From contig CAWHAE010000009.1 of assembly GCA_963827235.1 (NCBI GenBank), positions 416,001 to 480,000 on the forward strand: a DNA stretch of 64,000 nucleotides, written 5' to 3'. Origin of the DNA: an uncultured bacterium. Lineage in GTDB: Bacteria; Chloroflexota; UBA5177; JANWHV01. This document shows, piece after piece, positions 1 through 64,000 of this stretch; positions within the stretch are counted from its first letter, which is position 1, and each line of letters opens with the position of its first letter. Made by a program: the position numbers and the translations under genes. The notes beneath the pieces were generated by a model. The model searched no databases, was not told the origin of the DNA, and saw only the letters and a list, made by a program, of their open reading frames with translations.

Positions 1-189
1 GCTGAAGCAGCGGAAGTCGGTGGCGTCGCGCTTGTTGCCATCGATGCGAAGGATGAGAAGGCCGTTCGCTGGTACGAGCGCTTTGGCGCCTTGCCGCTTC
101 TGGATGACCCGCTCAAGCTGGTACTGCCTCTTGGCGTCATCGCAGATGCCAGAGCGGCGCAGGCTGGGGTCTTTCGTGCGAACGAGTGA
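1..189 (+). CDS. GNAT acetyltransferase (TacT/AtaT toxin-like), 3' part only
   Basis: Frame 1 reads ...VGGVALVAIDAKDEKAVRWYERFGALPLLDDPLKLVLPL...* (TGA 187-189), typical C-terminus of GNAT toxins; 5' end lies outside the window. Confidence 0.65.
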   Translation, partial: AEAAEVGGVALVAIDAKDEKAVRWYERFGALPLLDDPLKLVLPLGVIADARAAQAGVFRANE

Positions 190-206
190 TGTGCAGCGCT
201 GCGGGA

Positions 207-1430
207 TCACCGCAGGAGCTCGCCCGCGTACAGAGCGTAGACCGCGGCGCAACGGCGCATCGCGGCCTCGTCGATGTACTCGTTTGGGCCGTGCGAGACG
301 TCGAGCCGGCCCGCGCCATAGGCAAAGGCCGGGATTCCGAGCTGGGCATACCAGCGAATGTCCAGGACGCCAGAGCACATCACGAACCGTGGCGGCGCTG
401 CCTCGACCACGGTGATGCAGCGCGACAGCGCCTCGGCGGCGGGGTGTGTCTCGTTCGTGCTCGCCGAGGGCTGCAGCTGGGTCACGTCAACGGTTACCTG
501 GGCACCGGCGTTCTTGGCAGCACCCTCGATCGTGCTCGTCAGTCGCTCGCGCTCGCGCTCGAGATCCTCCTCGGGATTGTATCGGCCGTCGATGGTGAAC
601 CACGCCGACCCCGGCACGACGTTGAAATTCGAGCCGCCGCCGCACAGACCCCCTACCACGAGCATCGAGCCCCGAGCGTCGCGCTCGTCCATCGCGAAGC
701 CCGTGTGCCGCGCTGCCATCTCCTGGACGAGCGCCTCGAGCGGGGCTGCCACGTGCACCATGTGCTGGAAGGCGTTGACGCCACGATGTGCTTGTCCGAC
801 ATGTGCCTCGCGGCCGTGTACCTCAACCCGGACCGTCAAGGCACCACGCGCGGCATGCCAGACGGCGTCCACGCCGCTGGGCTCGGCGGTGACCATAGCC
901 AGCGCCCTCGGATCGATGAGACCGGCTCCGCGCAGGTAACCAGAACCGGCGACGCTGCCGGTCTCCTCATCGCAGACGAGGTGAAGCACGATGCGGCCAT
1001 CGGCGATCAGGCCAAGCTCCTTGGCAGCCGCGGCGCCGTAGAGCATGCTGACGATGCCGCCCTTCATGTCGGCGGTACCGCGGCCGATGATCTTGCCCTG
1101 GCTTCGCCGTGCTTTGAACTGCGATTGGTCCTGCACCGGTACGACGTCGAAATGGCCGTGGAAGTAGACCAGCTTGGAGCCGGCACCAACTGTGCCGCGC
1201 ACGACGCACGGATCCTCCAGCTTGCCCGACGGCGTGACATCGATGATCTCGGGAGTCAGGTCAAGGCTCTGCATGGCCTCGTGCAGCACGCGCGCACACG
1301 CACCCAATCCGCGCCCAGGCGGGTTCTCCGTGTCGCAGGCCACCAGCCTTTCCAGCAGAGCGGCCATCTCATCGGTGCGGGCGTCGAGCCAGATCTGTAC
1401 TCTGGCGGCCTGATCGGTCATTTGCGGCAC
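207..1430 (-). CDS. M20 family metallopeptidase/deacylase (ArgE/DapE-like)
   Basis: Metal-binding motifs HGHFDVV, GRGTADMKGG, DEE, EP and HGPNE. Confidence 0.9.
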   Translation of the reverse strand: MPQMTDQAARVQIWLDARTDEMAALLERLVACDTENPPGRGLGACARVLHEAMQSLDLTPEIIDVTPSGKLEDPCVVRGTVGAGSKLVYFHGHFDVVPVQDQSQFKARRSQGKIIGRGTADMKGGIVSMLYGAAAAKELGLIADGRIVLHLVCDEETGSVAGSGYLRGAGLIDPRALAMVTAEPSGVDAVWHAARGALTVRVEVHGREAHVGQAHRGVNAFQHMVHVAAPLEALVQEMAARHTGFAMDERDARGSMLVVGGLCGGGSNFNVVPGSAWFTIDGRYNPEEDLERERERLTSTIEGAAKNAGAQVTVDVTQLQPSASTNETHPAAEALSRCITVVEAAPPRFVMCSGVLDIRWYAQLGIPAFAYGAGRLDVSHGPNEYIDEAAMRRCAAVYALYAGELLR

Positions 1431-1607
1431 CTTTCGTCGGCATGCTCGTTATACCGTTGCTTTGTGATGCTGATAGTGAGCTACCTCATTACTGCCCCGA
1501 ATCAGGCATGCGACGCAATCTGGAAGCGGTGAAAGGACCGGGCCGCCACCGACGCTCCCCGGTCACCGTGAGTAACTCCGTCTCTCACGCGGCGAGTGTG
1601 CGCCCAG

Positions 1608-2486
1608 CTACGTGCACCGCTCTACTACTCGCGCCGCGACGCCGATCCAGCCGCCCGACGGATCATAGGGCGTGCCGGCCAGGTCGGACCAGCCGGCCTC
1701 GACCGCGAATCCTCGGGCAGCCAGCGCCGCGGTGATGGTCTCCAGTGAATAGTCGTGAAACCAGTTCCTGTACACGGACACCGCGCCGTCCTCGGTGATC
1801 ACCACGAACTGGTCGAGAAAGACACCCTCGCTCGGGTAGTCGAACCCCTGGGTGAGAACGAGGTGAGGCACGGGCTTCCAGAAGCCGGATTCGAAGAACG
1901 CCCACTGATTCCGCGCGCCCGCCTCCTGCCGGTGCTTCCGTGCAGAGACGTCGAAGACGAAGCGCCCGCCGTTGTCCAGCGAGGCGGCGATCTTGCCCAA
2001 CAGGCCGTCTCGCTGGCGGTTCGAAAGGACGCAGAAGTCGCCGTAGATCATGAAGATGGCGCGCAGACGATGCGGGAACGGAACATCAAGGTAGTTGCCA
2101 TACTGGTAGTCGACGGCAAGGCCGTTCCCGCCCGCCTCGGCGCGCGCGAACTCGATGGAGCGCTGTGAGAAGTCGATGCCGGTCACGTCCAGGCCGGCTC
2201 GGCTGAAGCGCTCGCAGTAAAGTCCAGGCCCGCATCCGAGATCGAGGACGCGGTCTCCGGGCCGCAGGTGAAGGTATTCCAGCAGCCACTGCACAGTGGC
2301 GTCGATCATGCCCGGTCTGCGGCTCGCAAGATCGGTCTCCGGGTCGAGGTGCGCAGCCAGTAGCTGCTGGGAGATGTGCTCGTCGTCCCAAAAGCGCGGC
2401 TCGCCGGACGCAAACGGCTCCGGCTTGCGACAGGCCTGCCGGAGCGCCTCGAAGTCCAGCCTATTTCCTCGGATCACCATCTGCAT
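1608..2486 (-). CDS. Class I SAM-dependent methyltransferase
   Basis: Motifs VLDLGCGPGLY and GIDFS. Confidence 0.9.
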   Translation of the reverse strand: MQMVIRGNRLDFEALRQACRKPEPFASGEPRFWDDEHISQQLLAAHLDPETDLASRRPGMIDATVQWLLEYLHLRPGDRVLDLGCGPGLYCERFSRAGLDVTGIDFSQRSIEFARAEAGGNGLAVDYQYGNYLDVPFPHRLRAIFMIYGDFCVLSNRQRDGLLGKIAASLDNGGRFVFDVSARKHRQEAGARNQWAFFESGFWKPVPHLVLTQGFDYPSEGVFLDQFVVITEDGAVSVYRNWFHDYSLETITAALAARGFAVEAGWSDLAGTPYDPSGGWIGVAARVVERCT

Positions 2487-2524
2487 CTCCCAGCTACCCG
2501 AGGGATGGTACAGTTGAGATTCTC

Positions 2525-2970
2525 ATGCTATACCTTCGCAGCATCGACACCGCGGTAAGGCAGGACGTAGCGACGGTCGGGGCTCTCTCACCGATCAATA
2601 AGGTACTGGGATCGAGTGGCCGCCGCGATTTACCGCGGAAGCATGATCAGGTGCTGCGCTCGGAAGGCCACCGGCTGGAAATCAACCTGCTGCGCGCTCC
2701 GGATGTTCTGCGGCGCGATGCGTGCACCGCGGTCCTGCATCGCGCGGGATCGCGTAGCCCGGAGGCGTGATCGCCGAGATGCGCAACTGCTTGCCGACCA
2801 CTGCCGTGCCACTCGATCTGCAGGAGCCGGTAGATTCGGTTCCCGATCGCTATCGGCACGACGCCGGAATCGAGTACCGCGACGAGCCCCGACGTCAGCC
2901 GCTGCCCGCGGTGGATGGACGCTGGTCGCGCGAGCGCGTCGCAGCGCGGCAACAGCCACGGAGCCGCTAA
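2525..2970 (+). pseudogene. DUF4058-family remnant (two fragments)
   Basis: Fragments LSPINK...GRRD..RK..VLRS..H.LEINLLR and LPTTAVPLDLQ..D...DRYR....EYRDEP...PL resemble conserved DUF4058 blocks; broken and truncated. Confidence 0.55.
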
Positions 2971-3000
2971 CGCGAGCCCGGCGAAGGCGATAGCATGTGA

Positions 3001-4464
<1,464 letters not shown>

Positions 4465-4497
4465 GCCCAGCAACCTATCGCGCGGCCGGGGGCGCCA

Positions 4498-5454
4498 CTA
4501 TACGGCGGTATGCGGCGCGCCCGGCAGGCGCAGCGCGTGCAGATGGCCGACGAAGGCGATGAAGGAATCGCCGCCCTGCCGCCACCAGGTGTACAGGGTG
4601 ACCAGCACCCCGGAGGCCAAGACAACGCCGATGGCGCCGAGCGCATCGAGAAGGTAATGGTTGCCGGTAATGATCACCACCAGGATCATGATGACCGGAT
4701 ACGACAGGGCCAGTGCCCGGATTAGCAGGGGCTTTGCTGCCCAGGCCAGGGTAAGACCGACGATCAGAGCCCAGGCCACGTGCACGCTCGGCATCGCCGC
4801 GTACTCGTTGAAGCCAATCTTGAGGCCCCGGGCTCCCCCGAAGACCGCATCCAGGAAGTGGTACGGATGCCCATCGTAGCGCAGGCCGCTGGCCAGCCGT
4901 GGCGGAGCCAGCGGGAAGCTTTCATAGAGCAGTACGGCGAACGTGTTGGTGAGCAGGAAAATATTGCGCAGGAAAGCGAACAGGGCACGCCGGCACATGA
5001 ACACCCAGACGGCAAACGCCAGGGTGAAGAGGATGTGGCCCTGGCCGTAGAGCATGTCCACGACCGTCGTCACCTGCGACCAGCTGACCGTGATTCCGAG
5101 GTAGGTATGGGTGTGGGCGAAGAACGACTGGATACCCGGCTCGATCCACAGGTCATGCGCTGCTTCGAAGTTCGCCACGTGCAGGGCGTTGGCCAGCCCG
5201 ATATTGGCATTGGTGCGCGGAACCAGCGCGTGTGCAAAGTCGTCGGTCAGCTCGACGGCGGCAACCAACAGCACGTTGGCAAGCAGATACACCCAGTCGC
5301 GCCATGTCGTACGACCACGGCGTAGACGGCCACGGAACGGAGTCCGCGAGGTGCGCTCGAGAATATAGCTACTTGTGCTCTGGCACCGAGTCCCCACCAA
5401 CCGGCCTCTTCCACCTAAGCCCCACGGCGTCGAGTACCTTGATACTAGAGGCAT
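4498..5454 (-). CDS. PAP2_3 / inositol phosphorylceramide synthase (Aur1)-like membrane protein
   Basis: Multiple hydrophobic segments; motifs APPR, AAMPSVH, GNHYLLD; start uncertain. Confidence 0.8.
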   Translation of the reverse strand: MPLVSRYSTPWGLGGRGRLVGTRCQSTSSYILERTSRTPFRGRLRRGRTTWRDWVYLLANVLLVAAVELTDDFAHALVPRTNANIGLANALHVANFEAAHDLWIEPGIQSFFAHTHTYLGITVSWSQVTTVVDMLYGQGHILFTLAFAVWVFMCRRALFAFLRNIFLLTNTFAVLLYESFPLAPPRLASGLRYDGHPYHFLDAVFGGARGLKIGFNEYAAMPSVHVAWALIVGLTLAWAAKPLLIRALALSYPVIMILVVIITGNHYLLDALGAIGVVLASGVLVTLYTWWRQGGDSFIAFVGHLHALRLPGAPHTAV

Positions 5455-5565
5455 CCGAGGCTGCGGTCAATAGTTTCAGGGAGGCGCTCATACGCTCTAC
5501 ATTCATCATGCATCGAACCACAAGTTCCTGGGAAGTCAGGAGACCGGCCAGGTAGCCGAGTGTTC

Positions 5566-6081
5566 CTAATTTGTCACCGCCAAGCGCGGCTCCCTCGCCG
5601 GACCGCTGGATCGCAGATAGTCGTACCGGGCAGCTATTCGTTCCAGCATGCTCATGAATGAGGTGAGCTCGGCGTCGCTCAGCACGCTGAAGGCCGAGGT
5701 CAGCAGGTCGCGCTCGCACTCGCGGTAGCGCGCGGTAACGAGCTTCGCCTCCTCACTGGGCACGAGCCACACGACCCGGCGGTCATTGGGATCGTTGCGC
5801 CGCACCGCCAGGCCCCGTTTGACCAGACGATTCGATAGGACGGCGGCACTTCCATCAGTGATGTCCAGTGCTCTCGCGAGGTCGCGCATCATCAGGCCGT
5901 CGGGAAAGATCTGCTGCAGCGCCGCGATCTGGTGCAGCGTGATGGAATGCACGCGGTCTTGCAGGTCCGGCGGGAGCGCCTTGAGCGCCAATCGCATGGA
6001 CAACACGGGGCGCAAGATCAAAAAGCGGGCAAGAAGCGCTGCCCGATCGGCCCCTGATCCACGCTCTCCCATGCAGCCCAT
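5566..6081 (-). CDS. MarR family transcriptional regulator
   Basis: DLARAL...RLVKRGL..R..DPNDRRVV winged-helix signature. Confidence 0.85.
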   Translation of the reverse strand: MGCMGERGSGADRAALLARFLILRPVLSMRLALKALPPDLQDRVHSITLHQIAALQQIFPDGLMMRDLARALDITDGSAAVLSNRLVKRGLAVRRNDPNDRRVVWLVPSEEAKLVTARYRECERDLLTSAFSVLSDAELTSFMSMLERIAARYDYLRSSGPAREPRLAVTN

Positions 6082-6284
6082 GTCACTTCCTACTGCCGGC
6101 CCTCCTAGCCTATGAAATTTCGTCGCTGGCGTCAAATTACCGTGCTCAGCAATTGATCAAGCCTCCTGCTGACGAGACCACGGCCACCTGCACGGCGACG
6201 TCATACGCAGGAGGCACGTGCTGCCGGCAGCCGCTCCCCACTGATCCGGCGCCAGACCCGCCGGCGAGGGCAGCGCGCCCGATC

Positions 6285-7019
6285 TCAGCGAATGCCGGGT
6301 TTCCCGGCGACCAATCCTATGGCGCGGAGCCAGGCGTCGCCCTCGGCACCTATCTTTTCGCCGCGGAAGCGGTAGTCGTGTTTGCGGGCGAACTCGCTCA
6401 GGTCGGCATCGAGCTCGCCCAGCAACTCCCCTTCCAACTGCAGCAAGCGATCGAGGGCCGCTTTCTTGCGCGCGATGGCTGCCGCCCGATCGAGATGGAC
6501 CAGGCACAGGCCGGTGCTGCCTCGAAAGGCGCTGGCCGCTTCTTGTTCGCGAACGTGCTCGAGCAGTACTCCGATGTAGAGCCGCTCGGCGTGCTCGCGC
6601 ATCCTGCAGGCCGGGCAGCTCGTGTGCGGATCACCGAACTCCCGCTCGCGCGCGCGCGCACGGCTGCGAAGCCAGCGCGGCGGCCATCCCGAGCGACCTC
6701 CGGCGAACAGGCGCGACCCTTCGCGACCGGAGCGGCGACCGAGGGCCTTGGCCGCCTGGCGCAGCACGTCACGATACATGATCGCCGCGCCCAGCGCGGC
6801 GCCCATGTCGCGCAGCTTCCACGAATGCACGTTGCAGTAGCCGGTAGCAGCGACGAGCTCGAGCCTCGTGGGAGGGTCGTTCACGCTCTCATAGATAATT
6901 GCATCCAGGTAGTGCGTGACCGCCGCGAGCGTCAGCGTGCAGACAGGACACCCTTCCTGCCTGCAGGCTTCCAGCAGGTCGAAATACGCGGTGTGCTTGT
7001 CTGGCTCGCGCCGTCTCAT
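6285..7019 (-). CDS. DUF6062-like Cys/His-rich protein
   Basis: Duplicated CPxC...G(Y/L)CxxH modules, ESVND, RKHDYRF; RBS GAGGAG before ATG 7019. Confidence 0.7.
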   Translation of the reverse strand: MRRREPDKHTAYFDLLEACRQEGCPVCTLTLAAVTHYLDAIIYESVNDPPTRLELVAATGYCNVHSWKLRDMGAALGAAIMYRDVLRQAAKALGRRSGREGSRLFAGGRSGWPPRWLRSRARAREREFGDPHTSCPACRMREHAERLYIGVLLEHVREQEAASAFRGSTGLCLVHLDRAAAIARKKAALDRLLQLEGELLGELDADLSEFARKHDYRFRGEKIGAEGDAWLRAIGLVAGKPGIR

Positions 7020-7183
7020 ACCTTCTCCTCGGACGAGCACCGCTGCCCGGCCCCCATGTGTCGCCATGGCCTGCGAACGCGCGCGCCGAGCCGGCGTCAC
7101 CGCCGTAGGCGAGCCGCCTGCCGGGCGCTTCGCACGCGCGTGGTTAGAATTCTACGCCTTGTTCCGATCCGCAACCAATTCCG

Positions 7184-8347
7184 TCAATCGATCCAGCTCC
7201 CCTGGGCGAACTGCGATGCGAAGAAGATCATCAGCAGGGCGCTCACGCCAACGATCCATCGCAGCTTGGTGCCCGCGCCCAGGGCCACCGCTACGAAGAA
7301 CGGCAGCACCGCGATCATGTAGCGGCCCGTCGAGTACCACCGGCTGAGCGCGAAGCACCAGGCAGCCAGGCCATAGAGCGAGAGCTCCGGACCGAGGCGT
7401 TTCGCGGAGACCAGCAGCACGGCGAGCACAAGAAGTGCTGCCAGCAGATCCCAGACCATCACGTAGTTGGCGGTACTGGAATGGAAGAAGCTGAACCGAG
7501 GCGAGCGGATCACCTGCACGTACTGGCCAATGGTCATCCAGGGCGGCTGCAGCGTGATGTGCCATTGACGCTGAAAGGTGCCCACGATGCTGGTGCCGCC
7601 AACGGTCATGGCGAGCACCCTCTGGTAGCCCAGCAGGGTGACGGCAGGGATGGCGATGCAGGCGTCGCCCGGCCGCACCCGGCCGCTGCGCCTGGCGCGC
7701 AGCCAGGCGTCGACGATCAGGGGGACCAGCAGGACCAGGCCCTGCAGTCGCGTGAGCACCGCCAGCCCCCCGGCCACGCCCGCCACCACCGGGTGCCCTC
7801 GCCTGGAGGCAATAAGGCACCAGGCGCTCAGGGCGAGGAACAGCGACTCGCTATACACGCCGAGCAAGTAGTACGAGTCAGGGAAGAGGAGCAGGACCGC
7901 TACCGACCGCCAGGCTACGTTCTCGTCGAAGCACTCCGCCACCCAGCGCCAGAATAGCCCGACGGCGGCGGCACAGGCAAGGTTCGACACGATCAATCCT
8001 GCCGTCAGATAGTGACCGCCGGTTACGACCGTCATCACGCGCAATAGCAAGGGATAGAGCGGCATGTAGGCGGTGTTCAAGCCGTCTGCCTGGTAGCCGT
8101 GCGCGGCGATGGCGATGAAGTGGTAGGCGTCGAACTGGCGCCAGGGATCCAGAAACAGGCTCGTGAGCGACGGCGACTGGTGCGGCTGCGGAAGCACGAT
8201 CGCAATGCCGGCACCCACGGCAGTGACGAGCACGCGCAGCCCCAGCACGGCCAGGCAGATGCCGGCCCACGGGATCGTCCGGCCCGCCGCGGTGTGCGCG
8301 TCCGTGGCGACGGCACGCGGAGCCGCGAGCGCTGCATGGGTGGACAT
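7184..8347 (-). CDS. Membrane mannosyltransferase (PIG-V/GT76-like)
   Basis: W.QFDA..F..IA.HGY, AYMPLYPLL, YSESLFLAL, TR..G; polytopic. Confidence 0.8.
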   Translation of the reverse strand: MSTHAALAAPRAVATDAHTAAGRTIPWAGICLAVLGLRVLVTAVGAGIAIVLPQPHQSPSLTSLFLDPWRQFDAYHFIAIAAHGYQADGLNTAYMPLYPLLLRVMTVVTGGHYLTAGLIVSNLACAAAVGLFWRWVAECFDENVAWRSVAVLLLFPDSYYLLGVYSESLFLALSAWCLIASRRGHPVVAGVAGGLAVLTRLQGLVLLVPLIVDAWLRARRSGRVRPGDACIAIPAVTLLGYQRVLAMTVGGTSIVGTFQRQWHITLQPPWMTIGQYVQVIRSPRFSFFHSSTANYVMVWDLLAALLVLAVLLVSAKRLGPELSLYGLAAWCFALSRWYSTGRYMIAVLPFFVAVALGAGTKLRWIVGVSALLMIFFASQFAQGSWID

Positions 8348-8531
8348 GATCCGCCTCCCGAAGACAGGCAAGCGGCCGGCCCGCCGTGGTCTTGGCGGCG
8401 ATCACCCACCTTCGCACACCCGTTGCACGGCGCGCTGCTCTCGCCGCGGCCGGTGCTCGACCCTGCCGCGCCGCACCATCTCCCGATGCCCGGCTCACGA
8501 GCAGCAGACCACGCCGCACCGGTCCACGCGG

Positions 8532-8560
8532 ATCGTATGGAGGTCCGGCTCGTTCGTCAA
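8532..8560 (-). promoter_or_regulatory. Sigma70-type promoter upstream of the mannosyltransferase
   Basis: Minus strand TTGACG-N17-TACGAT. Confidence 0.5.
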
Positions 8561-8633
8561 TTGCCAATGTGGTGGCAGAGCGACGCTCCCGTCGGGCCGG
8601 CGTGCCGTCGGCGCTCACTCGTGCCGCGATCGG

Positions 8634-8903
8634 CTACCGGCGAGCCACTTCCAGCGGCTCCACCTCGGCCAGGGCCTCGCCGATGCAACGCATCAACTCA
8701 CGAGCAGACTCGGCGTTCAGCTCGACGGCTACCCGGCTTCCGGGTCCCATCGATGCATTGGCAAAGTCGATATTGAGCGTGTGCTCGTACGGCGCATGAT
8801 AGGGGTGGTCGAAGTAAACCGTGGCGCTGTCGAGGCGAAACCAGCCGTCCGGTCCTTTCCCGCTGCCGGCAATGGCGATCTTCTTGGTGACATACGAGCA
8901 CAT
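8634..8903 (-). CDS. DUF6295-like small protein
   Basis: MCSY...GSGKG..GWF....VYFDHP.HAP.EHTLNIDF...RVAVEL signature; RBS GAGGAGG. Confidence 0.75.
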   Translation of the reverse strand: MCSYVTKKIAIAGSGKGPDGWFRLDSATVYFDHPYHAPYEHTLNIDFANASMGPGSRVAVELNAESARELMRCIGEALAEVEPLEVARR

Positions 8904-8913
8904 CGCGGCCTCC

Positions 8914-9660
8914 TCACGCACGCAGATAGCGATCGAACCAGGCCCAGATCCGCTGCCAGCCATCGACGGCAGCCGCCTGGCGATAGTTGGCCCGGTCCAC
9001 GGCGAAGAACCCGTGGCCGGCTCCTTCGTAGGTGTGAAACTCGTAGACCTTGTGGTTGGCCTTCAGTGCCTCCTCGATCTGCGCGGTCTCCGCCGGCGAT
9101 GGATGCTGATCCTCGGCGCCGAAGAGCCCCAGTAAGGGGCAGCAGAGCGACGGGGTCAGCCCTACTATCGGCTGAATGAGCATCGTGGCGCCGGCAGGCG
9201 GCTGGCCCGCCACCAAGGCACCGTAGCAATCTACGGCGGCGTCGAGCGGCAACCGGCAGGCTGCCAGGTAGGCCTGGCGACCGCCCGAACAATAGCCGAT
9301 CACTCCCACCCGCCCATTGCCGTAGGGCAGGGCGCGCAGGAATCGGGCCGCGCCAGCCGCGTCGCCCAGGAAGCGTTCGTCGGGCACGCCGCCTGCTGCC
9401 CGGGACGCTGCCGCGGCATCGTCCGGGCTGGCGTCGGGGCCTTCGCGGTAATGGAGGTGTGGGCAAATGGCGGCGTAGCCGTGAGCGGCGAACTTGCGGG
9501 TGATCTCCTTGGTACCTTCGTCCCAGCCCGGCATATGGTGGATGACCACGACGCCCGGGTACGGGCCGGCGCCGAGAGGACGAGCAAAATAGGCTCCAAT
9601 CTCATCGCCACCGTGTCCGGCAATGCGAACCGTTTCGGCAAGCAGTCCCTCGTGCTTCAT
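8914..9660 (-). CDS. Dienelactone hydrolase family protein
   Basis: GYCSGG nucleophile motif, AED, AGHGFF. Confidence 0.9.
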   Translation of the reverse strand: MKHEGLLAETVRIAGHGGDEIGAYFARPLGAGPYPGVVVIHHMPGWDEGTKEITRKFAAHGYAAICPHLHYREGPDASPDDAAAASRAAGGVPDERFLGDAAGAARFLRALPYGNGRVGVIGYCSGGRQAYLAACRLPLDAAVDCYGALVAGQPPAGATMLIQPIVGLTPSLCCPLLGLFGAEDQHPSPAETAQIEEALKANHKVYEFHTYEGAGHGFFAVDRANYRQAAAVDGWQRIWAWFDRYLRA

Positions 9661-9849
9661 GGTGCCTTTGTGAGTCCTCCCATTCCGATCTGCACGCCTT
9701 CGCCACGGCGGACGCAGCCGCCGGAGAGAGCGGCGCCTGGTTTTCCCAGGGTCTTGAGCGCGACCGGCGGCTGCCTTCCGGCCTCCCCTGCTGAGCGGGA
9801 CGGCAGGTGCCTTCCCGCATCGCGCCACACGTTTCCAACATAGCAGCGC

Positions 9850-10767
9850 ATGCGGTACGTGGCGCAGACAGGCCAGGGCGCGCGGAGCGCCGTCTCTGGA
9901 GGTAAGGGCTCCCGTGATTCCGTCGCTATACTCGTGACAGGCATTGAGCGGCGCTCGAGGCGATGGCTGGGGACTGCAGTGCGCGTGGTATCAGCATCCG
10001 TGGGACAGAGAACGCTGGTGAGCGGAGCGGCGGCGGCCGAGCGCGCCCTCTGCCTGGGCATCATGATCCTGCGCACGGAGTTCGAGGTGCTCATGGCGCT
10101 GGATCACTCGCTCACCGCGGGGCAGCGAAGGCTGGCCGCGGCTCGCCTGGCCGGTCCCAGGGCATACTACATTCCCTGGCTGCGCCGCGAATGTTTGTGG
10201 CCACGCCTCTCCAGGTCGGAGGCGCACGAGCTCATGCTCGAGCTTGGCGGCTGGTCACGCCAAGCCTGTGGCGCGCACTTCGGCGACGGGGACGCCGCCG
10301 GCGTGCTCATCTGGGCGCTGGGACTCCTCAATCACCTGCCGGCGTATGACACGGCTACCGACGAGGGCACCGTGCTGTCTAGGCTGCCGCTGCTGCGCCC
10401 CACGCGGCAGTTTGTCGAGCAGGCGCAACGGCGTCCGGAGCAGGACATCCTGCAGGCGCGTGAGCAGGCCCAGGCATGGCTCTGGCGCGCTCGGATGACT
10501 ACTCTGCAGCGCGGGGCAGCGGCCATGCTGCCGGGAGGGCCGCTTCCCGGCTTGCGCCTGACTATTGACGGCCGCGCCCGGTACATGGCGGCGCAGGGTG
10601 CCTTCGCGACAATCGACGGAGATTTCCCGGCCTTCGGTAAGGCGTATGCGGCCCTGTCGGAGGAGGAGTGGAACCGTATGCAACAGATTGCGTTCAGCCG
10701 CCTCCATGGGCTGAACTGGCTCTGCGGCTACGCAGAGGACTGGGACGCCGTACCGCTGGCCACCTGA
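9850..10767 (+). CDS. DUF4272-like protein
   Basis: LIWALG...LRP..., WRAR, RLHGLNWL.G..DWD motifs; start uncertain. Confidence 0.6.
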   Translation: MRYVAQTGQGARSAVSGGKGSRDSVAILVTGIERRSRRWLGTAVRVVSASVGQRTLVSGAAAAERALCLGIMILRTEFEVLMALDHSLTAGQRRLAAARLAGPRAYYIPWLRRECLWPRLSRSEAHELMLELGGWSRQACGAHFGDGDAAGVLIWALGLLNHLPAYDTATDEGTVLSRLPLLRPTRQFVEQAQRRPEQDILQAREQAQAWLWRARMTTLQRGAAAMLPGGPLPGLRLTIDGRARYMAAQGAFATIDGDFPAFGKAYAALSEEEWNRMQQIAFSRLHGLNWLCGYAEDWDAVPLAT

Positions 10768-10782
10768 TGGCGCCGCAGTATG

Positions 10783-11019
10783 TCACTGATCGCCTGGCGG
10801 CACCACACGCCCCGTATTCCTGGCCATCCAGCGCTCCACGCTCTGCACCTGCATGGCATACAGCGTGAGCTGGGCATGATTCTCACGCGTGGGCGAGCGG
10901 CGCCCGCCGGGGGCCATGCGATACCCGCGTGCGTGCGCGAGCAGGCTGTCTCGGCGCGCCAGGATACGGGCGTACAGGGCGCTGGTCGAATCGCCGAGCA
11001 GGTTCTCATCCACAGTCAT
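10783..11019 (-). CDS. Hypothetical protein (78 aa)
   Basis: Strong RBS GGAGGAG before ATG; no recognised motif. Confidence 0.45.
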   Translation of the reverse strand: MTVDENLLGDSTSALYARILARRDSLLAHARGYRMAPGGRRSPTRENHAQLTLYAMQVQSVERWMARNTGRVVPPGDQ

Positions 11020-11153
11020 ACTCCTCCACTCTATCCCTGATATAAACGGTGCCGGCAGGCATCGTTTGAGCATCGCGAGGGAAACGCGGGGGCGAAGATA
11101 CGCCCGCGTCGGCCGGCCGGCTGGAACCTAGATCTCCCACGGCCAGGGAGTGT

Positions 11154-11182
11154 TTGACATAATGACTCTTTAATATTAAATT
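11154..11182 (+). promoter_or_regulatory. Promoter with overlapping palindromic operator (likely MarR site)
   Basis: TTGACA(11154-11159)-N17-TAAATT; perfect palindrome TTTAATATTAAA at 11169-11180. Confidence 0.65.
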
Positions 11183-11204
11183 GAGATCGAGGGAGAGAAG
11201 CGGA

Positions 11205-11663
11205 ATGCGGACAAGCAGGGCGCACGCGGGGCCGGGGCCGGCGGATCACGCCGGCAGGATGGGCGCCGTCGCCTGGTTACGACTGGTTCGCCTGGCTAGA
11301 GACATGGTGCAGGCCGATGAGCGGCACCTGCGCGCCAAGGGACTCTCGATGGCCGAGCTGGATATCCTTGCCCAGGTCGGCGCCCGCGAGGGTTTGACGC
11401 AGCAGGAGCTCGCGCGTGTGCTCCTCGTCACCCAGGGGAATGTCACCTACCACCTCGACAGGCTGGCCAGGCGAGATCTCGTGGAACGCCGCGTGGCGGG
11501 GCGCTGCAACCGGCTATTCCTGACGGAAGGTGGGCGCGTGCTGTTCACCCAGGTGGTGCCGGGGCAGGAAGCGTGGCACGCGAGCCAGCTCTCCGTGCTC
11601 ACCGGGGATGAACTGCATGCGTTGCTCCCCGTGTTGCGCAAGCTGGCCCGCGCCTACCGCTGA
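11205..11663 (+). CDS. MarR family regulator (MhqR-like context)
   Basis: QQELA...TQGNVT..LDRL winged helix; upstream of a ring-cleaving dioxygenase. Confidence 0.85.
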   Translation: MRTSRAHAGPGPADHAGRMGAVAWLRLVRLARDMVQADERHLRAKGLSMAELDILAQVGAREGLTQQELARVLLVTQGNVTYHLDRLARRDLVERRVAGRCNRLFLTEGGRVLFTQVVPGQEAWHASQLSVLTGDELHALLPVLRKLARAYR

Positions 11664-11714
11664 CACGTCGACGCTCGCAAGCTCTCCGCTCGCGATACAG
11701 AGAAGGAGTACCAC

Positions 11715-12695
11715 GTGAACCTGCTTGGCATTCACCACGTCACGGCCGTAACCGGCCGGGCAGCCGACAACCTTGCGTTCTACACGCAGGTGCTGGGCAT
11801 GCGCTTGGTCAAAAAGACCGTGAACCAGGACGACGTCTCGGCCTATCACCTCTTTTATGCCGATGCCGCCGGCAATCCGGGAACCGAGCTCACCTTTTTC
11901 GATTGGCCCCGGGCCATTCGCCGCCGTCCCGGCGCCGGCACCGTAGCAGCCACGGGTCTGCGCGTGCCTGCCGCGGCGCTCGATTGGTGGGCCAAGAGGC
12001 TCACCGCCCAGGGCGCGAAGACGGAGGAGATCGCGCAGCGCGCCGGCAGACGAACACTCGCCTTCACCGATCCGGAGGGACAACGCCTGCAGCTGATCGA
12101 CGACGGTGAGGCCGCCGGGACCCCATGGACCGGCAGCCCCGTGCCGCCGGAAATGACCATCCGCGGCCTTGGCGCCGTGACCACGACGGTCACGCAGCTG
12201 GATGCAACCGCGTACACCTTGACCGAGGTCATGGGCTTCCGGCAGATCGGCGACTACGCGGCACCCGAGGATGGGCGGGCGGTGCTCGTGTATTCCACCG
12301 GCGATGGGGGACCAGGCGCCGAGGTACACATTGCCGTGCGTCCGGAGGCACCATACGGCGACGTGGGAATCGGCGGCGTGCATCACGTCGCCTTCCGCAC
12401 GCCGGATAGCGAGGAGCACCAGACGTGGCAGAAGCGGCTGCTCGCCGCGGGCCTGCGTCCGACTCCCGTGATCGACCGCTATTACTTCCGCTCGCTCTAC
12501 TTCCGCGAGCCCGGCGGCGTTCTCTTCGAGATCGCCACCGATGGTCCGGGCTTTGCCACGGACGAGGATGCCGAGCACCTGGGCGAGCGGTTGTCCCTAC
12601 CGCCGTTCCTGGAGCCACGTCGCGCGGAGATCGAGGCCAATCTGCGGCCGCTTCCCACCGTCCAGCCATGGCATGAGCAGGCGGTGGCGCGATGA
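11715..12695 (+). CDS. Ring-cleaving dioxygenase, glyoxalase/VOC family (MhqO/MhqA-like)
   Basis: GIHHVTA, KKTVNQDD..YHLFY, HHVAFR, DRYYFRSLYFREPGGVLFEIATDGPGF. Confidence 0.92.
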   Translation: MNLLGIHHVTAVTGRAADNLAFYTQVLGMRLVKKTVNQDDVSAYHLFYADAAGNPGTELTFFDWPRAIRRRPGAGTVAATGLRVPAAALDWWAKRLTAQGAKTEEIAQRAGRRTLAFTDPEGQRLQLIDDGEAAGTPWTGSPVPPEMTIRGLGAVTTTVTQLDATAYTLTEVMGFRQIGDYAAPEDGRAVLVYSTGDGGPGAEVHIAVRPEAPYGDVGIGGVHHVAFRTPDSEEHQTWQKRLLAAGLRPTPVIDRYYFRSLYFREPGGVLFEIATDGPGFATDEDAEHLGERLSLPPFLEPRRAEIEANLRPLPTVQPWHEQAVAR

Positions 12696-13333
12696 CGGGT
12701 TCCGATCTCACCTTCGCCCACCGCTTCCTTCCGGCAGCGCAGCCCGGAGCACCCACGTTGTTGCTGCTGCACGGCACCGGCGGGAACGAGAACGATCTGC
12801 TCGACCTTGGCGCCCTGCTGTGGCCCGGTGCCGGCCGCTTGAGTCCTCGCGGCAAGGTGCTGGAGCAGGGCATGCCGCGTTTCTTCCGCCGGCTCGCCCC
12901 CGGCGTGTTCGACCTCGAAGACCTCCAGCTACGCACCAACGAGCTGGCGGACTTCGTGGTCGCCGCGGCGAGCGCGTATGGCTTCGATCCGGGCGGCGTC
13001 GTGGCCGCCGGCTACTCGAACGGCGCCAACGTAGCCGCCGAACTGATCCTGAGCCACCCGGGCTTGCTGGCCGGCGCCGTGCTGTTCCACGCGCTGCTGC
13101 CGAGAAAGCCCGCGGAGCTGCCCGATCTGGCCGGCCTGCCGGTGTTCCTTAGCGGCGGCCAAGCCGATCCCCTGATCGCGCCCGAGCAGACGAAGCAGCT
13201 GGCAGCCGTGCTCCAGGACGCCGGTGCCGCGGTAACACTGCATTGGGTGCCGGGCGGGCATAGACTCGGCCCCGCCGAGGCGGCGACCGCCCGCGATTGG
13301 CTGGCGACATCGATAGCTGCCGGCAGCAGCTGA
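12692..13333 (+). CDS. Alpha/beta hydrolase (MhqD-like carboxylesterase)
   Basis: LHGTGG.E, SPRG, RFFRR, GYSNGA, GGH; overlaps the dioxygenase stop (ATGA). Confidence 0.88.
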   Translation: MTGSDLTFAHRFLPAAQPGAPTLLLLHGTGGNENDLLDLGALLWPGAGRLSPRGKVLEQGMPRFFRRLAPGVFDLEDLQLRTNELADFVVAAASAYGFDPGGVVAAGYSNGANVAAELILSHPGLLAGAVLFHALLPRKPAELPDLAGLPVFLSGGQADPLIAPEQTKQLAAVLQDAGAAVTLHWVPGGHRLGPAEAATARDWLATSIAAGSS

Positions 13334-13405
13334 GCGGAACGGTCTGGGCGCCGGGACGGTGGAGTATGCTGAAGGCGTCGTTCTCACTCCACCAGAGCAT
13401 CAGGA

Positions 13406-14972
13406 ATGGATGGGCCGCCAATGGCTGAGCAGGTGTCGCGGGGCAGGATTTCCACCGACGGTCCGTGGTTCAAGGACGGCATGGGCAGAACCTTGCTGCT
13501 GCGCGGCGTCAATCTCGGCGGCAGCAGCAAGGTGCCGTACAAGCCGGACGGCGCCACGCACCTGCGAGAAGGCTTCTACGACCATCGCGACGTCTCGTTC
13601 GTAGGCAGGCCGTTTCCCCTGCGGGAAGCAGACGAGCACCTCGAGCGTCTGCGCGCCTGGGGGCTCACGTTCCTGCGCCTGCTCGTGCCATGGGAAGCCG
13701 TGGAGCACGCCGGGCCCGGAATGTACGACGACGAGTACCTCGCCTATCTCCGCGCCGTGGTCGAGCGCGCGGGCCACCATGGGATCGACGTCTTCATCGA
13801 TCCCCACCAGGATGTCTGGAGCCGGTGGACGGGCGGAGACGGCGCCCCCGGCTGGACCCTGGAAGCAGTGGGCTTCGATCTCTCCAAGCTGGCCGTGACC
13901 GGTGCCGCTTTCACCCATCAGACGGTAGGAGACCCCTTCCCGCGCATGATCTGGTCCAGCAACTACGCCCGCCTGGGCTGCGCCACCATGTTTACCCTGT
14001 TCCTGGCAGGTAATGACGTGGCGCCTCGCACCACGATCGAAGGCGTGCCGGTGCAGGACTACCTGCAGAGTCACTTCGTCACGGCCATGGTGCGAGTGGC
14101 GCGGGCGCTCGAGGGGCTGGACAACGTGGCAGGCTACGACACGCTCAACGAGCCGCGTGCCGGCTACCTCGGCGTGCCCGACCTTGCCAGCCTGCGGGGC
14201 GCCAACTCCCGACTACGCGGTCCCATGCCCACGCCGTTCCAGGGCATGCTGCTGGGCTCCGGCTACCCGCAAGAAGTGGCCGTGTGGGACCACGGCGTCG
14301 AAGGCTACCACCAGGTGGGCACGACGCTGATGAACCCCGATGGCGTGCCGGTGTGGCGCCAGGGCTTCCGCGACGTCTGGCGCGAAAACGGCGTGTGGGA
14401 GGGCGGCAGGCTGCTGCAGCCACACTACTTCGCCCACGCCGCGGACTTTACCGACGGCTACATGGCGCCTTTCGTGGCGCGCTTCCGCGAAGCGATACGC
14501 GAGGTCGATCCGGAGGCCCTCATCTTCGTGGAAGGCGCCCCGGGTGGGAGGCACGTGCGATTCGCGCCCGATCAGGCCGGGGGCATCGTCAACGCCACGC
14601 ACTGGTACGACGTGCTGACCCTGTATACCAAGTCCTACCGGCTCGATCTCACGGAGGACTGGGAGACGAAACAGCCCGTACGCGGGCGCGAGGCCGTGCG
14701 GAAGTCCTATGCGGCTCAGCTCCGCGCCCTCCGGGAGGCCGGCGTGAGCGAGATGGGCGGCGCGCCCACGCTAATCGGTGAGTTCGGCCTGCCGTTCGAC
14801 CTCGACGACGGCGCTGCCTACCGCAGCGGCGACTTCTCCTCGCAGGTGGCCGCCCTCGACGCCTACGCCGCTGCCATGGACGCGAATCTGCTGAGCTTCA
14901 CGCTCTGGAACTATACGGCCGACAATAGCAACGAGCACGGGGATCAGTGGTGCGGCGAGGATCTCTCACTAT
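13406..14972 (+). CDS. GH5 endoglycoceramidase/sterylglucosidase-like glycoside hydrolase, 5' part (interrupted)
   Basis: RGVNL, WEAVEH.GPG.YD, DPHQDVWSR..GG.GAP, NEP (acid/base), GEFG (nucleophile), WNY...GD.W.GEDLS; family resemblance stops abruptly at 14972. Confidence 0.88.
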
Positions 14973-15000
14973 TGCAGTGTGGAGTGACTAGCGATATACT
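14972..15000 (+). promoter_or_regulatory. Putative integrase promoter overlapping attL
   Basis: TTGCAG(14972-14977)-N17-TATACT(14995-15000). Confidence 0.5.
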
Positions 15001-15005
15001 TCCTT

Positions 15006-16668
15006 ATGAGGGCAGAGAGATGGCCCCAAGGAAGGCAGGCACCAGTGGCAGCACCAGCACGACGGCCCGTCCAGCGTCCAGTCAGCGCAACCCGTGCGGC
15101 GGGATATCTCCGGGTATCCACAACGAAGCAAGGCGACGGGTTCAGCCCGGAATTGCAGGAAGAGGCAATCACCACCTACGCGGCGGATCATGGCCTAGAT
15201 CTTGTGCTTGTTGAACGTGACTTTGAGAGTGGACACCACAACGAACGGCCTGGTTATCAGCGCCTGCTAGGCATGATCCGGAGTGGCTACGTCGGCACGA
15301 TCATCGTGCACCAGCTTGACCGGTTGGGAGAGACAACAGCGGAACTGATGGTACGCCTGGAAGAGATGGAGAAGCTAGGCGTCAAGCTGATCTCGGTCAA
15401 GGAAGGCAAGCAAGAGCCCGGTATCCTGTTCGACGTGCTTGGGAGCATGGCCAAAGAATACTCGCGACAGCTAGGGAAGAAGGGCGCGACCGGCATTGGA
15501 GATGATGAGCGCGGCAAGGCGTGCACCACGGTGTTGTGCCGACAGGCTACAAGCTGGTGTACCCTGAGCGGATCGGAAGCGGGCGCTACCAGAGTGGCGT
15601 AATGACATCTGATGACACAGCACCATTTGTCCGCGAACTGTTCAGAAGTACGCGGACGGCATGTCACAGCGCTACTTGGCGCGATGGGCGAATGAGCCAG
15701 GACACCCGGCAGCACCGAAGAGTGCGGCATGGTCACGTGACACCCTGGCGCACCTGTTGCGCAACCGCACCTATCTTGGCGTAGTCGAGTACAACAAGCG
15801 GGCTAAAGGCCGGTTCAGTCAGTGCAACCCTGAAACGGATCGCTTCGTGGTCAAGGCCGATCACGAACCATTGATCGACCAAGCGCTGTTCGACCGCGTG
15901 CAAGCCCGGATAGCGGACGCGACCGAACGGGGCTTCCATGGGAAGAGAGACGAACGTCCGGAACCGCTGCTAGCGGGTGTCCTGCGGTGCGGATCGTGCG
16001 ACAGCAAGATGACCGTGCTGCGATGTGCGGATGAAGCGAAGCGGCAACCGCTGTACCTGTGGCGGGGAACGCGAGTGGTGAGATGACGTGCGAGACGTCC
16101 GCGATCACCATGGACGTAGCAGACAGGCCGTGCTGAACCAGATCCGCCGCGTGCGGTTCGTAGACAACTGGACGCGAGTACGCTTCAGCCGGTCGTGAGT
16201 GAACCCGATCCCCGTGACTTGCTGACCAAGCAGCTTGCCGCCGCACGGGCCAAGATGGAGAAGCTAAGCAGCGGCTTCATGCTGATGGTTGCCGAAGCGA
16301 GCGACGCGGAGAAGCAAGCCTACCGGAAGATCGCCAATGCGCTGAGCGATGAGATCATGGCACTGGAGCAAGCACTACGCGATCTGCCCAGCGCGAAGCG
16401 TGCGACAGAAGACGTCGAGGCATGGCGTGCAGAGTTCAGCAGGGTCGACCTAGGCGGGCTGATCGACGGGCTGCTAGCGACCGATCAGCGGGGCAAGCTG
16501 CGGCACGGGATCGCGGGAGTGGTTGACCAGCCACGATTGATGATCGCTTCCCGGAGAAGCGTTCGACGTGGGCACACGCTAGCGTCACGTGGTCACCCAA
16601 CCTTCAGGCTTTGGTTGACGCGGGTAGCGCTGTCCTGGCAGACGACGATCCGGGACCGGAGCGGTTGA
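15006..16668 (+). pseudogene. Large serine recombinase (integrase), in at least 4 frameshifted pieces
   Basis: GYLRVST..Q catalytic Ser, SG...RPG, LDRLG; recombinase domain P.GY, W....L..LLRN..YLG, HEPLID...F.RVQ; LLAGVLRCGSC zinc ribbon; coiled coil 16195-16668. Frameshifts may be sequencing errors. Confidence 0.88.
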
Positions 16669-16746
16669 CCAAGCAACAACGCCGCTCCGTGGCAATGCGC
16701 AAGTACCGCACGAAGGTGCGTGGACAGCAATAGCACCGTCATTCTG

Positions 16747-16782
16747 AAGCCCCTGTGTCCCACGATGCAGGGGCTTTCTTAT
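16747..16782 (+). terminator. Intrinsic terminator after the recombinase
   Basis: AAGCCCCTG...CAGGGGCTT stem followed by TCTTAT. Confidence 0.55.
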
Positions 16783-16968
16783 GCCCTGAAAAGGCTCGCG
16801 ATCACAAACCATTTTGACTTTTCGCTACGTCACTACGTCAGGTACCATACGTAGGTGAGAGCCTTCCGGACGTGGTACCACACCTCTGATACCCTTTTCC
16901 CATTTTCCGCTAGACGTGCAACAATGGCGTTATGGAAATTGCACAGAGGATTTAATTAGGGGGAGGGA

Positions 16969-17223
16969 ATGGACAGCCCAACGTTCTTGACCAAGAACAA
17001 GCGCGACTCCGGGCCGCGACGACCGCTGATGATCGGTATTCACGTCTCAGCGACCGAATACGAGGTGATCTTGCGCGATGCGGACGCGGCTGGCTTGTCG
17101 ATGGCAGCGTACGCACGACAGTTGATGCTGAAGAGGGGGCGGCTAGGGAGTGCTAGACAGGCAAGCGCACCGCGACCGGTTGATCCTGATGTTGCCCGGC
17201 GTGAGATCACCGAACTGTCGTGA
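16969..17223 (+). CDS. Ribbon-helix-helix protein (MobC/NikA-like)
   Basis: R..MIGIHVS..EYE.I...A.AAGLSMAAYAR; RBS GGGAGG. Confidence 0.65.
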   Translation: MDSPTFLTKNKRDSGPRRPLMIGIHVSATEYEVILRDADAAGLSMAAYARQLMLKRGRLGSARQASAPRPVDPDVARREITELS

Positions 17224-17802
17224 TTGGCGTTCGTTGCGGTGAAGCGGTCCGAAGCAAGCGCGGATCCGTATTTAGATCGAAAATCGGCAGTTCAGGGAGA
17301 AGGGTAGACCGGTCCAAACGAAGCCCGCATATCCTCGGGGGCCACGCTGATGGCGCCGGAATGAGAAAGACCCGGATCGGCACGACCAATGCCAATCGGG
17401 GTCTGAAGGGAAGGGGGCTACTCCCCTGCCATGTTCAACCACAAGTGTACACCAGTTGACGCGAGTTCGCGAGAGCCTTATCAGACTTCACTGTGGCAAA
17501 CCTTTCGGCCCGCATGGCCAATGCCGGTAACTTTCGATGGCATGCTCCTGGCCATTCCCGATGTCCTCCGCGATGGCGGGCCGATGCGTTACCCACGTCG
17601 CCTACGCCATCTGCGATAGCAGCGTGATCGCGCTAGGCGAAAGACACTCCGGCTGGGTCAATGAGCGCAGCAGCAGGAATGCGGTGCGTGCGCTGTGGTC
17701 AATTCGTAGGAAAGGCGTGCCACTGCGACCGCGACTGTTACGGGAATCTCAGGGATTCTGGAACAGCCGATCTTGGGGTTTCCCGCGCAAGAGCCGATCC
17801 CC

Positions 17803-18045
17803 ATGAGCAGCTATGCCAAGAAGCAGGAAGCGAGAATCGCTGCGCTGGAGGCCGCGAATGCCGCGCTCTTGCATGACAAGAACGAGTTTCAGCGCGAAGT
17901 CGAAGATCTTCGGCATGAGAATGACCGTTATCGCTTCCAGTTGGCGGGCGATGCACATGGTGAAGCGGAGCGCGAAAAGGTTGTGTGTGCGGCGATCATC
18001 GTGTCGCGCGGGATCAAGTGCTCTCTTCGGCATAGCGGCTCGTAA
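17803..18045 (+). CDS. Hypothetical coiled-coil protein (element-borne)
   Basis: Heptad-like RIAALEAANAAL...EVEDLRHEN. Confidence 0.4.
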   Translation: MSSYAKKQEARIAALEAANAALLHDKNEFQREVEDLRHENDRYRFQLAGDAHGEAEREKVVCAAIIVSRGIKCSLRHSGS

Positions 18046-18124
18046 CGATAGTGGGCATGAATTTGGCAAGCGCGTTTTCTCCCGATAGCACACCCGTTCA
18101 TGTGCGTTTGGGCGACTTCGCGGA

Positions 18125-18664
18125 ATGAACGGGTTTGAAGCGCGAAGACATCGGGCTGGCAGTGAAGGTGGCACACTATCGCGAGCACGGACGCGATTAG
18201 TGTTCACACTGCCGCCTGGCCAAGGGGGGCTGTCCAACGACCGAGATTTACTCAGCGGAGGCGACGGCACAGTGCGCGATGCCGATGGCCTCGAGCTCTC
18301 CAAGGAAAAGGACAAGGCGCGTCATGCCAAGAAACGGGAGAAGCGGCGGGAGCAGCAGCAGATGATGGAATCGGTGCTGACGGAGCAGTTTGCGGTACTG
18401 GAGGAGGTGGCGGAGATCGCAAAGCTGGGGTGTCCTGCCTGTCGAGGTCAACTTCTTGGAACCGGCTATGCCTGCGAGTCATGCGGTACGCGATTGATGG
18501 TCGATCAAATTATGGTCGACACTGATCGCGGTGCGAGGGGGTTATTAACCGAGTTGGTGAAAAACCTCCCTACTCAGAAAGATCTAATTAGCACCACCGA
18601 GTCGGTGAGAAGCCACCAGCGGCATGGCATCATGCATATACCCCAGCGAAGGGCAGCGCCATAA
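18125..18664 (+). CDS. Hypothetical zinc-ribbon protein (probably frameshifted)
   Basis: CPAC...CESCG motif after a basic helix. Confidence 0.4.
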   Translation: MNGFEARRHRAGSEGGTLSRARTRLVFTLPPGQGGLSNDRDLLSGGDGTVRDADGLELSKEKDKARHAKKREKRREQQQMMESVLTEQFAVLEEVAEIAKLGCPACRGQLLGTGYACESCGTRLMVDQIMVDTDRGARGLLTELVKNLPTQKDLISTTESVRSHQRHGIMHIPQRRAAP

Positions 18665-21600
18665 TGCACGCAGGCCTGCGCGACGTACTGCCGCGATGCC
18701 GTTGACGTGCAGGTTGGCGCTCAATGACCGGCGTGGCTGAGGGTGTACCCAGGTGTCTCAGAGGGGGGGCACGCAAATGGATTGCCTCAACGACGTCTGG
18801 AGCGATGGGTGGCAGCAGCGGAACGGGAAGCTGTAATATAAGAAACCTGGTGCTTAGGGCAACGGCCTAAAATATGGTTGCGCCACGGAAACGTCCGAAA
18901 AATCGATTCCAGCCGCGTGCTAATGAGGCACCCGCGCGTCCATGGCGTTGTCGCTCCATCGTACGGACCACGCTAATCCCGTTCGCATCACGGCAACTTC
19001 GTATAGGCAACACGAAGCGGAGGTGAAGCGGAGTGAAGACGAAGCAGGGAAGAGAGCCCGGAACGCCATGCCCAGCGCAAAGCAGGAAACATGCAGGAAG
19101 CTCACAGGGCGCACATGAGCGCAATCGCAGGCTGGCCGCTGGCAAGCGAAGCCACCGCGCCGAAAGCGTGTCCTGGGATGCAAATCGGGGTGCAGATACC
19201 GGCACTGTGGTAACTCCGGCATACATAGTGGAAAAAATTTGGTTAATGGCTGAGCCTGGTGGGCCAGCGTCGGCCGGCGGAAGGGCAAACTGACACTTTT
19301 CAGCGAGTGCGGCGCCAGATATTTGCAGGCAGTGGAGCAGAGGTGCCAAGGTATGAGCAGTGATTCTTTGAATAATAGAGATTCACAAGCCCGTGAGTGT
19401 ACTGCGGGGCCGGGGGCGGCGAAGCGCGCAAAAGAAGCAGCGGTGCGGGTGGTGGAGGCCGCACCAGCCCGGTTGCCCGGACGCGGCGGTCGCGTCGCAG
19501 CAGCTGGATGGGGAGCAGACCAAGCGCGGCGGGCGTAACCCGTCCACTAGGAGTCGAAAAGGCGGCGTTTTAGTCAGATGCCTGCCGCGCCGCTGGTCGC
19601 GGAAATTTTTTTTTTTTTTTTTTTTATGCTGCTGTGACCAGAATTATTTGTTCATCTGTCGCGGAGAGAGAGAGCGAACAACGTAAGAAAATTAGGAAGG
19701 CGCTAGCCGCACTGGAGCGGCAGGGCATGGTGGTTGATACCAGGCGGAATGTCCGCAGTCGTAGTGAGAAGCGGCTGATTCAGGGCCAAAGGCTGAGGCA
19801 AGGGAAGATCCGGGTTGATGGAAGCGAAAAGGCGTTACGGTTCGTGCAGGAGCGGGGGCAGGAAGGAAAAATGATGGTTAGTCGGAGGAAGTTTGATGTT
19901 CGGCGGATTGCGCTCGTGCGCAAAAGCCATCGTCCGGTCAACAGCGCAAATTACTGTGGTCAAATCTAAAGTTTTTTTAACGCTGCAACAGGAAATCACG
20001 GAGCTTGTTTCGAGATGCTATTCAAGAGGCGTTGAGCCAGCGCACGCCATAGCGCCGTTGCGGGGGACATAGCGCCTTTGGCTGGCTTATGGCAGCTGAG
20101 CGGAGGCGGGCAGCGGTACTGAGAAAATTGAATGTCTTTATTTTTTCCAGAAGGCTTCACAGGTATATGACGGATGCGGTCAGGGTCGCGCTAAATTTTT
20201 TTTAAATTCAGCCGGGGGAACGATCCAGGCGCCATTTCCGCCATGCGCGCCTACATTCACAACACCTTCAATTTCTGCCGCAGCCGGTATACGCGGAGAC
20301 GGTCGCGAAGTAATCAAAGGCGAATTGGCGATCAGACAGTTCGGCGAACGGTCAAACACCAGCCCAGAATTGCCAATGCGAAAGCATCTCGGGCGCCGTT
20401 ATTTGTAAGAAAAATATGGTGGATGCTGAGTGTGGCATCTCGCCACTACGGTTATGGCTATCTCAGGAATTGCCGCCACGCATGAACAAAAAGCAGGCGA
20501 ACCGTTCGCCGGTCTGACGCGGAGATCATCCGCAGCGGGTTGCGGCAAGCCGGGCACACCGGCGCGGCGCCCCGTGCCTGTCGCGCTGCTGGCTATGGCT
20601 TGGTCAGCAGGCCCTCAGCCAGCGTCCGACTTCCCTGAGGGCGAACGGCGCCCAACGACACCTGCCTGCGTCGGCGTACGGACGTGGGCAAGGATGCCGA
20701 TACGGTGCCGGGGCTATGGCGGGCACGTCACAGTATATGCTCGGGCGCGGGAGTGAATGCAGGCAAGGCCTGAGCGCGGCGTTCCCCGGACGGCGGCATA
20801 ATTTGGCAGCTGCCTATGGCGCACCGCCAAATCGGAACGAAAGCAAGAATTGCTACCAGAACCCTATCTGGTGCCCGGGGTGGCTTGTCATCTTCCTTGC
20901 AGCCGCGTGTCCAAGAGTGCGCCAGAGACCTTCAGCCAGGCTGTGTCGCGGTTGTGCGCAGGAGGGTGAGCCATGAGCGCCACAGCACAACTGGTCGCAC
21001 GGAGGAGCCCCGGAGCCCCGTATCCCCGGCCTCAGCGCCCAACATTGCGGGAGGAGGCCTCGCGGGGCCTCATGGCCAATTCAACGCAGGGATGCAGCAG
21101 CGTACATCCAGGTTTTCCATCTCCCTCCTGTGGCCACATTCTCCGGAGCCAGCGAGCTGGCCGTGGCCGGGGATCGTCGCTACCTCCTTCGCGGGGCTGC
21201 TGACTCAGGGCCAACGATTCGTCGGGATACCGGGCTGAACAGCGAGGTGGTAACGCTGTCGGCGGTCGCGGGCGGTGTAAACAACCTCTACGTTGTTGCC
21301 TTCACACCCGCGAAGAGGCAATGACACGATCTCCGTAGGCGCGCTGGGATCACTGCTCCGCTGCTGTCGGTAGGCGCCCCGGCTGGGTGCTTTTCAGCTA
21401 TGGAACAGCCCGCTCTGCATGGCGAATGGCATCGTTGTGGCTGTAAAGGTACTCGCGAACGGCAGCGGCGCACCAGAACTGGCGCAGGTTTGCACTTTTA
21501 GCGTAGCGTGAGGGGGCAGGCGATGGCAGGGCAAAGAGAGTCTTTAACGTGTGACGGCGTAAGGCGCCTTATGGCGCGCGCAAAGCGAAATAAATAGGGC

Positions 21601-22259
21601 ATTTCCGCAGGGGGCCACTCGGAATCGTCGGCCATAACGCGTAGTAGCGTTCTGGGCTTGCTGGCTGATGATTCGCTCGGCGCCCTGCCGGCAGTACGGC
21701 GTTGCCGGAGCATACCGCCGTGGTCGCTTACTGCCGGCACAACACCTCACGGTGAACTCAGCCATAGGAGCGCGAACTGTGCAGATAGGTACACTAGCGG
21801 ATCGCTTCTCGACAGGCGTGGTTTGGATTCTTGCACAGGACGGAACGGCGTAGTTAGCGGGCTGAAGGATAAATGAGGGTTAGGGCGATGGCAAGCAAAA
21901 CCACATTCCCACGGCCTTGACATCGGGCGGCGGCTTCATGGGAAGTGGACAAAGCTCTACGCCGCACCAGAAACGAATCCCACACGGCGGACGGTGCAAT
22001 CTGTGTGGGCGTAGGTTTTCAACGGCGCAGCTGCGAGCGTCGTGTTGGGTGTCACCGCCCCGACAGATGGGCGTTGTTCGTGCCAGCGGGCTTAATCCTA
22101 ACATGGAGTTTTTGCCTTACGGGGTGGCAGTATGAACTGGGTGTTGCGGTAGCCGGAACTTCCTCGTTAACGGCAGCGGGGTACCTAGGGCACCACTGAC
22201 GGTCACGCTGACCACTGGTCTAGCGAGCGCTGAAGGGAAAGGGCAGGACGATGCAGAGA

Positions 22260-24260
22260 ACTTGATCCGGTGCAACAGCCTGTGAATATCGTCGTTGACG
22301 ATAGACGGGCTGGATGAGGCGCTGCGCAAGGCCGACGATATTGGAAGAGGTGTTGACGCGCCTAGGAAGGGTCGCGGCAGCGTTTCAGCGAACTTGGGCG
22401 CCTTCGGCGGTGGTAGCGGTGGTGGTGCTGGGGCGGTGGTCAGCAGGCTGTACAAGGCGTCAAGCCTTCAGGAGGAAAGGCGAGCGTTGCACAGCCCACG
22501 CGAGCGCCCGGCAGTATTCAGCGCCACAAAACGCATGTACTTATGGCAAACATCGCCAGTAGCTCGGGAGGTCCGGGCGGCTGGCTGGCGGCGGGCTTCC
22601 TGGCCCCTGGCCCTGGTGCTGCGGGCGGTGACGAATGGGCGGCGCTGGGCATCATCTCATCCGCTGGCGGCGGCGGGCGCGGCGGGCGCGGCGGCGGCGC
22701 GGGGGGATTCGGCGGCACGATCGACCAGGGCGGAGGTCCGGGCTGGGGTGCTGGCGGCGGTCAGGGAGGCGGTGCTGGCGGCGGTGTCAGATTCGGTAGC
22801 TTTCGGTGCGCCCGGCCCGAACGCGGGAACCTTCGGCCTAAAGCTGGAACAGTTTGGCGTCCGTGGCGACAGGCAGCAAGCTGCCCTGGTTGGGCTGAGC
22901 GGTGCCATTGCGCGACAGCTACTTACGAGCGGCGCACTCAGTGCCGTGAACGGCAGTCGGGGCCGTCGGGGCGACCATAGGCTATGCGAATTCCATGGTC
23001 GCGACTCAGGCACAGGCCAAAGAGTCGATGCAGGCTGCGCTGGGCGGTCGTGGAAGAGATAATGGGACCGACCTTCAGACCGGGTTGATCGCGCAATGGC
23101 TAACGAGTTCAAGCAGTCCGGGACGCTGACGGAGCAGCTTGCCCAGCAGTTGGGCCTCGGTGGCGTGCAAGCAAAGCAGGCGATGGGTATTGAGCCGACC
23201 ATGCTGGAATTGCAGCAGCGCACCGGGGCGAGCGCGGATACGTTCAGTGACACCATGGCCGCGATGTCCACGAAGGGTGCGATGTCAGCGCAGCAGATCA
23301 GCGATACCTTCGCGGAATTGTTCAGCCAGAGCGCGAATAGCAGTGTCAGCCTGGATGCATTGATCAACTCGATGGTCAGTCTGCAAGCTGCGACCAAAGG
23401 CACGACCATGAACTGGCAGTCTACTGCTCAGATGTCGCAGGCGATGAAAGCGCTAGGGCCGGGCTACAACTTGGGTCAGATGACCAGCCCCGCGATGTCA
23501 GCTACCGGGACGAATGCCTTCCAGCAAGCAGCGGTGATGGGCGTCACGACTGACCAGCTTGCGAAGTGGCAGGGCCTTGTACCTGGTACAGCGGCGAACC
23601 CCGCAGCGCTGTTCAATGCGCAGCTGCAAGCGCTGGCGCGACAGACGAAGGGCAGTCAGGACAGAAACGTATCGAGAGCGAAGAGCTTCTTGCTCCGCTC
23701 GCGGGCCTTGACCTCTCTACACTCTCGCCGCAACAGCAAGAGCGCATGATGATGATGGCGAACAGCGGGCAGTGGTCGAAAGCGTACGGGGCGATCCAGA
23801 CACCCGCGAAGCCGCCTACCGGGATACCGAACATCGCGCCAACCACGACACCGCAGGCGACGGACTGGTGGAACCAGTTCCTCCGCCGGGGCCAGACCTT
23901 CGGGACGCAACCCAATCCGGAAAGCGGGATTAACACCCTGCTAGGGATGTCGAACTGGCCTTCCTGGATGCAGGCGGCGGGCGGCGGCATGGACAAGGCG
24001 ATGGCGGCTCTTGGAAGCCTGCCGATCTTCGGTTCGGCTGGACAGAGGAACCCTTGGGCGTCACCGACCCCGGGACCGAAGACCGGGCCTGTCGCGCCGA
24101 CCTATCCGGATTCAACGTCCATGTGGACGTCGCGGTAAGCGGCGCGGTGACGACGCCATCAGGCCCCGCGAAGGTCACGGTAACGAGCACCGCCACGTCG
24201 CGCACTGGTCCGCCCAAGTCCACGGCGGGCTCCAAGTTCCCCATTCGAGGGACCAAATGA
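22260..24260 (+). pseudogene. Phage tail tape-measure-like protein, fragmented
   Basis: N-terminal IDGLDEALRKA, Gly-rich linker, Ala/Gln/Met/Ser-rich helical repeats (23096-23749) spread over several frames. Confidence 0.5.
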
Positions 24261-24709
24261 CAATTCGCGCGACGCGGTGGCGCTTTCCTGCCGCAGACGC
24301 GCCTTACCCGTGGCGTCGGCAGCGTTTCGGCCCGCTGCCGGTGCCGCATCTCGTGGCGCGCAGGCGTCTTCTGCCTGCCTGCCGCCCCCTTCCCCGCTGC
24401 GGAGGGCCGGTCGCCTCGCACTCGTCCTGCGTGCCGGTCAGGCCCTCCGCCCCGATGCCTCTCTCGGGGCGGGACGGGTACCGCCTTCCCGATTGCCCTT
24501 CTCTTGCGGCAGGACGGCCCCGCGCTATCGTCATGGGCGGCGCCAGACTGCCCTGCCGCCCCCTTTCGCTTTCACCCCTGGGTCGCATGGCCCCCCTCCC
24601 CGCCGTGTGCGTCGGATGCTCTGCGATTCAGCTTCTGCGGCGGGCCTCTGTCGCCCCCCTTCCCACGAGGTGCCACACGGGCCTGCCGCCCCTATCCAAT
24701 GAGGCGACA

Positions 24710-25006
24710 ATGCGCGACGATGCACTGCTCAGCACCGCGCTTGCGATGGCGGTACCGCTAGCCCTGGCAGACTTGCGGCAGCGGGGCGGACCACGCGAAG
24801 GTGACTGGGCACAGGCGCGGGCCTTCGGTGAACGGCTGGCCTGTCACGGCGACGCGCCGCTGTTCCGCACCGATTCGGCAGCGGCACGGCAGGAAGGACG
24901 CGACACCGCCAGCATGTTCAACGGGCTCGTGCGTGCCCTGGCGGTACTGGCGTACTGTCCGGGAGGGGTGACGTTCCAGGGATTGCACTGGGAGGCAACA
25001 GACTAG
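24710..25006 (+). CDS. Hypothetical phage-type protein (98 aa)
   Basis: Intact ORF with RBS GAGG; AVPL...HGD..LF...FN.L.RALAVLAYCPGGVTF.GLHW. Confidence 0.55.
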   Translation: MRDDALLSTALAMAVPLALADLRQRGGPREGDWAQARAFGERLACHGDAPLFRTDSAAARQEGRDTASMFNGLVRALAVLAYCPGGVTFQGLHWEATD

Positions 25007-25872
25007 CGCGCGATTGAAGCGGGAGCGGGGCCCAGGTCTGAAGCTGGGTACGCTGCCTGGAAGGACGGGGAGGCAGTGACATTCGTAGCGAGGACTGCCG
25101 AACTGTCCATCGGCCCCTGTCCCCCTTTGCCGGTTGCGGAGTGGGCGGGGGCCTCTTCACGCTTCCACCGCTGTATCCTCCAGGGGGAAGGACGTCCGCG
25201 CCTTCGCGACGGCGGAGCGGGTGCGTGGTACCACCGTTCTGTCACGAGAAAGGACGACACACGGACGTGCCGCCCAGTGATGGCCCCCTCGCGCCGGCTC
25301 TGTCGGGGTTCGCAGCGTGAGGGGGCCGTTCCGCGCCTGTCCCCGCGCCCTGCCGGTCTCATCCGTATGCTCAAACTGCGGCATGGGATGGGAACGGTAC
25401 CGAACTCTACAGTACCAGAGGCAGCGGAGCATTGGTGCTCCCCGCGCCGTCGCCTTCCCCGGCAGACGATGACGGGTAGGGGTGTACTGTGTGCTGCTGA
25501 CTGTTCGACAGTGCCTAACGTTTGCTGCTGCTGCGAGTAGCGCCGTTGTGTGCGCTCCATCGCTGGCGCCGTCGTGGTAGCGCCGTGCACGGTCGTATGT
25601 GTGTGCCTGCCGTGCGGCGATGACCGCAGTGCAGATCGGCAGCAGTACCTACGCTGCGGTGTTCATTGGATTCGCTGCGTGCTCATGGCGCGTCGCATGG
25701 CGGGGCGCGGAATGCGGGCGTCGTGCTGGCAGGATGCGATAGCCATGTCCTGCGCTCCCGTGCGCCAGACGCGAACGTCGAGAGCCGTAGGGTGCGCTGG
25801 CAAGGGGTGCCGTGCTGGTGCCGTGCTGGACAGATATAGTAAGTCACGCGTCACAGGGTATAGTTCGCTGTA

Positions 25873-26202
25873 TATTCCCCCGATCAGCGCGCGAACCCGT
25901 CGGACATAAACTCGGGCGGCCGGGCCCTCGAAGGCATCGTGCGCCCCTATGCTCTGGCCACGGCCGGCACGCCGCTCTCCATGCACTTCGATCTGGCCAC
26001 GCGCACGTTCGAGCTCAGATTCCGGGCAGACCCCGCGGTGCCCGCTCCGACGGAGATCTTCGTGCCACGGCTCCAGTACGCTGGCGGCTACAGCGTGACC
26101 CTCTCGGAAGGCCGCTACGAGCGGGCCGACGAGCGCCAGGTGCTGATCGTGCACGGACCCGGCGACGAGCGCGAGGTCACGCTGCGTATCGCGCCGTCAT
26201 AG
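25873..26202 (+). CDS. GH5 endoglycoceramidase-like enzyme, 3' part (C-terminal beta-sandwich)
   Basis: YSPDQRANPSDINSGGRALEGIVRPYALATAG.P....FD....F.......APTEIFVP..QY; in frame with the 5' part after excision. Confidence 0.85.
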   Translation, partial: YSPDQRANPSDINSGGRALEGIVRPYALATAGTPLSMHFDLATRTFELRFRADPAVPAPTEIFVPRLQYAGGYSVTLSEGRYERADERQVLIVHGPGDEREVTLRIAPS

Positions 26203-26335
26203 GCGTGGCCACCTCTGGCCAGACGCCCACATCCGGCGCTACCAGCGCCGGGCAACCGATCCCTGTTTCTCGCCCACGACTGCGGGCCAAAGCGCGTTGG
26301 TTCACTGGCTTACATCGGCCGGCGCGGACGGGAGA

Positions 26336-27166
26336 TCAGCGCAGGCCCGAGCGGATGAATGCATCCATCACCTGCCGGCGCAAGAGCAGGTAGATCGCCA
26401 ATACGGGCAGGGAAGCCAGGCTTGCTGCCGCCATCAACGGCCCCCACAGCGTGCCTTGCTCCGACATGAACATCTGCAGTCCCACCTGGACTACCGTCTG
26501 ATCCATCTGGCTGGTGGCAATCAAGGGCCAGAAGTATTCGTTCCAGGACGAGATGAACAGCAGGATGCCGATCGTCGCCAGCCCCGAGCGGATGTTGGGC
26601 ACCACGATCAGCCACAAAATGCTCCAGCTCGAGGTGCCATCCAGCCGCGCCGCTTCGATCAGTTCGAGCGGGATCGACTTCATCTGCAGGCGCAGCAGGA
26701 TCACGGCGAAGGCCGCCGTGAGCTGCGGCACCACGAGGCCGGGTAGCGCGTTGAGCCAGCCCAGCCGCGATACCAGCACGTAGTTCGGGATCATCGTGAC
26801 CTGGATCGGAACGAGCCAGGTGCCGACCAGGAGAAGCAGCAGCACGCGCTCGCCGAAGAAGCGCCAGCGCGCGAAGGCATATGCGGCCGGCAGCGCGATC
26901 AGAATCTGGCCGATCGCTACCAGCACGGACATGGCAAACGTGTTCCAGAGCTGGTGGACCAGTGGAGAGTTGTCCCAGACGAACCGGTAGTTGTCCAGCG
27001 TCAATCCCGAGGGCACCAGCAGGTCGGAGAAGATATCGTTCGCCGGTTTCAGCCCGGTGACGAACATCCAGTAGATGGGAAGCAGGCTCACCACCGAGCC
27101 GGCGATCAGCGCGGCGTGGTGCAGAGCGTGGGGTACGAGCCCGCGCGATGGATGCGCTGAGAGCAT
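26336..27166 (-). CDS. Carbohydrate (CUT1) ABC permease, UgpE-like
   Basis: AAYAFAR, IPLELIEAARLDG (EAA loop), WNEYFWPLI. Confidence 0.9.
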   Translation of the reverse strand: MLSAHPSRGLVPHALHHAALIAGSVVSLLPIYWMFVTGLKPANDIFSDLLVPSGLTLDNYRFVWDNSPLVHQLWNTFAMSVLVAIGQILIALPAAYAFARWRFFGERVLLLLLVGTWLVPIQVTMIPNYVLVSRLGWLNALPGLVVPQLTAAFAVILLRLQMKSIPLELIEAARLDGTSSWSILWLIVVPNIRSGLATIGILLFISSWNEYFWPLIATSQMDQTVVQVGLQMFMSEQGTLWGPLMAAASLASLPVLAIYLLLRRQVMDAFIRSGLR

Positions 27167-27180
27167 GGGCCTATTACTCC

Positions 27181-28146
27181 TCAGGAGTCGTAGAAGGAGA
27201 ACCGCTCGGCCAGCCACATGAAGACCAGCGCGATGACGCCAAAGGCGACGAAGAAGAGCAGCGACGCGGCCGCGCTGTAGCCGATACTGAAGTTCTGGAA
27301 TCCGATCTGCCAGAGCAGGTAGTAGGCGTTAGTGGTGGAGAAGAGGGGACCACCCTGGGTCAGATTGTTGATCAGGGGGAACGTCCACTGGGCCGAGAGC
27401 AGAATGCTCATCATAAGCATGAATAGGATCGTGGGCAGCATCAGCGGCAGCGTGACCCAGCGCGTGGCGGCGAGCCTGTCCGCCCCATCCACTGCGGCCG
27501 CTTCGAAGTAGGTGCGGTCGAGGTTGGTCACTCCCGCCGAGAAGATCAGCAGGCTGAAACCGAATAGCTTCCAGCCGGTAATCACCACGATCGCCCACAG
27601 CGCGGTCGCGGTGTTCCCCAGCCAGTCGATCGGCGACATGCGGAGCGCCCAGTGCAGGGCAAGGTTGGCGACGCCCGTGGTGGGATCCAGCATCCAGCCC
27701 CAGATGATCGACACGACGATCGGCGCCATCAGCAGGGGAGTGAACAGCGCCGTGCGATAGACGTCGCGCCACCGCCCCCGCACCTCGTCCACGAAGAGAG
27801 CGATGATGAGCGGAAGGATCACTGAGAAGGGCAGCAACCCGACGATATAGAGCAGCGTATTGACCAGCGCCTGCTGCATGCCCGGCACGTTGAGCAGGTC
27901 CTGATAGTTTGAAAATCCTACCGGTATCTTCGGGCTCGTAGGCAGGAGATTCCATTGGTAGAAGCTGAGATCCACGGTCTCTGCCAGGGGCCAGTATATC
28001 CAGATACCCACGGCCAGGCATGCCGGCAGCAGGTAGAGATACGGCTCCAGCCTGCCAAGCTTGAGACGCTTGATAGCAGGCCGGATGCCGGTGTGCGCGG
28101 GTGCTGCCAGCGTCACGTGCATCTTTCGCCTGGCCATCGCGTCCAT
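27181..28146 (-). CDS. Carbohydrate (CUT1) ABC permease, UgpA-like
   Basis: VGFSNY, YFEAAAVDGA, LTQGGP. Confidence 0.9.
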   Translation of the reverse strand: MDAMARRKMHVTLAAPAHTGIRPAIKRLKLGRLEPYLYLLPACLAVGIWIYWPLAETVDLSFYQWNLLPTSPKIPVGFSNYQDLLNVPGMQQALVNTLLYIVGLLPFSVILPLIIALFVDEVRGRWRDVYRTALFTPLLMAPIVVSIIWGWMLDPTTGVANLALHWALRMSPIDWLGNTATALWAIVVITGWKLFGFSLLIFSAGVTNLDRTYFEAAAVDGADRLAATRWVTLPLMLPTILFMLMMSILLSAQWTFPLINNLTQGGPLFSTTNAYYLLWQIGFQNFSIGYSAAASLLFFVAFGVIALVFMWLAERFSFYDS

Positions 28147-28217
28147 GTACTCTCCTCTGCGCGACTGCATGGCGGCGACGTTCCTGTCGCCGCCATGCAA
28201 GCTCGGCGCCGTAGTCC

Positions 28218-28955
28218 CTATGCCGCTTCTTCGGTAAGTGCCTCGCGCAGGCTGTCCAGCATCGTGGCCGGCACGCCCACCGCCGTCAGGTAGTCTCGCG
28301 GTCCACCGTAGCGGTCGTGCAGGTAAGCCCAGGTCTCGATCAACATCTCCTCGTCACACGACAGGAGCGGCTGCATCGCTTCCCAGTCCTGACCGGAAGC
28401 GGCCACTCGCGCGCGAAGGTCCTCATAGAAGCCCTCAGCCAGGTAGCGCCCGGTCAGGGCGTAGTCGCCAGCAATGGCCTCGGCCGGCACTCCCGCCAGG
28501 CCGAGCAGCAGGGCGATGATCACGCCGGTACGGTCCTTCCCGGCTGTGCAGTGAATCACCGCCGGAAAGGTATCGGGCTCGCTCAGGATAGAGACGATGC
28601 GCTTGATCTCCGTCTGGGAGCCATCCAGGATGGAGCGATAGAGATCGACCAGGGACGTGGGACGCCCGTTCCCTGTCGAGTCCGAGATCAAAGAGATCGG
28701 GTAATAGCGCACGCCGGCGGCCTCGGCCAGGGCGTAGGATTCGCCGAGGCGCTCCTCGGGCCGGCGCAGGTCGATGATCGTGCGCAAGCCGGAGCCGGTC
28801 AGGGCCTGCACGCCATCCTCGGTCAGCTTGTGCAGGCTATCGCCGCGCAGGAGCATGCCCCAGCGCGTGACCCGCCCATCCTCGGTGGCATAGCCGCCGA
28901 CGTCACGTAGATTGAAGACGCCCGGAAAGCTGAGCCTGCGTGTTGGTGCTATCAT
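28218..28955 (-). CDS. Tyrosine-phosphatase family protein (PtpB/Y_phosphatase3)
   Basis: NLRDVGGY, IIDLR, HCTAGKDRTG P-loop. Confidence 0.9.
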   Translation of the reverse strand: MIAPTRRLSFPGVFNLRDVGGYATEDGRVTRWGMLLRGDSLHKLTEDGVQALTGSGLRTIIDLRRPEERLGESYALAEAAGVRYYPISLISDSTGNGRPTSLVDLYRSILDGSQTEIKRIVSILSEPDTFPAVIHCTAGKDRTGVIIALLLGLAGVPAEAIAGDYALTGRYLAEGFYEDLRARVAASGQDWEAMQPLLSCDEEMLIETWAYLHDRYGGPRDYLTAVGVPATMLDSLREALTEEAA

Positions 28956-28971
28956 GTCGCTCACCGTGGCA

Positions 28972-30312
28972 CTACTTCGGCATGAAGGCCGAGGCTTGTT
29001 GTTGGGCCGACTGCAGCGTCTTCGTGGCATCCGCACCGTGGTAGACCACCTGCTCTACTGCCTGCATCATGATCGTGACCACCTCGTGGTAGTTCGGACC
29101 GGGGAACGACACCCAGGGCTGCAGCGCGGCCAGCTGTGCCAGGTTCGGCTGCACCATGGGATGGGCCTGAGCCCAGCCCTTGAGATACTGGGAGTCGTTC
29201 ACGATGCTGGGCCGCAGCGGCAGGTAGCCGATCTTGCTGGTGATGATCGTGTAGCCACGCGCGCTGGTCAGGAATTGGATGAGCTCCCACGCCGCGCGCT
29301 CCTGTACCGGGTCGTGGCTGAGCACGAAGAGGGCGCTGCCCGAGTTGGTCGGCACCACGGGGTGCCCGCTGAAGGCCGGCTCACGCGCCGCGCGCAGGTC
29401 CCACTTGCCTTGCGATTCGGCCAGGAACATGGACTGCACCGCGCTGGTCTCCAGCAGCATGCCCATGTTGCCCGAGCCGAAATCGGTGAAATCCTCGTTC
29501 TCGGTCAGGGGAGCGCTGGCCCCGCTCTGCACCAGGTCCTGCCACATCTGGGCGGCGGAGACGGCCGCCGGCTCGGCGAACGTGAGCTTGGTACGGTCCG
29601 GCGAAAGCACGCGGCCGCCCGCGCTCAGCACCAGCGATTGGTAACACCAGTCGAACTGGCCGAGGCAATCGATGGAGGCTCCCACCTTGCCCGTCTTCTG
29701 CTTGATCCGCAGGGCATCCGCCTTGACCTGCGCCCAGGTAGTGGGCGGCTGATTCGGGTCCAGGCCGGCGGTCTGGAACAGCGAGGCGTTGTAGAAGAGC
29801 ACCGGCGTGCTAAACGTATAGGGCGCGCCGTACACCTGGCCGTCGAGGGCCGCGAGCTTGAGGGCCACCGGACTGAACGGGTACTTGCCGCCTGCCCAGG
29901 ATGCCATGTCTGCCGGGGAAGCGATGTCGTTGAGAGGCACCGCGTTGAGATTATGCACGATGAAGTCCAGATCCGAGAAGGTGAGCTGAGCCACGTCGGG
30001 CGGACTGCCTGCCACCACCTCGGCCTGCACCTTGGCCACAATCGCCGTCGACACCAGCGGCTCACCGACCACGTGGATGTTGGGGTGTAGCTGCTCGAAC
30101 TCCTGGATGAGCTGCTCGGTGCCGGCTTTGCCCACGCCGGCGCTCGCCAGATTGTAGTCCGCGAAGCGAATGGTCACTTGCTTGTTCGCCGGGATCGGGG
30201 CCGGGTAGGATGGCGCAGCGCCGGTCGCACCGGGTGCCGCCGCCGCCACACAGGCAGCAATGGACAACACGCCGAAACCACGCAGAAGTAATGGGGAGCT
30301 TCGTCGTTGCAT
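28972..30312 (-). CDS. ABC substrate-binding protein (UgpB-like)
   Basis: N-terminal signal peptide; STPVLFYN..LF..AGLDP..PPTTW, GYLP. Confidence 0.88.
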   Translation of the reverse strand: MQRRSSPLLLRGFGVLSIAACVAAAAPGATGAAPSYPAPIPANKQVTIRFADYNLASAGVGKAGTEQLIQEFEQLHPNIHVVGEPLVSTAIVAKVQAEVVAGSPPDVAQLTFSDLDFIVHNLNAVPLNDIASPADMASWAGGKYPFSPVALKLAALDGQVYGAPYTFSTPVLFYNASLFQTAGLDPNQPPTTWAQVKADALRIKQKTGKVGASIDCLGQFDWCYQSLVLSAGGRVLSPDRTKLTFAEPAAVSAAQMWQDLVQSGASAPLTENEDFTDFGSGNMGMLLETSAVQSMFLAESQGKWDLRAAREPAFSGHPVVPTNSGSALFVLSHDPVQERAAWELIQFLTSARGYTIITSKIGYLPLRPSIVNDSQYLKGWAQAHPMVQPNLAQLAALQPWVSFPGPNYHEVVTIMMQAVEQVVYHGADATKTLQSAQQQASAFMPK

Positions 30313-30430
30313 GATCAGTCTTGTCCTCTCACCATAGGGCCGTCCGCCATCAAAGTGTTTTGTGCAGGCCGGCGTTGCCGCCGGAATCTCATGCCGGCGT
30401 GGCTTGCCTGCCCGGATGCCGGGATGCCGC

Positions 30431-31291
30431 TCAGGCAGCTGGTGCTGCTTGGGAGTTCATTCGCTCTATCAGCTCGCCGAGCTGCTGCACGGAGATGCGG
30501 CCGATCTCCTCCTGCCTGCCGGGCAGAATCGTCGAAGTCACCTCCGGCACCCGATCACGAATAGTCACCACGTTGAAGCCGCAGCCGGCCTGCATGACGA
30601 GCGCGTCGGCCGACCAGGGATCCAGGAGGTGGGCGGTGCCGGGGGCCGCAACTACGGGTATGCCGTTCAGCGCCGAGGAGAGGGGGAAATGGATGTGCCC
30701 GGCCAGGATAGCGACCACGTCTTTGCCGGCCAGCGTCGCGCCCAGCTCGGCATCGTTGCGCACCATCAAGAACGGCAGAATGTGCACCTTGTGCGAGACC
30801 GGCGGGTGGTGGACCACGACCACAGTGCCCTCCGGTGCCGGCTGAGACAGCTCAGATTCAAGCCAGGCCATCTGCGCGGCGTCTATCTCGCCCTCGGGCG
30901 AGTCGGGCAGATAGGAGTCGAGCATGATCACGCGCAGGCCGCCAAGCATGCGGCTGTAGTAGTAGGGCTGGGCAGCCTGCCCATTGTCCAGGCCAAGATA
31001 GACCGAGTTGAAGGTCTTGCGGTTATCGTGGTTGCCGATGCCAAGCAGGACCTGTACGCCGTCTGCCGTCAGCTCGTCGACCAGGGCGCGCAGCCGCTCG
31101 TAGCTCTGCGGCTCGCCGTGGTTGGAGAGGTCGCCGCTGAACACCAGCGGGCAGTTGGGCAGGAGGTTGGCGCCAAAAGCGCGGTCCAGGCAGACGCGCA
31201 GGTTCGCCATCGTATCCTGCCCCATGTAGCGCTCATCTGCCGTGGCAGCAATGTGGAGATCTGACATGTGTACGAGAGTGGTCGTTCCCAT
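30431..31291 (-). CDS. Metallophosphoesterase (CpdA/GpdQ-like phosphodiesterase)
   Basis: SDLH, SGDL, GNHD, HHPP, GHIH. Confidence 0.9.
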   Translation of the reverse strand: MGTTTLVHMSDLHIAATADERYMGQDTMANLRVCLDRAFGANLLPNCPLVFSGDLSNHGEPQSYERLRALVDELTADGVQVLLGIGNHDNRKTFNSVYLGLDNGQAAQPYYYSRMLGGLRVIMLDSYLPDSPEGEIDAAQMAWLESELSQPAPEGTVVVVHHPPVSHKVHILPFLMVRNDAELGATLAGKDVVAILAGHIHFPLSSALNGIPVVAAPGTAHLLDPWSADALVMQAGCGFNVVTIRDRVPEVTSTILPGRQEEIGRISVQQLGELIERMNSQAAPAA

Positions 31292-31376
31292 CTGCTGCTC
31301 CTTTGCCGGCGATTCGTGCCAGCCGGCTGTGCTATGCTTCATGTAAGCGTTCACAAGCTGGGTCCGTGCACCACCA

Positions 31377-31430
31377 AGTATAGAGACCCACCCGAGTAGC
31401 TGGGTTAAGACGGCGTTAAAACCACGTTAA
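31377..31430. promoter_or_regulatory. Pho-box-like triple direct repeat in the divergent promoter
   Basis: GTTAA at 31404, 31415 and 31426 (11-bp period; TTAAC on minus strand); minus-strand TATACT at 31377-31382. Confidence 0.6.
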
Positions 31431-31455
31431 TTGTGGCGACGGCGGTCGAGCCCAC

Positions 31456-33284
31456 ATGAGGCGAGCGACGACGGCGCCGGGGAGGCTCTCGGTGAGCGGA
31501 GCGGCGGAATTCGTGCTGGGCATCAACCCCGTGGTCGACTGGACAGGCCCGGAATACGAGGCGTCCGTCGGCGCATTGGTGGCCTATCTCAAGAACAAGC
31601 TGGGCCGGTCGGTCCGACTCGGCGTCGAATCCGACTACGCGACACAGAATCGCCATGATGCGTGCCGGCGCCGTCGATGCCACCTTCTTCGGTGCCTACG
31701 CCTTCTATCGCGCGAAGGAAGAGGCGGGCGCCGTCGCCCTGGTAGCGCGTGTTCAGAAGGGGTCCAATACGCCGGGAAGCTACCAGAGCGTCGTGCTTGT
31801 GCGCGCAGATACCGCTCTGCGATCGCTTCAGGATCTGCGCGGCCTGGAGCTCGGCTTCGTCGATCCGAACTCGACCGCCGGGTACCTGATCCCTCTGCGC
31901 ATGCTGCGCGAGGCAGGGCTCGGCGCCGACGACATCACCTACCGCTTTTTCAATACCCATCAGGCGGTCCTCGAGGCCGTGCAGTCGGGTGAGGTAGCGG
32001 CCGGGGCCATGCACCGCGGCTTCTACACCGCCCTGGGCGAGCGCGACCCCAGGGCCGCCGCCGGCTTGCGCACGATTGCTACCTCGCCGCCCGTACCGGC
32101 AGGACCGGTCGCGGTGCGGCACGATCTGGACTGGGAGACGCGCCAGCGCCTCTTGTTGGCATTGTTGCGTCTGCATGAAGATCCGATTGCCTCGCGCCTC
32201 CTGCTCCTGCCCGGCAACTGCTTTCGCCCGGCTTCCAATCGCTCGGTCACGCTCAAGACGGTGGCCGCCCTGGCAGACACCTCCTACGGCACCGTGTCCC
32301 GCGTGATCAATAAGGCGGCGCACGTGGCGCCAGAGACGTATGCCCGCGTGATGAGCGTCATCCAGGATCTCGGCTACCGCCCGAACGCGACCGCCCGCAG
32401 CCTAGCAGCCAACCGGTCCGGCCTGGTGGGCATGGTGGTGCCCGATGCCGCCGACCCGGCCGTGGTGCGTTATCTCGAAGGCGCGCAGCGCGTGCTGACC
32501 TCGCGCGGCATGCAGGTCGCGCTTTGCTCAACAGGAGGCGACCGCAGCCTGGAGCAGAGCTACCTGGGCCTGCTGGAGACAGGAGCGTTCGGCGGCCTGT
32601 TGCTGACGGCCTGGAGCATCGACACGCCCGCAGTCGGCTTGCTGGACGCAGCCGGCCACGCCATCGTCATGCTCGGCGCGGCACCGGGCAGTGCCCCCGT
32701 CGCGTCCGTAGCGCCCGACGTCACGGCGGCCTGGCAACGAGCGGCAGAGTATCTGCGCGCGCTCGGCCACCGGCGTATTGGCGCCCTGGCGTCTGCTTCG
32801 CCGGCAGGCACGATCGCAAGCCACGGCAGTGCCGCGCTCCCGGAGATCGAGCCTAGCCGGCTGGATCTCCCCGACGACGCGGAGGCGGCCCGGCGGGCAG
32901 CGAGCACGCTTCTCGCCGCAGCCGGCCCGCGCGACCGCCGTGATCTGCGGCAGCGAGCGGATCGCCCTTGGCGTCCTCCAGGCAGCCTATGATCTGCACG
33001 TTGCCGTGCCGGCCGCGCTCAGCGTGCTGGCACTTGGCGAGTCGTGGCTGGCCCGCGCGAGCGCGCCAGCCCTGACTACGGTGGGCTGCCCGCTCGACGG
33101 GCTGGGCGAGCAGGCCGCGCTCCTGTTGCTGAGCCGCATGAGCGACGACGAGGTGCCGCCCACTGGTGTGGCGCTTCCGCCTCCGCTGCTCGTGGAGCGT
33201 GGATCGACCGCGCGGCCGGGAGAGTCGTCCCAGAGCAGCCAGAGCAGCAAGCATCCGCGCCTCGATAGCGCGGGCGTCGAGTAG
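31456..33284 (+). CDS. Fusion regulator: PhnD-type phosphate/phosphonate-binding domain + LacI HTH + LacI effector domain (two frameshifts)
   Basis: DY....MRAG.VD, SLQDLRG...FVDPNSTAGYLIP continuous in one ORF (31655-32992) with VTLKTVA....SYGTVSRVIN...GYRPN..ARSL; LacI C-terminus (TAVICGS, LTTV, LVERGST) in 32778-33284. Confidence 0.8.
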
Positions 33285-33380
33285 ACTTGACGTGAGCGGA
33301 CCTGCACGCCGGTCGCGGCGATCTGCCGCACCGCTCGGGCGATCCAACCATAGCAAGCAGGAGGCACACGGGAGCCCGGC

Positions 33381-34545
33381 ATGATCAGTGCACTCACCAA
33401 CGCGCGCGTGGTGACGGCAACCGAGGTCGTCGAGGGCGCGTCGGTGATCGTGGAAGCAGGTAGGATCGCCGGTATCCTGCGCCACGCGGAGCGCGGTCGG
33501 GCGGGAAGCCTGGACGTGGGCGGCCGCTACGTCTTGCCCGGCATGGTCGACCTCCATTGCGACACCATCGTGCCACGGAGCTCGCCGCGTCCCAACACGC
33601 GCTTGCCGGACGAGCTCGTCTTCCTGGAGATGGATTCCTATTTCGCCTGCTCGGGGGTTACCACCGGCTTTCACGCGATCAGCTTTTACGAAAGCAGATT
33701 CGGCGTGGATGCCCTGGACCGCACCGTTGCCCTGGGCAGCGAGCTCTACGGCCTGGTGGCGCGGTTGCGCGAAGCGGGCACGGTGCGTCACGAGCTCCAC
33801 CTGCGCTGCGAGGCGCCCGACCGCAACGCCGTGGAGGCCGTGATGCCGCTTCTGGCCGGCGGCAAAGCCAGGATGGTCTCCCTGATGGATCACACGCTCG
33901 GCCAGGGGCAGCATACCAGCGTGCAATGGCTCGAAGACGTCATGCGCGCGCGGGGACGAACCAAGGCAGAGATAGAGGACAGCATGGCGCGGGCGACGAC
34001 GAACGATGGGGCGGCCATGCTGGCCAACATGCGGCAGGTTGCTCGCGCCGCCCACGAGCACGGTCTGGTGCTCGCATCTCACGACGACGACACGGCGGAC
34101 AAAGTGGACTTCGTGGCGCGGCTCGGCGCGCGCATCTCCGAGTTCCCCACCACGCCGGCAGCGGCACGCCGGGCAAAGGAGCGTGATCTGGCCGTCTGCA
34201 TGGGCGCTCCCAACGTCGTGCGCGGCAAGTCGTCCGGCTCCGGGCACCTCTCGGCCACCGAGGCGGTCTCGCAGGGACTGGTAGACGTGCTCGTCTCGGA
34301 TTACGATGCCCCGAGCATGCTCCCGGCCGTGTTTTCGTTGGCCGGCGCCCACCTGCTGGCCCTCCCGGCCGCGGTGCGGCTGGTCAGTGCGGCGCCTGCC
34401 GAAGCGCTCGGGCTGCAGGACCGCGGCACGATCCGGGAAGGCGCGCTGGCCGATTCTGCTCGTAGTCGGCGACCGCCTGGGCTTGCCGCGTGTCACCCAC
34501 GCCCTGGTGGAAGGGCACGTCGTCGTCGCAACCGAGGCGGTGTGA
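33381..34545 (+). CDS. phnM: Alpha-D-ribose 1-methylphosphonate 5-triphosphate diphosphatase (frameshift near 34455)
   Basis: PGMVDLHCD, HLRCE, SLMDHT.GQGQ, ASHDD, SEFPTT, MGAPNVVRG.S.SG, SDY. Confidence 0.88.
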
Positions 34546-34752
34546 ACGGCTTCCGCCTCCCGTCCGGCTTCCGCCGACGTCTCAACGCCGAAGGCCAGGT
34601 TTCTGCGGCGATCGTCCCAGTGATCACGGCGCCTCCTGCCGCGTGAGGATCCGCGCTCAGGTCTGGATGGCAAGATGGATTCCTTGGGCCGGTCGAGCGG
34701 CCACGCAGTCACCCTGCCCTACACCGCACTAGATTCAGGAGAGACAAGGTAC

Positions 34753-36405
34753 ATGACATCCAGACGCCGCGCCGCGCTCCTGACCGCCGTGCTCCTCTTC
34801 CCCCTCGTTCGGACGCCGGGGCCAGCCGGTGCCGCGCGAGGACCAACGCAACCGGTGGCCGGGACCACCAGCATCGGCGATCCCTATTACCCGGCGCTCG
34901 GCAACGGCGGCTACGATGCCCAGCACTACACGCTCGACCTCACGGTCGACGTCCCGCACGACACCATCACGGGCACTGCAACCATGACGGCCCAGGCTCT
35001 GCAAGACCTGGATCGTTTCTCCCTGGATTTTGCCGGCTTCCACATCGCCGGGGTGACGGTCGACGGTGCGGCAGCCACGTACAGCCACCCGGCCCGCAAG
35101 CTCGTGATCAGTCCGGCACGGCCGATACCGGCAGGGAGCCGGTTCACCGTCACGGTCGGCTACAGCGGTACGCCGACCACGATCCCAACCTCCAGCGGCG
35201 ACGGCGGCTGGCATGACGACGGGCGCGAGGTCTACGTGGCCGGCGAGCCAGATGGCGCCGAGGGCTGGTTCCCGGTCAACGACCACCCGCTCGACAAGGC
35301 CGGCTACACCTTTCGTATCAGCGTGCCCAAGCCGTTCATGGTCGTCGCCAATGGGCTTCCGCTGGGAGCGACGGCACACGGCACGACCACCGCGTACCGG
35401 TGGCAGGAAAGTGCCCCGATGGCCAGCTACCTGGCGACTGTTGTGATCGGCCAGCTCGCGCCGCAACGCGCGACCGGGCCGGGCGGCTTGCCGCTGCGCA
35501 GCTACTATCCGCCGTCCCTGGCGGCTAAAGCCCGGGCGACCTTCGCACGGCTACCGGCAATGATCGCCTACTTCGAGCGCATCCTTGGCCCCTTCCCATT
35601 CGACTCGTACGGCACGGTCATGACCGCCGCTTCCGTGTCCTACGCCCTGGAAACGCAAACGCGCGCGCTCTTCAGTCCGGCGGTGCTCGCCTACGTCCCT
35701 GACCGCGCCCAGGAAGGCATCGCCCACGAGCTGGCCCATCAGTGGTTCGGCGACAGTGTGAGCCTGCGTACGTGGCGCGATATCTGGCTGAACGAAGGCT
35801 TTGCCACCTACCTGAGCTGGCTGTGGCTGGAGCACATCGGCGAGCGCGGCTATCTCAGCAGTCTCATGCGTTCCCAGTACGGCTACCTGCTTGAGGCACC
35901 CTATATCAACACACTGCTTAGCCACCCGGCGCTGGCAGGTCGAGCGGTGCTCCAGATTATGCACGCCATACTGCGCATACAGGGAGTGACGATGTCGGAC
36001 GTGCAGATCCTACAGGGCATGGGCAGGACGTCGATCGCCGCGGTGACCAGCGCCCGTGCGCTCGGCTTCTTCGGCGTCCATCCGGGCTCCGCGGACGCGC
36101 AGAGCTTCGAGGAGATGGCGCGCTCTTCGGCCCCTGCCGTGCCGCCGCGCGACGATCTCTTCCCAACAAGCGTCTATAACCGCGGTGCCATGGCGCTGCA
36201 GGCCTTGCGGCTGCAGGTCGGCGATGCCATCTTCTTCCGCATCCTGCGCACGTACGCTGCGCGCTACCGCCATGCCAACGCCGATACCGCTGCTTTCATC
36301 GCCGTGGCCACCGCGGTGAGCGGCCAGAACCTGGCCGCATTCTTCCGCACCTGGCTCGACACACCAGCCGCGCCCCCGATGCCGGCGCTGCGTCCAACGC
36401 AGTGA
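34753..36405 (+). CDS. Secreted M1 family aminopeptidase
   Basis: Signal peptide; GDPYYP..GNGGYD, HELAHQWFG..(18)..E, VYNRGA. Confidence 0.9.
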   Translation: MTSRRRAALLTAVLLFPLVRTPGPAGAARGPTQPVAGTTSIGDPYYPALGNGGYDAQHYTLDLTVDVPHDTITGTATMTAQALQDLDRFSLDFAGFHIAGVTVDGAAATYSHPARKLVISPARPIPAGSRFTVTVGYSGTPTTIPTSSGDGGWHDDGREVYVAGEPDGAEGWFPVNDHPLDKAGYTFRISVPKPFMVVANGLPLGATAHGTTTAYRWQESAPMASYLATVVIGQLAPQRATGPGGLPLRSYYPPSLAAKARATFARLPAMIAYFERILGPFPFDSYGTVMTAASVSYALETQTRALFSPAVLAYVPDRAQEGIAHELAHQWFGDSVSLRTWRDIWLNEGFATYLSWLWLEHIGERGYLSSLMRSQYGYLLEAPYINTLLSHPALAGRAVLQIMHAILRIQGVTMSDVQILQGMGRTSIAAVTSARALGFFGVHPGSADAQSFEEMARSSAPAVPPRDDLFPTSVYNRGAMALQALRLQVGDAIFFRILRTYAARYRHANADTAAFIAVATAVSGQNLAAFFRTWLDTPAAPPMPALRPTQ

Positions 36406-36457
36406 GCGCGCCGCTGCGCTGGTCGATGGGCGGCGGAGAACGGCAGGCACGAGATCG

Positions 36458-37273
36458 CTAGGCTTTCAGACCAACGTAGAGTAAGTGGTCGGCAAGGCCC
36501 AGGATGCTCGGGTCACCTGCCACCTGTATCAGCATCTGCATGGTGGCGTGGTGCGCATCCGGATCGCTCTCTGCCAGAGCGGCCAGCGCCTCTTGCAGGT
36601 CGGGCACGATACTCTGCGTTGCCCACAACGCCTGCGCGGCGAAGCCGTATTGCGCGAAGAACGAGGCGACCTCGGAGGGATGCACGCCGTATCCGCCGGT
36701 GAAGCGGCCCGGAATGTCGTTTTCGAACACTCCCTCGTCCAGCACACGGGCTATCCAGGAAGGAGAAGCCAGATGGCGCCGTTCATCGGGGATGGCCAGC
36801 GTGCGGCGCAGAAAGGCGTAGCGCGGCATCAGGGCAACGAAGACGAGCCCGCCCGGACGGACGACACGCGCCAGCTCGCGGGCGGCACGGTCGCGCCCGG
36901 CAGGGTCGGGCAGGTGATAGAAGGGGCCGAGTGCCAGGGCAGCGTCGAAAGCGGCGTCCGGCCAACGCGAGAGGTCGCGGGCGTCGGCCACTGAGATGTC
37001 GTCGACCAGCGCGCCCGCCGGGGAAGCCGCGATCTTGCCCCGTGCGATGGCGGTCAGGGTGGGCGACAGGTCGGCCAGGGTCACGTGATGGCCGCGCTCG
37101 GCCAGCCAGATGGTGTAGCGGCCCGGCCCGCCGCCGATATCCAGCACTCGGGCACCGGCCGGAAGATAGGCGGCGATTGCCTCTTGGGTGATGGCAAACT
37201 CCAGGGCGCCGTCACCCGGCCGTGCCAGCCGCTCCCACTCACGTTCCGCAAAGCCGTCGTAGTAGTCGCGCAC
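36458..37273 (-). CDS. Class I SAM-dependent methyltransferase
   Basis: EWERL, VLDIGGGPGRY, LGPFYHL. Confidence 0.88.
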   Translation of the reverse strand: MRDYYDGFAEREWERLARPGDGALEFAITQEAIAAYLPAGARVLDIGGGPGRYTIWLAERGHHVTLADLSPTLTAIARGKIAASPAGALVDDISVADARDLSRWPDAAFDAALALGPFYHLPDPAGRDRAARELARVVRPGGLVFVALMPRYAFLRRTLAIPDERRHLASPSWIARVLDEGVFENDIPGRFTGGYGVHPSEVASFFAQYGFAAQALWATQSIVPDLQEALAALAESDPDAHHATMQMLIQVAGDPSILGLADHLLYVGLKA

Positions 37274-37475
37274 GGCATCGATCAGCGAGATGCTCCCCGT
37301 CTTTTCTCTTGTAGATCTTCATCGCCCTCAGGTCAAACTGTAAACAGGATCTGTCTGTGGGTTTGGCTGTTCAAGTCCAGTCGAGTTGCTGACCGGCGTC
37401 CGGCAGATCGCGCAGCTGCTGCAGCACGTCGTCCCGGACCTGGCGTGGCGCGCTGAGCAGGCGTGGCTGGGCTGG

Positions 37476-38126
37476 TCAGATGGTCGGCTGCAGCGGATCG
37501 GGATCGAGTGTGATGCCGTCGTACAGGTCGTCGACGGCAAGGCGCAGAGCGATGGTGTCCAGACTGAGCGTTGTGCTGGATGGAAACACAAGATATGTCC
37601 AGCTCCCGTCGTCATGCTTGCGGTAGAGCGTGGCTTGGGGACGGCGGTTGTCCAGGATCAGGTAGTCGCGCAAACTCGGCAACCGCTTGTAGGACTCGAA
37701 CTTGTCCTGGCGATCGAACTCGGCTGTGCTTTGGCTGCGCACTTCGCAGATCACGGTGGCGTCGTCAAAACGTCGTTGGTTCGGCGTTGGCTCGCCGCAG
37801 ACGACGTAAGCGTCGGGGTAGTAAGTATTTGCCGCGGCGGTGAGCTGCATGTCGGATGGGTAGACGCGGCAGGGCCCTCGGTTGCCGAGGTGGAGGCGAA
37901 GTGCGATGAGCAGACTCACAATCAGCTGGGCGTGCGTCGCCGTACCGCCCGCCATAGCCCAGTGGCTGTCCGGTGGGTAGAAGCGCGGATACATGAGGCC
38001 GTTGTGGTACTCGTAGCGGCCGGGAAGCTGATCGGCCAGACGTTGGTACTCGTCGGCGCTGATAGCCCGAGGTGCCTCGTAGTCGTCGGGCACGGGCGGA
38101 TAGGTGACGTGCCGCTGGGTAGCCAT
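37476..38126 (-). CDS. Uma2/DUF820 family endonuclease-like protein
   Basis: RYEY..G, AMAGG...H, YPD..V, EV.S.ST..FDR..K...Y..LPSL..Y. Confidence 0.85.
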   Translation of the reverse strand: MATQRHVTYPPVPDDYEAPRAISADEYQRLADQLPGRYEYHNGLMYPRFYPPDSHWAMAGGTATHAQLIVSLLIALRLHLGNRGPCRVYPSDMQLTAAANTYYPDAYVVCGEPTPNQRRFDDATVICEVRSQSTAEFDRQDKFESYKRLPSLRDYLILDNRRPQATLYRKHDDGSWTYLVFPSSTTLSLDTIALRLAVDDLYDGITLDPDPLQPTI

Positions 38127-38289
38127 AAGCGCCCTTTCGGGTCTTAGTATAGCAGCGGTCAATGACCGGCACCTGCAGGCGCTGGCTTGCCCATCGTGGT
38201 GCTAGGCGACGCGAGCTTCACGGCTGGTTGACGGCAGCCGCCCGAGAGAGGGCACGGCGGCCCCACGGACGCTACCATGACGGTAAGAC

Positions 38290-39189
38290 ATGGAAACACG
38301 GGAGGGAAATATCGTGGTGATGACCGGCGGCGCCCACTGCCGCGAGGAGTACGTCACCAGCGCACGCGGAGAGCGTGTCTTCACGCGGTGGTGGATCCCG
38401 GCTCTCGACCAGCCGCGGGCCGTGGCCGTCATCGTGCACGGGCTCGGCGAGCACAGCGGGTGTTATCTGCCGGTGACCGGGTTTCTGCTCGGGCGCGGCA
38501 TGGCGGTGTACGCGCACGACCACCGCGGCTTCGGCCAGAGCGACGGCCGGCGCGGCCATATCGCGCGCTACGAGCACTACGTGGAGGATCTGCGGCGCCT
38601 GGTCGAGCGAGCGCATGGGGAGCATCCAGGATTGCCGCTGGTACTGCTCGGCCACTCCATGGGTGGTACGATCGCCCTCCTCTTCTCGCAGCGCTACCCC
38701 GAGCAGATCACCTGTGCCGTCTACTCCGCGCCAGCCTTGATCCTGCGCCACCATATTCCCCTGTTCCAGCGCACGCTCGCTCGCGGCATGTCTCGCCTCT
38801 GGCCGACCTTCACGAGCACGGATGCCATCGACCCTACGGTGCTCACCCACGATCCCGCCATACAGCAGGAGGTGCGCGTCGATCCGTGGCGGCACTCCCG
38901 CGTCTCGGCACGGCTCTACACGGAACTCTTCGTGCGGGGCCCGCGCGACGTTCTGGCCGGTCTTGACCGGCTGCGCGCGCCCTTCCTGATCATCCACGGT
39001 ACGGCGGATCCGCTGGTCTCGCCGGACGGATCGCAGCGAGTGTACGACGGTGCCTCGGTAGAGGGCAGCGCCATCCGGCTCTATCCTGCTCTGCTGCACG
39101 AATCCCTTCGTGAAGTCGAGCGCGAGCAGGTCTTCGCCGATATCGCCGGCTGGCTGGAAGCCCGGGGCGTGCTCGGTACTCAAGGCTGA
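38290..39189 (+). CDS. Lysophospholipase / monoacylglycerol lipase-like alpha/beta hydrolase
   Basis: HGLGEHS, DHRGFGQS, GHSMGG, HGTAD, LHE. Confidence 0.9.
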   Translation: METREGNIVVMTGGAHCREEYVTSARGERVFTRWWIPALDQPRAVAVIVHGLGEHSGCYLPVTGFLLGRGMAVYAHDHRGFGQSDGRRGHIARYEHYVEDLRRLVERAHGEHPGLPLVLLGHSMGGTIALLFSQRYPEQITCAVYSAPALILRHHIPLFQRTLARGMSRLWPTFTSTDAIDPTVLTHDPAIQQEVRVDPWRHSRVSARLYTELFVRGPRDVLAGLDRLRAPFLIIHGTADPLVSPDGSQRVYDGASVEGSAIRLYPALLHESLREVEREQVFADIAGWLEARGVLGTQG

Positions 39190-39195
39190 TCTCTG

Positions 39196-39852
39196 TCAGC
39201 CCTCCGCGGGACGGAGATCGGGCAGATCCCGGACGACCTCTGCGATCGATCTGTTCTCCACGCTCCAACGGTGCAGGCTACCCGAGCGGAGCAGCGCCTC
39301 GCCCAGGGCAACGCCCCGTGGCACGCTCTGCCGCCAGGAGTCCAGGACCCAGGACTGCGGAGCGTACTGGCCGGTGCGCAGGCTGAACTCGACGTGGAGC
39401 GCCACGATGAGCGCCTCCAGGTCCGGGTCCGCGGGGCCAGCGACGCGGGGACGGTGCCGCCGCATGAATGCGGTAGCATCCAGCAGGGCGATGCTGCCGG
39501 CAGCGGAATCGCGCGCCGCGAATCGGACCTCGCCAATACGCCACATGCGAATCGCGCCGGTACACAGAGCACACGGCTCGGTCGTCGAGTAGAGGATGCG
39601 ATCCTGAGGATCGGCGGTATCTCCGGCCAGAGCGATGAGTGCGTTCATCTCGGCGTGGGCCAGGCGGTGCCCGCAGAGCAGGCGTCCCGGCGCCGCGTCT
39701 TCGAAGATGCGATTGCGGCCGCGCGCGACGATCAGGCCCTGCCGGTCCGTGATCACGGCGCCGATGGGGATCGAGCCTATGCGGTATGCCGCCCATGCCT
39801 CCTCCAGGCAACCCTGCCATGGTCCGGCCAATGCCTCCCACAGTGCCGTCAC
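39196..39852 (-). CDS. Nucleoside/tRNA deaminase family protein
   Basis: PIGAVI, HAE, EPCALC zinc motif. Confidence 0.88.
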   Translation of the reverse strand: MTALWEALAGPWQGCLEEAWAAYRIGSIPIGAVITDRQGLIVARGRNRIFEDAAPGRLLCGHRLAHAEMNALIALAGDTADPQDRILYSTTEPCALCTGAIRMWRIGEVRFAARDSAAGSIALLDATAFMRRHRPRVAGPADPDLEALIVALHVEFSLRTGQYAPQSWVLDSWRQSVPRGVALGEALLRSGSLHRWSVENRSIAEVVRDLPDLRPAEG

Positions 39853-40130
39853 CCTCCACGTTCCTTTCTCGGACGTCGCCGTATTGCACCGGCCGGCGTA
39901 CCGATGCTACCGTGAAGCATACTGCAGGCCAAACCGGCGCCACCGCGAGATCCGGATAGCGCTACGCCCGGCTCGCGTGGCTATCAGCCTCCGGCCGCGG
40001 CCGGGTGCGCTGTCAAAGTCCGTCGCTGCCTCTCGCAGGCCGGGTGGCGCGTGCGCAATGCGCGGCTACCACGGCCGAGGGGTAGGCACGGGCAACCGGC
40101 GTGCGCCGGGTGCAGGGAGGACCGACGCCC

Positions 40131-40362
40131 GTGATCGACGACCAAGCGTACCTGCTCGGCGAGCAGTACGGCAGCACCACCAACCTGTTCGCACGCGCCG
40201 GCTTGCGCGGCGCCCCTGGTGGCCTACATGCTCTCGCTCGTGCCGGGCGAGACGCTCACCGCGTGCCGACGGGCTGCCCTGGAGCAGCTGGTCGCGCAGG
40301 AGCTCGCGGCGCAGGGTACTCTGCATATCGGCAAGGACTCGGGCTTGCTCGAGGCATCATAA
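40131..40362 (+). pseudogene. Internally deleted methyltransferase remnant
   Basis: N-terminal DQAYLL.EQY...NL.AR joined out of frame to C-terminal PLVAYMLS...LHIGKDSGLLEA*; SAM core absent. Confidence 0.5.
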
Positions 40363-40410
40363 CCGTCTCATCATTTCCGCACGCAATTCGATAGGTGAGG
40401 TGAGCGCAGG

Positions 40411-40869
40411 ATGCGGCGACGTCCTTCATCCCGGCTCCTGGTGATCGATCCCGACGGGCGGGTCTTGCTCTTTCACTTCGTCTTCACGAGCGGAGCTCGG
40501 GCGGGCGATGCGTGCTGGGCCACGCCCGGCGGCGCCGTGGAGCCGGGCGAGACGTTCGCCGAGGCCGCGTGCCGCGAGCTCCATGAGGAGACCGGCATCG
40601 TGATTCATGATGCCGGCGAGCACGTTGCCGAACGCGAATTCGTCCTGCAGTTGCCCGATGGAGAACGCGTCATGGCCGAGGAACGCTTCTACGTGGTGCG
40701 GAGCGCCGGATGCGCGCTTTCCACTCAGGGCTGGACCGCCTGGGAGCGCCAGGTGATGGCCGATCATCACTGGTGGTCGATCGACGAATTGCGGGCGGCA
40801 GACGAGGTCGTCTTTCCAGAAGACCTCGTCTCGATACTGGCTCGCGTTAGCGCCGGCGCGCGGCAGTGA
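40411..40869 (+). CDS. NUDIX hydrolase
   Basis: Nudix box PGGAVEPGE..AEAACRELHEETG. Confidence 0.9.
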   Translation: MRRRPSSRLLVIDPDGRVLLFHFVFTSGARAGDACWATPGGAVEPGETFAEAACRELHEETGIVIHDAGEHVAEREFVLQLPDGERVMAEERFYVVRSAGCALSTQGWTAWERQVMADHHWWSIDELRAADEVVFPEDLVSILARVSAGARQ

Positions 40870-40958
40870 GACAGGCATCACGCCGGAATATCGCGCTTCC
40901 CTCGAGTAGCCGGCTGCCAGCGGTAGAGATCAGGGTCTCGATGTGAGAAGCGGATCCA

Positions 40959-42284
40959 TCAACCGGTTTCCGCCCTCACCCCGCGCTCGATCCTCAGGGC
41001 GTAGCGCCCTTTGATTTCCAGTGACGCGGCCACGCCATCCGCACCCAAGCTGAAGCGCACGTGCATGAACGGATCGCTCCTGAGCAGGAACTCGGTGGGC
41101 GTCACTGGCAGCAGCGCCGTGCAGTAGCCGCCCGATCCGAGCACGAGTCTGCCGTCTTCTTTCCCGATCGTGCAGTCGTGACCGCGCATGTGGTACACGC
41201 CGGCCATCGCATCAAGCGCCGCGTCCTCGAGCAGAATCGTCGCCGGTTCCCGCACAGAAAGGCCGCACGCCAGCCCGGCCACACTGAGCGTGACAAACGG
41301 CAGTGAGGGCTCCGGTGCCATGCGGTTCGTCAGAATGGCCACGTAGAGACGCTCGTCGGGTACCCGAACCGCGTACGTCAGGAAGCCGTGGATGCCGCCA
41401 GGGTGCTCGATGGTGCGGCGTCCTGCATAATCCGCGAGTAACCAGCCAAAGCCATATCCGGTGGCAGTGCCGTCGCGAAGCGTCGCCGATGTCCATGCAC
41501 GCCGCAGCGTCTCCTGTCGAAGCAGTTGCTCGGTTGAAAGGGCAGCGTCCCACTTGGCCAGGTCGTCCACCGACGACATGATGGCACCCGCCGCGTGCGG
41601 ATGCGTCAAGCTGAGGTACCGGGCATTCTGGAAACCCGCGGCTCCCAGCTCGTAACCCGCGACCCGGCCGGGCACAATCCGCTCAGTATGGTCGTAGGCC
41701 GACCGTGTCATGCACAGCGGATCGAAGATTCGTCGCCGCAGAACGTCCTCGTATGCTTCGCCCGCGGCCCGCTCGATAATGGCCCCAAGCAGGACGTAGC
41801 CTGAATTGCTGTAGGCCCAGCCCGTTCCCGGCGCAAAGTCCAGCGGCTCATTCTTGAACACGTCGATCAGCTCGCCGAGCCGAACGTCCATGCGTTCAAG
41901 TCTCTGCCATTCCGGCATGTCGAGGTGGTCCTTGACGCCGGACGTATGCGTCAACAGGTGCTCGACAGCGATCTGGTAGCCATGGGTTGGATAATCCGGC
42001 AAGTACCGCCTGATGTCGTCGTCAAGCCGGAGCTTGCCCTCCTCCACAAGCATGAGGATGAGCACCGCAGTGAACTGCTTGGTAATCGAGCCGAGACGAA
42101 AGACCATGTCCGGCTCAATAGCCACGCCCAATTCGACGTTAGCCATGCCATACCCGGCACGCAGAACTGTCGCGCCGTCCTTGACGACGATCACCGCGGC
42201 ACCCGGTTCGTTGGGCGGATACGCCTGCCGGAGCAGGGCGTCGATTTCCTGCACTCGGGTACTTGACTCCGTAGGCTGATTCAA
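40959..42284 (-). CDS. Serine hydrolase (beta-lactamase class C-like)
   Basis: F.LGSITK (SxxK), LLTHTSG, YSN (YxN), HPGG. Confidence 0.9.
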   Translation of the reverse strand: MNQPTESSTRVQEIDALLRQAYPPNEPGAAVIVVKDGATVLRAGYGMANVELGVAIEPDMVFRLGSITKQFTAVLILMLVEEGKLRLDDDIRRYLPDYPTHGYQIAVEHLLTHTSGVKDHLDMPEWQRLERMDVRLGELIDVFKNEPLDFAPGTGWAYSNSGYVLLGAIIERAAGEAYEDVLRRRIFDPLCMTRSAYDHTERIVPGRVAGYELGAAGFQNARYLSLTHPHAAGAIMSSVDDLAKWDAALSTEQLLRQETLRRAWTSATLRDGTATGYGFGWLLADYAGRRTIEHPGGIHGFLTYAVRVPDERLYVAILTNRMAPEPSLPFVTLSVAGLACGLSVREPATILLEDAALDAMAGVYHMRGHDCTIGKEDGRLVLGSGGYCTALLPVTPTEFLLRSDPFMHVRFSLGADGVAASLEIKGRYALRIERGVRAETG

Positions 42285-42729
42285 GGAGAGCCTTGCCTTC
42301 CAATGCTGTCAGCACTCGGCGCCGGGCACACCAAGGGAGATGGACGTACCGGGCGCGCGGCGCGATCAGTCTGGTTCCCGCGACCGCGAAAGCCCCCGGT
42401 GCCACCCGGCCCGACTACCGGTGCCATTGTACTTCCGCAGCCTGAGCCGTACCGTATCAGCAGACAGCTCACCATGACCGATAGCGCGACCGGGCCGCGC
42501 TGGATATTTATGTCAAGTACAATACGACGAGCCGCAGCGTGCACGTCCTGGGGCACCGCAAGCAGTTCGTCTCGTGCCGGTCGCGGCCGGAGATGCTGCG
42601 GTGACCGCGCGCTTTGGGAGCGCGTCTCGCCACCGAGCGCTGGCGCCGTCTGCAGCCAACCGGGAGGCCGACGGCGGGTTCGCAGTATCCTGCTTACGGG
42701 CGCGGTGCTCGCCGTTCAGGAGGTAGCTA

Positions 42730-43356
42730 TTGCCGTCCTCGCACAATTCGCCGGAAGTGCTGCTGTTCGATCTCGGCGGCGTGCTCGTCGAGCTCACGGG
42801 TGTGCCCTTGATGCTGGAGTGGCTCGACCACTCGATGACCGTCGACGAGCTCTGGCGCCGCTGGCTGTTGTCGCCGATCGTGCGCCGGTTTGAGATTGGC
42901 CAGGCATCGGTCGACGAATTCGGGGCCGGACTGGTCGCGGAGTTCGGGCTTCCGGTCGAGTCCCGCGAGTTCGTCGACGTGTTCACCTGCTGGCCGCGGG
43001 GCGTCTACGACGGCGTGATCCCCCTACTGCAGTCGCTCAAGGGCTCATACCGGCTGGCATGCTTCTCCAATACCAATGAGCTGCACTGGGCGCGGCTCTG
43101 CGGCGAGATGGGTCTTGGCCAGTGCTTTGATGCCAGCTTTCCCTCGCACCTGATCGGCTGCCTGAAGCCGGATAGAGAGGCATTCGAGTTCGTGATCAGG
43201 GCGCTGGGCTGCGCGCCGGATCGCATACTCTTTCTCGACGACAACCTGCTGAACGTCGAAGGTGCGCGTGCGGCCGGCATCGTGGCCTATCGCACGCAGG
43301 GATTCCCCGCCGTGGTGCAGATGCTGGCCGATCTGGGCGTATCGAAGCACATGTGA
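42730..43356 (+). CDS. HAD family phosphatase
   Basis: FDLGGV, SNT, KP, FLDD. Confidence 0.88.
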   Translation: MPSSHNSPEVLLFDLGGVLVELTGVPLMLEWLDHSMTVDELWRRWLLSPIVRRFEIGQASVDEFGAGLVAEFGLPVESREFVDVFTCWPRGVYDGVIPLLQSLKGSYRLACFSNTNELHWARLCGEMGLGQCFDASFPSHLIGCLKPDREAFEFVIRALGCAPDRILFLDDNLLNVEGARAAGIVAYRTQGFPAVVQMLADLGVSKHM

Positions 43357-43388
43357 CTGGTAGGGAGACTTCCGTGGAAGCCGCGCCG

Positions 43389-43985
43389 TCAGGGTTCCGT
43401 GCCATCAGGGTACGCTTGGTCCTCGACGCTCGGAGCGCGGATCATCAGCGTCTCGACCGGTGGATGAACCTCGATCACGGCGTGCGGCGCAGCTACCTCT
43501 TGCCGCCAGGTTGAGTCCCGGTGCACCACGTGCGTGATGTGCTCTGGAATCTCCAGCAGACCGCGGCAAAGAAACGCGGGATAGACTCGCAGGCCGCCGG
43601 TCAGCGATTCCAGTGGAAACCAGCGGAACGTGCACGGTTGCGGCCCGTCCAGCGCAGAAAAGCACCGACGCAGGTCCAGCATCGGCGACCCGTGCGCGAA
43701 CTCCATCAGATAGTACAGCCCAAGCTCGTGGCAGGGAATGCCGGCTTCCACGAAGAAGTTCTCCGCGACCCACACCAGCCGTCCCACGGTCACGGACTCG
43801 CCGCATTCCTCGATCATCTCGCGGGCCAGCGTGCCGCCGGAAGACTCACCGGCCTCGCAGCGGCCGCCCGGCAGGAACCAGAAGCCGGACCCCTCCGCCT
43901 GCTGGAGCATAACGTGGCCGTCGTGAAGCGCGACGCCGGCTACCCTGTAGTTGAAGTGAACTCCATCAACCTCGAACGCGACCAT
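43389..43985 (-). CDS. NUDIX hydrolase
   Basis: FNYRVAG, LPGGR.E.GE....LAREMIEE, ENFF, HELG. Confidence 0.85.
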   Translation of the reverse strand: MVAFEVDGVHFNYRVAGVALHDGHVMLQQAEGSGFWFLPGGRCEAGESSGGTLAREMIEECGESVTVGRLVWVAENFFVEAGIPCHELGLYYLMEFAHGSPMLDLRRCFSALDGPQPCTFRWFPLESLTGGLRVYPAFLCRGLLEIPEHITHVVHRDSTWRQEVAAPHAVIEVHPPVETLMIRAPSVEDQAYPDGTEP

Positions 43986-44156
43986 CAACCCTCCGAGCGG
44001 CACTCCAATGTCTCACGGTCTGGGTATCCAGTATAGACGACGGCCGGACCGCGGCTCGGACACTGTGGTGGTAAGCATGGTTGTCGATGCGCACCGGACC
44101 AACGTCAGGACCTCGTACACTGCACAGAGGTCTGCGTGTTGGGAGAGAAGAAGGCG

Positions 44157-44993
44157 ATGATACCTGAAGATCACCGGCAGGTCGGCGACATGTACAACGC
44201 GTCTTTCCCATGGTCATGGAGCTTCGAGCACGAGGCGATTCGGCTCGAGCAGCGGAGCCCTGTGGAGTACGCCGTCACACTGCGCTACCTCGACCGCTTT
44301 ATCCAGCCGGGCCAGATGGTTGCCGACATCGGCGTTGGGGCGGGTCATTACAGCGAGCACCTGGCGCGGCACGGCTGTGCCATCCATCTGATCGACGTCT
44401 CGCAGCGCCTGCTCGACGCCGCCGTCGCCCGGCTCCGTATTGCTGGGCTGGAGGACCGGATCCAGGGCGTCCACTGTGCTTCGGCGGCGGCACTTACCCC
44501 GTTGGCAGATGCTTCTTGCGATGCCGCACTGATGCTGGGCCCGCTCTATCACCTCGGCAGGGCAAGCGAGCGCGCACAGGCGATCGCCGAGACCGCGCGT
44601 ATCCTGCGGCCAAGAGGCGTGATCCTGGCAGCCGGCATCAACCGCCTCATCTTCCTGGGCGATGCGTTGCGCGATTCGCCGAACGGGACGGAGTACCGCC
44701 TGGACTCCCTCCAGCGGTTCTGGGAGGACGGCAGCCTCGACACGGTCGATGCGCGTCTTCCCGCTGCGGTGCATCTGGCCACGGCTGCCGAGTTCCAGAG
44801 CGAGCTGAGCGCCGCGTTCACGCCTCTGCAGTTTGCCGGCACCGAGTCGTTCGCCAGCCGGCTCGTCGAGCAGTTCCAGGCGGCGACGCCGGAGAGCCAG
44901 AGGATCTGGCTGGATCTGGTCGAGCAGACCGGCACAACTCCGGAGGGCATCGGAGCCACGACGCACTTTCTCTACGCCGGCCGTAAGTCCTGA
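44157..44993 (+). CDS. Class I SAM-dependent methyltransferase (same family as 36458-37273)
   Basis: E..RL, DIGVGAGHY, LGPLYHL. Confidence 0.85.
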   Translation: MIPEDHRQVGDMYNASFPWSWSFEHEAIRLEQRSPVEYAVTLRYLDRFIQPGQMVADIGVGAGHYSEHLARHGCAIHLIDVSQRLLDAAVARLRIAGLEDRIQGVHCASAAALTPLADASCDAALMLGPLYHLGRASERAQAIAETARILRPRGVILAAGINRLIFLGDALRDSPNGTEYRLDSLQRFWEDGSLDTVDARLPAAVHLATAAEFQSELSAAFTPLQFAGTESFASRLVEQFQAATPESQRIWLDLVEQTGTTPEGIGATTHFLYAGRKS

Positions 44994-45709
44994 CGCTGCC
45001 CGCCTATCAGGGTCAAGAGCTCGGGCAAAGAGGCAATCTCCGGCCCCTGCCAGTTTTCGACGTCGGGGCGCTGCGTGTCGTAGCGATCGTCGCCGGCGCC
45101 GCGAATGAGGACGGCCCGCATGCCCACGCCCTGGGCGCCGCTCAGCTCCTGGCTGCTGCCATCGCCGACGTAGAGGCAACGTGCTGCCTGCACGCCCAGC
45201 TGCTCGCAGACGAGGGCGTAGATTCGAGGGTCGGGTTTCTGAAGATGAACGGCGCAGGAGAAGATCGGTGCATCGACGAGAGGGGCAAACGGTGTCTGCG
45301 ACCAGAGGCGGGGTACGGCCGGAGCGCAATCGCTGATCAACCCGATCTTGTAGCCTGCTGCACGCAGGGTAGCCAACACATCGCAGGCCCCGTGTCGCGG
45401 GACCAGTCCGGCGCGGGTGAAATCGAGCATGATCTCGGTAGCCAGAGCGACTTGCTCGTCGCCCGCCTCCGCGCCCAGCCCTCGACAAATGTACGTGATG
45501 TTGTCTTCCACGCCGGCCAGAGTGCCCAGCACCCGCATCGGCCAGGTGGCCTCGATCCACCACTGCATGAAGTCCGCACGCGGCACGCGCAGTACGGCGG
45601 CCATGCGCTCCAGCGCGGCGTCATGCGGGCGGACCGAGAACGTGTCCACCAGCGTGCCGAAGAGATCGAAGATGACGGCGTCGTAAGGCATGCGGGCAGC
45701 GCTGTTCAT
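44972..45709 (-). CDS. HAD family hydrolase
   Basis: FDLFGTL, KPDPRIY, YVGDG. Confidence 0.88.
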   Translation of the reverse strand: MNSAARMPYDAVIFDLFGTLVDTFSVRPHDAALERMAAVLRVPRADFMQWWIEATWPMRVLGTLAGVEDNITYICRGLGAEAGDEQVALATEIMLDFTRAGLVPRHGACDVLATLRAAGYKIGLISDCAPAVPRLWSQTPFAPLVDAPIFSCAVHLQKPDPRIYALVCEQLGVQAARCLYVGDGSSQELSGAQGVGMRAVLIRGAGDDRYDTQRPDVENWQGPEIASLPELLTLIGGQRQDLRPA

Positions 45710-46015
45710 GTGAGGGTGACCTCGTCACCGACCAGTATCATCTGAAGACGTCCAGTAATGGCCTGCGAGGCCAGGTTCTCCCAGGCGTGGCCATAGAAGG
45801 GGACGCGCCCGGCTGGACACCGCACCGGCTGCAATCTCGTTCCCATATCCGTCATATCCGTCAATGTACCGATCGACTCTGATCGCTCCTTGCGTTGCCG
45901 GCAGTCTCACCTTGCGCGAGGCGCTCCAAGCTCGTCCAGCTCCGGCACTTCCCAGGAGCATCGCTACTGTACAATTGTCGCGGCGAGCGCACGCGGCGCC
46001 GAATAGGAGGCGAAG

Positions 46016-46369
46016 ATGTGCCGGCGCACCATCGAGGCATATGATCGCATTGCCGGGGAGTTCGCGCGAGTCCACGCCGCCATGCCGGACGCTCTGACCG
46101 AATACGGCCGTCGCTTTCCGTCACTATTCGGTTCAGAGGCATGGATCTTGAGCGTTTGGCTGGGCATGGGTCGCGACGCCGAAGGCGAGGCGTGCCAGTG
46201 TGCCTCCGTCGATGGCGGCAGAGTGATCGAGCGCTGGTTCACTCGCCGCCGAGAGTCTGAGCTGCGGGCGATCCCGGAGTGGCGCACGACAGTGGACGGC
46301 AGCCGGCATTGGTTGCACTTCCTCGCCTCGGCCCGAAATGCCGGCGGAGGGATTGGAGAGCACGATTGA
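46016..46369 (+). pseudogene. Probable internally deleted methyltransferase remnant
   Basis: TIEAYDRIA N-terminus and RWF...WLHFLA C-terminus without the glycine-rich SAM motif. Confidence 0.4.
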
Positions 46370-46941
46370 TGATCGGTACGTCCGTTGCGCCCGCTCCCTG
46401 GCTGCTGGCCATGCGCGGCCTGCCCGGCGCGGGCAAGAGCACGCTGAGTCGCGCACTGAGCCGCGAGCTTGGGTGGCCGCTCATCGACAAGGACGACTGC
46501 AAAGACATCCTGGACGGACGAGCCGGCGATGCCGGCGGCTTGGCCTACGCAATCATGCTCAACGTGGCCCGCCGCCAGCTGTGTCTTGGGCTGAGCGTGA
46601 TCGCCGACAGCCCGTTATCGTTCGAACGCTTCTACCTGCAGGCTCGCGAGATCACCGCCGCCTGCCATGCCGGGCTTGCCGTGCTGGAATGCCGCTGTGC
46701 CGACGACGTGGAATGGCAGCGACGCATCGACGGGCGCAAGGCGCTCGCACTGCCTGCCCATCATCAAGTGGACTGGGCGTCGTTCCAGGTTACTCGAGCC
46801 GAGTGGGTGCGGCGCGCCGGCTACCCGATACGCGATCCTCACCTGGTGGTGGATACCTTGAGACCGATCCCCGAGCTGCTCGCAGACGTGACGGCGTGGC
46901 TCACGAGCGCGAGGGCGGCTCTATCCCGTACCGGACCATGA
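46369..46941 (+). CDS. AAA_33-type P-loop kinase
   Basis: GLPGAGKST Walker A, LIDKD. Confidence 0.85.
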   Translation: MIGTSVAPAPWLLAMRGLPGAGKSTLSRALSRELGWPLIDKDDCKDILDGRAGDAGGLAYAIMLNVARRQLCLGLSVIADSPLSFERFYLQAREITAACHAGLAVLECRCADDVEWQRRIDGRKALALPAHHQVDWASFQVTRAEWVRRAGYPIRDPHLVVDTLRPIPELLADVTAWLTSARAALSRTGP

Positions 46942-47168
46942 GCGCCTGCAGTCTCTCCCTGATGTGCTGCCGGAGCTCGCCGTGCCGCTCCTCAGAAAAG
47001 GCGTGCTCGGGTGCCGCCCGCTGTTCGCGCGGATAGCGCCGCACCGGACCGCCGATGAGTGAGCCGCGGCGAAGCCGGCTACTCTCGGCAAGTTCCAGGT
47101 ACGGGTATCTTGAGTGTGGGTTGTAGAATAGGGCTGCCGCCAAGAGACGGCAACGGGGAGCAAAGCAC

Positions 47169-48038
47169 ATGGAAGAGCGGACAATCGGCGCGCGGCGGGT
47201 GAGCGAGCTGGGTTACGGCGGCATGTATCTGTCGGTGCAGGGAAGGCCGGCGGAGACGCAGGCCCTCGAGACGTTGAAGGCGGTGCTCGACGGCGGCGTC
47301 ACGCTGATCGACACGGCCGACGCGTACTGCCTCAACGACGGCGACGTGGGGCACAACGAGCGGCTGATTGCCAAGGCCCTGGCAGCGGCGGGCAGGTCGC
47401 GCGATGAAGTCCTCGTGGCCACAAAGGGCGGCCACACGCGCCTGCCAAACGGCGGCTGGGACGTGAATGGCCGGCCCGACTACCTGCGCAAGGCCTGCGA
47501 CGCCAGCCTCAAGGCGCTCGGCGTCGAGGTGATCGACCTCTACCAGTATCACAGGCCCGACCCGAAGGTACCGTACGAGGAGGCTATCGGCGCGGTTGCC
47601 GAGTTGCAGCGGGCCGGCAAGGTGCGCATGGTCGGCGTATCCAACGTCTCGCTTGCCCAGCTCGATACGGCCCAGCGCCTGGTAGAGGTGGTCAGCGTGC
47701 AGAACGAATTCCATCATTGGCATCGTGGGGACGAGAAGAATGGCGTGCTGCAAGCCTGCACCGAGCGCGGCATCGCCTACCTCCCCTACTCCCCCTTCGG
47801 CGGCGGCAGCCGTGCCAAGCACCTGGGGGAGATCGCGGCCATCGCCGAGGTGGCGCGCAAGCACAACGCGACGCCCTACCAGGTGGTGCTGGCCTGGCTG
47901 CTGGCCAAATCGCCGGTGATCGTGCCTATCCCGTGCACTACACGCGCCGAGCGCGTGCGCGACAACCTGGGAGCGGCGAGCCTGCAGCTCAGCGCCGAGG
48001 ATATCCGTGCGGTGGACGAGGCGAAGCCGGCTGCCTGA
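47169..48038 (+). CDS. Aldo/keto reductase
   Basis: IDTADAY, ATKGG, IDLYQYH, GVSN, PYSP, VPIP. Confidence 0.92.
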   Translation: MEERTIGARRVSELGYGGMYLSVQGRPAETQALETLKAVLDGGVTLIDTADAYCLNDGDVGHNERLIAKALAAAGRSRDEVLVATKGGHTRLPNGGWDVNGRPDYLRKACDASLKALGVEVIDLYQYHRPDPKVPYEEAIGAVAELQRAGKVRMVGVSNVSLAQLDTAQRLVEVVSVQNEFHHWHRGDEKNGVLQACTERGIAYLPYSPFGGGSRAKHLGEIAAIAEVARKHNATPYQVVLAWLLAKSPVIVPIPCTTRAERVRDNLGAASLQLSAEDIRAVDEAKPAA

Positions 48039-48060
48039 GCGATGGCCTGCCGCCGGCCCT

Positions 48061-49251
48061 TTAGCTCCGTGGCTTCCTGGTGGTCATACTGATCAGCACG
48101 ACCATGGTAGCAATGACCACTACCAGGAAGACTACCAGCTTGATGGCCCGGTCGACCGCGAGGTCGACCAGGCCAAGCGCCGTGCACACGCCATAGAAGA
48201 TGAGCACGATCTGCTGCTGGCTGAAGCCGCGCTGGAGCAGCCGGTGATGCAGGTGCTCGTTGTCGGCGCTGAAGAACGGCTTCCCTTCCAGGGGGCGGCG
48301 CACGAACAGCCACGCCGTGTCCAGAATCGGCACCGTCAAGATCAGGAGGGCGGTGCCGATTTTGGCCGGACCCAGGATGGCCAGCCCGCCCAGCGTGTAC
48401 CCGGCGAACTGGGCACCCGCATCGCCCAGAAAGATGCTGGCCGGCGCCCAGTTATAAAAGAGGAATCCCAGCAGGGCGGCCGCCAGGATCAGCGGCGGCA
48501 GCAGCAGCACCTCGCTGCCGAGCAGCGTGCTGGCGCCCTCGCCGTGCGTCGCACCGCTCCAGATCGCCAGCAGAATGGCCGCGATCATCACCACGCCGGT
48601 CGCCAGGCCGTCCAGACCGTCCATGAAATTGACCGTGTTCATCATGCCCACGATCCAAAACATGGTAAACGCCATGCCCAGCGAGATGCCCAGAAAGGAG
48701 GGCGTGAGAAGAATCTGCAGATGCTTCTCCGGATGCGCGTAGAGAAAGTGCAGGCTGCTCAGGGGATTGGAGACGCCGTGCACCGGATCGAGCCCTCCGA
48801 ACAGCGCCGCCGCCGCCGCCAGCAGCTGGCCGAGGAAGTGCACCGACGGGCGCAGGCCGCGCGTGTTGCGGCTGGTCAGCACGTCGTCACACACGCCTAC
48901 GAGCACGGCAACCGTGGCACCCAGGAGCAGGCCGCGGAACTGCTTGAGCGTCTGCTCCCCGATCAGAAACGAGGTATTCAACGCGTCGTGGCGGGCACCG
49001 GTCAGGGGCATGAACAGCATCATGCCGGCGGCAAAAGCGGCGAAGAGTGCCACGCCGCCCAGGTACGGCACGGGCCGCACGTGCACGTCACGGGAGCGTA
49101 CGGGCGCCAGGATCCGGTAGCGGCAAGCGAACTTGGTGAGCAGGGGCGTGAAGACGAGGGATAAGCCCAGGACACAGGCGGCAGTGATGATACACTGTAA
49201 CGCGAGGTACTCGTCGCCGAACGCGCGGTGTACAAGGTCCACGAAGAGCAA
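48061..49251 (-). CDS. MraY/WecA/TagO family polyprenyl-phosphate GlcNAc-1-P transferase
   Basis: PYLGG, GVCDD, NFMDGLDGL, FLGDAG, HLHHRL. Confidence 0.9.
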   Translation of the reverse strand: MLFVDLVHRAFGDEYLALQCIITAACVLGLSLVFTPLLTKFACRYRILAPVRSRDVHVRPVPYLGGVALFAAFAAGMMLFMPLTGARHDALNTSFLIGEQTLKQFRGLLLGATVAVLVGVCDDVLTSRNTRGLRPSVHFLGQLLAAAAALFGGLDPVHGVSNPLSSLHFLYAHPEKHLQILLTPSFLGISLGMAFTMFWIVGMMNTVNFMDGLDGLATGVVMIAAILLAIWSGATHGEGASTLLGSEVLLLPPLILAAALLGFLFYNWAPASIFLGDAGAQFAGYTLGGLAILGPAKIGTALLILTVPILDTAWLFVRRPLEGKPFFSADNEHLHHRLLQRGFSQQQIVLIFYGVCTALGLVDLAVDRAIKLVVFLVVVIATMVVLISMTTRKPRS

Positions 49252-49315
49252 ATCTCCTCTGGGGGCGGTGGTTTTCTCACATCGCTTCGGGGCGATCTTA
49301 CCTCAAATGGACTAT

Positions 49316-49345
49316 TTGACACCATCGGAAAGCTGTGCATATCAT
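49316..49345 (+). promoter_or_regulatory. Promoter for tRNA-Leu/tig-clpP-clpX
   Basis: TTGACA-N18-TATCAT. Confidence 0.5.
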
Positions 49346-49410
49346 GGGTCAAAGGCTCTCTGCCTTCTCCATGGTCATCATGAGCCCACGTTCATGCCAG
49401 TGCTTCGTTG

Positions 49411-49495
49411 GGGGAAGTGTCGGAATCGGTAGACGGGCATGACTTAGGATCATGTGCAGCAATGCGTGAGGGTTCGAGTCCCTCCTTCCCCACCA
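49411..49495 (+). tRNA. tRNA-Leu (anticodon TAG)
   Basis: GGGGAAG/CTTCCCC acceptor stem plus ACCA; CATGA-CTTAGGA-TCATG anticodon arm; GGTTCGAGTCC T-arm; long variable arm. Confidence 0.95.
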
Positions 49496-49633
49496 CTGCC
49501 CCAAAGGCGAGGAGTGATGCCGCGGTTCTAGCCGTCCCCGGCCTCGAGAATTGGGGGGCTCGGGGGAAGCACGGCGAGAGCGCGGTAACGCTCTGCATGC
49601 ATACACAGTGTCAGGGAGTGAGGTCGAAGACCC

Positions 49634-51088
49634 GTGCGGGTTGAAGTTGAACATCTTCCAGAGAGTCAGGTACAGCTCCAAATAGAGATCGATCCGGATG
49701 CGCTGGGTCAGGCCGTCGGACGCGCCTATCAGCGGCTGGCCGGCAAGTACCGGGTGCCGGGCTTCCGGCCCGGCAAGGCACCCCGAGCAGTGCTCGAGCG
49801 CGCCATCGGTCCAGAAGCGCTGCTGAGTGAAGCGGCAGACATAGCGATCAACGATGCCTACTCGCAGGCTATTAAAGATCACGACCTCCATCCCCTTGGC
49901 TACCCCGACCTGCAATCGCCAAAGGCCGAGGAAATCGACGCCCAAAAGCCCTTGAGCTTCACGGCCACGGTCTACATCCGGCCCGAGGTGCAGCTCGGCG
50001 ACTACGCGTCTGTTCGCCTCACGCCGGAAACGCCGGAGATCTCGGCAGACGACGTGGACCGCTTCTTGAAAGAGCTCGCGGACCAGCAGGCGGCGTGGGT
50101 CGCCGTCGAGGACGGCGCCGCGGAGATGGGCGACCTGGCCACGCTGCGCGTGCTGGCCAAGGTCGAGGAGGAGACGCTGGTCGACCAGGAAGCCTGGGAT
50201 TACCAGCTGCGCGAGGGTGAAGCGCCGAACGTGCCGATTCCTGGGCTTTCCCAGCGTCTGGTCGGCATGCGCAAAGGTGACGTGAAGGACGAGACCATCG
50301 AGCTGCCGGCTGATTACGTGCCTTCGTCCTATGCAGGCAAGCAGCTTGCTCTGCATGTCGAGGTGCTCAAGATCGAGCGAAAGCACGCGCCCGAGATCGA
50401 CGACGCGTTCGCCCTGAGCGTTGCCAAGGTCGACTCCCTTACCGCCCTTCGCGAGCGGCTTACCACCAACATGCAGGCCCAGGCCCGGCGCCGGGCCCTG
50501 GATGAATACGTGGAAAAGGTGGTCGATGAAGTCGTCAAGCAGGCCGCCGTCTCGGTGCCACCGCCGCTCGTCGACGAGGAGCTCGAAGACATGATGCGGC
50601 AGGTCCAGGAGTCCGTCGAGCGCGAGCGAAAGATCTCGATGGATACCTATGCCCGCATTCTCGGCAAGACCGTGGAGCAGATGCGCGCGGATGCGCGACC
50701 GAATGCCGAGCAGCGCGTGCGCACGGACCTCGTTCTCGACGCCATTGCCAAAGTGGAGAGCATCGAGGCACCCGATAGCGAGATCGACGCGCAGGTCCAT
50801 CTGCTTGCCAGCCAGCCGACCTATAGCAATAAGGAGCGGCGCCGCCTGCTTGCATCCGATGCATTGCGGCAGCGAATTGCCACCAAGTTGCGGAAGAGGT
50901 ATGTCATTAATCGGTTGCTCGAGATAGCCAGCCCGGATGGTCACGCGGACATGGCCGAGAGCGTGGAAAGCGTGGCCCAGGGTGTACCGGCGACGGTGGT
51001 TGCCGAGCAAGCGACGGAATCCAGGCCGGAAGCGACGAGCGTGCAGGAAGCGAGCGAGCCTGGTCAGCAGAACGAAGAGGAGAACTGA
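49634..51088 (+). CDS. tig: Trigger factor
   Basis: PGFRPGKAP ribosome-binding motif; canonical position before clpP. Confidence 0.95.
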
Positions 51089-51090
51089 CG

Positions 51091-51696
51091 ATGGGCCTCG
51101 TGCCGATGGTCGTCGAGTCCACAAACCGTGGAGAGCGTGCGTACGATATTTTCTCGCGCATGCTCAAAGACCGCATTATCTTTATCACCACGCCGATCGA
51201 GCCGCAGATGGCCAGCCTGGTAGTGGCGCAGCTCCTCTTCTTGCAGAGCGAAGACGCAGAGCGCGACATCAGCATCTACATCAGCAGCCCTGGCGGTCAG
51301 GTGACCGCCGGCCTGGCGATTTACGACACCATGCAGCAGATCAAGCCCGATGTGGCTACATATTGTATGGGTATGTGCGCGAGCATGGCTTCGGTTCTGC
51401 TCGCCGCCGGCACGAAGGGCAAGCGCTATGCACTGCCCAATTCGGAGATCATGATTCACCAGGGCAGCGCCGGCTTCCAGGGCGCTACTCCCGACATCGA
51501 GATTCAATCGCGCTGGATCATCCGCTCGGTTCGCCGGCTGAACCAGATCCTGGCACACCACTGTGGCCAGCCGTATGAGAAGATTGATGTCGACACGAAA
51601 CGCGATTACTTCATGACCGCGAAGGAGGCCAAAGACTACGGACTCGTGGACGAGGTGCTCGTCAACGCAAGCTTCCCTGAACTCGCGGAGGACTAA
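51091..51696 (+). CDS. clpP: ATP-dependent Clp protease proteolytic subunit
   Basis: [18 protein letters not shown] (Ser), MIHQ (His), RDYFM. Confidence 0.96.
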
Positions 51697-51701
51697 CGAC
51701 C

Positions 51702-52985
51702 ATGGCCAACACGAAGCCGCCTCGTGTCCAGTATCGCTGCTCGTTCTGCGGCAAAAGCCAGGAGCAGGTTCACAGGCTTATCGCAGGTCCTGGTGGCGTC
51801 TACATCTGCGATGAATGCATCGACCTGTGCCGCGAGATCATCGAAGAGGAACAAGCGAACGCGCCAAAGCAGAAACTCCCTATTACCAAGATCCCGCCTC
51901 CCAAGCGTATCTTCGAGCAGCTCAACCAGTACGTGGTCGGGCAGAACCGCGCCAAGCGCGTGCTCTCCGTTGCCGTCTATAACCACTACAAGCGCGTAGC
52001 AGCGGGCATGCAGATCGACGACGTCGAGCTGCAGAAGAGCAACATCCTGCTCGTCGGCCCCACCGGCTGCGGCAAGACGCTGCTGGCCCAGACCCTGGCG
52101 CGCGTGCTGGACGTTCCCTTCTGCATCGCCGACGCCACGGCGCTCACCGAGGCTGGCTACGTGGGCGAGGACGTGGAGAACATCTTGCTTCGCCTGATTC
52201 AGGCGGCGGACTTCGACATCCCGCGGGCCGAGAAGGGCATCGTCTATATCGACGAGATCGACAAGATCTCGCGCAAGTCCGACAACCCGTCGATCACGCG
52301 CGACGTGTCGGGCGAGGGCGTACAGCAGGCACTGCTGAAGATCGTCGAGGGGACGATCGCCAACGTCCCGCCACAAGGCGGCCGGAAGCATCCGCACCAG
52401 GATTTCATCCAGATCAACACGTCGAATATCCTCTTCATCTGCGGCGGCGCCTTTGAAGGGCTCGACAAGATCATCGACAACCGGCTGAACAAGCACAAGC
52501 GGCTTGGCTTCCAGACCTCCGAGGCTGCTGAAGAGCCGAGCGAGGCGCAGAAGCAGGTCATCCCCGAGGATCTTCTGCAATACGGCCTTATCCCCGAGTT
52601 CGTGGGACGCCTGCCGGTGGTAGTCATGCTCGAGGCGCTGGACGAGGATACCCTGATCAAGATCATGACCGAGCCGAAGAATGCAATCGTCAAGCAATAC
52701 AAGAAATTCTTCGATCTCGACAAGGTGGAGCTGGTCTTCACGCAGGAAGCGATCCGGGCCACGGCGCGCGAAGCGCTCAAGCACAAGACCGGCGCGCGCG
52801 GCCTACGCACCATCGTCGAGGAAGTTCTGCTCGACGTGATGTACGAGATTCCGTCTCGGCAGGATATCCGTCGCTGCAAGATTACCGAGAAGGTGATCCT
52901 CAAGGAGGAAAGTCCGATTCTCGAGCCGGTGCGTCTGCCCGCGCGCGACGAAGAAGACCTCCTGGTCCAAGACGAGCCTGCTTGA
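51702..52985 (+). CDS. clpX: Clp protease ATP-binding subunit ClpX
   Basis: CSFC/CDEC zinc domain, [19 protein letters not shown] loop, GARGLR. Confidence 0.97.
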
Positions 52986-53019
52986 TACCAGGGCGGTAAG
53001 TCCCAACGGCAGATAGTAT

Positions 53020-53055
53020 GACGAGAGCCCGGCGCGGTTGCGCCGGGCTCTCGTC
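53020..53055. terminator. Perfect 16-bp hairpin between convergent genes
   Basis: GACGAGAGCCCGGCGC-GGTT-GCGCCGGGCTCTCGTC; no U-tract. Confidence 0.7.
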
Positions 53056-53080
53056 GCGTCGGTGACGTCGTGCGGCGGAC

Positions 53081-54946
53081 CTACTTGCCGATCAGCACGA
53101 AGAGATCGGTGCGGAGCGTCTTGCCGTTATCCTGCGAGCTAGTGCCTGCTTCCATCGCCTTCATCGGCAGCAGCAACGGCCTCACCTGCTCGTATGAGGC
53201 CTTGTCCGCCTTGGACATGGTCCCCAGGGCAACCCCTTCCAGGAGCGTGCGCAGGGACGTGATGTCCAGGTACATCGTCGCCGTGGAGTGCTTCGGCAAC
53301 CCTGCCGCTGCCTGCAGGTACGTGCTGCTGGCCGCCAGACTATCGCCTGGATGGGAGAGCGTTGCCTGGATCGACGTCATCACGCTCTTGATCGCCGTGG
53401 AGGCGACCAACCACTGCTGCATGGTCGCGTAGCCGTAGCCGGCGGTGTTGGCGAATTCCATGCCGCCGTTCGCCAGCGCAGTCTGCTTGAGCACACTCTG
53501 GGAACTCGACGCGCTCGATCCGCCGGCCAGGGAGAGGAGGCTAGAGACGACCGCGCCGGCCGCGGTGGGGTCCTTCACGCCGAACAACGCCGCCAGAGGC
53601 AGTCCGCCGATATTGCCAGCGGTCAGGGCAGCGGCGTCCTTGGGGGTCATGGGCAAGATGCCGATCGCGGACTCGCCGGTGAGCAGGTTGAGCACGCCCG
53701 AGAACGAGGTGGTGAGCTGATCGTAGGTCTTCGCGTCCTGCGCGCTGGATGCGGCCTTGAGCGTGTTGAGCACACTGGTGATCACGCCTTGCAGGTCGCC
53801 GATCGAGAGGTAGAACATGGTGCCCGTGGGAAGCAGGGTCGCGCCCTTGTCCGGCGTGACCTTCGCCGCCTGCTGCTTGCCGGCCACGTTGAGCAGCTGC
53901 ACGCTCTCGATCTGGAGGCCGTTCGCCTGCGCCATGATCGAGGCGCCGAGTGCCCCGAACTCCTTGTCAACCCTGCCCGCGCTCGGCACCGTGCCCGTCA
54001 GGCCGGTGGTGCTGCTCAGCGTGCTGGCGACGCCCGACCCGGCCTTCACGAGGGCCGGAGTGTTCAGGTAGAAGTATCCCAGCCCGCTCGGCGGAAGGGT
54101 GGCAATCAGCCGCTGATAGCCGGCAGTGCTCGCGAGGGACTTTGTCTTGCCCTGGATGACGTCGATGACCTGCTTGAGATCTTTTACGGTCGGCGTCACC
54201 ACCCCTTCGTTGCCCACGATGGCCCCGTAGGTCGGCGATTTGCTCTTCTTCATGCCGCAGGCGCTGATCTGCAGGGTATAGTAGTTGACGCCGCCGTAGG
54301 TGCCCGCCGCCTTGGCAGCACCCAGGCGATAGTGCAGCAAGATGCCGGGCAGCGCATCGAACTTGCGCTGCGCCAGGATGCTGTGCACGGTGGCAGGCTT
54401 GATGGCAAGCACGATGGCAAGGCCCTGCGTCGCGGATGAGAGCGCCGACGACGTGCCGGTCAGCGGGAGGGTGCTGCTCACGCTGCTGAAGACAGACGGG
54501 TCCGTGATGGCGAGCGTGATCGAGCCGTTAAGCCACGACAGCACCTGGTTATCCATGTTTAGGCAGTGCGATCCCTGGGCGCCGGCAGCGCTCTTGACAG
54601 CGCTGCTGAAGCCGGGCTCGCTCTGGAAGATGGCTTCAAGCCCTTGCAGGTACTTCCCCTGCACGCCGCCGATCGAGGGGTTGACGCTGGCAAACATCGC
54701 CGTGGAGGCCGGCAAGTATGCGGCATCGCCCGGCGGCACGGCTGGCGCCGTGACCGCCGCTCGGGCGACACGGGTCTGCGAGGAAAAGGCCGCGGGCCCG
54801 GTTCCCACGAGCAAGGCGACCAGTGCGACGGCCGCGAACATACCACGCCGCCGGCGGGCGCGCGCGCCCGTGACGTGCCGCGGACTGATGGCCCCCGCCC
54901 CGAGGTCAAGGGTTCCGCCACCCGAAGTGCGCTCCATTGTATCCAT
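53081..54946 (-). CDS. DUF3352-like exported protein
   Basis: N-terminal hydrophobic segment; A.YLPA, WL.G.I..A, SLA....YQ....LP duplicated halves. Confidence 0.65.
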   Translation of the reverse strand: MDTMERTSGGGTLDLGAGAISPRHVTGARARRRRGMFAAVALVALLVGTGPAAFSSQTRVARAAVTAPAVPPGDAAYLPASTAMFASVNPSIGGVQGKYLQGLEAIFQSEPGFSSAVKSAAGAQGSHCLNMDNQVLSWLNGSITLAITDPSVFSSVSSTLPLTGTSSALSSATQGLAIVLAIKPATVHSILAQRKFDALPGILLHYRLGAAKAAGTYGGVNYYTLQISACGMKKSKSPTYGAIVGNEGVVTPTVKDLKQVIDVIQGKTKSLASTAGYQRLIATLPPSGLGYFYLNTPALVKAGSGVASTLSSTTGLTGTVPSAGRVDKEFGALGASIMAQANGLQIESVQLLNVAGKQQAAKVTPDKGATLLPTGTMFYLSIGDLQGVITSVLNTLKAASSAQDAKTYDQLTTSFSGVLNLLTGESAIGILPMTPKDAAALTAGNIGGLPLAALFGVKDPTAAGAVVSSLLSLAGGSSASSSQSVLKQTALANGGMEFANTAGYGYATMQQWLVASTAIKSVMTSIQATLSHPGDSLAASSTYLQAAAGLPKHSTATMYLDITSLRTLLEGVALGTMSKADKASYEQVRPLLLPMKAMEAGTSSQDNGKTLRTDLFVLIGK

Positions 54947-55239
54947 AACCTACCTTACTCCCCACACAGGATCAGAGGCGAGATCGCGGTGATGAGCCGC
55001 CAAGAGACGGCAACAACCCCATTTTTGGCTCTTCTCAACTATAGGCGGTTCGGCAGATGAGCGCAACGCCACCTCAGGACTAGAGGAATCAGCCCTTTGC
55101 CGGGAAGAGTGCCCGATCTGCGGCAGAGAACAGTGCCTTTGGTTCTGGTGTCGACCGGCGATCGCGGCAAGCATAGATAGAGATAGAGACAGAGAGGGCC
55201 GGAGAGCCGGTCCGAACGCTGTCTCAAAGGGGCTGCAGC

Positions 55240-56016
55240 ATGCCGTTTGTACGATCCAGCATCGACGACGCCATCGGCACGATCACCCTGAGCCATGGGC
55301 GCGTCAACCCTCTCAGCAGCGAGCTGATCGCGGCTATAACGGCGGCCCTGGACGAGATGTGCTGCCAGGGCGCCCGTGTGGTGATTCTTCGCGCGCCCGC
55401 AGGCGCCCAGATCTTCTCCGCCGGCCATGACGTGCGGGAGCTTCCGACCAATGGACGCGATCCGCTGACCTACAACGACCCCCTGCGCACGGTCGTGCGC
55501 AAGATCGAAACCTGCTCGCTTCCGGTGATCGCTATGATCGAGGGCTCGGTGTGGGGCGGAGCCTGCGAGCTGGTAATGAGCTGCGACCTGATCGTGGCCG
55601 CCGCCGACTCTACGTTCGCCATCACGCCGGCAAAGCTCGGCATACCCTACAACCTCTCCGGCATCCTCAACTTCATGAACGGCGCCGACATACATTTCAT
55701 CAAGGAGATGCTTTTCACCGCCGAGCCGGTGCCGGCCACGCGCCTGCTGGACTGCGGTGTGATCAACCACGTCGTGCCGCGCCAGGAGCTGGAAGGCTTC
55801 ACCATGGACCTGGCGAGAAGGGTCGCGGAGACGGCGCCGCTCGTGCAGAAGATCATGAAGGAAGAGATCCGCGTCCTGGCAAACGCGCATCCGCTGAGCC
55901 CCGAGGCTTACGAGCGTATCCAGGCCATGCGCCGCGAGGCCTACGACAGCAACGACTACCAGGAAGGGATCAGCGCCTTTCTCGAGAAGCGGAAGCCGGT
56001 ATTTCGCGGGAACTGA
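55240..56016 (+). CDS. scpB: Methylmalonyl-CoA decarboxylase (crotonase family)
   Basis: FSAGHD..ELP..GRDPL.Y.DPLR, EGSVWGG, TPAKLG.PYN, DYQEG. Confidence 0.85.
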   Translation: MPFVRSSIDDAIGTITLSHGRVNPLSSELIAAITAALDEMCCQGARVVILRAPAGAQIFSAGHDVRELPTNGRDPLTYNDPLRTVVRKIETCSLPVIAMIEGSVWGGACELVMSCDLIVAAADSTFAITPAKLGIPYNLSGILNFMNGADIHFIKEMLFTAEPVPATRLLDCGVINHVVPRQELEGFTMDLARRVAETAPLVQKIMKEEIRVLANAHPLSPEAYERIQAMRREAYDSNDYQEGISAFLEKRKPVFRGN

Positions 56017-56024
56017 GCAGCGCC

Positions 56025-57884
56025 TCAGCCGCCCAGGCTTGCGATCAGCTTGGCTGCGGTCTGGCGAGCCAGGTCGCTGGGAATGGCGAAGAACATGCCC
56101 TGCGTATCCTTCATGCTCAGGGTATTGACGCCGACCACGTTATACTTCTCGTCCAGCAGCGGGCCGCCGCTGTTGCCGCCGTTGATGAAGCTCTGGTGCT
56201 GGATCCAGACGCCGCCAAAGCCGTCGCCGAGGTCGCGGTTCAGCGCGGAGATGGCACCCTCCGTCACGGTAGGCGGTCCCGGCAGGTCGAAGGCGTCGCC
56301 GTAGCCCATGCTGATCACCTTTTGCAGCAGACGGAGCTTGCTGGAGTCGCCCCAAGTGAGCGGACGCAGCGAGGTCGGACGCAGCTTGACCACGGCGAGG
56401 TCGCCTGCTGTGCCGGCGTCGGCGCTATTCTGCTTGATGGCGAGCACGCTGTAGGTCACCTGACCGTCCGGCGAGAGGGCAAACATATTCTTGGGAGTGG
56501 CGCCTTCGACCACGTGCTTGTTCGTCAGCAGGTAGGTTCCCGAGGCGTCAGACTGGATGACGAAGCCCGTGCCCTCAGCCTGCATGCTGTTGGCCAGGTC
56601 GGCGTGCAGACGGAGCACGCTCGGCTCGACGCAGGTTGCCAGCGGATCGCTGGCCGTACAGGTCGTGGTGACAGGCAGCTTCGTGCCCACGCTGAAGAAC
56701 GTGCTGAACATGATGTGCCCATCAATCAGCAGGTCGGCACGATAGGCGCCACTGGGCCAGGAGCCGCTAGGCCCGGTCACGGGCGACATCTGCAGACCAT
56801 CCACGTACTTGGTAACGTACGGGCCGTGCTTGACCACCGTCTTGCCCGCCTGGTTCTTGACTACCACCGTGTAGCTCGTGGTGCCCGCCTTGAAGCCCTT
56901 GTACTCGAAGTAGAAGGTGACGATCTTGGTGCCGGCGGGGAATACCGAGGTCTTGGCCGGAGCGGGCGCAGTAGCGCTGGCCGCCCAGGCATCGAACGCG
57001 GCTTTCGTGGCCGGGTAGAGCGTGTCGATCGTGGCGCCGCTGCTGCCGCCCACGCTGAAGCTCGTATGCATCTGGATGCGCCCACCCAGGATCAGGTCGG
57101 CCGTATAAGTGCCGCCGGGATAGGCGCTGTCCTGGTCCGGGATGACGGTGCGCATCACCAGCCCGGCGTCGTAGCTTACCGTGAACGGTCCGCGCTTCGC
57201 GTAGACGCCGCCGGACGGGGCGTGAATGACGATCTGGTACTGTGTGGTCTTGGGAGTGGCGTCCTCATAGCTGAAGTAGAAGGCGATGACGGACGTACCC
57301 TTGGGGAAGGTCGTGGTCTTCGTGGGAGCCGCATCGCTGGTGCTCGTGTTCCAGGCGTCGTAGGCAGCTTTGGTGGCCGTATAGAACACCGTGGATTTGG
57401 CATGCGCCGCCCCGGTGCGGCTGATCGAGAAGCTCGTCACCGCGACCTGCTGGCCCTTGAGGAGCAATGACACCGTGTACGGGCCGGTGGCGAACGAGCC
57501 GCCGGGGGCGCCTATCTCATCCATGCGCATGCCGGCCGTGTACTTCACGGCAGAGAACTGGGCCGCGACGGTCGCCGCGCCGGTACTGTCCTTCACCGCG
57601 ACGCTGAACGCCGTCGCGCCAGCGGTAGCGCCGTCGTACTCGTAGTAGACGGCAATGGTCGAGGTACCGGCCGGAAAGCTCGCCGACTTCTTGGGCGCCA
57701 CGTAGGGCGTGGCGCTCGGATCCCAGGCGTCGTACGCATCCGATGTGGCTGTATAGAACGTAGAGACGGTCGCCCTGGCGGCGGGCCGCGCCTGCGCGGT
57801 GAGACCGGGCACGAGTGCCAGGAGCATCGCGAATGCCAGGGCAAGGGAAACCGGAAACGACGGCCTGACTCGGAGCGCGCGCAT
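56025..57884 (-). CDS. Secreted trypsin-like (S1C) serine protease with three N-terminal tandem repeats
   Basis: Catalytic triad motifs LTNKHVV, DLAVVK, GNSGGP; signal peptide; three ~115-aa repeats. Confidence 0.88.
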   Translation of the reverse strand: MRALRVRPSFPVSLALAFAMLLALVPGLTAQARPAARATVSTFYTATSDAYDAWDPSATPYVAPKKSASFPAGTSTIAVYYEYDGATAGATAFSVAVKDSTGAATVAAQFSAVKYTAGMRMDEIGAPGGSFATGPYTVSLLLKGQQVAVTSFSISRTGAAHAKSTVFYTATKAAYDAWNTSTSDAAPTKTTTFPKGTSVIAFYFSYEDATPKTTQYQIVIHAPSGGVYAKRGPFTVSYDAGLVMRTVIPDQDSAYPGGTYTADLILGGRIQMHTSFSVGGSSGATIDTLYPATKAAFDAWAASATAPAPAKTSVFPAGTKIVTFYFEYKGFKAGTTSYTVVVKNQAGKTVVKHGPYVTKYVDGLQMSPVTGPSGSWPSGAYRADLLIDGHIMFSTFFSVGTKLPVTTTCTASDPLATCVEPSVLRLHADLANSMQAEGTGFVIQSDASGTYLLTNKHVVEGATPKNMFALSPDGQVTYSVLAIKQNSADAGTAGDLAVVKLRPTSLRPLTWGDSSKLRLLQKVISMGYGDAFDLPGPPTVTEGAISALNRDLGDGFGGVWIQHQSFINGGNSGGPLLDEKYNVVGVNTLSMKDTQGMFFAIPSDLARQTAAKLIASLGG

Positions 57885-58089
57885 TGCGGATCTCCCTCCA
57901 GCGGCTGTGCCGATACTGCTCTGCATGATATCAAGGTGGCTGAGCAACCTTGACCGGCATCTACTATAGCGGCACGGCCCACCTCCGGCTATGACCTATA
58001 GGAGCGCCCTATACTTCCAATACCATGTCACGGTCTCGAGTGGGAAGCCGGCCTCACCCCAATGTGGTTCAGATAAGCGGGAAACAGGC

Positions 58090-60213
58090 TCAGCCTGCCT
58101 CTTCGTGTCCCGCCCCGGCCTGAGCGGCGATTGCCGGCACGCCGGCGTCGATCGCGGCCGGCCCTTCCTTCTCGACGGCCTGGTCCGGGAGATCGATCGT
58201 TCGCAGACGGCGCTGGTGGTAATCGAAGCGTTCATGCGCGTAGACGTGGGCCCCGGACCCGGGCACATGTTCGCGCCAGACCATCTCCTGCGGCGTGGTG
58301 CCCGGCTCCATGAGCGGGTAAACGCCGGACGGGCTCGGCAGCATGACCTGCACCATGTAGGGGCCGGGCGTCGCCAGGGCGCGCCGGAGTGCCGCCGCGC
58401 ACTGCGCCTTGTCGTGGACGCGCTCGCCCGGGATTCCGTAGCCGGCGGCAACCGCGGCGAAGAGCGGCCACTCCGCCGCCGCCAGCGTCGCCACGGCGCC
58501 TGCCAGCGTCGCCGCCAGGCTATCCGCGTCGCCGGCCGACGCGACCGCGGTCTGCAGCCCCTCTTTCAGCGTGTGAAGGTCGAGCGGCTCCTGGCGGCGG
58601 CCGCGGCGGCGGTCGCTGGTCAGCCTGCGGCCGCCGAAGTAGAGGCTGTGCCAGTTGTTGACCATGCCGAGAGAGGAATCGTCGAAGACCAGGATCTTGA
58701 TCGGCAGGTGGTAGGCGCCGATCGTGTCCAGCTCGTGCGAGGCCATCACGAGCCCGCCATCGCCGCAGCAGGCGAGCACGGGCGATCCGGGGCGAGCGAA
58801 GCTCGCGCCCACGGCCATGGGCAGGGCGCATCCCATGCTGCCCATGCCGCCAGACGTGATGCGCGAGCGCGGGGTCGAGGCCGGGAACCACTGCGCGGCC
58901 TTCATCTGGTGCGTGCCCACGTCGAACGTAGTCACGACATCCGCATCCATTTCCTCTATAGCCTGTGCCAGGGCGGTATAGACGAACTCGTGGCTGAGGG
59001 CAGTGCTTTTGGGGCGATCGTAACTCTGCACCGGCATGACGTGTCCGATCGTCTCTAGCTCGGCGAGCCACGCCCGGCGGTCCGCGCATGGCCGGCCCTG
59101 CATGCAAAGCAGCAGGCGTTCGAGCGTGTCGCGCACGTCGCCGTGTACGGCCAGGTCGACGGCCCGCACGCGATTGAGCTGGCGGGCATCGGCGTCGACG
59201 TGGACGAGACGCGCATGGGGAGCAAACGCGGCAGGCCGGGCGCCGACCACGCGATCGTCGAAACGAGCGCCCAGGCTCACGACCAGGTCGGCGAGGTAGG
59301 CGGCGAGATTCGCCACCATGGGACCGTGCATGCCGATCATGCCCAGGTGAAGGGGGTTATCGGTGGGCAGAGCGCCCCGCGCATGCAAGGTGGTGACCAC
59401 GGGCAGGGAAAAGCGCCGGCACAGATCCTGCAAAGCGGGCACGCCATCGCCCAGGATCAGACCATGCCCGACGTAGAGGAGAGGCCGCTCGGCGCTTGCC
59501 AACAGATCCGCCAGGCACCGGATGTCGTCGTCGCCCGCGCGCGGCGGCTCCCACTCGAATCCTGCCAGCACGTCCTCCCAGGGCCGCATAGTGGTCGTGC
59601 CGGCCTGCACGTCCTTTGGCAGGTCGACCAGCGCGGAGCCGGGCCGCCCGGTGACGGCGGCATGATAGGCACGCACGAGCATCTCCTGCACTGCCGAGGG
59701 ATGCTCGGCGCGCAGGGAGAGCTTGGTGGCCTTGCCGTCCGTGATGCCCACGATATCGATGGCCTGGAAGGCTTCGGGCTCGGCAGTGGTTGCCGTGTTG
59801 CCGGTCAAGGCCAGCAGCGGGCGGCTGTCGCGCAGGGAGTCGGCGAGGGGAGTGACCAAATTGGTGGCGCCGGGTCCCGAGGTGGCGGTGCAGAAGCCGG
59901 CACGGCCGGAGGCGGCGGCGAAGCCCTCCGCCTCGAAGCCGGCGCCCTGCTCGTGACCGGTGAGCAGATAGCGGTAGGCTCCCCGGTCGTGGGCGGCGGT
60001 GAATGCGTCGTTGAGCGGCAGGCTGGCGCCGCCGGGAATGCCGAAGATCACATCGGCGCCGCAGAAGCAGAGGAACTCGGCGGCGAGATCGGCGCCGCTG
60101 ACGAGCCTGCCGTACCGGGCGCGCCCGGCATGGCGGGGTCGCCGGGCACCTGGAAAATACCGCCGCAAGACTTCACTGATTGCTCTATCGTTGTGTTCTT
60201 GGGGCCGTGCCAC
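58090..60213 (-). CDS. ilvB: Acetolactate synthase large subunit (TPP-dependent)
   Basis: FGIPGG, HEQGA, TSGPGATN, FQAID, GMHG, RFDDR, GDG..N TPP motif; T-box upstream. Confidence 0.88.
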   Translation of the reverse strand: MARPQEHNDRAISEVLRRYFPGARRPRHAGRARYGRLVSGADLAAEFLCFCGADVIFGIPGGASLPLNDAFTAAHDRGAYRYLLTGHEQGAGFEAEGFAAASGRAGFCTATSGPGATNLVTPLADSLRDSRPLLALTGNTATTAEPEAFQAIDIVGITDGKATKLSLRAEHPSAVQEMLVRAYHAAVTGRPGSALVDLPKDVQAGTTTMRPWEDVLAGFEWEPPRAGDDDIRCLADLLASAERPLLYVGHGLILGDGVPALQDLCRRFSLPVVTTLHARGALPTDNPLHLGMIGMHGPMVANLAAYLADLVVSLGARFDDRVVGARPAAFAPHARLVHVDADARQLNRVRAVDLAVHGDVRDTLERLLLCMQGRPCADRRAWLAELETIGHVMPVQSYDRPKSTALSHEFVYTALAQAIEEMDADVVTTFDVGTHQMKAAQWFPASTPRSRITSGGMGSMGCALPMAVGASFARPGSPVLACCGDGGLVMASHELDTIGAYHLPIKILVFDDSSLGMVNNWHSLYFGGRRLTSDRRRGRRQEPLDLHTLKEGLQTAVASAGDADSLAATLAGAVATLAAAEWPLFAAVAAGYGIPGERVHDKAQCAAALRRALATPGPYMVQVMLPSPSGVYPLMEPGTTPQEMVWREHVPGSGAHVYAHERFDYHQRRLRTIDLPDQAVEKEGPAAIDAGVPAIAAQAGAGHEEAG

Positions 60214-60239
60214 CGTCTACCTCCCGGCCGCCGGGCAAC

Positions 60240-60520
60240 AAAAAACCCGTCCCTCGACAGGGACGGGCTTGCAGCCCGCGGTACCACCCTCTTTAGCCCG
60301 CCATTGCTGCCCGTGCCGGGCACGGCAAGCTCACTCGTCTGGGTACGTGTTCATACCCACGCCAGGGTAACGGGTAGCGACCCCGGCCACGCCTACCGCG
60401 GCGTACCGCGGATCAGGTGGCAGCTTGGGAATGATCTTCGGGCTGCGCGCTCCACCCCGTCGCACCGACCCGGGGCTCTCTAAGGAGGCGTGGTGCAGCC
60501 GTACTGTTTCCCTCAACGCC
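60240..60520 (-). ncRNA. T-box riboswitch (Ile specifier ATC) with terminator
   Basis: Minus strand: AGTA, AGAGA, GGTGCGA stem-I motifs; GAAG-ATC specifier (60433-60435); AGGGTGGTACCGCG T-box (60277-60290); terminator CCCGTCCCT/AGGGACGGG plus T-run (60240-60267). Confidence 0.9.
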
Positions 60521-60599
60521 GATGACGGTAGTATGGCGGAACGGCGCGGGGCTGTCAATGCGGCAGCAAGGCGATCGCGCGAGCCGACATCATGTGGTT

Positions 60600-61230
60600 G
60601 TAAACCGCTATGGTACGTATTCGCTCGCAGGGCAGTTGATTGCCGCCATCGCCTTGCTGCAGGCATGGCACCTGCTCTGGCAGGGTTGGGACGGATCTGC
60701 ATGGTCATTGAGTGCAGAGGCGTTCTTCTACCTGCTCTTCCGCTTTGTTGCGCCCGCGTCTTCCCGTCTAGCCTTGCGTAGGCCAGGAGCCACGTTCGCA
60801 GCGATATGGAGCAGCGCACTTCTGTTCCCGCTCGCGTAATTGGCCTGCACCGCAGCGCCGAGTGGTGGCAGTATGATGCGGCATACTGACGCCCCTTCGC
60901 GGCACCACAGAGGGGCTGTACGATGTCGCTGTCTACGTGCCATTGGCGCGCTTACCGGAGTTCTTGTTCGGGATCGTGGTGTGCGCGCTGTTTGTTCACT
61001 GTTCTCAGCAGCGCTGCATTGCACCCGTCTGACTCTCACCACTGGCTGCGCTTCCTATTGGCCTCGTGCTGGCCCACGCCTTGCCACTGCCCGCAATGAC
61101 GCTGTATACGGGCTTCCTCGACCCTCTCTGGGCACCTCTTCTCGTCGGCCTGCAGCGACTCCGGCCGGGACGAGTCGCGTCCTATCGCTGCGCGCTTCAA
61201 TGCGTCTCGGAGAAGCATTATATGCCCGGC
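60600..61230 (+). pseudogene. Acyltransferase-3 (OafA-like) remnant
   Basis: AWSLSAEAFFYLLF, P.ARLPEFLFG and LGEALY motifs separated by stops and frameshifts. Confidence 0.6.
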
Positions 61231-61298
61231 CTGCCGGGCTGATCGACTGTTTGACGCACGTGGACGGGGGGGATATTCAGGTGCTATGCTTGGACTGC

Positions 61299-63125
61299 AT
61301 GAGACGTCTCGAGCGCGGCATCGTGCCGACTGCAGTATGCATACTGATTCTTGCTGCCTGGCAGCTGTCGCGAGCACCTCGCGTCGGTTGGGCGCTGCTA
61401 CTATATCCCCTTGGAATTGGTCTCTGGTGGTGGGGGGACGCGTATCGCCACCAGACTGGTGGCAAGCGAGGAAGCGAGGAAGCTCGGCACTGCCGCCGCG
61501 CACAGGCCCGCGAAGCGGCGTTGCTCTTGCTCACTATCCTGATCGGCCTCGGGTACCGAATCTGGCTGCTGAGCTTCTACCCAGTCACTCACGGGTTGTT
61601 GACGGACGAAAGCAGGGTGGCAGAGAGTGCCAGCTCACTGGTCCTCCACCGTGGTGACTGGCCGCTCTATGTTCAGGTCACCGGCGCGGTGGCGCTCTAT
61701 CAACCGCTGGCGGCGGCCTTCGCGGCGTTCGGCGCCAGCATTCTCACGTTGCGCATCGAAAGCATGGCAGTCGGCCTTCTGCTCGTTCCTGCCGCCTACC
61801 TACTGATGCGCCAGTTTGCCGGGGCACCTTCCTCGCTAGTCGCCTCGGCCTTGCTTTCTCTGGCGTACTGGCCTGCCATGATGAGCCTGCTTGATTTTGG
61901 CTGGATCGACGGCCTCGTGTTCCAGTCTCTGGCTCTGACTCTGCTGCTGTTCGCATTGCGACGCCAACACGCCGCTGCCGCGGCACTCAGCGGTGGATTG
62001 GCGGCCCTGTGCTTCTACGCCTATCTGGGCCACCGGCTGCTGGTTGTTCCGGTGATCTGCCTTGCCACCTGGCATTTTCTTTTTGGCGCGGAGCAGCGAG
62101 CACTGCGGTGGCGCGTCTTTCTCGCCTTTGCACTCGGGTTTGCGACTGTACTGGCGCCGTGGTTGGCTACCATTGGCGGCCAGCCCTCGCTGATGTATGG
62201 CGATTCAACGGGCCTCACGGCCGACTTCACCACGCAGCTTCATCACGACCCTGCCGGCGCGTTGAGCGGTCTCCTGAAATCTGCAGCCTTGCTGGCCCGT
62301 TCCCTGCTGGTCAGCCCACAATCTCACGAGTGGCCGATGTTCGCGCCGCCGTTCGGCGGTGTGCTCGATCCCGTTCTGGCCGTGCTGGCAATCATCTCGA
62401 TCGCAGGGCTCCTCACGTTGCGACCGCGGCTGCACGCCGGTGTGCTGGCGCTCTGCATCCTCATTCCCTTCGCGGCGGCGAGCACCGTCGTCCCCGTCTT
62501 CCTCAACTCGTACAGGCTGTCAGGAGTGATCCCGGCAGCCTTCGTGCTCATCGCCGTCACCGTAGAAAGGATGTGGCGCTTGGGCAGTGCACGATGCCCG
62601 AGCGGCGTCACCGCGGCGCTGCTGGCCGCGATGCTAGTGACGTCAGGGCTCCTCAATGTGCACACCGCGGCTGACCGGCTTTCCAGCTGTTCGTCCGTGG
62701 CAGGCACGCCCGGATTCTTGCGGAACGAAGGCATCCAGGGAGCGCTGCTTGCCACCTGGGTAAACCGGATGGGACCGGGAGAGACGGTCTATGTGGTGCA
62801 GGCTGCCGTTTCCACCTTCATCGATCCGGTGGCCGACTGGCAGTGGCTCTACCGCATGCCGCTGCCGGTCAGCTTCGTGGCCGGCCCTCCAGGATCGAGC
62901 CCCGCCTCGTGGGAGCCGGCCGTGAGCTGGTTACTGCCGCGCAAAGGGCAGCGATTCTGGCCGCCGCGCGCTGCCGGCTCCGGGCCGTATGTCACCTATA
63001 TCGCCATCGATCCGGGGACTCAATGGTTCATACCGTGGCTGCGGCAACGGTATCCGGGCGGGCGCGCATCGACGATGCAGACGGCGGTTTGTCCGACGAT
63101 TACGATGACGGCATACACGCTCTAG
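61299..63125 (+). CDS. Polytopic glycosyltransferase (GT39/ArnT/PMT-like)
   Basis: R.......P..GL..DE, FG.S...LR, many TM segments, C-terminal soluble domain. Confidence 0.7.
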   Translation: MRRLERGIVPTAVCILILAAWQLSRAPRVGWALLLYPLGIGLWWWGDAYRHQTGGKRGSEEARHCRRAQAREAALLLLTILIGLGYRIWLLSFYPVTHGLLTDESRVAESASSLVLHRGDWPLYVQVTGAVALYQPLAAAFAAFGASILTLRIESMAVGLLLVPAAYLLMRQFAGAPSSLVASALLSLAYWPAMMSLLDFGWIDGLVFQSLALTLLLFALRRQHAAAAALSGGLAALCFYAYLGHRLLVVPVICLATWHFLFGAEQRALRWRVFLAFALGFATVLAPWLATIGGQPSLMYGDSTGLTADFTTQLHHDPAGALSGLLKSAALLARSLLVSPQSHEWPMFAPPFGGVLDPVLAVLAIISIAGLLTLRPRLHAGVLALCILIPFAAASTVVPVFLNSYRLSGVIPAAFVLIAVTVERMWRLGSARCPSGVTAALLAAMLVTSGLLNVHTAADRLSSCSSVAGTPGFLRNEGIQGALLATWVNRMGPGETVYVVQAAVSTFIDPVADWQWLYRMPLPVSFVAGPPGSSPASWEPAVSWLLPRKGQRFWPPRAAGSGPYVTYIAIDPGTQWFIPWLRQRYPGGRASTMQTAVCPTITMTAYTL

Positions 63126-63179
63126 CGCGGTGACGGGCGGCAAGGGCCGTGTCCAGTGCAGGTCCGGTCTATTGTCGTA

Positions 63180-63552
63180 GCGAAGTTCAAAGCAGCAGAA
63201 CACGACCCGTGGATCTGGGGCATCTCCGCCAGTCTGGACTTGAGCTGCGGAGACAGCTGGAACAAGCACGCCAGAACTGCCAGCGGTGACGAGTCCGATC
63301 CCGGGACCACGCACTCCTTACGGCTATTGGCTCTTCGAGACGGACGACGCTGGCGTCTCCTGGCGCCGCCTCTCGACCGAGGGAGATGGCACGGGGTGGC
63401 GGTGGGTTACGGCGCCAGTCGGTCTGACGGGAGCATGCGCCGGCGATCCCTTGCCGGCGACAAGGTGGAGTCAACGCCGGCTTTCTTCAGGGATGACTCG
63501 CTGTGCTTTGACTGTGACGACGGCAGGATGTGCTGAATCCACGGCAGTATGA
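63180..63552 (+). pseudogene. Asp-box/BNR-repeat protein fragment
   Basis: LFETDDAGVSW Asp-box motif in a short broken ORF. Confidence 0.35.
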
Positions 63553-63701
63553 GTTCCCCGTCAAGGCCTTGGGACTCGGCGCCATTTCTGACCCGGCGCA
63601 CATCGCCGGCCGAGTCAGCTATGTGCGCTGCATGCCTCCGATCCGCGGGCAGGACAGAGGCGGACGCTCAAAGCATCAAGACCAGAGAGATCCGTGAGCA
63701 C

Positions 63702-63938
63702 TCATGCTTTTGCGCGCAGCTCACGCGCGAATCCCATCACGCGCTGGCCCTTCGCCTCGCGCCGACCGTCGATGATATAGGGGCGCTCCCGTCCGGTCCG
63801 GCGCCAATATGCCGCGCAAGCCTTGCAACGGCCTTGCCAGTCTCGCCGGCGATGAGGGCCCGGCCGCCGGCAGATCTTGCACCGCCGTGGTCTGGCTACC
63901 GACCGCTTCGCTCTGCCAGCAGGATCAGCTAGAGTCAT
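63702..63938 (-). CDS. Small basic zinc-finger protein (GATA-like)
   Basis: CKIC-X14-CKAC followed by AAYWRRTGRERP. Confidence 0.5.
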   Translation of the reverse strand: MTLADPAGRAKRSVARPRRCKICRRPGPHRRRDWQGRCKACAAYWRRTGRERPYIIDGRREAKGQRVMGFARELRAKA

Positions 63939-64000
63939 CGGCGTTCCACATCGTAACTATGGCTCCCGGAAGATCTCATGGCCGCCGATGCGGCGCCAAA

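What the first reader, a model, noticed from the sequence alone, without database searches (positions are those of the whole stretch)
13406..26202. Glycoside hydrolase gene split by a precisely excisable serine-recombinase element: candidate recombination gene switch
Seen in sequence: the GH5 ORF loses its family resemblance at ...GEDLSL (14971), and the missing C-terminus (YSPDQ...GGRALEGIVRPY...) resumes at 25873. The junctions read CTCTCAC-TAT-TGCAGTG and TTCGCTG-TAT-ATTCCCC. Deleting 10,901 bp gives CTC TCA CTA TAT TCC CCC, a single uninterrupted 631-aa ORF. A large serine recombinase starts just inside the left junction, and no replacement 3' end is supplied. Established knowledge: LSR elements interrupting sigK (skin) and spsM (SPbeta) in Bacillus act as regulated switches. 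Inference: this is a new LSR attB inside an endoglycoceramidase-like gene, and possibly an excision-controlled glycolipid hydrolase.
Basis: partly seen in the sequence, partly recalled or inferred. Interest (0 to 1): 0.85.

Follow-up and report, generated by a model that had tools for sequence, protein, structure and literature searches.

The report
Mobile element splitting a glycosidase gene
A roughly 11-kb mobile element carrying a serine integrase sits inside a sugar-cleaving enzyme gene, and the uninterrupted gene also occurs in nature; this is an ordinary integration, and the integrase's apparent breaks are probably sequencing errors.

Summary
A GH5 gene is split at 14969/25871. Removing 10,901 bp gives a 631-aa ORF that is colinear with 82 of 82 uninterrupted homologues. 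A large serine recombinase (LSR) gene starts 34 nt inside the left junction.

Two results change the reading.

- One public metagenome run (X2) holds a contig that bridges the empty site. It is 100% identical over 50 + 97 flanking nt and differs from the predicted join by two synonymous A>G changes. It shares a 10-bp core with the reconstituted attP.
- The LSR shows 7 single-base frameshifts here, and the element has almost no long ORFs. However, near-identical protein fragments from another public assembly (P0035, P0001, P0004) and X2's short contigs carry indels at different places. They read through several of the window's breaks.

The "dead integrase" is therefore most likely a low-accuracy consensus over an element present in only part of the population.

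Verdict: this is a real, polymorphic LSR-element insertion at a new attB. Regulated switching is not shown. It is a new member of a known kind, of modest interest.

The parts
13406..14969 (+). GH5 gene, N-terminal 522 codons (catalytic domain). It runs on into the element as a junk tail up to the stop at 15212-15214.
   Evidence: PF00150 E 2.3e-14. 8exd steryl-glucosidase E 2.4e-118. 53-73% identical to 82 homologues with no frame break. X2 contigs are 100% identical at 13897-14047 and 14433-14583.
14963..14989 (.). attL as assembled: B arm, TAT (14970-14972), then the P' arm with a GTGAC motif at 14984-14988.
   Evidence: X2's empty-site contig matches up to 14967 and then departs.
15006..16733 (+). 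Large serine recombinase gene. In this assembly it is broken by 7 single-base frame changes, near 15478, 15509, 15643, 16057, 16121, 16175 and 16530, with no in-frame stop.
   Evidence: PF00239, PF07508 and weak PF13408. Frameshift-aware alignment to the intact paralogue (581 aa) and to the same-genus LSR (482 aa). P0035 (98% identical, from another assembly) reads through 15509 and 15643.
16969..17223 (+). Small ribbon-helix-helix (NikA-like) protein gene.
   Evidence: PF21983 at 17017-17136, 30.7 bits, over the cut-off, covering only profile positions 2-41 of 72.
18125..18664 (+). 179-aa ORF with a CxxC...CxxC zinc ribbon.
   Evidence: Weak Pfam zinc-ribbon hits. The nearest Atlas clusters are viral hypothetical proteins at 0.86-0.88, which is a lead only.
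19585..19625 (+). 5-bp GC hairpin followed by AAA and a T20 run.
22959..24257 (+). Tape-measure-like gene, aligned part; its N-terminal portion probably starts near 22300. Frame changes lie at 23093, 23647 and 24111.
   Evidence: Intact homologues P0002 (589 aa) and P0003 (577 aa) are 42-44% identical. Atlas scores 0.94 to tape-measure / PhageMin_Tail clusters, a lead only. X2 has an extra C after 24111 that restores the frame.
25850..25880 (.). attR as assembled: P arm with a GTCAC motif at 25850-25854, TCGCTG, TAT (25871-25873), then the B' arm.
   Evidence: The 10-bp match to the empty-site allele spans 25864-25872 plus the first base of the P' arm.
25873..26202 (+). GH5 gene, C-terminal 109 codons plus the stop.
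   Evidence: PF18564 E 1.5e-22. X2 record 13 is 100% identical over 25873-25969.

Best explanation
A mobile element of about 11 kb, probably prophage-derived, integrated by its own large serine recombinase into a conserved motif (W-x-x-EDLS-L-Y-S) of a cytoplasmic steryl-glucosidase-like GH5 gene. This separates the catalytic barrel from its C-terminal beta-sandwich domain. The insertion is polymorphic: the same gene with identical flanks also exists uninterrupted. The natural attB and attP probably share a 10-bp core, TCGCTGTATT. Across the element, and only there, this assembly is a low-accuracy consensus. The likely reason is that few reads carried the insertion. The LSR and cargo genes therefore appear riddled with single-base frameshifts, and both junction cores are slightly garbled (2 nt short plus one substitution at attL, 2 nt long at attR). 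Shown: the split, the colinearity, the LSR domains, the empty allele, the 10-bp match, and the fact that the indels are not shared between data sources. Inferred: that the frameshifts are errors, that the element is sub-stoichiometric in the population, and that it is still mobile. Nothing indicates that the host regulates excision.
For: Split and exact join. None of 82 homologous loci is interrupted. LSR domains with the invariant R-V-S-T catalytic motif. Empty allele: X2 record 13 covers 14918-14967, then 4 letters, then 25873-25969 with 0 other letters. It translates identically to the join, with two synonymous A>G differences. The 10-bp identity between that allele and the reconstituted attP lies exactly at the junction. 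An identity of 10 bp or more anywhere occurs in only 0.57% of 3,000 random 151-nt pieces. Evidence that the breaks are noise: all 7 LSR breaks are +/-1 with no in-frame stop. P0035 (98% identical, from an 11,335-bp contig of another source) reads through the breaks at 15509 and 15643 and has its own break at 15741, where the window is in frame. P0001 and P0004 break at about 23472, 23886 and 24049, whereas the window breaks at 23093, 23647 and 24111. X2's extra C after 24111 restores the C-terminus seen in intact homologues. The flanks are 0 of 449 nt different from X2, while the two X2 contigs inside the element differ by 7 substitutions and 6 gap letters in 296 nt. The rest of the 8-Mb genome is clean. 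Only 4 merged regions lack any 200-aa open frame over 3 kb; one is this element and one an rRNA operon. 3 of the genome's 4 LSR genes are intact. PMC5499854 (passages read) reports that SPbeta att sites share a 16-bp core and that LSR rejoining needs complementary central dinucleotides.
Against: No raw reads of the source sample were available, so neither coverage nor error rate was measured. No intact copy of this LSR was found: the 'longer' search gave only the 63% and 54% relatives. The other assembly is broken too, so independent decay of two copies is not excluded. The two junction differences are synonymous third-position transitions and the join is in frame. That is what real alleles look like, and it would be a coincidence under random error. 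Codon periodicity is nearly flat over 18.7-22.3 and 24.1-25.8 kb, which fits decay or non-coding DNA better than a 0.5% indel rate does. X2's element contigs could belong to a slightly different relative of the element. At 10.9 kb the element is too small for a complete tailed phage, so it may be defective anyway.
Confidence: 0.6

Rival explanations
1. Dead insertion. The frameshifts are real, the element is a decayed immobile prophage remnant with mutated att cores, and GH5 is permanently truncated in this lineage.
For: There are 7 frame breaks in the LSR and 3 in the tape-measure-like gene. There is almost no long ORF and little codon periodicity over much of the element. No recognisable capsid, portal or terminase was found: 93 fragments gave one PHROG hit at E 0.0054 and 7 mostly weak Pfam hits. 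The assembled attL and attR cores differ from the 10-bp core by 2-nt indels, which would misplace the central dinucleotide. No intact near-identical LSR was found.
Against: The breaks are not shared with the near-identical copies in other data. The GH5 halves show no frame break, and 449 nt of flank are identical to the strain with the empty site, which leaves no time for dozens of indels to accumulate after insertion. All breaks are +/-1 with no nonsense codon.
Confidence: 0.2
2. Regulated gene switch. The host or the element times excision so that a functional GH5 is rebuilt under particular conditions or in a subpopulation, as with SPbeta/spsM, skin/sigK or the comK prophage of Listeria.
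For: The insertion is in-frame and exactly reversible in principle. Both the occupied and the empty forms exist with identical flanks. The poor consensus over the element is what a mixed population would give; this is an inference.
Against: Presence and absence together are equally explained by ordinary lysogeny in part of a population. No attP junction, no RDF and no regulatory link were found. The 4 same-genus genomes searched have no match to this GH5 with this query, and none of 82 homologues carries an element at this codon, so there is no sign of a conserved arrangement. The known developmental cases are, as recalled, in spore formers or heterocyst formers with terminal cells.
Confidence: 0.12
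3. Chimeric assembly: the element is not really inside GH5, and the contig is a mis-join.
For: The element is the only noisy island on a clean contig. In another source a near-identical LSR lies on a separate 11,335-bp contig.
Against: Both junctions fall within one codon of each other in the GH5 frame, with colinear halves. The empty allele shares a 10-bp core with the element's joined ends, which an assembler would not create. No second copy of the flanks or of the element exists in the genome.
Confidence: 0.03

Closest known systems
SPbeta prophage / SprA in spsM of Bacillus subtilis (PMC4191935, listing and abstract start only; PMC5499854, passages read)
   Same: An LSR gene sits next to the att site and the element lies inside a coding sequence. 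Exact excision rebuilds the ORF. attB and attP share a short conserved core around a central dinucleotide (16 bp in SPbeta, probably 10 bp here).
   Different: SPbeta is a 134-kb active phage (size recalled) whose excision is driven by a sporulation-controlled RDF. Here the element is about 11 kb, no RDF or regulation is known, and the host is an uncultured lineage with no evidence of terminal differentiation.
skin element (SpoIVCA) in sigK, and the gin element in gerE of Bacillus cereus (PMC5025042, PMC5595907; listing and abstract starts only)
   Same: These are small or defective LSR-bearing intervening elements whose only retained role is excision.
   Different: Those interrupt sporulation regulators and are conserved across strains. 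Here the target is a glycosidase, 0 of 82 homologues are interrupted, and regulation is not shown.
Ordinary LSR temperate phages that integrate into genes (phiC31, Bxb1, A118 in comK; recalled, not read here)
   Same: Unidirectional attP x attB integration into an ORF by a roughly 500-600-aa serine integrase, giving presence/absence polymorphism among strains.
   Different: LSR sequence identity is at most 45% to anything found in genome contigs. Only the same-genus relative (63%) and the paralogue in the own genome (54-55%) are closer. The attB is new.
Fungal steryl-beta-glucosidases SglA / Sgl1 (PDB 8exd, 7lpo), the interrupted gene's nearest solved relatives
   Same: GH5 catalytic domain plus C-terminal domain (8exd E 2.4e-118 over residues 13-522). 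The NEP and GEFG motifs are present (the motif meaning is recalled).
   Different: This is a bacterial gene beside sugar ABC-transporter genes, and its substrate is unknown. It does not reach the NCBIfam endoglycoceramidase I cut-off.

Membership tests
Large serine recombinase (serine integrase) | N-terminal resolvase-type catalytic domain with the nucleophilic serine | tested here: met
   PF00239 E 1.4e-25. R36-V37-S38-T39 are invariant with two intact relatives.
Large serine recombinase (serine integrase) | Recombinase domain (PF07508) followed by a zinc-ribbon domain and a coiled coil | tested here: inconclusive
   PF07508 is met at E 4.5e-16. PF13408 scores only 19.4 bits against a cut-off of 25.3, and its second half lies beyond a frame break. 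The region aligns to intact LSRs along their whole length once frames are followed.
Large serine recombinase (serine integrase) | One uninterrupted ORF of about 450-600 aa | tested here: not met
   There are 7 frame changes in this assembly. 2 of the 3 that fall within P0035's span are absent from that near-identical copy, so the failure may be an artefact.
Large serine recombinase (serine integrase) | attL/attR junctions that share a central dinucleotide or short core; attP with dyad-like arms | tested here: inconclusive
   The assembly shows only a 3-bp TAT. The empty allele and the reconstituted attP share 10 bp at the junction. Ungapped dyad symmetry of attP is 11 of 30 against a random mean of 8.2 (SD 2.5), which is not significant.
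Large serine recombinase (serine integrase) | Cognate recombination directionality factor | not tested
   No candidate was identified. Small ORFs are unreliable in this noisy stretch.
Gene-intervening element / phage regulatory switch | The element interrupts a coding sequence and exact removal restores it | tested here: met
Gene-intervening element / phage regulatory switch | Both occupied and restored forms occur in the same strain | tested here: inconclusive
   One empty-site contig has 147 of 147 identical flank letters in run X2. It comes from a metagenome, so the same clone is not shown, and it differs from the predicted join by 2 synonymous bases.
Gene-intervening element / phage regulatory switch | Excision is conditional (developmental or environmental) and benefits the host through the restored gene | not testable with these tools
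   This needs cultures or time-series reads. Only two low-share runs were on offer.
GH5 steryl-glucosidase / endoglycoceramidase-related clade | GH5 catalytic domain with both catalytic glutamates, plus the PF18564 C-terminal domain | tested here: met
   PF00150 and PF18564. 8exd E 2.4e-118. ...DTLNEP... and ...IGEFG... are present in the N part (their role as acid/base and nucleophile is recalled).
NCBIfam NF051847 endoglycoceramidase I (equivalog) | Whole-protein score over 700 bits | tested here: not met
   47.1 bits for the N part and 53.6 bits for the C part.

The most novel reading that the evidence does not exclude
The element is an active LSR 'intervening element' that flips part of a population of a non-sporulating, uncultured bacterium between GH5-off (integrated) and GH5-on (excised) states. 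That would be a phage-type regulatory switch on a cytoplasmic steryl/ceramide-glucoside hydrolase. The assembly's noisy island would then be the footprint of that heterogeneity.
Probability: 0.1. Interest if true: 0.6.

Novelty: new member of a known kind. Interest (0 to 1): 0.3.

Why it matters
Biologically this adds one more LSR attB/attP pair, with a probable 10-bp core, inside a conserved GH5 motif. It is also a natural case where both occupied and empty alleles can be seen. That makes it a reasonable candidate for testing active lysogeny outside Firmicutes, but nothing yet sets it apart from ordinary lysogeny.

Methodologically the case is instructive. A sharply bounded island of +/-1 frameshifts inside an otherwise clean long-contig assembly looked like a decayed pseudogene element. 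Independent data show that the indels are not shared between sources. Such islands may therefore mark mobile elements carried by only part of the sampled population. Calling them dead from a single assembly would be a mistake.

Tried and rejected
- Rfam at E up to 0.1 over 13000-27000 gave 0 matches. The tRNA/tmRNA scan gave 0.
- blastn of 16700-24600 against 50,697 phage records gave no match.
- PHROGs on 93 six-frame fragments gave 1 family at E 0.0054. Pfam on the same 93 gave 7 families, of which only NikA-like (3.6e-7) is credible.
- The relaxase family PF03432 gave 0 matches in the own genome.
- A DNA search with the whole element in 401 genomes of the phylum matched 40 genomes. The only meaningful hit was the LSR N-terminus in one same-genus genome; the rest were short GC-rich repeat hits.
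- Viral-contig scans with the LSR N-terminus and with P0004 found no relative.
- A genome-contig scan with the single LSR protein found none. With a 3-sequence alignment it found 159 relatives; the 80 kept are all at most 45% identical and were not used further.
- The search for homologous proteins in 'longer' mode for 23096-23746 found none.
- tblastn of 219 element fragments against the own genome hit only the LSR paralogue.
- Ungapped dyad symmetry of attP and attB is not above chance. Promoter-like and terminator-like sites are not above shuffles: 2 against 3.1, and 9 against 8.6.
- Run X1 gave 133 pieces, 77 of them under 90% alike, and its joints have sides of only 20-37 nt. I take these as other organisms and GC-rich repeats and draw nothing from them.
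- In X2 no contig was reported on the element's ends or as a backward (circular) joint. At a depth of about 2, and with a truncated table, this says nothing either way.
- The homopolymer context of the frameshift sites is not evident, so the error type could not be tied to a sequencing platform.
- Structure prediction and complex prediction were not used, as no claim needed them.
- Supplementary files of the papers were not opened.

Full report
**What is in the sequence**

The window is G000:C9:416001-480000, part of an 8.0-Mb, 21-contig genome. An ORF starting at 13406 carries a GH5 catalytic domain (PF00150, E 2.3e-14). It loses all resemblance to its family after ...GEDLSL at 14969-14971 and runs on for 80 junk codons to a stop at 15212-15214. 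A 109-codon stretch at 25873-26199 carries the GH5 C-terminal domain (PF18564, E 1.5e-22). TAT stands at both junctions, at 14970-14972 and 25871-25873, and the identity extends no further on either side.

Deleting 10,901 bp gives a 631-aa ORF. That ORF is gap-free across the junction against intact homologues from two other genomes of the phylum (57-58% identity). In 80 metagenome loci plus those two genomes, the best matches to the N and C parts abut exactly in 78 of 82. In the other four they differ only by where the matched segments end. None of the 82 has an insertion there.

The junction lies in the family's most conserved motif, W-N-x-EDLS-I-F-S-R-DQ.

**What the interrupted gene is**

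The nearest solved relatives are fungal steryl-beta-glucosidases: 8exd at E 2.4e-118 and 7lpo at E 5.4e-104. Endoglycoceramidase II reaches only about 1e-9. The NCBIfam endoglycoceramidase I equivalog scores 47 and 54 bits against a cut-off of 700.

The N part holds ...DTLNEP... and ...IGEFG.... From memory, these are the GH5 acid/base and nucleophile motifs. The insertion therefore removes the C-terminal domain, not the catalytic residues. The 4 same-genus genomes searched gave no match with this query.

**The insert**

GC content drops from about 0.68 to 0.53-0.62, with positive GC skew. Starting 34 nt inside the left junction there is a large serine recombinase: PF00239 at 1.4e-25, PF07508 at 4.5e-16 and a weak PF13408. 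Its R-V-S-T catalytic motif is invariant with two intact relatives.

Further right the following features are recognisable:
- a NikA-like ribbon-helix-helix gene at 17017-17136 (30.7 bits);
- a zinc-ribbon ORF at 18125-18664, whose nearest Atlas clusters are viral (0.86-0.88, a lead only);
- a hairpin followed by a T20 run at 19585-19625;
- a tape-measure-like gene at about 22959-24257. Its intact homologues P0002 and P0003 (589 and 577 aa, 42-44% identical) score 0.94 to tape-measure clusters in the Atlas.

No RNA family, tRNA, relaxase or phage DNA match was found. The element looks prophage-derived. At about 11 kb it is too small to be a complete tailed phage.

**The apparent decay**

The LSR is not one ORF here. 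I made a frameshift-aware alignment to the intact 581-aa paralogue elsewhere on the same contig and to the 482-aa LSR of a same-genus genome. It needs 7 single-base frame changes, near 15478, 15509, 15643, 16057, 16121, 16175 and 16530, and no in-frame stop. The tape-measure-like gene needs three more, at 23093, 23647 and 24111.

The element is one of only four merged regions of the genome without any 200-aa open frame over 3 kb; one of the others is an rRNA operon. It holds three of the 27 longest stretches that lack a 120-aa frame. The other three LSR genes of the genome are intact.

**Why I do not take it at face value**

1. *A second assembly breaks at different places.* The protein libraries hold near-identical fragments from another public assembly.
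   - P0035 is 268 aa, 98% identical, and comes from an 11,335-bp contig. It reads straight through the window's breaks at 15509 and 15643, in agreement with the intact paralogues. It breaks instead at 15741, where the window is in frame.
   - P0001 and P0004 break near 23472, 23886 and 24049 but not at 23647 or 24111.
   - Apart from one unclear stretch near 15478, none of the frame breaks is shared between the two assemblies.

2. *Short-read contigs restore a frame.* Run X2 consists of short 151-nt contigs. Two of them lie inside the element, at 24051-24200 and 24359-24504. Together they differ from the window by 7 substitutions and 6 gap letters. One difference is an extra C after 24111. When applied, it restores the reading frame into the C-terminus seen in P0004 and in the intact homologue P0002.

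3. *The flanks are identical.* The same run is 100% identical to the window over 449 nt of GH5 flank (records 11, 12 and 13). If dozens of indels had accumulated neutrally since the insertion, the equally neutral split gene should differ too.

4. *The type of break.* All breaks are +/-1 with no nonsense codon.

The simplest reading is that the window's sequence across the element is a low-accuracy consensus. In an otherwise clean assembly, that suggests few reads carried the insertion. This last step is inference, because no reads of the source sample could be examined.

**The empty site**

X2 record 13 covers 14918-14967, then four letters, then 25873-25969, with no other difference. This is an uninterrupted GH5 allele. 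It has the same length and translation as the predicted join and differs only by two synonymous A>G changes in the two codons at the junction.

That allele shares a 10-bp string, TCGCTGTATT, with the attP reconstituted from the element's two ends, exactly at the junction in both. A match of 10 or more anywhere occurs in 0.57% of 3,000 random 151-nt pieces. The window's own join shares only 5 bp with attP, and that match lies elsewhere. None of 82 homologues has this string at the junction.

A 10-bp common core fits LSR sites. SPbeta's sites share 16 bp, and rejoining needs complementary central dinucleotides (PMC5499854, passages read).

Against that core, the assembled attL is 2 nt short with one substitution, and the assembled attR is 2 nt long. 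I think these are errors at the edges of the noisy island. However, the in-frame, synonymous outcome is also what two real alleles would look like, so this point stays open. If the changes are real, the central dinucleotides are out of register and excision would be impaired.

**How it most likely works**

- Shown: an LSR-bearing element sits at a precise position in GH5, and the same gene exists uninterrupted with identical flanks.
- Inferred (confidence about 0.6): the element integrated by attP x attB recombination at the 10-bp core, is carried by part of the population, and may still be mobile.
- Not shown: excision as such, an RDF, or any regulation.

A regulated switch in the manner of spsM, sigK or gerE remains possible, at about 0.1. 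Those papers were seen only as a listing with abstract starts: PMC4191935, PMC5025042 and PMC5595907. Presence and absence together are what ordinary lysogeny gives. There is also no conserved arrangement in relatives.

A truly decayed remnant keeps about 0.2. The reasons are that no intact copy of this LSR was found, that large parts of the element lack codon periodicity, and that the other assembly is broken too. A chimeric join is very unlikely.

**Novelty and score**

LSR elements inside genes are well known. What is new here is the target gene and the att pair, in an uncultured lineage. The LSR's closest relatives outside its genus are at most 45% identical. I rate it a new member of a known kind, with interest 0.3. 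The more useful lesson is methodological: a sharply bounded island of single-base frameshifts is not proof of a pseudogenised element.

**Limits**

- Only two low-share runs were on offer.
- Paper supplements were not seen.

Noticed in passing
window 19585-19625: A run of 20 T follows a 5-bp GC hairpin and AAA, in a genome of about 67% GC. It lies in the lowest-GC part of the element (0.53). It may be a strong terminator or a slippage-prone tract.
   Followed up: partly
G000:C9:1119907-1121673 (minus strand; L002): A second, intact 581-aa LSR, 54-55% identical in the catalytic domain, lies on the same contig beside a 430-aa ORF that I did not analyse. It may be another integrated element. Whether it could act on this element's att sites is unknown.
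   Followed up: partly
G000:C9:989152-989508 and G000:C12:1391317-1391673: Two LSR recombinase-domain hits have identical scores, each in an 803-aa open frame. The LSU rRNA hits on C9 and C20 also have identical scores. These are either duplicated elements and operons, or duplicated haplotypes in the assembly (contamination estimate 9%).
   Followed up: no
window 22576-22786: GGC-rich tandem repeats (periods 3, 9, 12 and 24) lie in the Gly/Ala-rich N-terminal part of the tape-measure-like gene. They attract many spurious matches from other organisms: depth 739 in run X1, and most of the weak hits in the phylum-wide DNA search.
   Followed up: partly
window 14948-14971 and 25873-25890; loci L020-L099, L004, L005: The integration site lies in the most conserved motif of this GH5 clade, W-N-x-EDLS-I-F-S-R-DQ. 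This gene has L-Y where 82 homologues mostly have I-F. None of the 82 carries the 10-bp core.
   Followed up: yes
protein P0035: The near-identical LSR fragment from another public source sits on a contig of 11,335 bp, close to the element's own length. That contig could be an excised circle, a graph bubble or a short integrated piece. It could not be fetched.
   Followed up: no
window 13406-13440 and 26336-27217: The GH5 has no obvious signal peptide and lies next to a sugar ABC-transporter permease gene on the opposite strand. This suggests a cytoplasmic enzyme acting on imported glycosides rather than a secreted glycolipid hydrolase.
   Followed up: no
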